Shown: in pieces, positions 1-39,572 of the stretch | Numbering within the stretch: the stretch's first letter is position 1 | Layout: every line of letters begins with the position of its first letter | Virus record (IMG/VR): IMGVR_UViG_2521172733_000013 | From: a virus | Taxonomy: Duplodnaviria > Heunggongvirae > Uroviricota > Caudoviricetes | Direction: 5' to 3' (one strand) | Length of the DNA: 39,572 nt | Notes under the pieces: model-generated | What the model was told of the DNA's origin: nothing | Databases searched by the model: none | What the model saw: the letters and a program-made list of their open reading frames with translations, nothing else | Translations under genes and position numbers: made by a program

Positions 1-1143
1 CTATGCTGTTTTGATATCTACGATAATCCAGTCTTTACCACGATCATCATTGTATCGGTCGGTCATTTTTCTGGATTTATGACCTAACAACTTTTGCGTA
101 TCCAGACCCTGTTCCCGATATAACCGTTCTGACAGAGATCGCTGCTCATGAAATGTGGGCGCAGTTCCTTGCTCCCATTTTATGCCACATTTTTCCCTGG
201 CCTTTTTAAAAGCCGTTGTAAGAGTATTTGCAGACACCTGGTCTCCTCTGTTTGCTTGAGAGGTAGTGTGACGGTAATGGACCAGATATTTACTAACAAC
301 AGCATCCCTGCACTGAGATATAACTTCACGAAGGGTAATATTCAGAGCATCGCATTTCAGGTTAAGCGGAATAGCAAGTTTTGAACCGGTTTTTTCCTGA
401 GTAATGTGCAACATGTCGTCCCAGATATCAGAGAATTTCAAATTGCAGATATCGCCTAAACGTTGTCCAGTGACAAGAGCAAGTAGCATCCCGCATTTTA
501 AATAGGGCTGCCGTCTGCTTACGCTGTCAAATATTGCCTGCCATTCGGGCAGTGATAATCTTTGGCGGTTTACTCGATTTCGCGGTTGTTTTGTTGCCTG
601 CGCTGGGTTAAATCCTGGCGGAACATGTCCTGCGTGTTGTGCTTCTTTGAAGACGTCGATCAACACCATTCTCACGACTTGCGCCATCATGTTATGACCT
701 TCAGCCTTTACAGCATCAATTATTTCGGCAATATCAAGTGCGGTAATATCCTTGAGGTGTTGCATTCCACAATGCTCACGGAAAAGACGAATGGGTTTGC
801 CTTTTTGCCGATAGGAGTTGGGTCTTAGTTCATTATGTTGCAGCCTGTCCTCCTGGATAGAAATATATTTATCAAGCCATTCTGTCACCGTAATGTCTGA
901 GCGCCTGCCTTTCATTCTTTCTAGACGCTCATTGACGCTTAATATTTGTCGGGTACGTTGTTCAGCAATAATGGTATTTGCTTCAGTAGCAACTTGTTTT
1001 GCTTCATTCTCATCAGTTCCTAAGCTATGAAAACGACCGGATAGTGGATGTTTGTATTGCCAATATACCTTTCCGGTTCGCTTATCTAATTTGCAATATA
1101 AATTGGGTATAGAGATTTTGTGAGATCGGGGTCTAGCAGCCAT
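1..1143 (-). CDS. int: Phage integrase, tyrosine recombinase (lambda Int family)
   Basis: 380-aa ORF whose C-terminal region resembles lambda Int catalytic motifs (HEQRSLSERLY...LLGHKSRKMTDRYNDDRG); overlaps xis start; stop codon at positions 1-3. Confidence 0.9.
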   Translation of the reverse strand: MAARPRSHKISIPNLYCKLDKRTGKVYWQYKHPLSGRFHSLGTDENEAKQVATEANTIIAEQRTRQILSVNERLERMKGRRSDITVTEWLDKYISIQEDRLQHNELRPNSYRQKGKPIRLFREHCGMQHLKDITALDIAEIIDAVKAEGHNMMAQVVRMVLIDVFKEAQHAGHVPPGFNPAQATKQPRNRVNRQRLSLPEWQAIFDSVSRRQPYLKCGMLLALVTGQRLGDICNLKFSDIWDDMLHITQEKTGSKLAIPLNLKCDALNITLREVISQCRDAVVSKYLVHYRHTTSQANRGDQVSANTLTTAFKKAREKCGIKWEQGTAPTFHEQRSLSERLYREQGLDTQKLLGHKSRKMTDRYNDDRGKDWIIVDIKTA

Positions 1144-1369
1144 CAGCGATTATCCGTTGGAGTTTTGGGTTTGCGTTTATTGGGAGTTGCGGTTCTGCAA
1201 GCGTTCCTACAAAACGGGAATTTCGGTCAATCATCCAGTAGCGACCAACTTTTATAGCGGGTGGGGCCATCATTTTCCCTTGCGCGTATTTTTTCAGAAC
1301 TCGCTCACTTGGTGCTAAGTCCCCAAATTCTTCTTTAGCCCAGTCCTGTAAAGTGATTAGTCGAGACAT
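1133..1369 (-). CDS. xis: Excisionase (Xis-like)
   Basis: 78-aa ORF immediately upstream of and overlapping int; N-terminus LITLQDWA... and PPxxKxGR motif resemble lambda Xis. Confidence 0.75.
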   Translation of the reverse strand: MSRLITLQDWAKEEFGDLAPSERVLKKYAQGKMMAPPAIKVGRYWMIDRNSRFVGTLAEPQLPINANPKLQRIIADGC

Positions 1370-1508
1370 TTGTCCTCCTCTTAGCTGCTGAGGGAGTTTG
1401 TGACCGATATATCTGACATGATATTAAGCTCATGGCAGGTACATCTCTTGACTGGTCATAGAGATAAATTTAATGCTGAGAAATGCAGTATTGAATTTAT
1501 CAATTTTT

Positions 1509-1748
1509 CTATTTCCTGCGTATGGCACGTAACTTCTTAATGTGTTCTGCCGTTTCGATCTCTTCTGCTATCCGATCTGCATCAGCTTTATTCACAGGTT
1601 CAAAGTCATGATTAAAGCGGAACATGCTGGCGATACATGTTCTGCCTTTTCGGATGTAGTGAACTTTGTTGTGGGTAGAACGCAGGATTTTGCAGGGAGT
1701 GCCGTGGTGGTCGACGTACCAGGTGTTAGGAAAAATGATTCTGAACAT
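1509..1748 (-). CDS. Hypothetical protein (b-region small ORF)
   Basis: 79-aa ORF in the leftward early operon; no lambda counterpart recognised. Confidence 0.45.
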   Translation of the reverse strand: MFRIIFPNTWYVDHHGTPCKILRSTHNKVHYIRKGRTCIASMFRFNHDFEPVNKADADRIAEEIETAEHIKKLRAIRRK

Positions 1749-1795
1749 TTTTACACCTCAGTTGGACGATGTTGAAATTTACTGCTTTGAGGCCA

Positions 1796-2014
1796 TCACA
1801 GCCCCCATTGTTTGTTCTTAAGTTCGATCTCCTCCTGGCAACTTGCACAAGTCCGACAACCCTGAACGGCCAGGCGTCTTCGTTCATCTATCGGATCGCC
1901 ACACTCACAACAATGAGTGGCAGATATAGCCTGGTGGTTCAGGCGGCGCATTTTTATTGCTGTGTTGCGCTGTAATTCTTCAATTTCTGATGCTGAATCA
2001 ATGATGTCTGCCAT
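1796..2014 (-). CDS. TraR/DksA-family C4 zinc-finger protein
   Basis: 72-aa ORF with CxxCGxxI...17 aa...CxxCxxC pattern (CCECGDPIDERRRLAVQGCRTCASCQ) typical of TraR-like RNAP-binding proteins encoded by lambdoid phages. Confidence 0.7.
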   Translation of the reverse strand: MADIIDSASEIEELQRNTAIKMRRLNHQAISATHCCECGDPIDERRRLAVQGCRTCASCQEEIELKNKQWGL

Positions 2015-2112
2015 CTTTCATTAATCCCTGAATTGTTGGTTAATACGCTTGAGGGTGAATGCGAATAATAAAAAAGGAGCCTGTAGCTCCATGATGATTT
2101 TGTTTTTCATGT

Positions 2113-2394
2113 TCACCGTTCCTTAAAGACGCCGTTTAACATGCCGATCGCCAGGCTTAAATGAGTCGGTGTGAATCCCATCAGCGTTACCGTTTCGCGG
2201 TGCTTTTTCAGTACGCTACGGCAAATGTCATCGACGTTTTTATCCGGAAACTGCGGTCTGGCTTTTTTGATTTCAGAATTAGCCTGACGGGCAATACTGC
2301 GAAGGGCGTTTTCTTGCTGAGGTGTCATTGAACAAGTCCCATGTCGGCAAGCATAAGCACACAGAATATGAAGCCCGCTGCCAGAAAAATGCAT
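2113..2394 (-). CDS. Hypothetical protein (b-region small ORF; true start may be internal Met at 2328)
   Basis: ORF in the leftward early operon between the TraR-like gene and exo; no recognisable domain. Confidence 0.4.
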   Translation of the reverse strand: MHFSGSGLHILCAYACRHGTCSMTPQQENALRSIARQANSEIKKARPQFPDKNVDDICRSVLKKHRETVTLMGFTPTHLSLAIGMLNGVFKER

Positions 2395-2404
2395 TCAGTG
2401 GTTG

Positions 2405-2596
2405 TCATACCTGGTCTCTCTCATCTGCTTCTGCTTTCGCCACCATCATTTCCAGCTTTTGTGAAAGGGATGTGGCTAACGTATGAAATTCTTCGTCTGT
2501 TTCTGCTGGTATTGGCACAAACCTGACTCCAATTTGAGCAAGGCTATGTGCCATCTCAATGCTCGTTCTTAACTCAACAGGAGATGCTTTGTGCAT
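2405..2596 (-). CDS. Hypothetical protein (lambda orf60a-like position)
   Basis: 63-aa ORF just downstream of exo in the leftward operon, colinear with small lambda b-region ORFs. Confidence 0.45.
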   Translation of the reverse strand: MHKASPVELRTSIEMAHSLAQIGVRFVPIPAETDEEFHTLATSLSQKLEMMVAKAEADERDQV

Positions 2597-2747
2597 ACAG
2601 CCCCTCGTTTATTATTTATCTCCTCAGCCAGCCGCTGGGCTTTCAGTGGATTTTGGATAACAGAAAGACCGGGAAATACCCAGCCTCGCTTTGTAACGGA
2701 GTAGACGAAAGTGATCGCACCTACCCGGATATTATCGTGAGGATGCT

Positions 2748-3428
2748 TCATCGCCATTGCTCCCCAAATACAAAACCAATTTCAGCCAGTGCTTCGTCCA
2801 TTTTTTCGATGAACTCCGGCACCATCTCGTCAAAACTTGCCATGTAATTTTCATCCCGCTCAACCACGACATAATGCAGGCCTTCACGCTTCATTCGTGG
2901 GTCATAGTTGGCAAAGTACCAGGCATCTTTTCGCGTCACCCACATGCTGTACTGCACCTGGGCCATGTAAGCCGACTTTATGGCCTCGAAACCACCGAGC
3001 CGGAATTTCATGAAATCCCGGGAGGTAAACGGGCATTTCAGCTCAAGGCCATTGCCGTCACTGCATAAACCATCGGGAGAGCAGGCGGTGCGCATACTTT
3101 CGTCGCGATAGATGATCGGGGATTCAGTAACATTCACGCCGGAAGTGAATTCAAACAGGGTTCTGGCGTCGTTCTCGTACCGTTTTCCCCAGGCCAGCGC
3201 CTTAGCATTAACTTCCGGAGCCACACCGGTGCAAACCTCAGCCAGCAGGGTGTGGAAGTAGGACATTTTCATGTCAGGCCACTTCTTTCCTGAGCGGGGC
3301 TTTGCTATCACGTTGTGAACTTCTGAAGCGGTGATGACGCCGAGCCGTAATTTGTGCCATGCATCATCCCCCTGTTCGACAGCTCTCACGTCGATCCCGG
3401 TACGCTGCAGGATAATGTCCGGTGTCAT
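2748..3428 (-). CDS. exo: Lambda exonuclease (Red-alpha)
   Basis: 226-aa ORF, near-identical to my recollection of lambda Exo ([50 protein letters not shown]...). Confidence 0.95.
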
Positions 3429-4210
3429 GTAGCCACCTTCTGCTCAGTGGCTTTCTGTTTCAGGAATCCAAGAGCTTTCACTGCTTCGGCTTGTGTCAGT
3501 TCTGACGATGCGCGAATGTCGCGGCGAAATATCTGGGAACAGAGCGGCAATAAGTCGTCATCCCATGTTTTATCCAGGGCGATTAGCAGAGTGTTAATCT
3601 CCTGCATGGTTTCATCGTTAACCGGAGTGATGTCGCGTTCCAGCTGACGTTCTGCAGTGTATGCAGTATTTTCGACAATGCGCTCGGCTTCATCCTTGTC
3701 ATAGATACCAGCAAATCCGAAGGCGAGACGGGCACACTGAATCATGGCTTTATGCCGTAACATCCGTTTGGGATGCGACTGCCACGGTCCGGTGATTTCT
3801 CTGCCTTCGCGGGTTTTGAATGGTTCGCGGCGGCATTCATCCATCCATTCGGTAACGCAGATCGGATGATTACGGTCCTTGCGGTAAATCCGGCATGTAC
3901 AGGATTCGTTGTCCTGCTCAAAGTCCATGCCATCAAACTGCTGGTTTTCATTGATGATGCGGGACCAGCCATCAACGCCCACCACCGGAACGATGCCGTT
4001 CTGCTTATCAGGGAAGGCGTAAATTTCTTTCGTCCACGGATTAAGGCCGTACTGGTTGGCGACGATCAACAATGCGATGAACTGCGCATCGCTGGCATCG
4101 CCTTTAAATGCCGTCTGGCGAAGAGTGGTGATCAGTTCCTGTGGGTCGACAGAATCCATGCCGACACGTTCAGCCAGCTTCCCTGCCAGCGTTGCGAGTG
4201 CTGTACTCAT
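3425..4210 (-). CDS. bet: Recombinase Bet (Red-beta)
   Basis: 261-aa ORF matching lambda Bet ([59 protein letters not shown]...); 4-nt overlap with exo. Confidence 0.95.
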
Positions 4211-4215
4211 CCGTT

Positions 4216-4512
4216 TTATACCTCTGAATCAATATCAACCTGATGGTGAGCAATGGTTTCAACCATGTACCGGATGTGTTCTGCCATGCGCTCCTGAAAC
4301 TCAACATCGTCATCAAACGCACGGGTAATGGCTTTTTTGCTGGCCCCGTGGCGTTGCAAATGATCGATGCATAGCGATTCAAACAGGTGCTGGGGCAGGC
4401 CTTTTTCCATGTCGTCTGCCAGTTCTGCCTCTTTCTCTTCACGGGCGATCTGCTGGTAGTGACGCGCCCAGCTCTGAGCCTCAAGACGATCCTGAATGTA
4501 ATAAGCGTTCAT
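4216..4512 (-). CDS. gam: Gam, short isoform (RecBCD inhibitor)
   Basis: 98-aa ORF matching lambda GamS ([21 protein letters not shown]...VDIDSEV). The upstream ATG at 4629-4631 that starts the long isoform in lambda is out of frame here. Confidence 0.9.
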
Positions 4513-4585
4513 GGCTGAACTCCTGAAATAGCTGTGAAAATATCGCCCGCGAAATGCCGGGCTGATTAGGAAAACAGGAAAGGGG

Positions 4586-4729
4586 TTAGTGAATGCTTTT
4601 GCTTGATCTCAGTTTCAGTATTAATATCCATTTTTTATAAGCGTCGACGGCTTCACGAAACATCTTTTCATCGCCAATAAAAGTGGCGATAGTGAATTTA
4701 GTCTGGATAGCCATAAGTGTTTGATCCAT
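4586..4729 (-). CDS. kil: Kil (host FtsZ-ring inhibitor)
   Basis: 47-aa [50 protein letters not shown], matching lambda Kil; forms the 3' part of track ORF 4586..4855. Confidence 0.85.
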
Positions 4730-4862
4730 TCTTTGGGACTCCTGGCTGATTAAGTATGTCGATAAGGCGTTTCCATCCGTCACGTAATTTACGGGTGATT
4801 CGTTCAAGTAAAGATTCGGAAGGGCAGCCAGCAACAGGCCACCCTGCAATGGCATATTGCAT
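4698..4862 (-). CDS. cIII: CIII (FtsH inhibitor, stabilises CII)
   Basis: Hand-translated 54-aa [57 protein letters not shown] starting at the ATG at 4862 (reverse strand); overlaps kil as in lambda. Confidence 0.85.
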   Translation of the reverse strand: MQYAIAGWPVAGCPSESLLERITRKLRDGWKRLIDILNQPGVPKNGSNTYGYPD

Positions 4863-4934
4863 GGTGTGCTCCTTATTTATACATAACGAAAAACGCCTCG
4901 AGTGAAGCGTAATTGGTATGCGGTAACGCTGCGC

Positions 4935-5303
4935 TCAGGCGGCCTTGATAGTCATATCATCTGAATCAAATATTCCTGATGTATCGATATCGGTAATTCT
5001 TATTCCTTCACTACCATCCATTGGAGGCCATCCTTCCTGACCATTTCCATCATTCCAGTCGAACTCACACACAACACCATATGCATTTAAGTCGCTTGAA
5101 ATTGCTATAAGCAGAGCATGTTGCGCCAGCATGATTAATACAGCATTTAATACAGATCCGTGTTTATTGAGTCGGTATTCAGAGTCTGACCAGAAATTAT
5201 TAATCTGGTGAAGTTTTTCCTCTGTCATTACGTCATGGTCAATTTCAATTTCTATTGATGCTTTCCAGTCGTAATCAATGATGTATTTTTTGATGTTTGA
5301 CAT
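4935..5303 (-). CDS. ea10: Ea10 (Ssb-like early protein)
   Basis: 122-aa ORF matching my recollection of lambda Ea10 (MSNIKKYIIDYDWKASIEIEIDHDVMTEEKLHQINNFWSDSEYRL...). Confidence 0.85.
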   Translation of the reverse strand: MSNIKKYIIDYDWKASIEIEIDHDVMTEEKLHQINNFWSDSEYRLNKHGSVLNAVLIMLAQHALLIAISSDLNAYGVVCEFDWNDGNGQEGWPPMDGSEGIRITDIDTSGIFDSDDMTIKAA

Positions 5304-5321
5304 CTATTCATATCCTCATAG

Positions 5322-5349
5322 ATAAAAAATCGCCCTCACACTGGAGGGC
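5322..5349 (-). terminator. Hairpin plus U-run terminator on the leftward transcript between ral and ea10 (tL-type)
   Basis: Plus strand 5331-5349 cgccctcacactggagggc is a 6-bp GC stem; on the minus strand it is followed by a U-run (plus-strand A-run 5324-5329). Confidence 0.5.
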
Positions 5350-5485
5350 AAAGAAGATTTCCAATAATCAGAACAAGTCGGCTCCTGTTTAGTTACGAGC
5401 GACATTGCTCCGTGTATTCACTCGTTGGAATGAATACACAGTGCAGTGTTTATTCTGTTATTTATGCCAAAAATAAAGGCCACTA

Positions 5486-5686
5486 TCAGGCAGCTTTGTT
5501 GTTCTGTTTACCAAGTTCTCTGGCAATCATTGCCGTCGTTCGTATTGCCCATTTATCGACATATTTCCCATCTTCCATTACAGGAAACATTTCTTCAGGC
5601 TTAACCATGCATTCCGATTGCAGCTTGCATCCATTGCATCGTTTGAATTGTCCACACCATTGATTTGTATCAATAGTCGTAGTCAT
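5486..5686 (-). CDS. ral: Ral (restriction alleviation)
   Basis: 66-aa ORF MTTTIDTNQWCGQFKRCNGCKLQSECMVKPEEMFPVMEDGKYVDKWAIRTTAMIARELGKQNNKAA matching lambda Ral. Confidence 0.9.
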   Translation of the reverse strand: MTTTIDTNQWCGQFKRCNGCKLQSECMVKPEEMFPVMEDGKYVDKWAIRTTAMIARELGKQNNKAA

Positions 5687-5756
5687 ACGGATAGTCCTGG
5701 TATTGTTCCATCACATCTTGAGGATGCTCTTCGAACTCTTCAAATTCTTCTTCCAT
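5670..5756 (-). CDS. Small acidic peptide (lambda orf28-like)
   Basis: Hand-translated 28-aa ORF MEEEFEEFEEHPQDVMEQYQDYPYDYDY from the ATG at 5756, overlapping the ral start in another frame; position corresponds to lambda orf28 as I recall it. Confidence 0.4.
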   Translation of the reverse strand: MEEEFEEFEEHPQDVMEQYQDYPYDYDY

Positions 5757-5899
5757 ATATCACCTTAAATAGTGGATTGCGGTAGTAAAGATTGTGCCTG
5801 TCTTTTAACCACATCAGGCTCGGTGGTTCTCGTGTACCCCTACAACGAGAAATCGGATAAACTCTATTCACCCCTACAGAGAGCAAAAGAGAAACGCCG

Positions 5900-6481
5900 A
5901 TGAACAACTCATGGTGGCAGGAACTAATGCATTTTTTCCTGCAAGGAATGACACTTAAACAGTTGATTCATATGCTAATCATCCTGATCATATTGATTAT
6001 TGTTATGCCGGTAAGCGTGAAAGAATGGATAAACCTGCATAATCCAGAAATCCTTCCTCATTACTGGATGTATTACATCCTGTTGTTTTGCGTTAGCTAT
6101 GTGCTTAACGGCGTTGTTAATTCCGCTTATCACGCTGTGACTGAAAGAATTGAGGTATTCGCTGCTCAGAAGCGCAAATCTAAAGAAGAAAAATATGTGC
6201 AAGATTTGTTTGATTCGTTAACTCTTGGAGAAAGAGCGTATTTGGCATTCGCTGTAGCCGCTAATAACCAGCTACAAACGGAAAAGGGAGCTCATGAATC
6301 AATTTCATTGCTCAAAAAAGGACTCCTCGTTCGAAGGCCTCCTGCTGTTGGATATCCTGATACCGACCGTTTCGTTATCCCTGAAAGCTATAGACATGAG
6401 TGCTACATTAGGTTTGCCAGGAAGGCAGACAGCCTTATGGATGAACTTATCGCTCAGGATAAGCATGGCAAAAACAAGTAA
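5900..6481 (+). CDS. sieB: Superinfection exclusion protein B
   Basis: 193-aa ORF with hydrophobic N-terminal segments (LIHMLIILIILIIVMPV), transcribed rightward between ral and N as in lambda; matches my recollection of SieB. Confidence 0.8.
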   Translation: MNNSWWQELMHFFLQGMTLKQLIHMLIILIILIIVMPVSVKEWINLHNPEILPHYWMYYILLFCVSYVLNGVVNSAYHAVTERIEVFAAQKRKSKEEKYVQDLFDSLTLGERAYLAFAVAANNQLQTEKGAHESISLLKKGLLVRRPPAVGYPDTDRFVIPESYRHECYIRFARKADSLMDELIAQDKHGKNK

Positions 6482-6497
6482 TTAGCAAATGAATTTA

Positions 6498-6770
6498 TCA
6501 TCTCGCCGTCAATTGTTTTGATTTCCGGTAGCCTGCCGCGTAAACGGCTACGTTTGGCAGGCAAATACTTCCACTGCATTCATCTGCCTTCTTGCAGCGA
6601 AGGCTTCCGAGTGATGCTGCTTTGTCTGCTCTGACGCAACCAGAGAGCTTTAGCGCAATTTTTCGCGCCAGTCGCTGTTCTTGCATTGCCTGCTCACGTT
6701 GAGCCTGTCTGCGTGCTCTGCGGCGATTTCTGGCGTTATCGTCAGCCAGATATGTAATGACTACTGCCAT
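6498..6770 (-). CDS. N: N-like transcription antiterminator (non-lambda type)
   Basis: 90-aa ORF from the ATG at 6770 with a GGAGG RBS; arginine-rich motif NARNRRRARRQ near the N-terminus; C-terminus YAAGYRKSKQLTAR resembles P22 gene 24 / N-family proteins; sits just downstream of nutL. Confidence 0.75.
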   Translation of the reverse strand: MAVVITYLADDNARNRRRARRQAQREQAMQEQRLARKIALKLSGCVRADKAASLGSLRCKKADECSGSICLPNVAVYAAGYRKSKQLTAR

Positions 6771-6877
6771 GTTGACCTCCGATGATTGACTTTGGCGGTG
6801 ACGCGCCGGGTGCATATCTTTCGGTTGCCGTCATGCAGCTGCACTTCACGTCACCCCAAAGCCAACTACTCTTTGGT

Positions 6878-6918
6878 TCCCGCATTTCGGCGGGACAATC
6901 CCATCAATGTTAAAGAGC
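6878..6918 (-). promoter_or_regulatory. nutL (boxA plus boxB hairpin)
   Basis: Minus-strand boxA GCTCTTTAACA (plus 6908-6918), then 12 nt, then boxB hairpin TCCCGCCGAAATGCGGGA (plus 6878-6895); the boxB is identical to the one at nutR. Confidence 0.7.
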
Positions 6919-6954
6919 CTGCCAATCTGTTCCGTTTGGCTACCAGCGTCCTGC

Positions 6955-7040
6955 TGATGACTTAAATTTAAGATTTCTTTAATTGTTGGTTAAGGGGGTT
7001 TTGAAGAAAACTTAAATTTATTGCGAAGTTTAAGTTTTGC
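6955..7040 (-). promoter_or_regulatory. pL promoter with oL operators
   Basis: Three operator-like sites with TTAAG/CTTAA half-sites (ACTTAAATTTAAGA at 6959-6972; AACTTAAATTTATTGCGAAGTTTAAGTT at 7009-7036) upstream of N on the minus strand; candidate -35 TTAACC / -10 TTAAAT. Confidence 0.6.
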
Positions 7041-7052
7041 TTTGATTTTTAA

Positions 7053-7080
7053 AGGAAAGAAAAAAAGGGGCGAATGCCCC
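7053..7080 (-). terminator. Rho-independent terminator downstream of the repressor gene
   Basis: Minus-strand GGGGCATTCGCCCC hairpin (plus 7067-7080) followed by UUUUUUUCUUUCC. Confidence 0.6.
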
Positions 7081-7731
7081 TTATGGAAGGTTTGCTATTT
7101 TTGCATCGACAACTACACCGATGATTTTGCAGTTCCCGTTGATCTCAATCATCGGATATTGTGGGTTAAGTGGTTTTAGAAACCTTCTGCCAGCATCAAT
7201 AACTAACTTCTTGAAAGTTGCCTCGTTTTCTCCTTCGAGCTTTGCCACTACCAGCTTCCCATTACGAGGTTCTACTTCAGGATCGACTAGTATTATCATC
7301 CCTTCCGGGATGCTAAGACCGGCTGGAGCCGTCATCGAATCACCCTTTACGTCCAGCCAAAACGAATCTTCTGAACAATCTACGGTTGTATCGTACCAGT
7401 TATCTATTGCACGCTTATGATATGGCTCTACAGCTTCCATCCAACATCCTGCGCTTACCCAACTAATTAGAGGATACGAACCTCTTGGATCATGCCTGCT
7501 GTGATAGGCAATGTTTGAAAGACTATCTTCTCCTTTCAACAAGTAATCAGGGGAGCACTGTAAAGCCTTGGCTAAAGCCAATAGGTTTTCGCCATTGGGC
7601 TCAGTTTCAGAACGCTCCCATTGGGAAATAGCAACATTAGACACGCCAACCATCTTGCCAAGGGCAGCCTGCCTAATCTTAAGTTCTTTTCTGCGAGCGC
7701 GAATACGCTCACCCATCAGTTGTGTATTCAT
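7081..7731 (-). CDS. cI: Prophage repressor, CI/C2 type (HTH plus LexA-like S24 autopeptidase domain)
   Basis: 216-aa ORF; N-terminal HTH (QAALGKMVGVSNVAISQWER) and C-terminal S24 domain (GDSM...KLVVAKLEGENEATFKKL); closely resembles P22 C2 as I recall it, not lambda CI. Confidence 0.9.
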   Translation of the reverse strand: MNTQLMGERIRARRKELKIRQAALGKMVGVSNVAISQWERSETEPNGENLLALAKALQCSPDYLLKGEDSLSNIAYHSRHDPRGSYPLISWVSAGCWMEAVEPYHKRAIDNWYDTTVDCSEDSFWLDVKGDSMTAPAGLSIPEGMIILVDPEVEPRNGKLVVAKLEGENEATFKKLVIDAGRRFLKPLNPQYPMIEINGNCKIIGVVVDAKIANLP

Positions 7732-7800
7732 AGTTAAGACATCTTAAATAAACTTGACTTAAGATTCCTTTGATAGATAATTTAAGTATTCTTTAATTTC
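7732..7800 (+). promoter_or_regulatory. oR operators with divergent pR/pRM promoters
   Basis: Operator-like 18-mers AGTTAAGACATCTTAAAT (7732-7749) and ATTTAAGTATTCTTTAAT (7780-7797) with ATTTAAG...CTTAAAT symmetry; pR -35 TTGACT (7754-7759) and -10 GATAAT (7776-7781) upstream of cro. Confidence 0.65.
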
Positions 7801-7811
7801 GGAGCGAGTCT

Positions 7812-7997
7812 ATGTACAAGAAAGATGTTATCGACCACTTCGGAACCCAGCGTGCGGTAGCTAAAGCGTTAGGCATTAGCGATGCAGCAGTCTCTCAGTG
7901 GAAGGAAGTCATCCCAGAGAAAGACGCCTATCGACTGGAAGTCGTTACAGCTGGCGCCCTGAAGTATCAAGAAAGTGCTTATCGCAAAGCGGCATAA
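7812..7997 (+). CDS. cro: Cro repressor
   Basis: 61-aa HTH protein (QRAVAKALGISDAAVSQWK) immediately right of oR; resembles P22 Cro as I recall it. Confidence 0.9.
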   Translation: MYKKDVIDHFGTQRAVAKALGISDAAVSQWKEVIPEKDAYRLEVVTAGALKYQESAYRKAA

Positions 7998-8004
7998 GCA
8001 AATT

Positions 8005-8047
8005 GCTCTTTAACAGTCATGGTCCTTATTCCCGCCGAAATGCGGGA
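8005..8047 (+). promoter_or_regulatory. nutR (boxA plus boxB)
   Basis: boxA GCTCTTTAACA at 8005-8015 followed by boxB hairpin TCCCGCCGAAATGCGGGA at 8030-8047, between cro and the cII-like gene. Confidence 0.7.
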
Positions 8048-8105
8048 ATACAACGCGCATCAGTTGGTGCGTATAACTTCTTATTTGTTAAGGAAATACT
8101 TACAT

Positions 8106-8384
8106 ATGCAACTTACAAGTACTCGCAAGAAAGCGAATGCAATCACAAGCAACATCCTGAATCGAATTGCTGTACGTGGTCAGCGAAAGGTTGCTGATGC
8201 ATTAGGGATTAATGAATCGCAAATTTCGCGATGGAAAGACAGCTTTATCCCAAAGATGGCCATGCTTCTGGCTGTGCTGGAGTGGGGTGTTGAAGACGAG
8301 GAATTAGCAAAGCTAGCAAAGAAAGTAGCCATGGTGCTGACAAAAGAAAAGCCTCAAGACTGCTGCAACAGTTTTGAGGCCTGA
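8106..8384 (+). CDS. cII: CII-like transcriptional activator (P22 C1 type)
   Basis: 92-aa ORF from the ATG at 8106 (RBS AAGGAAA); HTH GQRKVADALGINESQISRWK and conserved MLLAVLEWGV motif shared with lambda CII. Confidence 0.8.
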   Translation: MQLTSTRKKANAITSNILNRIAVRGQRKVADALGINESQISRWKDSFIPKMAMLLAVLEWGVEDEELAKLAKKVAMVLTKEKPQDCCNSFEA

Positions 8385-8406
8385 TGTAGAAAGACTGGAT
8401 CAATCC
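8343..8406 (-). ncRNA. Predicted OOP-like antisense RNA (pO promoter to terminator inside the cII 3' end)
   Basis: Minus-strand promoter-like -35 TTGAGT / -10 CATAAT just inside the O start; minus-strand hairpin (plus 8351-8380, 7-bp stem GCCTCAA/TTGAGGC) followed by UUUUCUUUU; same arrangement as lambda oop. Confidence 0.45.
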
Positions 8407-8418
8407 ACAGGAGTCATT

Positions 8419-9318
8419 ATGACAAATACAGCAAAAATACTCAACTTCGGCAGAGGTAACTTTGCCGGACAGGAGCGTAATGTGGCAGATCTCGATGATG
8501 GTTACGCCAGACTATCAAATATGCTGCTTGAGGCTTATTCAGGCGCAGATCTGACCAAGCGACAGTTTAAAGTGCTGCTTGCCATTCTGCGTAAAACCTA
8601 TGGGTGGAATAAACCAATGGACAGAATCACCGATTCTCAACTTAGCGAGATTACAAAGTTACCTGTCAAACGGTGCAATGAAGCCAAGTTAGAACTCGTC
8701 AGAATGAATATTATCAAGCAACAAGGCGGCATGTTTGGACCAAATAAAAACATCTCAGAATGGTGTATCCCTCAAAACGAGGGAAAATCCCCTAAAACGA
8801 GGGATAAAACATCCCTCAAATTGGGGGATTGCTATCCCTCAAAACAGGGGGACACAAAAGACACTATTACAAAAGAAAAAAGAAAAGATTATTCGTTCGA
8901 GAATTCTGGCGAATCCTCTGACCAGCCAGAAAACGATCTTTCTGTGGTTAAACCGGATGCTGCAATTCAGAGCGGCAGCAAGTGGGGGACAGCAGAAGAC
9001 CTGACCGCCGCAGAGTGGATGTTTGACATGGTGAAGACTATCGCACCATCAGCCAGAAAACCGAATTTTGCTGGGTGGGCTAACGATATCCGTCTGATGC
9101 GTGAACGTGACGGACGTAACCATCGCGACATGTGTGTACTGTTCCGCTGGGCATGCCAGGACAACTTCTGGTCCGGTAACGTGCTTAGCCCGGCCAAACT
9201 CCGCGACAAGTGGACCCAGCTCGAAATCAACCGTAACAAGCAACAGGCAGTCGTGACAGCCAGCAAACCAAAACTGGACCTGACAAACACAGACTGGATT
9301 TACGGGGTGGATCTATGA
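8419..9318 (+). CDS. O: Replication initiator O
   Basis: 299-aa ORF from the ATG at 8419 matching lambda O (MTNTAKILNFGRGNFAGQERNVADLDDGYARLSNMLLEAYSG...); contains the ori iterons. Confidence 0.95.
   Translation: MTNTAKILNFGRGNFAGQERNVADLDDGYARLSNMLLEAYSGADLTKRQFKVLLAILRKTYGWNKPMDRITDSQLSEITKLPVKRCNEAKLELVRMNIIKQQGGMFGPNKNISEWCIPQNEGKSPKTRDKTSLKLGDCYPSKQGDTKDTITKEKRKDYSFENSGESSDQPENDLSVVKPDAAIQSGSKWGTAEDLTAAEWMFDMVKTIAPSARKPNFAGWANDIRLMRERDGRNHRDMCVLFRWACQDNFWSGNVLSPAKLRDKWTQLEINRNKQQAVVTASKPKLDLTNTDWIYGVDL
8766..8895. repeat. ori-lambda: four iterons plus adjacent AT-rich region inside O
   Basis: Four direct ~19-bp repeats of the ATCCCTCAAAACGAGGGA type (8767-8852) followed by an A-rich stretch (ACAAAAGAAAAAAGAAAAGATTATT). 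Confidence 0.85.
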
Positions 9319-10016
9319 AAAACATCGCCGCACAGATGGTTAACTTTGACCGTGAGCAGATGCGTCGGATCGCCAACAACATGCCGGAACAGTACGACGA
9401 AAAGCCGCAGGTACAGCAGGTAGCGCAGATCATCAACGGTGTGTTCAGCCAGTTACTGGCAACTTTCCCGGCGAGTCTGGCTAACCGTGACCAGAACGAA
9501 CTGAACGAAATCCGCCGCCAGTGGGTTCTGGCTTTCCGGGAAAACGGGATCACCACAATGGAACAGGTTAACGCAGGAATGCGCGTAGCCCGTCGGCAGA
9601 ATCGACCATTTCTGCCATCACCCGGGCAGTTTGTTGCATGGTGCCGGGAAGAAGCATCCGTTATCGCCGGACTGCCAAACGTCAGCGAGCTGGTTGATAT
9701 GGTTTACGAGTATTGCCGGAAGCGAGGCCTGTATCCGGATGCAGAGTCTTATCCGTGGAAATCGAACGCGCACTACTGGCTGGTTACCAACCTGTACCAG
9801 AACATGCGGGCCAATGCGCTGACTGACGCGGAATTACGACGCAAGGCTGCCGATGAACTGACCTGTATGACAGCGCGAATTAACCGTGGTGAGACGATAC
9901 CTGAACCAGTAAAACAACTTCCTGTCATGGGCGGCAGACCCCTAAATCGTGTTCAGGCGCTGGCGAAGATCGCAGAAATTAAAGCTAAGTTCGGACTGAA
10001 AGGAGCAAGTGTATGA
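9315..10016 (+). CDS. P: Replication protein P (DnaB helicase loader)
   Basis: 233-aa ORF matching lambda P (MKNIAAQMVNFDREQMRRIANNMPEQYDEKPQVQQVAQIINGVFSQLL...). Confidence 0.95.
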   Translation: MKNIAAQMVNFDREQMRRIANNMPEQYDEKPQVQQVAQIINGVFSQLLATFPASLANRDQNELNEIRRQWVLAFRENGITTMEQVNAGMRVARRQNRPFLPSPGQFVAWCREEASVIAGLPNVSELVDMVYEYCRKRGLYPDAESYPWKSNAHYWLVTNLYQNMRANALTDAELRRKAADELTCMTARINRGETIPEPVKQLPVMGGRPLNRVQALAKIAEIKAKFGLKGASV

Positions 10017-10303
10017 CGGGCAAAGAGGCAATTATTCATTACCTGGGGACGCATAATAGCTTCTGTGCGCCGGACGTTGCCGCGCTAACAGGCGCAACAG
10101 TAACCAGCATAAATCAGGCCGCAGCTAAAATGGCACGGGCAGGTCTTCTGGTTATCGAAGGTAAGGTCTGGCGAACGGTGTATTACCGGTTTGCTACCAA
10201 GGAAGAACGGGAAGGAAAGATGAGCACGAACCTGATTTTTAAGGAGTGTCGCCAGAGTGCCACGATGAAACGGATATTGGCGGTATATGGAGTTAAAAGA
10301 TGA
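10013..10303 (+). CDS. ren: Ren (Rex exclusion protein)
   Basis: 96-aa ORF matching lambda Ren (MTGKEAIIHYLGTHNSFCAPDVAALTGATVTSINQAAAKMARAG...). Confidence 0.9.
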   Translation: MTGKEAIIHYLGTHNSFCAPDVAALTGATVTSINQAAAKMARAGLLVIEGKVWRTVYYRFATKEEREGKMSTNLIFKECRQSATMKRILAVYGVKR

Positions 10304-10376
10304 CCATCTACATCACTGAGCTAATAACAGGCCTGCAGGTAATCGCAGGCCTTTTTATTTGGGGGAGAGGGAAGTC

Positions 10377-10817
10377 ATGAAAAAACTAACCTTTGAAATT
10401 CGATCTCCGGCACATCAGCAAAACGCTATTCACGCAGTACAGCAAATCCTTCCAGACCCAACCAAACCAATCGTAGTAACCATTCAGGAACGCAACCGCA
10501 GCTTAGACCAAAACAGGAAGCTATGGGCCTGCTTAGGTGACGTCTCTCGTCAGGTTGAATGGCATGGTCGCTGGCTGGATGCAGAAAGCTGGAAGTGTGT
10601 GTTTACCGCAGCATTAAAGCAGCAGGATGTTGTTCCTAACCTTGCCGGGAATGGCTTTGTGGTAATAGGCCAGTCAACCAGCAGGATGCGTGTAAGCGAA
10701 TTTGCGGATCTATTAGAGCTTATACAGGCATTCGGTACAGAGCGTGGCGTTAAGTGGTCAGACGAAGCGCGACTGGCTCTCGAATGGAAAGCGCGATGGG
10801 GAGATCGGGCTGCATGA
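10377..10817 (+). CDS. ninB: NinB (recombination mediator)
   Basis: 146-aa ORF from MKKLTFEIRSPAHQQNAIHAVQQ..., matching lambda NinB. Confidence 0.9.
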   Translation: MKKLTFEIRSPAHQQNAIHAVQQILPDPTKPIVVTIQERNRSLDQNRKLWACLGDVSRQVEWHGRWLDAESWKCVFTAALKQQDVVPNLAGNGFVVIGQSTSRMRVSEFADLLELIQAFGTERGVKWSDEARLALEWKARWGDRAA

Positions 10818-11341
10818 CTATCAAATCAAATACGCCAGCACACGACAAGGACTGCTGGCAAACGCCGCTTTGGCTTTTTGATGCACTGGATATTGAGTTT
10901 GGATTCTGGCTGGATTCGGCAGCGAGCGACAAAAATGCTCTGTGCGCTCACTGGCTAACTGAGGACGACGACGCGCTCAATTCTGAGTGGGTAAGCCACG
11001 GTGCAATCTGGAATAACCCACCGTACAGCAATATCAGGCCGTGGGTGGAAAAAGCCGCTGAGCAGTGTATACAACAGCGACAGACGGTAGTGATGCTTGT
11101 GCCAGAGGATATGTCTGTCGGATGGTTCAGCAAGGCTCTGGAGAGTGTTGACGAAGTTCGTATTATCACTGATGGACGGATTAATTTTATCGAACCATCG
11201 ACAGGGCTGGAGAAGAAGGGAAACAGCAAAGGCTCCATGCTGCTGATTTGGCGACCGTTCATCAGTCCTCGACGGATGTTTACTACCGTATCCAAAGCGG
11301 CATTGATGGCGATCGGGCAGGGCGTCAGGAGGGCTGCATGA
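10814..11341 (+). CDS. Phage Dam-family DNA N6-adenine methyltransferase (orphan)
   Basis: 175-aa ORF with NPPY motif ([14 protein letters not shown]); start ATG overlaps the ninB stop (ATGA) and stop overlaps the ninE start; occupies the position of lambda ninC/ninD. Confidence 0.75.
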
Positions 11342-11520
11342 GACGACAGCGACGAAGCATCACCGACATAATCTGCGAAAACTGCAAATACCTTCCAACG
11401 AAACGCTCCAGAAATAAACGCAAGCCAATCCCAAAAGAATCTGACGTAAAAACCTTCAACTACACGGCTCACCTGTGGGATATCCGGTGGCTAAGACATC
11501 GTGCGAGGAATACAAGGTGA
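11338..11520 (+). CDS. ninE: NinE
   Basis: 60-aa [55 protein letters not shown]..., matching lambda NinE. Confidence 0.85.
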
Positions 11521-11687
11521 TTGACCCAAATCGAAGTTACGAACAAGAAAGCGTCGAGCGGGCTTTAACGTGCGCTAATTGCGGTCAGAAGCTGCATTTG
11601 CTGGAAGTTCACGTGTGTGAGCACTGCTGTGCAGAGCTGATGAGCGATTCGAATAGCTCGATGCACGAGGAAGAAGATGATGGCTAA
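11517..11687 (+). CDS. ninF: NinF
   Basis: In-frame GTG at 11517 gives a 56-aa product ([26 protein letters not shown]...EEDDG) matching lambda NinF; track ORF extends upstream to an ATG at 11475. Confidence 0.7.
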
Positions 11688-12291
11688 ACCAGCGCGAAGA
11701 CGATGTAAAAACGATGAATGTCGGGAATGGTTTCACCCTGCATTCGCTAATCAGTGGTCGTGCTCTCCAGAGTGTGGAACCAAGATAGCACTCGAACGAC
11801 GAAGTAAAGAACGCGAAAAAGCGGAAAAAGCAGCAGAGAAGAAACGACGACGAGAGGAGCAGAAACAGAAAGATAAACTTAAGATTCGAAAACTCGCCTT
11901 AAAGCCCCGCAGTTACTGGATTAAACAAGCCCAACAAGCCGTAAACGCCTTCATCAGAGAAAGAGACCGCGACTTACCATGTATCTCGTGCGGAACGCTC
12001 ACGTCTGCTCAGTGGGATGCCGGACATTACCGGACAACTGCTGCGGCACCTCAACTCCGATTTGATGAACGCAATATTCACAAGCAATGCGTGGTGTGCA
12101 ACCAGCACAAAAGCGGAAATCTCGTTCCGTATCGCGTCGAACTGATTAGCCGCATCGGGCAGGAAGCAGTAGACGAAATCGAATCAAACCATAACCGCCA
12201 TCGCTGGACTGTCGAAGAGTGCAAGGCGATCAAGGCAGAGTACCAACAGAAACTCAAAGACCTGCGAAACAGCAGAAGTGAGGCTGCATGA
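11677..12291 (+). CDS. ninG: NinG / Rap (recombination-associated protein)
   Basis: 204-aa ORF matching lambda NinG ([27 protein letters not shown]...), cysteine-rich. Confidence 0.9.
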
Positions 12292-12959
12292 ATATCTACG
12301 AAAGAATTGATGGCAGCAAATACCGAAATATTTGGGTAGCTGGCGACCTGCACGGATGCTACACGAACCTGATGAACAAACTGGATACGATTGGATTCGA
12401 CAACAAAAAAGACCTGCTCATCTCGGTTGGCGATTTGGTTGATCGCGGTACAGAGAACGTCGAATGTCTGGAATTAATCACATTCCCCTGGTTCAGAGCT
12501 GTACGTGGAAACCATGAGCAAATGATGATTGATGGCTTATCAGAGCGTGGAAACGTTAATCACTGGCTGCTTAATGGCGGTGGCTGGTTCTTTAATCTCG
12601 ATTACGACAAAGAGACTCTGGCTAAAGTTCTTGCCCATAAAGCAGAAGAACTTCCGTTAATCATCGAACTGGTGAGCAAAGATAAAAAATATGTCATTTG
12701 CCACGCCGATTATCCTTGTAACGAATACGAATTTGGAAAGCCAGTTGATCCTCAGCAGGTAATCTGGAACCGCGAACGAATCGGCAACTCACAAGACGGG
12801 ATCGTGAAAGAAATCAAAGGCGCGGACACGTTCATCTTTGGTCATACGCCAGCAGTGAAACCACTCAAATTTGCCAACCAGATGTATATCGATACCGGCG
12901 CAGTGTTCTGCGGAAACCTCACATTGATTCAGGTACAGGGAGAAGTCGCATGGGTATAA
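12288..12959 (+). CDS. Ser/Thr protein phosphatase (PP-lambda / NinI-like metallophosphoesterase)
   Basis: 223-aa ORF with metallophosphatase motifs (GDLHGCY, GDLVDRG, GNHE); resembles lambda NinI; no ninH-like ORF precedes it. Confidence 0.85.
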
Positions 12960-13468
12960 GAGAGCTAAACCTCACCAAAGAGCAGCACGAGTGGCTGAAT
13001 GGCTGGCTTGAACTGTGGGGCGCATGGGTTTATTCAGGTCGTTTGGAAAAGCGCATGAGCAGCGTAATAGCGAAGTTCATGGAGAGCGTAGAGCCGGGAA
13101 GAGTTATGACAAGGCCAATGTGCAATGATGATGATGGAATGTTGATTTCTCAGGTCGTCGATTCCGTCATGTGCATTGACAAGAAAGCCTTTGGCATCCT
13201 CCTCAGCTACTACGCTCATGGTTCATCTAAGCGAGCAATTGCATCCTACTATCACGCGACTGCAAAGCCACGCAAGATGTGTGGACGTGGTGGCGAGGGA
13301 TGGAGAAAACCTTCACTGGCAACCTGTAGAAATGAAATTGACGACATCCTGAAAGCATCATTATTTGTTTTGTACCAACCAATGCAAAATGCTTTCAAAA
13401 TGCGTAAACGTGTTGAGAAAGTTAAACATGTTGCTGTTAAAAGTCTTGACATGCAATTAGCCAATTAG
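12950..13468 (+). CDS. Q: Late-gene antiterminator Q (phage 21/82 type, not lambda Q)
   Basis: 172-aa ORF at the end of the nin region, directly upstream of the pR'-like promoter; LELWGAWV and [11 protein letters not shown] motifs as in non-lambda Q proteins. Confidence 0.75.
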
Positions 13469-13475
13469 CCATAAT
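13446..13475 (+). promoter_or_regulatory. pR'-like late promoter (qut region) overlapping the Q 3' end
   Basis: TTGACA at 13446-13451, 18-bp spacer, CATAAT at 13470-13475; followed by an imperfect hairpin and U-run (13521-13530) that could act as tR'. Confidence 0.5.
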
Positions 13476-13530
13476 TAGAAGGTAAGCTGCCGTTAGTGAC
13501 TCTTAAGTTGCAACGGTGGCTTTTTTATTT

Positions 13531-13605
13531 GGGTCAGTCGTATAAAGGTCATTATGGAAGGCTGATAACCTTCTTATCGTGGTTCGAGTTCACGCTGTCC
13601 CGCCA
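13531..13605 (+). tRNA. tRNA-like gene, anticodon GAU (Ile), with one acceptor-stem mismatch
   Basis: Hand-folded cloverleaf: anticodon stem GAAGG/CCTTC with loop CUGAUAA, T-arm CGTGG-TTCGAGT-TCACG, U8, G18G19, 3' CCA; acceptor GGGTCAG/CTGTCCC has a U-U mismatch at 4:69 and the D-stem is weak. Confidence 0.5.
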
Positions 13606-13610
13606 AACAT

Positions 13611-13686
13611 GCTGGTTTAGCTCCAATGGTAGAGCAGTCGCCTTGTAAGCGAATGGGTAGCGGTTCAAGTCCGTTAACCAGCACCA
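13611..13686 (+). tRNA. tRNA-Thr (anticodon UGU)
   Basis: Hand-folded cloverleaf: perfect 7-bp acceptor GCTGGTT/AACCAGC, D-arm GCTC-CAATGGTA-GAGC, anticodon loop CUUGUAA, T-arm AGCGG-TTCAAGT-CCGTT, discriminator A and encoded CCA. Confidence 0.75.
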
Positions 13687-13803
13687 TAACTGAGCCGGAG
13701 CCACTGGCTGTCCTGAATTCATCAGTGATAGTTATGCTGCGGCCTTCTTTTTCCCCTTCCCAATATAAGAACTACGCAATCCGTTACTGGCGGAGGCGTT
13801 GCT

Positions 13804-14019
13804 ATGAAATCAATGGACAAAATCTCAACTGGCATTGCCTACGGAACATCTGCTGGTAGTGCGGGATACTGGTTTTTGCAGTGGTTGGATCAGGTCAGTC
13901 CGTCACAGTGGGCTGCGATTGGTGTACTGGGGAGTCTGATTCTGGGCTTCCTGACTTATCTGACAAATCTGTACTTCAAAATCAGAGAAGACAAGCGTAA
14001 GGCTGCACGGGGAGAGTAA
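13804..14019 (+). CDS. S: Pinholin, S21 type (dual-start holin/antiholin)
   Basis: 71-aa [74 protein letters not shown], matching phage 21 S / DLP12 EssD as I recall; two TM segments; dual starts at M1 and M4. Confidence 0.9.
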
Positions 14020-14023
14020 TTCA

Positions 14024-14368
14024 ATGACTCAAAACTATGAACTGATTGTGAAAGGGATCCGCAATTTTGAGAATAAAGTTGCGGTAACTGTAGCATTACG
14101 GGACAAAAAACGCTTTGACGGTGAAATTTTTGACCTGGACATCTCGCTGGACCGTGTTGAAGGTGCCGCGCTGGAGTTTTATGAGGCGGCAGCCAGAAGG
14201 AGCATCAGACAGGTCTTCCTGGATGTTGCTGCCGGGTTATGTGGAGGGGATGAGCAGTCGCCGGAAAAGCGCCCCATAATTTTAGAGGCGCAGAGTGTGT
14301 GGATAACCTACAAAGGAAAACTGCCGGGAAGAATTACTGGTTCACTGAAGACTCCGCCGAAATGGTAA
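14024..14368 (+). CDS. Hypothetical protein, YdfR-like (DUF1327-like N-terminal region) with divergent C-terminus
   Basis: 114-aa ORF between holin and endolysin; N-terminal ~75 aa resemble my recollection of Qin-prophage YdfR (MTQxYELxVKGxRNFENKVxVTVAL...FDGEIFDLD...VEGAALEFYEAAARRS); 3' end overlaps a convergent ORF. Confidence 0.55.
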   Translation: MTQNYELIVKGIRNFENKVAVTVALRDKKRFDGEIFDLDISLDRVEGAALEFYEAAARRSIRQVFLDVAAGLCGGDEQSPEKRPIILEAQSVWITYKGKLPGRITGSLKTPPKW

Positions 14369-14606
14369 TTTCACCAGCATATTTTTCCTCCATTAATACC
14401 GCCAGCCACTTGAAAGAATTTTGTTGTTGCTGGGACCATTTGGGATTGAGTGATTCAAGCTGGAGCGATGCCAGTGTTGGTTGCATTTGTTCCTTGGGAA
14501 TTGAGAATGCCAGATATGAAAATGCGACAGTAAGGGCATTTACATCATCCCGAAGCTTGGAAATGCAGTCGAGCAACTCCTGTAGAGAAATGGTGCTATT
14601 GTCCAT
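14334..14606 (-). CDS. Hypothetical protein encoded antisense within the lysis cassette
   Basis: 90-aa ORF from the ATG at 14606 with a GAGAGG RBS 7 nt upstream; product MDNSTISLQELLDCISKLRDDVNALTVAFSYLAFSIPKEQ... is helical in character; convergent with the ydfR-like gene. Confidence 0.45.
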   Translation of the reverse strand: MDNSTISLQELLDCISKLRDDVNALTVAFSYLAFSIPKEQMQPTLASLQLESLNPKWSQQQQNSFKWLAVLMEEKYAGEITISAESSVNQ

Positions 14607-14711
14607 AAACAATCCTCTCTATTGTATTTAACTATTCCTTGCCTGATTCAACAGGCCGGGACAGATAAACATATCCAGGGTTCAGAAACCGATAAATCCT
14701 GATAAATATCC

Positions 14712-15245
14712 ATGAACGCAAAAATCAGATACGGCCTGTCGGCTACTGTACTAGTGCTGATTGGTGCAGGCGCGTCTGCTCCGCAAATACTTGACCAGTT
14801 TCTGGACGAAAAAGAAGGTAACCACACAACGGCATACCGTGATGGTTCCGGCATCTGGACCATCTGTCGGGGTGCCACGATGGTGGATGGAAAACCCGTT
14901 TTTCCCGGTATGAAACTGTCGAAGGAAAAATGCGACCAGGTTAACGCCATTGAACGTGATAAGGCGCTGGCATGGGTGGAACGTAATATTAAAGTACCAC
15001 TGACCGAACCACAAAAAGCGGGTATCGCGTCGTTTTGCCCCTATAACATTGGCCCCGGTAAGTGTTTCCCGTCGACGTTTTATAAGCGGCTTAATGCCGG
15101 TGATCGTAAAGGTGCCTGTGAGTCGATTCGCTGGTGGATTAAGGACGGTGGGCGTGATTGCCGCACACGTTCAAATAACTGCTACGGACAGGTTATTCGT
15201 CGTGACCAGGAAAGCGCATTAGCTTGTTGGGGGATAGATCAGTGA
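14712..15245 (+). CDS. R: SAR endolysin (phage lysozyme, R21 / RrrD-like)
   Basis: 177-aa ORF with N-terminal signal-anchor-release segment ([16 protein letters not shown]) and lysozyme core; resembles DLP12 RrrD / phage 21 R as I recall. Confidence 0.9.
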
Positions 15246-15703
15246 GAAGAGTAGCCGCGATTATCTCCGCTCTGGTTATCTGCATCATCGTCTGCCTGTC
15301 TTGGGCTGTTAATCATTACCGTGATAACGCCATTACCTACAAAGCCCAGCGCGACAAAAATGCCAGAGAACTGAAGCTGGCGAACGCGGCAATTACTGAC
15401 ATGCAGATGCGTCAGCGTGATGTTGCTGCGCTCGATGCAAAATACACGAAGGAGTTAGCTGATGCTAAAGCTGAAAATGATGCTCTGCGTGATGATGTTG
15501 CCGCTGGTCGTCGTCGGTTGCACATCAAAGCAGTCTGTCAGTCAGTGCGTGAAGCCACCACCGCCTCCGGCGTGGATAATGCAGCCTCCCCCCGACTGGC
15601 AGACACCGCTGAACGGGATTATTTCACCCTCAGAGAGAGGCTGATCACTATGCAAAAACAACTGGAAGGAACCCAGAAGTATATTAATGAGCAGTGCAGA
15701 TAG
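15242..15703 (+). CDS. Rz: i-spanin Rz
   Basis: 153-aa product from the GTG at 15242 overlapping the R stop; N-terminal TM segment ([19 protein letters not shown]) and coiled-coil periplasmic domain; matches lambda-type Rz. Confidence 0.85.
15462..15644 (+). CDS. Rz1: o-spanin Rz1 (lipoprotein embedded in Rz, +1 frame)
   Basis: 60-aa ORF with signal peptide and lipobox (LVVVGC), proline-rich ([15 protein letters not shown]); entirely nested inside Rz. Confidence 0.85.
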
Positions 15704-15727
15704 AGTTGCCCATATCGATGGGCAACT
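15704..15727. terminator. Bidirectional hairpin terminator between Rz and bor
   Basis: AGTTGCCCATATCGATGGGCAACT, an 8-bp perfect stem between convergent genes. Confidence 0.55.
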
Positions 15728-15734
15728 CATGCAA

Positions 15735-16028
15735 TTATTGTGAGCAATACACACGCGCTTCCAGCGGAGTATAAATGCCTAAAGTAATAAAACCGAGCAA
15801 TCCATTTACGAATGTTTGCTGGGTTTCTGTTTTAACAACATTTTCTGCGCCGCCACAAATTTTGGCTGCATCGACAGTTTTCTTCTGCCCAATTCCAGAG
15901 ACGAAGAAATGGTGAGTGATGGTTTCCTTTGGTGTTACTGCTGCTGGTTTGTTTTGAACAGTAAACGTCTGTTGGGCACATCCTGTAATAAGCAGGGCCA
16001 GCGCAGTAGCGAGTAGCATTTTTTTCAT
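15735..16028 (-). CDS. bor: Bor lipoprotein (serum-resistance moron)
   Basis: 97-aa ORF MKKMLLATALALLITGCAQQTFTVQNKPAAV... with lipoprotein signal and lipobox ITGC; matches lambda Bor. Confidence 0.9.
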   Translation of the reverse strand: MKKMLLATALALLITGCAQQTFTVQNKPAAVTPKETITHHFFVSGIGQKKTVDAAKICGGAENVVKTETQQTFVNGLLGFITLGIYTPLEARVYCSQ

Positions 16029-16319
16029 GGTGTTATTCCCGATGCTTTTTAAAGTTCGCAGAATCGTATGTGTAGAAAATTAAACAAACCCTAAACAATG
16101 AGTTGAAATCTCATATTGTTAATATTTATTAATGTATGTCAGATGCGAAGGATCGTCACTGTATTCCCGGATTAACTATGTCCGCAGCCCTGACAGGGAA
16201 ACTCCTCTGCGGGAGTGTCCGGGAATAATTAATAACGATGCACACAGGGTTTAGCGCGTACACGTATTGCATTATGCCAACGCCCCGGTGCTGACACGGA
16301 AGAAACCGGACGTTATGAT

Positions 16320-16853
16320 TTAGCGTGGAAAGATTTGTGTAGTGTTCTGAATGCTCTCAGTAAATAGTAATGAATTATCAAAGGCATAGTAATATCTTTT
16401 ATGTTCGTGGATATTTGTAACCCATCGGAAAACTCCTGCTTTAGCAAGATTTTCCCTGTATTGCTGAAATGTGATTTCTCTTGATTTCAACCTATCATAG
16501 GACGTTTCTATAAGATGCGTATTTCTTGAGAATTTAACATTTACAACCTTTTTAAGTCCTTTTATTAACACAGTGTTATCGTTTTCTAACACAATGTGAA
16601 TATTATCTGTGGCTAGATAGTAAATATAATGTGAGACATTGTGACGTTTTAGTTCAGAATAAAACAATTCACAGTTTAAATCTTTTCGCACTTGATCGAA
16701 TATTTCTTTAAAAATGGCAACCTGAGCCATTGGTAAAACCTTCCATGTGATACGAGGGCGCGTAGTTTGCATTATCGTTTTTATCGTTTCAATCTGGTCT
16801 GACCTCTTTGTGTTTTGTTGATGATTTATGTCAAATATTAGGAATGTTTTCAA
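16320..16853 (-). CDS. Hypothetical protein (lambda right-end ORF; YbcV-like)
   Basis: 177-aa ORF in a visibly AT-rich segment between bor and cos; colinear with a lambda right-end hypothetical ORF as I recall. Confidence 0.6.
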
Positions 16854-17015
16854 TTAATAGTATTGGTTGCGTAACAAAGTGCGGTCCTGCTGGCATTCTG
16901 GAGGGAAATACAACCGACAGATGTATGTAAGGCCAACGTGCTCAAATCTTCATACAGAAAGATTTGAAGTAATATTTTAACCGCTAGATGAAGAGCAAGC
17001 GCATGGAGCGACAAA

Positions 17016-39572: not shown

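Follow-up and report, generated by a model that had tools for sequence, protein, structure and literature searches.

A phage-type Dam gene of the PF05869 family in place of ninC and ninD in a lambdoid prophage

The gene lying between ninB and ninE in the lambdoid prophage sequence analysed here (IMG/VR record IMGVR_UViG_2521172733_000013, a stretch of 39,572 nucleotides that we call the window) very probably encodes an orphan DNA N6-adenine methyltransferase of lambdoid phages that belongs to the family of HP1 Dam, T1 Dam and M.EcoVT2Dam and has GATC as its target. Base for base and with one gap excepted, the initial 25 kb of the window match the prophage of E. coli O111:H21 strain 15A (NZ_CP077477.1), which is lambdoid and integrated beside icd; in that record PGAP/RefSeq places WP_000153286.1, 'phage N-6-adenine-methyltransferase', at identical coordinates. 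An initial annotation made from the sequence had described a product of 175 residues with an NPPY motif, coupled to both of its neighbours by ATGA overlaps, and all of this is borne out: NPPY occupies residues 68–71, the dam start codon (ATG, 10814–10816) overlaps the ninB stop codon (TGA, 10815–10817) and the dam stop codon (TGA, 11339–11341) overlaps the ninE start codon (ATG, 11338–11340), as read directly from the sequence (Table 1). A Shine-Dalgarno-like GGAG precedes the dam ATG by 10 nt, and the phage 434 record annotates a ribosome-binding site that is equivalent in place. Between this GGAG and the start codon is a GATC site (10803–10806), where lambda has GACA, which is probably without meaning. 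A longer ORF that starts with GTG at 10754 (195 aa) was dropped as the dam start because the homologues are 175 aa long, with their first codon at the ATG that shares bases with the ninB stop. An antisense ORF of 174 aa (10948–11472, minus strand) has no Pfam match and is taken as a shadow ORF.

Table 1 Features of the dam locus and its surroundings (window coordinates)
Feature	Coordinates	Strand	Basis or remark
N gene	6498-6770	-	present in window
CI repressor gene	7081-7731	-	present in window
tR2-type intrinsic terminator between ren and ninB	10329..10352	+	8-bp stem with 6 GC pairs, then T run
ninB (Orf recombination mediator), upstream coupled gene	10377..10817	+	PF05772 8e-55; PGAP
Shine-Dalgarno-like GGAG	10800..10803	+	10 nt 5' of dam ATG; read from sequence
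Junction GGGCTGCATGA	10807..10817	+	ninB stop/dam start overlap; left mosaic boundary with lambda
dam-type CDS, 175 aa	10814..11341	+	WP_000153286.1, phage N-6-adenine DNA methyltransferase
W15-Q-T-P18, part of D-x-W-x-T-P	10856..10867	+	alignment conservation
L33-D-S-A-A37, motif-I-like, after first strand	10910..10924	+	alignment; strand 31-34 in model
N68-P-P-Y71, motif IV (catalytic, adenine-binding)	11015..11026	+	invariant in all alignments; follows strand 64-67 in model
Junction GGGCTGCATGA	11331..11341	+	dam stop/ninE start overlap; right mosaic boundary with lambda
ninE, downstream coupled gene	11338..11520	+	PF05322 2e-43; PGAP

Profile searches, which had been proposed as a check on the methyltransferase assignment, found such a domain at very high significance in three collections. 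Residues 4–169 of the protein align with positions 1–167 of the 169 in Pfam PF05869 (E = 3.7e-65; 219.1 bits against a cut-off of 28.1), the NCBIfam equivalog TIGR01712 (phage N-6-adenine-methyltransferase) is matched over its full length (E = 1.2e-79; 265.6 bits against a cut-off of 97.05), and phrog_111, 'DNA methyltransferase', likewise gives a full-length match (8e-88). The motifs D-x-W-x-T-P, L-D-x-x-A and N-P-P-Y-S follow one another in the window protein in the order of the family. We aligned the window protein with orf32 of the Stx2 phage VT2-Sakai, HP1 Dam and T1 Dam, and in this four-way alignment D13, W15, T17, P18, L33, D34, A37, N41, W66 and N68-P-P-Y-S72 are invariant, as are M94, L95, D99, S101, W104, F105, R122, F125 and K139 further downstream. 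Across 50 homologues the invariant positions are T17, P18, L33, D34, A36 and N68–S72, the invariant alanine there being A36 and not A37, while D13, W15 and Q16 are each at least 90% conserved. By analogy with gamma-class enzymes, LDSAA is the likely S-adenosylmethionine-binding loop. Judged by its sequence, the window protein is a member of the phage PF05869/TIGR01712 family on every count that could be checked.

The fold is consistent with a small enzyme of this type. A confident AlphaFold2 model computed on the 50 homologues (pLDDT 87.9, pTM 0.86) consists of one alpha/beta domain in which LDSAA comes after the first strand and NPPY after strand 64–67, and the protein has the dimensions of the small single-domain enzymes of about 170–240 aa that lack a separate target-recognition domain. 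Sequence searches of the PDB, whether with the single protein or with a profile of 50 sequences, gave nothing meaningful, and the copy searched holds no solved member of the family; the structures of E. coli Dam, T4 Dam and DpnM are present in it, yet show no sequence match to the window protein. Fold comparison of the model placed PCIF1 highest (11.4), followed by M.TaqI (10.0), M.BseCI (9.9), MmeI (9.6), type I HsdM subunits together with CamA (about 9), E. coli Dam (8.5), T4 Dam (7.9) and DpnM (7.8). When aligned to the window protein, E. coli Dam, T4 Dam and DpnM are only 8–9% identical to it, and Foldseek agrees with this picture. The model thus depicts a minimal N6-adenine methyltransferase with the gamma-like order of motifs (I before IV) and without a target-recognition domain.

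These comparisons bear on the designation 'Dam-family' given in the initial annotation, which stands for the phage family PF05869/TIGR01712 and falls for the family of E. coli and T4 Dam. No Pfam match to the latter (PF02086) was obtained at E <= 0.01, PF05869 being the sole family reported, and neither a recognition domain between motifs I and IV nor the specific structural similarity expected of a canonical Dam was found; membership of the alpha-class E. coli/T4 Dam family is therefore rejected on both profile and structural grounds. What E. coli Dam, T4 Dam and DpnM have in common with the window protein is the reaction, the general class-I fold and the (D/N)PPY motif, and their target is GATC, as the literature also gives for the phage family. 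The window protein is thus 'Dam' by name and target only.

Characterised relatives come from phages of quite different kinds. HP1 Dam and T1 Dam are the founding members of PF05869/TIGR01712 and are specific for GATC. HP1 Dam (orf13 of the Haemophilus phage, 173 aa) matches PF05869 at 7e-75 and is 35% identical to the window protein, and T1 Dam (237 aa, from the coliphage) matches at 2e-70 with 32% identity; both share with it D-x-W-x-T-P, L-D-x-x-A, N-P-P-Y-S and M-L-x-P-x-D-x-S-x-W-F, and all three are small and single-domain. T1 Dam is extended at its N-terminus by 48 residues and has an insertion of 14. The genomic settings differ, HP1 Dam being encoded by a P2-like phage and T1 Dam by a virulent T1-like phage, in contrast to the lambdoid nin region of the window. 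Much closer is orf32 of VT2-Sakai (NP_050531.1), which is equal in length and identical at 174 of the 175 residues, the sole difference being D51 in the window protein against A51, in a column that is variable among the 50 homologues. Like the window gene, orf32 is an orphan flanked by ninB and ninE, each of which it overlaps by 4 nt; the nin genes further downstream differ, VT2-Sakai having ant, roi and ninH where the window has ninF, ninG and the phosphatase gene as in lambda. Identical or nearly identical genes are carried by Phi24B, HK97, 434, HK140, SfI, ev207 and many Stx phages, the nucleotide identity being 97–99% for 434 and HK97.

Because orf32 is the only methyltransferase annotated in VT2-Sakai, we infer that it is M.EcoVT2Dam, an enzyme described in PMC6602927 as an orphan methyltransferase of prophage VT2-Sa with a predicted GATC specificity; its cloning is credited to Radlinska and Bujnicki (2001, pmid 11720311) in PMC7556043. 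The prediction that the window protein methylates GATC derives from this literature on M.EcoVT2Dam, taken to be orf32, at 99.4% identity. An enzyme that is active on adenine N6 with a specificity broader than GATC or different from it, which would give protection against several restriction systems or leave a new mark on the host, is a very improbable alternative. In its favour, the modelled protein has no recognisable target-recognition domain, there are precedents in other orphan enzymes of prophages that are non-specific (M.EcoGII, PMC5778455, and the OS31 enzyme), and activity outside GATC would escape DpnI/MboI assays. Against it stands the GATC listing of the 99.4%-identical counterpart, presumed to be M.EcoVT2Dam, in PMC6602927, as does the naming of VT-2 and HP1 among the phages with genes for Dam-like proteins (PMC7556043). 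Moreover, STEC strain 95NR1, which has two extra near-identical copies, has no motif attributed to them (PMC6602927); the only motifs seen are GATC, CTGCAG and CRARCAG, a weak counter-argument as the gene is perhaps silent in lysogens. Of these motifs CTGCAG has been ascribed to a different enzyme, and CRARCAG is listed as predicted for the type IIG enzyme Eco95NR1IX (PMC6602927).

Our analysis also agrees with the earlier proposals that the methyltransferase is solitary and that its gene replaces ninC and ninD of lambda. No restriction endonuclease is present among the annotated genes of window positions 1–37401 of the 39,572, the neighbours of dam are NinB and NinE rather than an endonuclease such as a type II partner would be, and the best PADLOC models for dam are those for orphan methyltransferases (oMTase). 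A restriction-modification or other defence system was rejected on these grounds, namely the lack of an endonuclease gene among those annotated in positions 1–37401 and the orphan-methyltransferase PADLOC hits. The window contains 106 GATC sites, 0.58 of the Markov expectation; this count is uninformative about function because the sites are evenly spread and other palindromes are equally depleted (CTAG 0.41, TATA 0.55, GGCC 0.66). Elsewhere in the window is a gene for the antirestriction protein Ral (5486–5686, minus strand; PF11058, 1.7e-48), adjoined by SieB (5900–6481, plus strand). Ral, which stimulates type I modification, is a second and independent function of the prophage related to restriction and modification.

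The gene order in lambda is ninB-ninC-ninD-ninE, and blastn delimits the exchange to the nucleotide. Homology to lambda at 97% identity ends at window position 10817, equivalent to lambda 41084 and the last base of ninB, and restarts at 98% identity at window position 11345, equivalent to lambda 42097 and 7 nt into ninE, so that 527 bp in the window fill the slot that takes up 1012 bp (ninC and ninD) in lambda. With flanks that are the same at 97–98% nucleotide identity, the slot contains genes for a PAPS-reductase-family protein and for a protein of 57 aa in lambda, and the methyltransferase gene in the window. The 11-mer GGGCTGCATGA is present at both ends of dam and also after ninB in lambda, and the homology to lambda breaks off exactly there; it has the look of a conserved sequence where nin modules are swapped. 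A copy with one mismatch is located at 12281–12291, the junction of ninG and the phosphatase gene. At this point the ninG stop directly overlaps the Ser/Thr phosphatase start (ATGA) and ninH is missing (window 12291–12297), lambda 43044–43232 having no counterpart. The remainder of the region is that of an ordinary nin module: dam lies between ren/tR2 and Q in a tightly packed array, the Pfam search identified NinE, then NinF, NinG, a lambda-type Ser/Thr phosphatase and Q downstream of it, and 4-nt overlaps make up five of the eight gene junctions between P and Q. ATGA stop/start overlaps are a general property of nin regions (PMC8022706) and are not peculiar to the dam gene. That dam stands where lambda has ninC/ninD is mosaicism of the usual nin-region kind, with exchange points that fall on gene boundaries. 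The tRNA-Thr gene annotated by PGAP between Q and the holin gene (13612–13687, plus strand) occupies the place where Stx phages carry tRNA and toxin genes.

Transcription of dam can be deduced from its position. A tR2-type terminator precedes ninB, and the phage 434 record annotates a terminator at the matching place. A search for a promoter of dam itself returned weak consensus matches only, no more than in shuffled sequence. Expression of ninB-dam-ninE should require N antitermination past this terminator, and we infer from the gene order that dam is made mainly in lytic growth or upon induction and not in the repressed prophage; the location in the pR operon, the tR2-type terminator, the N and CI genes and the want of a convincing promoter together suggest that it is a delayed-early lytic product. 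The lambda-type major capsid gene E (23914–24939, plus strand) has an in-frame TAA at codon 233 (24610–24612) and, with this internal stop, counts as a pseudogene in the PGAP annotation. The prophage is therefore probably defective for virions, and in strain 15A the enzyme probably cannot serve virion DNA.

The state of the prophage invites the reading that dam is a relic, inactive or not expressed, which persists as a conserved nin passenger without function in a defective element. To the capsid stop codon may be added the position of dam in a repressed operon behind a terminator and the silence of many prophage methyltransferases in methylome studies. We nonetheless consider this reading extremely unlikely. 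The ORF has no interruption, many genomes and the functional phage ev207 carry copies that are 100% identical to it, and all family-invariant residues are retained. Homologues across Enterobacterales at 60–86% identity have lost neither length nor motifs, a sign of purifying selection. The product is also expressed in Phi24B, where that of the identical gene ('dam', CM2) was picked up by antibodies raised against lysogen cultures and the level of the dam transcript changed significantly upon induction (PMC3342100).

We therefore return to an active phage enzyme with GATC as its target, for which the following course of events can be proposed. The gene would be transcribed from pR in the delayed-early phase, after N-mediated readthrough of the tR2-type terminator, and translated in coupling with ninB and ninE through the ATGA overlaps. 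The product, a predicted single-domain class-I SAM methyltransferase, would bind the cofactor with its motif-I-like LDSAA, hold the flipped-out target adenine with NPPY and transfer the methyl group to N6 of A in 5'-GATC-3'. It could thereby top up the GATC methylation of phage DNA, which replicates rapidly and is left under-methylated by host Dam, and the fully methylated progeny DNA would be shielded from methylation-sensitive nucleases directed at GATC and might possibly evade MutH or SeqA. Lambda and P22 virion DNA is under-methylated by host Dam (PMC8022706), and in cells infected with T1 adenine methyltransferase activity rises and the phage DNA gains m6A (PMC3620542). Protection of phage DNA, one of two roles suggested in the initial annotation, is plausible.

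The other suggested role, an altered host epigenome, is unlikely. With 99.9% of GATC sites already methylated by host Dam, a new host methylation motif is improbable, and 95NR1 shows no additional motif attributed to its extra copies; the location of dam in the CI-repressed pR operon behind the tR2-type terminator likewise speaks against it. In dam+ hosts Dam homologues are indistinguishable from host Dam (PMC6602927). A more ambitious proposal is that the enzyme is not a redundant Dam and has a lytic-phase DNA-modification function of its own, bringing GATC methylation to completion or modifying extra sites, possibly in a way tied to NinC. Such a role, which may serve to block MutH, SeqA or GATC-directed nucleases, we hold to be doubtful.

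The gene is common. A search of 5426 complete E. coli genomes found the 528-bp gene at 95% identity or more in 1566 (about 29%), with copies of 100% identity in Nissle 1917, NU14 and the type strain ATCC 11775. Matches to the ninB-dam-ninE segment come from 426 phage records, those of 434, HK97, HK140, SfI, mEp043 and many Stx phages among them, where the gene bears the annotation DNA adenine methyltransferase. In a tblastn search, 244 phage records have a copy at no less than 95% protein identity and 1906 have a relative, T1-like phages of Escherichia and Klebsiella being included; when cluster representatives at 50% identity were searched, 2429 clusters gave a match at E <= 1e-10. Many database 'proteins' (P0002, P0005, P0011, P0016, P0024, P0040, P0090 and P0121) join the methyltransferase to the product of another gene, namely NinE, NinB, CII, RusA, holin, Q or the replication protein O. 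These are most likely artefacts of gene calling or assembly at the overlapping nin junctions and not real fusions. Four further entries of 500–690 aa (P0136, P0137, P0144 and P0237) combine an N-terminal C5-cytosine methyltransferase domain (PF00145) with a C-terminal PF05869 domain.

Associations of PF05869 with NinC were encountered in several phages. In P0195 (locus L010, 50–1408) a single reading frame joins the PF05869 domain to a NinC-type PAPS-reductase protein, whose match to lambda NinC covers 279 aa at 49% identity; this fusion is known from a single contig, where a sequencing frameshift at an ATGA junction could have produced it. The annotation of Vibrio phage 44E38.1 reads 'Dam methyltransferase with PAPS reductase domain', and some Vibrio phages carry the methyltransferase and NinC as one ORF while Salmonella phage Oslo has the two genes adjacent (records MW824398.1 and NC_018279.1). 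Since dam and ninC occur side by side in Oslo and as one ORF in the Vibrio phages and the P0195 contig, they are not strict alternatives, and dam and the NinC-type protein may be functionally connected.

Taken as a discovery the locus matters little: the observation is correct, yet the gene is already known, being annotated in RefSeq, covered by curated families and widespread in E. coli, and there is nothing new in it here. The recurrent association of PF05869 with NinC is the only thread with the potential to lead to something new.

Follow-up and report, generated by a model that had tools for sequence, protein, structure and literature searches.

The window analysed here, a stretch of DNA of 39.6 kb, is a lambda-like prophage that matches, with 99.2% identity across 36.3 kb, a prophage located beside icd in strain 15A of E. 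coli O111:H21 (CP077477). ARAGORN called exactly two tRNA genes in the whole window, both on the plus strand, namely a tRNA-Ile(GAU) at 13531-13605 and a tRNA-Thr(UGU) at 13611-13686. They are situated at the start of the late operon, and the region is organized as follows.

12950..13468, plus strand: gene Q, a late antiterminator of the Q21 family and Sf6 gp59 type (ORF list, PGAP name and identity).
13446..13475, plus strand: late promoter of the pR' type (sigma-70 scan and alignment to annotated features of phage 21 and Sf6).
13483..13530, plus strand: late-leader terminator tR', a long hairpin followed by a T-run (homology and folding).
13531..13605, plus strand: mutated tRNA-Asn of the phage 21 family with the anticodon GAU at 13564-13566 (ARAGORN, Rfam and alignment).
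13606..13610, plus strand: 5-bp spacer AACAT between both tRNAs.
13611..13686, plus strand: intact tRNA-Thr(UGU) (ARAGORN, Rfam and 100% identity to the phage 21 and Sf6 copies).
13687..13803, plus strand: untranslated stretch from tRNA-Thr to the holin start, with a mosaic joint at approximately 13748.
13804..14019, plus strand: gene of a class II (S21-type) holin, with which the protein-coding part of the late operon begins (ORF list and PGAP).

The Q protein shares 98.8% identity with gp59 of Sf6 and 85% with Q of phage 21, and the identical protein is named "antiterminator Q family protein" by PGAP. The 3' end of its gene overlaps the late promoter, in which the promoter scan found TTGACA-18-CATAAT, corresponding to 11 of 12 sigma-70 positions, with the -35 element at 13446-13451 and the -10 element at 13470-13475. 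The direct repeat ATTAGCCA is present twice between these elements (13457-13472), at the position of the Q-binding element (QBE) of phage 21 according to the alignment with the pR'/QBE annotations of phage 21 and Sf6. By homology, the late transcript would start at approximately 13482. The hairpin of tR' (-20.3 kcal/mol by RNA folding) was missed by a simple terminator scan because of its shape and was found by homology and folding; apart from the length of the T-run, tR' equals the annotated terminators of phage 21 and Sf6 base for base. According to the annotations of OL657228, the regulatory signals at this locus are the same as the experimentally studied elements of phage 21. The first tRNA begins at the base directly after the T-run, and the holin gene, termed "class II holin family protein" by PGAP and annotated as S21 in its phage 21 homologue, is followed in the 3' direction by ydfR, the lysozyme gene, Rz and bor in this order. 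The initial annotation had located two tandem tRNA genes between Q and the holin, downstream of a pR'-like promoter, and this position is borne out by the mapped elements. The presence of tR' between the promoter and the tRNAs is a detail that had been absent from it.

An Infernal search, proposed earlier as a check, scored both genes above the RF00005 gathering score of 29, with 47.2 bits for the first gene and 61.5 bits for tRNA-Thr. Since ARAGORN also accepts both, the earlier description of two tRNA genes separated by 5 bp (13606-13610) holds, with the Ile-like gene in first and the Thr gene in second position. The CCA end is encoded in both of them. The second gene had been described as a well-formed tRNA-Thr, in agreement with its Rfam score, its G53-C61 pair and its stable D-stem. 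The specific identity positions of threonyl-tRNA synthetase (ThrRS) are reportedly those worked out by Hasegawa and colleagues in 1992. With the sequence GCUGGUU...AACCAGC-A and the anticodon UGU, the tRNA carries G1-C72, C2-G71, G35, U36 and A73, so that the features of a ThrRS substrate (G1-C72, C2-G71, G35 and U36) are present; the general rule for Thr identity is given in PMC9976931.

The first tRNA differs from this picture. A U-U mismatch in the acceptor stem and a weak D-stem had been noticed before, and the cmscan alignment confirmed the former as U4·U69 and the latter as U13·U22, a mismatch, together with G10·U25, a wobble. The conserved G53-C61 pair is replaced by G53·U61, a stable D-stem is lacking due to G10·U25 and U13·U22, and the minimum-energy fold is 4.9 kcal/mol more stable than the cloverleaf. 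On the identical sequence of CP077477, PGAP annotated tRNA-Thr and left the first tRNA unannotated; in sibling prophages, a tRNA-Asn is annotated.

The 181 bases round the tRNAs match 61 phage records, of which more than 40 show 97-98% identity and are annotated with tRNA-Asn and tRNA-Thr. Annotated phage records reveal the module behind Q, pR' and tR' in phage 21, Sf6, SfI, BTP1, SPN9CC and Kapi1, and the module region was matched in 369 of 5,426 complete E. coli genomes. ARAGORN applied to the Sf6 and phage 21 copies returned tRNA-Asn(GUU) for the first gene. By its sequence, the pair corresponds to a published module, tRNA-Asn(GUU) plus tRNA-Thr(UGU), that is known from phage 21, Sf6 and SfI as well as from numerous lambdoid and P22-like prophages, with descriptions for SfI (PMC3636060), phage L (PMC8022706) and P22-like prophages (PMC2629481). 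The two spacers AACAT and AATAT are common variants in this module family. The Asn anticodon GUU, a feature of the module, is absent from the window, in which the first tRNA shows GAU, a derived state found only in this lineage. The view that a Thr/Ile pair represents a different cargo must therefore be abandoned, given the 97-98% identity to the annotated Asn/Thr pair and an Ile reading that originates from a single T>A exchange in an Asn gene. A new cargo unlike the known phage tRNA sets is ruled out by the more than 40 phage records and the 369 E. coli genomes that carry the module. The difference from the ileZ-argN-argO set of Stx phages was rightly seen. No sequence relationship to that set exists in the window.

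An alignment of the window, CP077477, Sf6 and phage 21 showed that tRNA-Thr and the spacer do not differ at all from the phage 21 and Sf6 sequences and that the first tRNA differs at exactly three positions.

13555, C>T: C25U, which turns G10-C25 into G·U.
13565, T>A: U35A, which turns the anticodon GUU into GAU.
13590, C>T: C61U, which turns G53-C61, a near-universal pair, into G·U.

Other traits of the family, namely U4·U69, the discriminator base G73 and the encoded CCA, were retained. The Rfam score amounts to 55.3 bits for the tRNA-Asn of Sf6 and phage 21 versus 47.2 bits for the window allele. With ViennaRNA, which ignores tertiary contacts and base modifications, the cloverleaf energy was -19.1 kcal/mol for the consensus versus -14.7 kcal/mol for the window allele, a loss of 4.4 kcal/mol, and the ensemble probability of the cloverleaf was approximately 190-fold lower in the latter.

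In complete E. coli genomes, a 34-base query that matches solely with A35 detected the GAU allele in one of 5,426 entries, which is CP077477. We further compared 122 copies of the module, composed of 120 IMG/VR contigs anchored on tRNA-Thr and the two loci of CP077477. The window sequence was present in three of them, i.e. both CP077477 loci and contig L012, and the other alignable copies carry C25, T35 and C61. GUU was found in 117 of the 120 sampled copies, the other three belonging to the window's own lineage. A direct scan of IMG/VR for the GAU allele yielded L012, a 14.3-kb contig that shares 99.97% identity with the beginning of the window, and L125, of which 10.5 kb match the window with 99.98% identity. 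No match to the allele was obtained in the metagenome collection and the GTDB species representatives, and IMG/VR contained neither further changes at anticodon positions 34, 35 or 36 of this scaffold beyond L012 and L125 nor intermediates with one or two changes (T25 with GTT, or GTT with T61).

A sequencing error in the anticodon was rejected, as the same three changes are present in CP077477 and two IMG/VR contigs, and the occurrence of the allele in four assemblies points to inheritance. Gene conversion from a tRNA with T25, A35 and T61 was dismissed as well, since these scans revealed no donor and the 27-nt GAU pattern is absent from the metagenome collection and GTDB and is restricted to this lineage in IMG/VR. 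The scans of positions 34, 35 and 36 gave this lineage alone and thus speak against recurrent anticodon shifts in the scaffold. On the evidence of these assemblies, the three-change allele is real and inherited, and private to one prophage lineage.

What the U35A exchange means for aminoacylation was assessed against the host tRNA-Ile(GAU), which was read from an rRNA operon of CP077477 (L126). The anticodon loop CUGAUAA of the window tRNA equals that of the host tRNA-Ile(GAU), including G34, A35, U36, A37 and A38. Outside the loop, the two tRNAs disagree at all known identity positions: the host tRNA-Ile has the discriminator A73 and the pairs C4-G69, U12-A23 and C29-G41, and the window tRNA has G73 (position 13602), U4·U69, A12-U23 and A29-U41. 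In E. coli, the anticodon, the discriminator and t6A37 are strong Ile identity elements and C4-G69, U12-A23 and C29-G41 are minor ones, and Asn identity is based on the three anticodon bases and G73 (PMC9976931). Of the set recognized by asparaginyl-tRNA synthetase (AsnRS), G34, U36 and G73 are kept and U35 is replaced by A; of the set recognized by isoleucyl-tRNA synthetase (IleRS), the loop is present, and A73 and the three minor stem pairs are missing. The U35A substitution has therefore eliminated a major AsnRS determinant and provided merely part of the IleRS set. Judged by these elements, weak charging with Ile is conceivable, and efficient charging with Ile is unlikely.

The initial annotation had suggested that both tRNAs might supply decoders for codons of the late genes. 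To determine codon usage, the CDSs of the CP077477 prophage were mapped onto the window and 42 host genes served as the baseline. The frequencies in codons per thousand were as follows.

ACA: late genes 9.0, early genes 12.4, host sample 5.6.
AAC: late genes 21.7, early genes 25.9, host sample 21.1.
AUC: late genes 18.2, early genes 28.4, host sample 24.4.
AUU: late genes 21.2, early genes 24.2, host sample 30.2.
AUA: late genes 3.9, early genes 10.4, host sample 1.9.

Compared with the host sample, the late genes contain more ACA (Fisher p = 0.008) and less AUC (p = 0.005) and AUU (p = 0.0002), and the prophage uses ACA 1.6 to 2.2 times as often as this sample. No bias was observed for AAC, and AUA is enriched but outside the reading of GAU. 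The suggestion is thus supported for Thr (9.0 versus 5.6 for ACA) and fails for Ile. A role of tRNA-Thr(UGU) in supplying a decoder for ACA fits these values, and the ACA bias reported for SfI (PMC3636060) agrees with the excess in the window. With AUC and AUU being rarer in the late genes, no codon-demand argument can be made for an additional tRNA-Ile(GAU), and codon supply for Ile was rejected on account of this depletion and of the inability of GAU to read the enriched AUA.

A second suggestion was that the tRNAs might serve as a hot spot of integration or recombination, and here the data lend indirect support to recombination. Integration at the tRNAs was rejected, as the prophage is located at icd beside its own int gene. 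Regarding recombination, homology to Sf6 is 96.7% over 12297-13748 and then ends, just 3' of the tRNAs, and homology to phage 21 is 89% over 12937-14020 and extends through the holin gene (blastn). From these ends, the tRNA block is placed at the joint of a Q module of the Sf6 type and a lysis module of the phage 21 type, which is compatible with a function of the block as a homology patch for module exchange.

The prophage itself is defective. Its major capsid gene E (23914-24939) contains an in-frame TAA (ochre) codon at 24608-24610, after which 109 further in-frame capsid codons follow, and the same gene of CP077477 is annotated by PGAP as a pseudogene with an internal stop. A prophage with this ochre stop would be unable to produce capsids, and selection on accessory genes of the late operon would be relaxed as a consequence.

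Taking these data together, the first gene is probably a decaying tRNA-Asn in a defective prophage, adjoining an intact tRNA-Thr. Since both tRNAs directly follow tR', they would head the late transcript that is initiated at pR', provided that Q enables RNA polymerase to continue beyond tR'. From this RNA, the tRNAs, whose CCA ends are already encoded, could then be released by RNase P and 3'-end nucleases of the host, and the intact tRNA-Thr(UGU) may add to the host decoder of ACA. According to PMC8022706, it is not known if such excision from the late mRNA takes place. In the first tRNA, U35A would remove a main recognition element of AsnRS and give an Ile-type GAU, and C25U and C61U are predicted to weaken two stems, leading to poor folding, weak or no charging and a largely non-functional molecule. 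The divergence of tRNA-Asn of 3/75 (4%) is close to that of the flanks of approximately 3%, with the nearest sampled relatives being merely about 97% identical in the flanks, as expected if constraint had been lost.

Several observations count against decay. The two stem substitutions, C>U transitions in each case, leave a wobble pair in place, and no pair is broken; with an anticodon loop equal to that of the host tRNA-Ile(GAU), a folded tRNA reading AUC and AUU is conceivable. The gene is also still accepted as a tRNA by Infernal and ARAGORN, and intermediates with one or two of the changes were not found in IMG/VR. The adjacent tR' and tRNA-Thr, approximately 140 nt, show no changes, and the probability that all three substitutions fall within the 75-nt tRNA-Asn is (75/216)^3, approximately 0.04, when the conserved block of 216 nt is taken as uniform; the clustering thus appears mildly non-random and argues to this small degree against decay. 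Moreover, the tRNA changes could predate the capsid stop.

Across the module family, 108 IMG/VR copies were compared with the tRNA-Asn consensus, and no difference was found in 69, one in 27, two in four and three in four of them. The last group consists of the two contigs of the window lineage and two degraded alleles, L089 and L101, the latter with U33C and a changed discriminator. As such degraded alleles in other prophages show, sporadic damage to either tRNA does occur in resident prophages. The same wild-type tRNA-Asn (100% identity) is found in phage 21, phage L and JLK-2012, and the second tRNA is strongly diverged in L and JLK-2012, in both of which ARAGORN did not call it. Thus, a tRNA-Asn with an odd U4·U69 is kept base for base across very different phages despite the lack of an AAC codon bias.

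This pattern has also to be considered under the assumption that the tRNA-like units are mainly elements of RNA processing and module boundaries, for which the anticodon is irrelevant and U35A neutral. An RNase P cut at 13531 would detach the late mRNA from its paused and terminated leader, and the block would act as a homology patch for the exchange of Q and lysis modules. The start of the first tRNA directly after the T-run of tR', the conservation of tRNA-Asn in phage 21, L and JLK-2012 in spite of the diverged second tRNA and flanks, the mosaic joint at approximately 13748 and the missing AAC bias, here as well as in SfI (PMC3636060), are in line with this explanation. However, GUU is invariant in all other IMG/VR copies found, which argues for selection on the anticodon and implies decoding, and the late operons of P22 and lambda work without a tRNA at this position (PMC8022706). 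We consider it unlikely that processing and boundary functions, rather than decoding, are the main role of these units.

A functional alloacceptor shift, in which U35A makes the Asn scaffold a tRNA-Ile that is charged by IleRS through the loop (G34, A35, U36, t6A37 and A38) and serves the prophage or its host as an additional decoder of AUC and AUU, has a slim chance of being correct. An initiator tRNA given a GAU anticodon is said to have been charged with Ile in vivo in experiments of Pallanck and Schulman from 1991, which would favor such a shift. The 7-nt loop is the same as in the host tRNA-Ile(GAU), with A37 kept after U36, and the anticodon is a strong determinant of Ile identity for which t6A37 also matters (PMC9976931). 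Both other substitutions retain pairing as G·U, and the allele is inherited and occurs in four assemblies; together with the Ile-type loop, the preserved wobbles possibly allow a folded tRNA that reads AUC and AUU. Shifts of the acceptor class are, in addition, a documented route of tRNA evolution (PMC3923123). On the other side, A73 as well as C4-G69, U12-A23 and C29-G41 are absent, G53-C61 is weakened and the cloverleaf destabilized by 4.4 kcal/mol. The late genes under-use AUC and AUU, their enriched AUA is unreadable by GAU, the rRNA operons of the host already carry tRNA-Ile(GAU), and the allele is confined to one lineage with a nonsense mutation in the capsid gene. A possible variant, a spare copy resisting a toxin that cleaves the host tRNA-Ile(GAU), finds no support within the window.

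Mistranslation, with AsnRS recognition via G34, U36 and G73 sufficient for Asn charging and for a low-level incorporation of Asn at the Ile codons AUC and AUU, is very improbable, since Asn identity depends on G73, which is retained, and on all three anticodon bases, of which U35 is lost (PMC9976931), and since expression of a tRNA of this kind would do harm and is expected to be low in the lysogen owing to its transcription behind tR'.

It is accordingly rather improbable that the prophage carries a natural Asn-to-Ile shift in an expressed and charged tRNA, be it a new isodecoder, perhaps a toxin-escaping spare, or a low-level Ile-to-Asn mistranslator. If the allele were charged, it would offer a rare view, from nature, of a tRNA switching its identity within a bacterial mobile element, but nothing found favors charging. 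There is little new biology at this locus, as the module is already known: it has appeared in the cited papers since 2008, the annotations refer to a study of the late region of phage 21 from 1991, and the exact sequence is already part of RefSeq. The practical point is that relying on the anticodon alone for the isotype gives a mutated tRNA-Asn the wrong label ("tRNA-Ile"), and that comparison with orthologues reveals the private allele with three substitutions.

Among known systems, the closest is the module of phage 21, Sf6 and SfI, which is also present in HK446 and many prophages of E. coli and Salmonella. As in the window, it is preceded by a gene of the Q21 family, pR', a QBE-like repeat and tR' and followed by the holin gene, and both share the 5-bp spacing, the encoded CCA, tRNA-Thr at 76/76 positions and the first tRNA at 72/75 positions including U4·U69 and G73. 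Unlike this module, the window has GAU instead of GUU in the first tRNA and wobbles at the pairs 10-25 and 53-61. Stx phages of the 933W type harbor ileZ-argN-argO between Q and stx as late-leader tRNAs that are co-transcribed with the late operon. In contrast to the window, they possess another Q type, and their tRNAs read the rare codons AUA and AGA/AGG, whereas GAU is an anticodon for AUC and AUU, both of them common codons, and is not of the CAU/lysidine type specific for AUA. Anticodon shifts and remolding of tRNAs were reportedly described by Saks and colleagues in 1998. In the alloacceptor shifts and remolding events treated by Rogers and Griffiths-Jones (2014, PMC3923123), a single anticodon substitution likewise alters the codon that is read, in a tRNA body that keeps showing its ancestral isotype. 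Documented shifts are backed by conservation or function of the shifted gene, however, whereas the window copy belongs to one defective lineage and is devoid of the non-anticodon elements of the new class. The pair of phage L and ST64T, consisting of tRNA-Asn and a "tRNA-Leu(UAA)", is the same module with an identical tRNA-Asn and provides a parallel for one degenerate partner beside an intact one (PMC8022706). The diverged partner in phage L is the second tRNA, which ARAGORN no longer calls, while in the window the divergence has affected the first.

The prophage in the window is defective, because an ochre stop lies within its lambda-type major capsid gene:

Window 23914-24939: lambda-type major capsid gene E, with an in-frame TAA (ochre) at 24608-24610

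The stop falls at codon 232 and is followed by 109 further in-frame capsid codons, and an internal stop in the same gene was also flagged by PGAP in CP077477, the genome of E. coli O111:H21 strain 15A that harbours a near-identical prophage. Two features were located in the integrase and cIII region of the window:

Window 4-1143, minus strand: int
Window 4817-4875, minus strand: lambda cIII thermoregulator RNA, matched by Rfam RF01804 at 88.5 bits

The thermoregulator element sits at the beginning of the cIII gene. In strain 15A, icd (42009-43259 of the CP077477 locus L004) borders the prophage on its integrase side, and it is the attachment site of phage 21 and e14.

Up to gene K, the window and the L004 prophage are near-identical, while the tail-tip and fibre region beyond it (window 33284-38217) differs, with protein identities of 90.6% for J, 84% for Lom and 64% for the tail fibre. 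This points to a swap of the host-range module between otherwise identical prophages.

A mosaic joint was found at window position ~13748, where the Sf6-type homology (96.7% from 12297) ends and beyond which the lysis genes are of the phage 21 type. The tRNA block is thus located at the border of two exchangeable modules, the first Sf6-type and the second phage 21-type. The T-run of the late-leader terminator tR' (window 13522-13527) comprises six T in the window and in Sf6 versus seven in CP077477 and phage 21.

The wild-type enterobacterial tRNA module was also detected by the genome-contig scan on two short contigs (L131 and L134) assigned to Segatella copri and Collinsella MAGs, most likely as a result of a binning error. 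No AAC codon bias was observed in the window prophage, and phage SfI is likewise described as lacking such a bias (PMC3636060). Phage L and JLK-2012 carry different annotations for the module's second tRNA:

L127 (phage L) 692-763: annotated tRNA-Leu(UAA)
L128 (JLK-2012) 692-767: annotated tRNA-Thr

ARAGORN made no call for either of these two genes, and the second position of the module appears also to degenerate or to be swapped out in some lineages. Phage 21 (L003), phage L and JLK-2012 nevertheless share, at 100% identity, the wild-type tRNA-Asn that corresponds to window 13531-13605, its U4·U69 acceptor-stem mismatch included, even though this neighbouring tRNA and the flanks diverge.

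What the first reader, a model, noticed from the sequence alone, without database searches (positions are those of the whole stretch)
14020..14711. Insertion between holin and endolysin containing a convergent, antisense small gene
In the 21/DLP12-type lysis cassette as I know it, the S holin is followed directly by the SAR endolysin (DLP12) or by a single short ydfR gene (Qin). Here about 690 bp separate S and R: a ydfR-like ORF whose C-terminal ~40 residues diverge, plus a 90-aa ORF on the opposite strand (14334..14606) with a good GAGAGG RBS that overlaps the ydfR-like 3' end. A gene transcribed against the Q-dependent late transcript is unusual and would collide with lysis-gene expression. 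It could be a moron with its own promoter, or a small regulatory or anti-lysis-timing factor.
Basis: partly seen in the sequence, partly recalled or inferred. Interest (0 to 1): 0.6.

Follow-up and report, generated by a model that had tools for sequence, protein, structure and literature searches.

The report
Backward-facing accessory gene in lysis cassette
The gap between the holin and endolysin genes of this E. coli prophage holds a common variant of the known ydfR gene plus a 300-bp add-on cassette with a genuine small protein gene of unknown function on the opposite strand; about a fifth of complete E. coli genomes carry it, so it is not an oddity of this phage.

Summary
S (13804-14019) and R (14712-15245) are 692 bp apart. 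Between them lie a 114-aa YdfR/DUF1327 gene and a convergent 90-aa minus-strand ORF (14334-14606) that overlaps it by 35 nt.

The YdfR copy is an ordinary full-length allele (PHROG 406). The minus ORF is a real gene:
- It is intact in 201 of 206 related loci, with no indels.
- dN/dS is about 0.3, against about 1.1-1.3 in four of the five other frames.
- The mirror plus-strand frame carries stop codons in 108 of 206 loci.
- Homologues at 25-45% identity occur across Enterobacterales.

It is PHROG 2411, annotated "hypothetical protein" by PGAP, and present in about 1,050 of 5,426 complete E. coli genomes. Empty-site relatives delimit a roughly 300-bp cassette (about 14356-14655).

The same slot carries at least three other unrelated small ORFs in other phages, all on the minus strand. 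Homologues of the 90-aa protein also face against late genes in Citrobacter, Klebsiella and Atlantibacter-like prophages. They occur on IncF plasmids, and as a chromosomal gene between dinI and bssS in Yersiniaceae.

Best reading: a moron-type accessory gene, like bor nearby, and not a lysis-timing factor. Its promoter, expression and function are unverified. Interest is modest.

The parts
13804..14019 (+). S, phage-21-type class II holin
   Evidence: PF04971 at E 1.4e-35. PGAP calls it 'class II holin family protein' in the identical genome.
14024..14368 (+). YdfR-family (DUF1327) gene, 114-aa allele
   Evidence: PF07041 at 143.8 bits against a 25-bit cut-off, covering profile positions 1-92 of 93. 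Full-length match to phrog_406, 1-114 of 114. Residues 1-73 are 81% identical to K-12 YdfR. The same C-terminus up to ...KTPP occurs in 689R5, 2H10 and, with one substitution (KMPP), Stx2-86.
14356..14655 (.). About 300-bp insertion cassette (approximate boundaries) carrying the minus-strand gene
   Evidence: Alignment with the empty-site relatives L282 and L227 and with 689R5. GC is 0.42-0.45 here against 0.50-0.57 in the flanks.
14334..14606 (-). orfX: 90-aa gene for a protein of unknown function (PHROG 2411; WP_000370547.1)
   Evidence: Intact in 201 of 206 loci with no indels. dN/dS is 0.31 against 1.1-1.3 in four of the five other frames. The mirror plus frame has stops in 108 of 206 loci. 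Against the IncF plasmid copy, dS is 1.03 and dN 0.23. Matches phrog_2411 at E 8e-59. AlphaFold2 predicts three helices and a disordered tail at residues 79-90.
14614..14619 (-). Shine-Dalgarno GAGAGG, 7 nt upstream of the orfX ATG
   Evidence: Read from the sequence. GAGGATT is invariant in the upstream alignment.
14641..14656 (-). Conserved inverted repeat GCCTG-N6-CAGGC upstream of orfX; role unknown
   Evidence: Present in all lineages, with lineage-specific stem extensions. Part of the minimum-free-energy fold, with a z-score of only -1.9.
14621..14651 (-). Candidate promoter only: TTGAAT, 19-nt spacer, TACAAT
   Evidence: Found by eye in the sequence. Over-long spacer, poorly conserved across lineages, and not reported by the consensus scan. 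Unverified.
14668..14696 (-). Candidate promoter only: TTTATC, 17-nt spacer, TATGTT, inside the conserved R-upstream sequence
   Evidence: Found by eye. The -10-like TATGTT is also present in the one cargo-less relative L282. A weak match (7 of 12). Unverified.
14657..14711 (+). Conserved R-upstream segment shared by cassettes with and without cargo
   Evidence: Nearly invariant in the upstream alignment. Shared with empty sites and with the other cargo types.
14712..15245 (+). R, endolysin (phage lysozyme)
   Evidence: PF00959 at E 2e-24. PGAP calls it 'lysozyme'.

Best explanation
The S-R interval consists of two ordinary things.

1. A common 114-aa allele of the late-operon gene ydfR (DUF1327).
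2. A ~300-bp accessory ('moron'-type) cassette inserted just after the ydfR codons for ...KTPP.

The cassette carries one real protein-coding gene, orfX, with its own Shine-Dalgarno sequence, on the strand opposite the Q-dependent late operon. The product is a small acidic soluble protein (net charge about -5) predicted to form three helices with a disordered C-terminal tail.

Inferred, not shown: orfX is transcribed on its own while late transcription is off. Without Q, transcripts from the late promoter are expected to terminate early, so nothing would collide. After induction, anti-terminated late transcription simply reads through and over-rides it, as for lambda bor. The protein probably binds a host or incoming-phage protein and is not part of the lysis machinery. 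The family looks like a small host gene (chromosomal, between dinI and bssS in Yersiniaceae) that phages and IncF plasmids have picked up repeatedly.
For: Real gene:
- 201 of 206 copies are intact and none has an indel.
- dN/dS is 0.31 overall and 0.27 outside the overlap, against 1.1-1.3 in four of the five other frames.
- Variable sites at codon positions 1/2/3 number 18/15/38. The only other low-dN/dS frame, the mirror plus-strand ORF, has stops in 108 of 206 loci.
- Window copy versus IncF plasmid copy: dS 1.03, dN 0.23.
- Homologues at 25-45% identity keep their length and the AFSYLAF and LES motifs.

Cassette:
- Empty-site relatives define the boundaries precisely.
- GC content is lower than in the flanks.

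Not tied to lysis:
- Homologues lie beside an autotransporter on IncF plasmids.
- In an Atlantibacter-like phage, the homologue lies between tail genes.
- In a Citrobacter prophage it lies upstream of the holin, and in a Klebsiella prophage it sits next to the terminase genes.
- In Serratia, Chania and Chimaeribacter it sits in a conserved rne-pyrC-dinI-X-bssS-solA arrangement. In Serratia marcescens it follows the dinI terminator.
- In all four phage contexts it faces against the late genes.

Compatible with working lysis:
- Environmentally isolated phage Chlobot carries the same S-ydfR-orfX-R layout.

Precedent:
- bor is on the minus strand at 15735-16028 of this window. lambda bor and lom are expressed from the prophage (PMC7067206).
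Against: - No canonical sigma-70 promoter or intrinsic terminator was found for orfX here, or for its homologues in L211, L210 or L297. Autonomous transcription is therefore inferred only.
- No transcript, ribosome-profiling or proteomic evidence could be consulted.
- Selection is only moderate (omega about 0.3).
- About 2-3% of copies carry nonsense mutations, and several 94-aa frameshifted alleles exist.
- There is no Pfam, NCBIfam or PADLOC match and no structural match, so the molecular activity is a guess.
Confidence: 0.7

Rival explanations
1. The transcript matters as much as the protein, or more. A minus-strand RNA from the cassette is complementary to the late mRNA at the ydfR 3' end, and to the R leader if it starts further upstream. 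It would act as an antisense brake on leaky lysis-gene expression in lysogens, or as an exclusion factor against closely related superinfecting phages.
For: At least four unrelated small ORFs (phrog_2411, 2572, 1853, 21218) occupy this same slot, and every one is on the minus strand. That hints that orientation itself may be selected. All cargo types keep the same R-proximal sequence followed by a hairpin. There is a precedent: the antisense RNA STnc6030 lies inside the late genes of Salmonella prophage BTP1 and mediates superinfection exclusion (PMC7067206).
Against: The protein sequence is under purifying selection and is conserved at 25-45% identity in contexts with nothing to be antisense to, namely Yersiniaceae chromosomes and IncF plasmids. 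No promoter was identified. In Stx2-86 the hairpin followed by T5 on the minus strand lies between R and the cargo gene, which argues against a long transcript reaching into R. A minus orientation is also simply what keeps a moron out of the late operon.
Confidence: 0.12
2. orfX encodes a lysis-timing or anti-lysis factor that acts on the holin, endolysin or YdfR.
For: It sits inside the lysis cassette. In the Citrobacter prophage the homologue is again next to the holin. Cargo type tends to go with a particular YdfR C-terminal variant.
Against: It has no transmembrane or signal segment, whereas antiholins and holin regulators are typically membrane proteins (established knowledge, not tested here). 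It is on the wrong strand to be co-expressed with the late genes. Homologues occur without any lysis genes or YdfR nearby. The YdfR C-terminus ending ...KTPP occurs without orfX in L282 and 689R5. Phages with and without the cassette both exist.
Confidence: 0.06
3. The minus-strand ORF is a chance open frame, the shadow of some other constraint, and no protein is made.
For: The mirror plus-strand frame (14299-14631) is also open in this window and gives an equally low dN/dS of 0.25. This shows how such shadows arise. No functional annotation exists for the ORF.
Against: The plus frame is broken in 108 of 206 loci and in the plasmid copy, while the minus frame is intact in 201 of 206. Distant homologues keep the length, the helix pattern and invariant residues. 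The RBS is conserved.
Confidence: 0.03

Closest known systems
lambda bor (and lom): morons embedded in or beside the late region and expressed from the prophage
   Same: A small accessory gene next to the lysis genes, on the strand opposite the late operon, present in some lambdoid phages and absent from close relatives. A bor homologue lies 1.1 kb downstream in this very window.
   Different: Bor is a lipoprotein with a known serum-resistance phenotype and a documented promoter. orfX is a soluble acidic helical protein with no known phenotype, and no promoter or expression data were found here.
PHROG 2411 (phage protein family of unknown function) / RefSeq WP_000370547.1 'hypothetical protein'
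   Same: orfX matches the family profile end to end, 1-90 of 90, at E 8e-59. It is the annotated CDS in the identical genome.
   Different: Nothing differs in sequence; this is the family. This work adds that the family also has chromosomal (Yersiniaceae) and plasmid members and is consistently antisense to late genes.
YdfR of cryptic prophage Qin (E. coli K-12), Pfam DUF1327
   Same: The plus-strand ORF shares the N-terminal 73 residues at 81% identity. That is the part reported to bind the RNase E catalytic domain (PMC13232886). It sits in the same position, directly after S.
   Different: The C-terminal ~41 residues belong to a different, common allele (phrog_406). The last two codons and the stop come from the inserted cassette.
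STnc6030 antisense RNA of Salmonella prophage BTP1
   Same: A prophage-borne transcription unit lying antisense inside the late genes (PMC7067206).
   Different: STnc6030 is a non-coding RNA longer than 700 nt with demonstrated exclusion activity. orfX is a conserved protein-coding gene, and no RNA-level function has been shown.

Membership tests
Moron (independently acquired accessory transcription unit in a phage genome) | Present in some genomes and precisely absent from otherwise collinear relatives | tested here: met
   Empty sites L282, L227 and 689R5 against the window define a ~300-bp indel. In the census, 31 loci carry orfX and 30 are empty, out of 77.
Moron (independently acquired accessory transcription unit in a phage genome) | Own promoter and terminator flanking the gene | tested here: inconclusive
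   The consensus scan finds no minus-strand promoter or terminator in 14200-14760. Only weak candidates were found by eye.
Moron (independently acquired accessory transcription unit in a phage genome) | Base composition differs from neighbouring phage genes | tested here: met
   GC is 0.42-0.45 across the cassette against 0.50-0.57 in ydfR and R. The difference is modest.
Moron (independently acquired accessory transcription unit in a phage genome) | Expressed from the repressed prophage | not testable with these tools
   No transcriptome data could be consulted. The LF82 prophage transcriptome paper lists no gene in this slot, and the Perceval slot ORF is unannotated.
YdfR / DUF1327 (PF07041), for the plus-strand ORF | Score above the Pfam gathering threshold over the full domain | tested here: met
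   143.8 bits against a 25-bit cut-off, profile positions 1-92 of 93. phrog_406 matched 1-114 of 114.
PHROG 2411, for orfX | Full-length profile match | tested here: met
   E 8.2e-59, profile positions 1-90 of 90.
Antiholin / holin-associated lysis regulator | Membrane protein (transmembrane domain) co-expressed with the holin from the late transcript | tested here: not met
   The gene is on the opposite strand. The predicted structure is three soluble helices, and the longest hydrophobic run is about 12 residues (and the sequence itself).
Known anti-phage defence proteins (PADLOC-DB) | Match to any defence-system profile | tested here: not met
   No families matched at E <= 1.
SOS regulon member (suggested by the dinI neighbourhood in Yersiniaceae) | LexA box (CTGT-N8-ACAG) in the upstream region | tested here: not met
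   No match with up to 1 mismatch in 14607-14760. In Serratia the LexA box precedes dinI, and a terminator separates dinI from the homologue.

The most novel reading that the evidence does not exclude
The junction between ydfR and R may be a dedicated antisense cargo slot of lambdoid lysis cassettes. At least four unrelated small genes are found there, always facing against the late operon. They may exploit a resident element in the conserved R-upstream sequence. Their transcripts, their proteins or both could guard the lysogen, either by damping leaky endolysin expression or by excluding related phages. Separately, the orfX family, conserved next to dinI and two genes from rne in Yersiniaceae, could be an uncharacterised small stress-response or RNA-decay modulator that phages have captured. 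That would connect with the reported binding of the adjacent YdfR to RNase E.
Probability: 0.15. Interest if true: 0.65.

Novelty: new member of a known kind. Interest (0 to 1): 0.35.

Why it matters
This small protein sits in roughly one in five complete E. coli genomes, including ExPEC strains such as S88 and IHE3034. It also has plasmid copies and conserved chromosomal relatives in Serratia. It has no Pfam family, no structural relative and no literature.

Showing that it is a real, selected gene that repeatedly lands antisense to phage late genes makes it a reasonable candidate for prophage accessory-gene screens (phage exclusion, stress, virulence). It also flags the ydfR-R junction as a cargo hot spot where two GenBank phage records (2H10, Perceval) leave the resident ORF unannotated.

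It does not change the picture of how phage-21-type lysis works.

Tried and rejected
Function by sequence or fold:
- Pfam, NCBIfam and PADLOC scans of orfX and distant homologues gave nothing.
- A PDB sequence-profile search gave nothing.

The plus-strand mirror ORF (14299-14631; an ATG at 14362 overlaps the ydfR stop):
- I considered it seriously because its dN/dS is as low as orfX's.
- I rejected it because it has stops in 108 of 206 loci and in the plasmid copy.

Homology among the slot's cargo proteins:
- BLASTP and hhalign found none.

TATGTT as a cargo-specific -10 element:
- Rejected, because the empty site L282 also has it.

SOS control:
- No LexA box lies upstream of orfX.

Searches that returned nothing:
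- Rfam found only the two tRNAs in 13000-16500.
- A genome-contig scan with the Sodalis homologue and a viral-contig scan with the Klebsiella homologue found nothing.
- Literature searches for DUF1327, ybl58 and the RefSeq/PHROG identifiers found nothing relevant. One 2026 paper on YdfR and RNase E was useful for context.

Full report
**What is there**

The window is a lambdoid prophage. The 1,451 bases spanning S to R are 100% identical to E. coli O111:H21 strain 15A, where PGAP annotates, in order:
- NinB through NinG, a phosphatase and the Q antiterminator
- a tRNA
- a class II holin, a YdfR family protein and a hypothetical protein on the minus strand
- lysozyme, RzpD and Bor on the minus strand

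My own ORF listing and Pfam scan agree:
- S, 13804-14019, PF04971
- YdfR-like gene, 14024-14368, PF07041
- a minus-strand ORF, 14334-14606 (90 aa from the ATG)
- R, 14712-15245, PF00959

A strong late-promoter-like site (TTGACA, 18-nt spacer, CATAAT) lies at 13446-13475 at the end of Q. Two tRNAs follow it. The gap between S and R is 692 bp, and the two convergent ORFs overlap by 35 nt. The GAGAGG Shine-Dalgarno sequence lies 7 nt from the ATG.

**The YdfR half is ordinary**

It nevertheless matches the DUF1327 profile end to end and is a full-length member of phrog_406.

The same C-terminus up to ...KTPP is found in several other phages:
- 689R5 (116 aa, no minus ORF)
- 2H10 (183 aa)
- Stx2-86 (268 aa), with one substitution (KMPP)

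It is one of several common alleles. For context, a 2026 paper reports that Qin YdfR binds the catalytic N-terminal half of RNase E through residues 1-72 and may bind RNA (PMC13232886). That conserved part is what the window's copy retains.

**Is the minus-strand ORF a gene?**

I collected 206 copies from IMG/VR loci plus annotated records. They comprise 42 distinct nucleotide sequences. None has an indel, and 201 of the 206 are intact.

Pooled Nei-Gojobori estimates give the following:

| Frame or gene | dN/dS |
|---|---|
| orfX, annotated frame | 0.31 |
| orfX, outside the ydfR overlap | 0.27 |
| four of the five other frames | 1.1-1.3 |
| plus-strand mirror frame | 0.25 |
| S | 0.08 |
| R | 0.09 |
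| ydfR | 0.45 |

The fifth frame is the plus-strand frame whose third codon positions coincide with those of orfX. It is also open in this window (14299-14631) and scores 0.25. This is the usual mirror-frame shadow, and two results resolve it. First, that plus frame carries stop codons in 108 of 206 loci, at several independent positions. Second, it carries a stop in a diverged plasmid copy.

Variable sites outside the overlap fall 18/15/38 at codon positions 1/2/3 of the minus frame. Against the IncF plasmid homologue, dS is 1.03 and dN is 0.23.

Profile searches then found homologues at 25-45% identity that keep the same length, the same three-helix pattern and the invariant residues A28, Y31, L32 and E51. 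I conclude that orfX is a real protein-coding gene under moderate purifying selection. About 2-3% of copies are pseudogenised, and frameshifted 94-aa alleles exist.

**How common, and how is it bounded?**

The 343 bases specific to orfX and its upstream region are found at 80% coverage or better in 1,053 of 5,426 complete E. coli genomes. The whole S-to-R arrangement is found in 1,030. Carriers include S88 and IHE3034. Phage Chlobot, isolated from the environment, has the same layout, so the insert is compatible with a working lysis cassette.

Alignment with cargo-less relatives (L282, L227, 689R5) places the insertion between the ...KTPP codons (about 14355) and CCGGGACAGATAAAC (about 14656). 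That makes a cassette of roughly 300 bp. Its GC content is 0.42-0.45, against 0.50-0.57 in the neighbouring genes.

**The slot is a hot spot**

I took 77 IMG/VR loci that share the YdfR N-domain and R and classified the interval between them:

| Content of the slot | Loci |
|---|---|
| empty | 30 |
| orfX | 31 |
| an 86-88-aa ORF (phrog_2572) | 12 |
| a 104-aa ORF (phrog_1853, Stx2-86 gp06) | 5 |

The phrog_2572 ORF is annotated in PhiR5_1 but not in 2H10. A 110-aa reading of the same ORF, from an upstream start, appears in one of the 12 loci.

Prophage Perceval of strain LF82 has a fourth, unannotated 79-aa ORF here (phrog_21218). None of these cargo proteins resembles another. Every one is on the minus strand. 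For phrog_2572, all 14 copies are intact and omega is about 0.4.

On the minus strand, all four cargo types keep the same R-proximal sequence, CATGGATATTTATCAGGATTTATCGG...GGATATGTT, followed by a hairpin. In Stx2-86 that hairpin is followed by T5.

**Where else the orfX family lives**

- E. coli IncF plasmids, downstream of an autotransporter gene: 75 PLSDB records, with one cluster seen on at least 1,000 contigs.
- An Atlantibacter-like phage, between tail genes and opposite to them.
- A Citrobacter freundii prophage, just upstream of and divergent from the holin-lysozyme pair.
- A Klebsiella prophage, opposite to the terminase and portal genes.
- Serratia, Chania and Chimaeribacter, in a conserved chromosomal arrangement rne-pyrC-dinI-X-bssS-solA. 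In Serratia marcescens, X lies after the dinI terminator.
- An isolated site in Sodalis ligni.

In all four phage contexts the gene faces against the late genes. None of these homologues has a Pfam or NCBIfam match.

**What the protein looks like**

AlphaFold2 with two different alignments gives the same model. It has helices at about 8-35, 38-52 and 59-77 and a disordered tail from residue 79, with mean pLDDT 77-78. The disordered tail is the part encoded in the overlap with ydfR.

By my count from the sequence, the protein is acidic (11 D/E against 6 K/R) and has no membrane-spanning stretch. Structure searches returned nothing specific, and neither did a PDB sequence-profile search.

**Transcription is the weak point**

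The consensus scan finds no minus-strand promoter or terminator around orfX, and none for homologues in three other contexts.

By eye there are two weak candidates:
- TTGAAT, 19-nt spacer, TACAAT (14651-14621). This lies inside the cassette but is poorly conserved across lineages.
- TTTATC, 17-nt spacer, TATGTT (14696-14668). This lies in the conserved R-upstream segment, and its -10-like TATGTT is also present in the cargo-less site L282.

A conserved inverted repeat, GCCTG-N6-CAGGC (14641-14656), shows lineage-specific stem extensions, but its folding z-score is only -1.9. There is no LexA box. Autonomous expression is therefore an inference from gene orientation, from the indel structure and from analogy with bor. 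It is not a result.

**Interpretation**

The most economical reading is a moron-type accessory gene. It is a real small-protein gene that has been dropped repeatedly into phage late regions in the orientation that keeps it out of the late operon. It was probably derived from, or shared with, a small chromosomal gene of Enterobacterales.

Established lambda biology says that without Q the late-promoter transcript terminates early. After induction, anti-terminated late transcription should simply dominate.

A lysis-timing role is unlikely, given the soluble protein, the wrong strand, and the many homologues with no lysis genes nearby. The uniform orientation of four unrelated cargo genes keeps an antisense-RNA contribution alive as a minority possibility, with STnc6030 as the precedent (PMC7067206).

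**Verdict**

Both genes already exist as annotated hypothetical proteins and as PHROG families, so this is a new, uncharacterised member of a known kind of element. Interest is modest, at 0.35. It rests on three things: how widespread the gene is, the cargo hot spot, and the chromosomal homologues next to dinI.

Noticed in passing
window 14299-14631 (+): A 110-aa plus-strand ORF mirrors orfX. An in-frame ATG at 14362 overlaps the ydfR stop as AUGGUAA. Its dN/dS is 0.25 because its third codon positions coincide with those of orfX, but it has stop codons in 108 of 206 related loci. It is a good example of a mirror-frame artefact.
   Followed up: yes
L007:1221-1487 (-) in phage 2H10; L216:1333-1572 (-) in phage Perceval; L006:1479-1793 (-) in Stx2-86; L214:1045-1305 (-) in PhiR5_1: The same ydfR-R slot holds three other unrelated small minus-strand ORFs (phrog_2572, phrog_21218, phrog_1853). 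The 2H10 and Perceval copies are not annotated in their GenBank records. Each cargo type goes with a different YdfR length (183/211, 104 and 268 aa).
   Followed up: partly
window 14657-14711 (+), and the equivalent stretch in L004, L007, L006, L214 and L216: The ~55 nt upstream of R are nearly invariant across lineages, more so than the coding sequence. They contain a direct repeat, GATAAAT-CCT-GATAAAT, and show no obvious Shine-Dalgarno sequence for R. How R translation starts here is unclear.
   Followed up: no
L297:5001-5282, L304:4001-4279, L305:4001-4270: In Serratia, Chania and Chimaeribacter, the orfX homologue is a conserved chromosomal gene between dinI and bssS, two genes downstream of rne. 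In Serratia marcescens a terminator separates it from dinI. E. coli K-12 has no such gene, as far as I recall (not checked here).
   Followed up: partly
window 13531-13605 and 13611-13686 (+): Two tRNA genes, Ile-GAT and Thr-TGT, lie between Q/pR' and S. PGAP annotates only the tRNA-Thr in the identical genome region.
   Followed up: partly
window 15662-15676 (-): A terminator-like hairpin followed by a T-run lies on the minus strand just downstream of bor, inside the Rz coding region. It would stop bor transcripts from running antisense into R and orfX.
   Followed up: no
L006:1840-1880 (Stx2-86, minus strand): The hairpin CGCCAG...CTGGCG followed by TTTTT lies on the minus strand between R and the cargo gene gp06. 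It looks like an intrinsic terminator placed upstream of the cargo ORF.
   Followed up: no
whole window: The LexA-box-like pattern CTGT-N8-ACAG, with up to 1 mismatch, occurs 25 times against 12.8 +/- 3.6 expected from shuffles. There are two exact matches, at 30373 and 39432. None is near orfX.
   Followed up: no
proteins P0045, P0048, P0057: Frameshifted 94-aa alleles of orfX, with the frame lost after ...NPKWS or nearby, recur in several clusters. Some come from complete genomes. Some lineages therefore carry a decayed copy.
   Followed up: no
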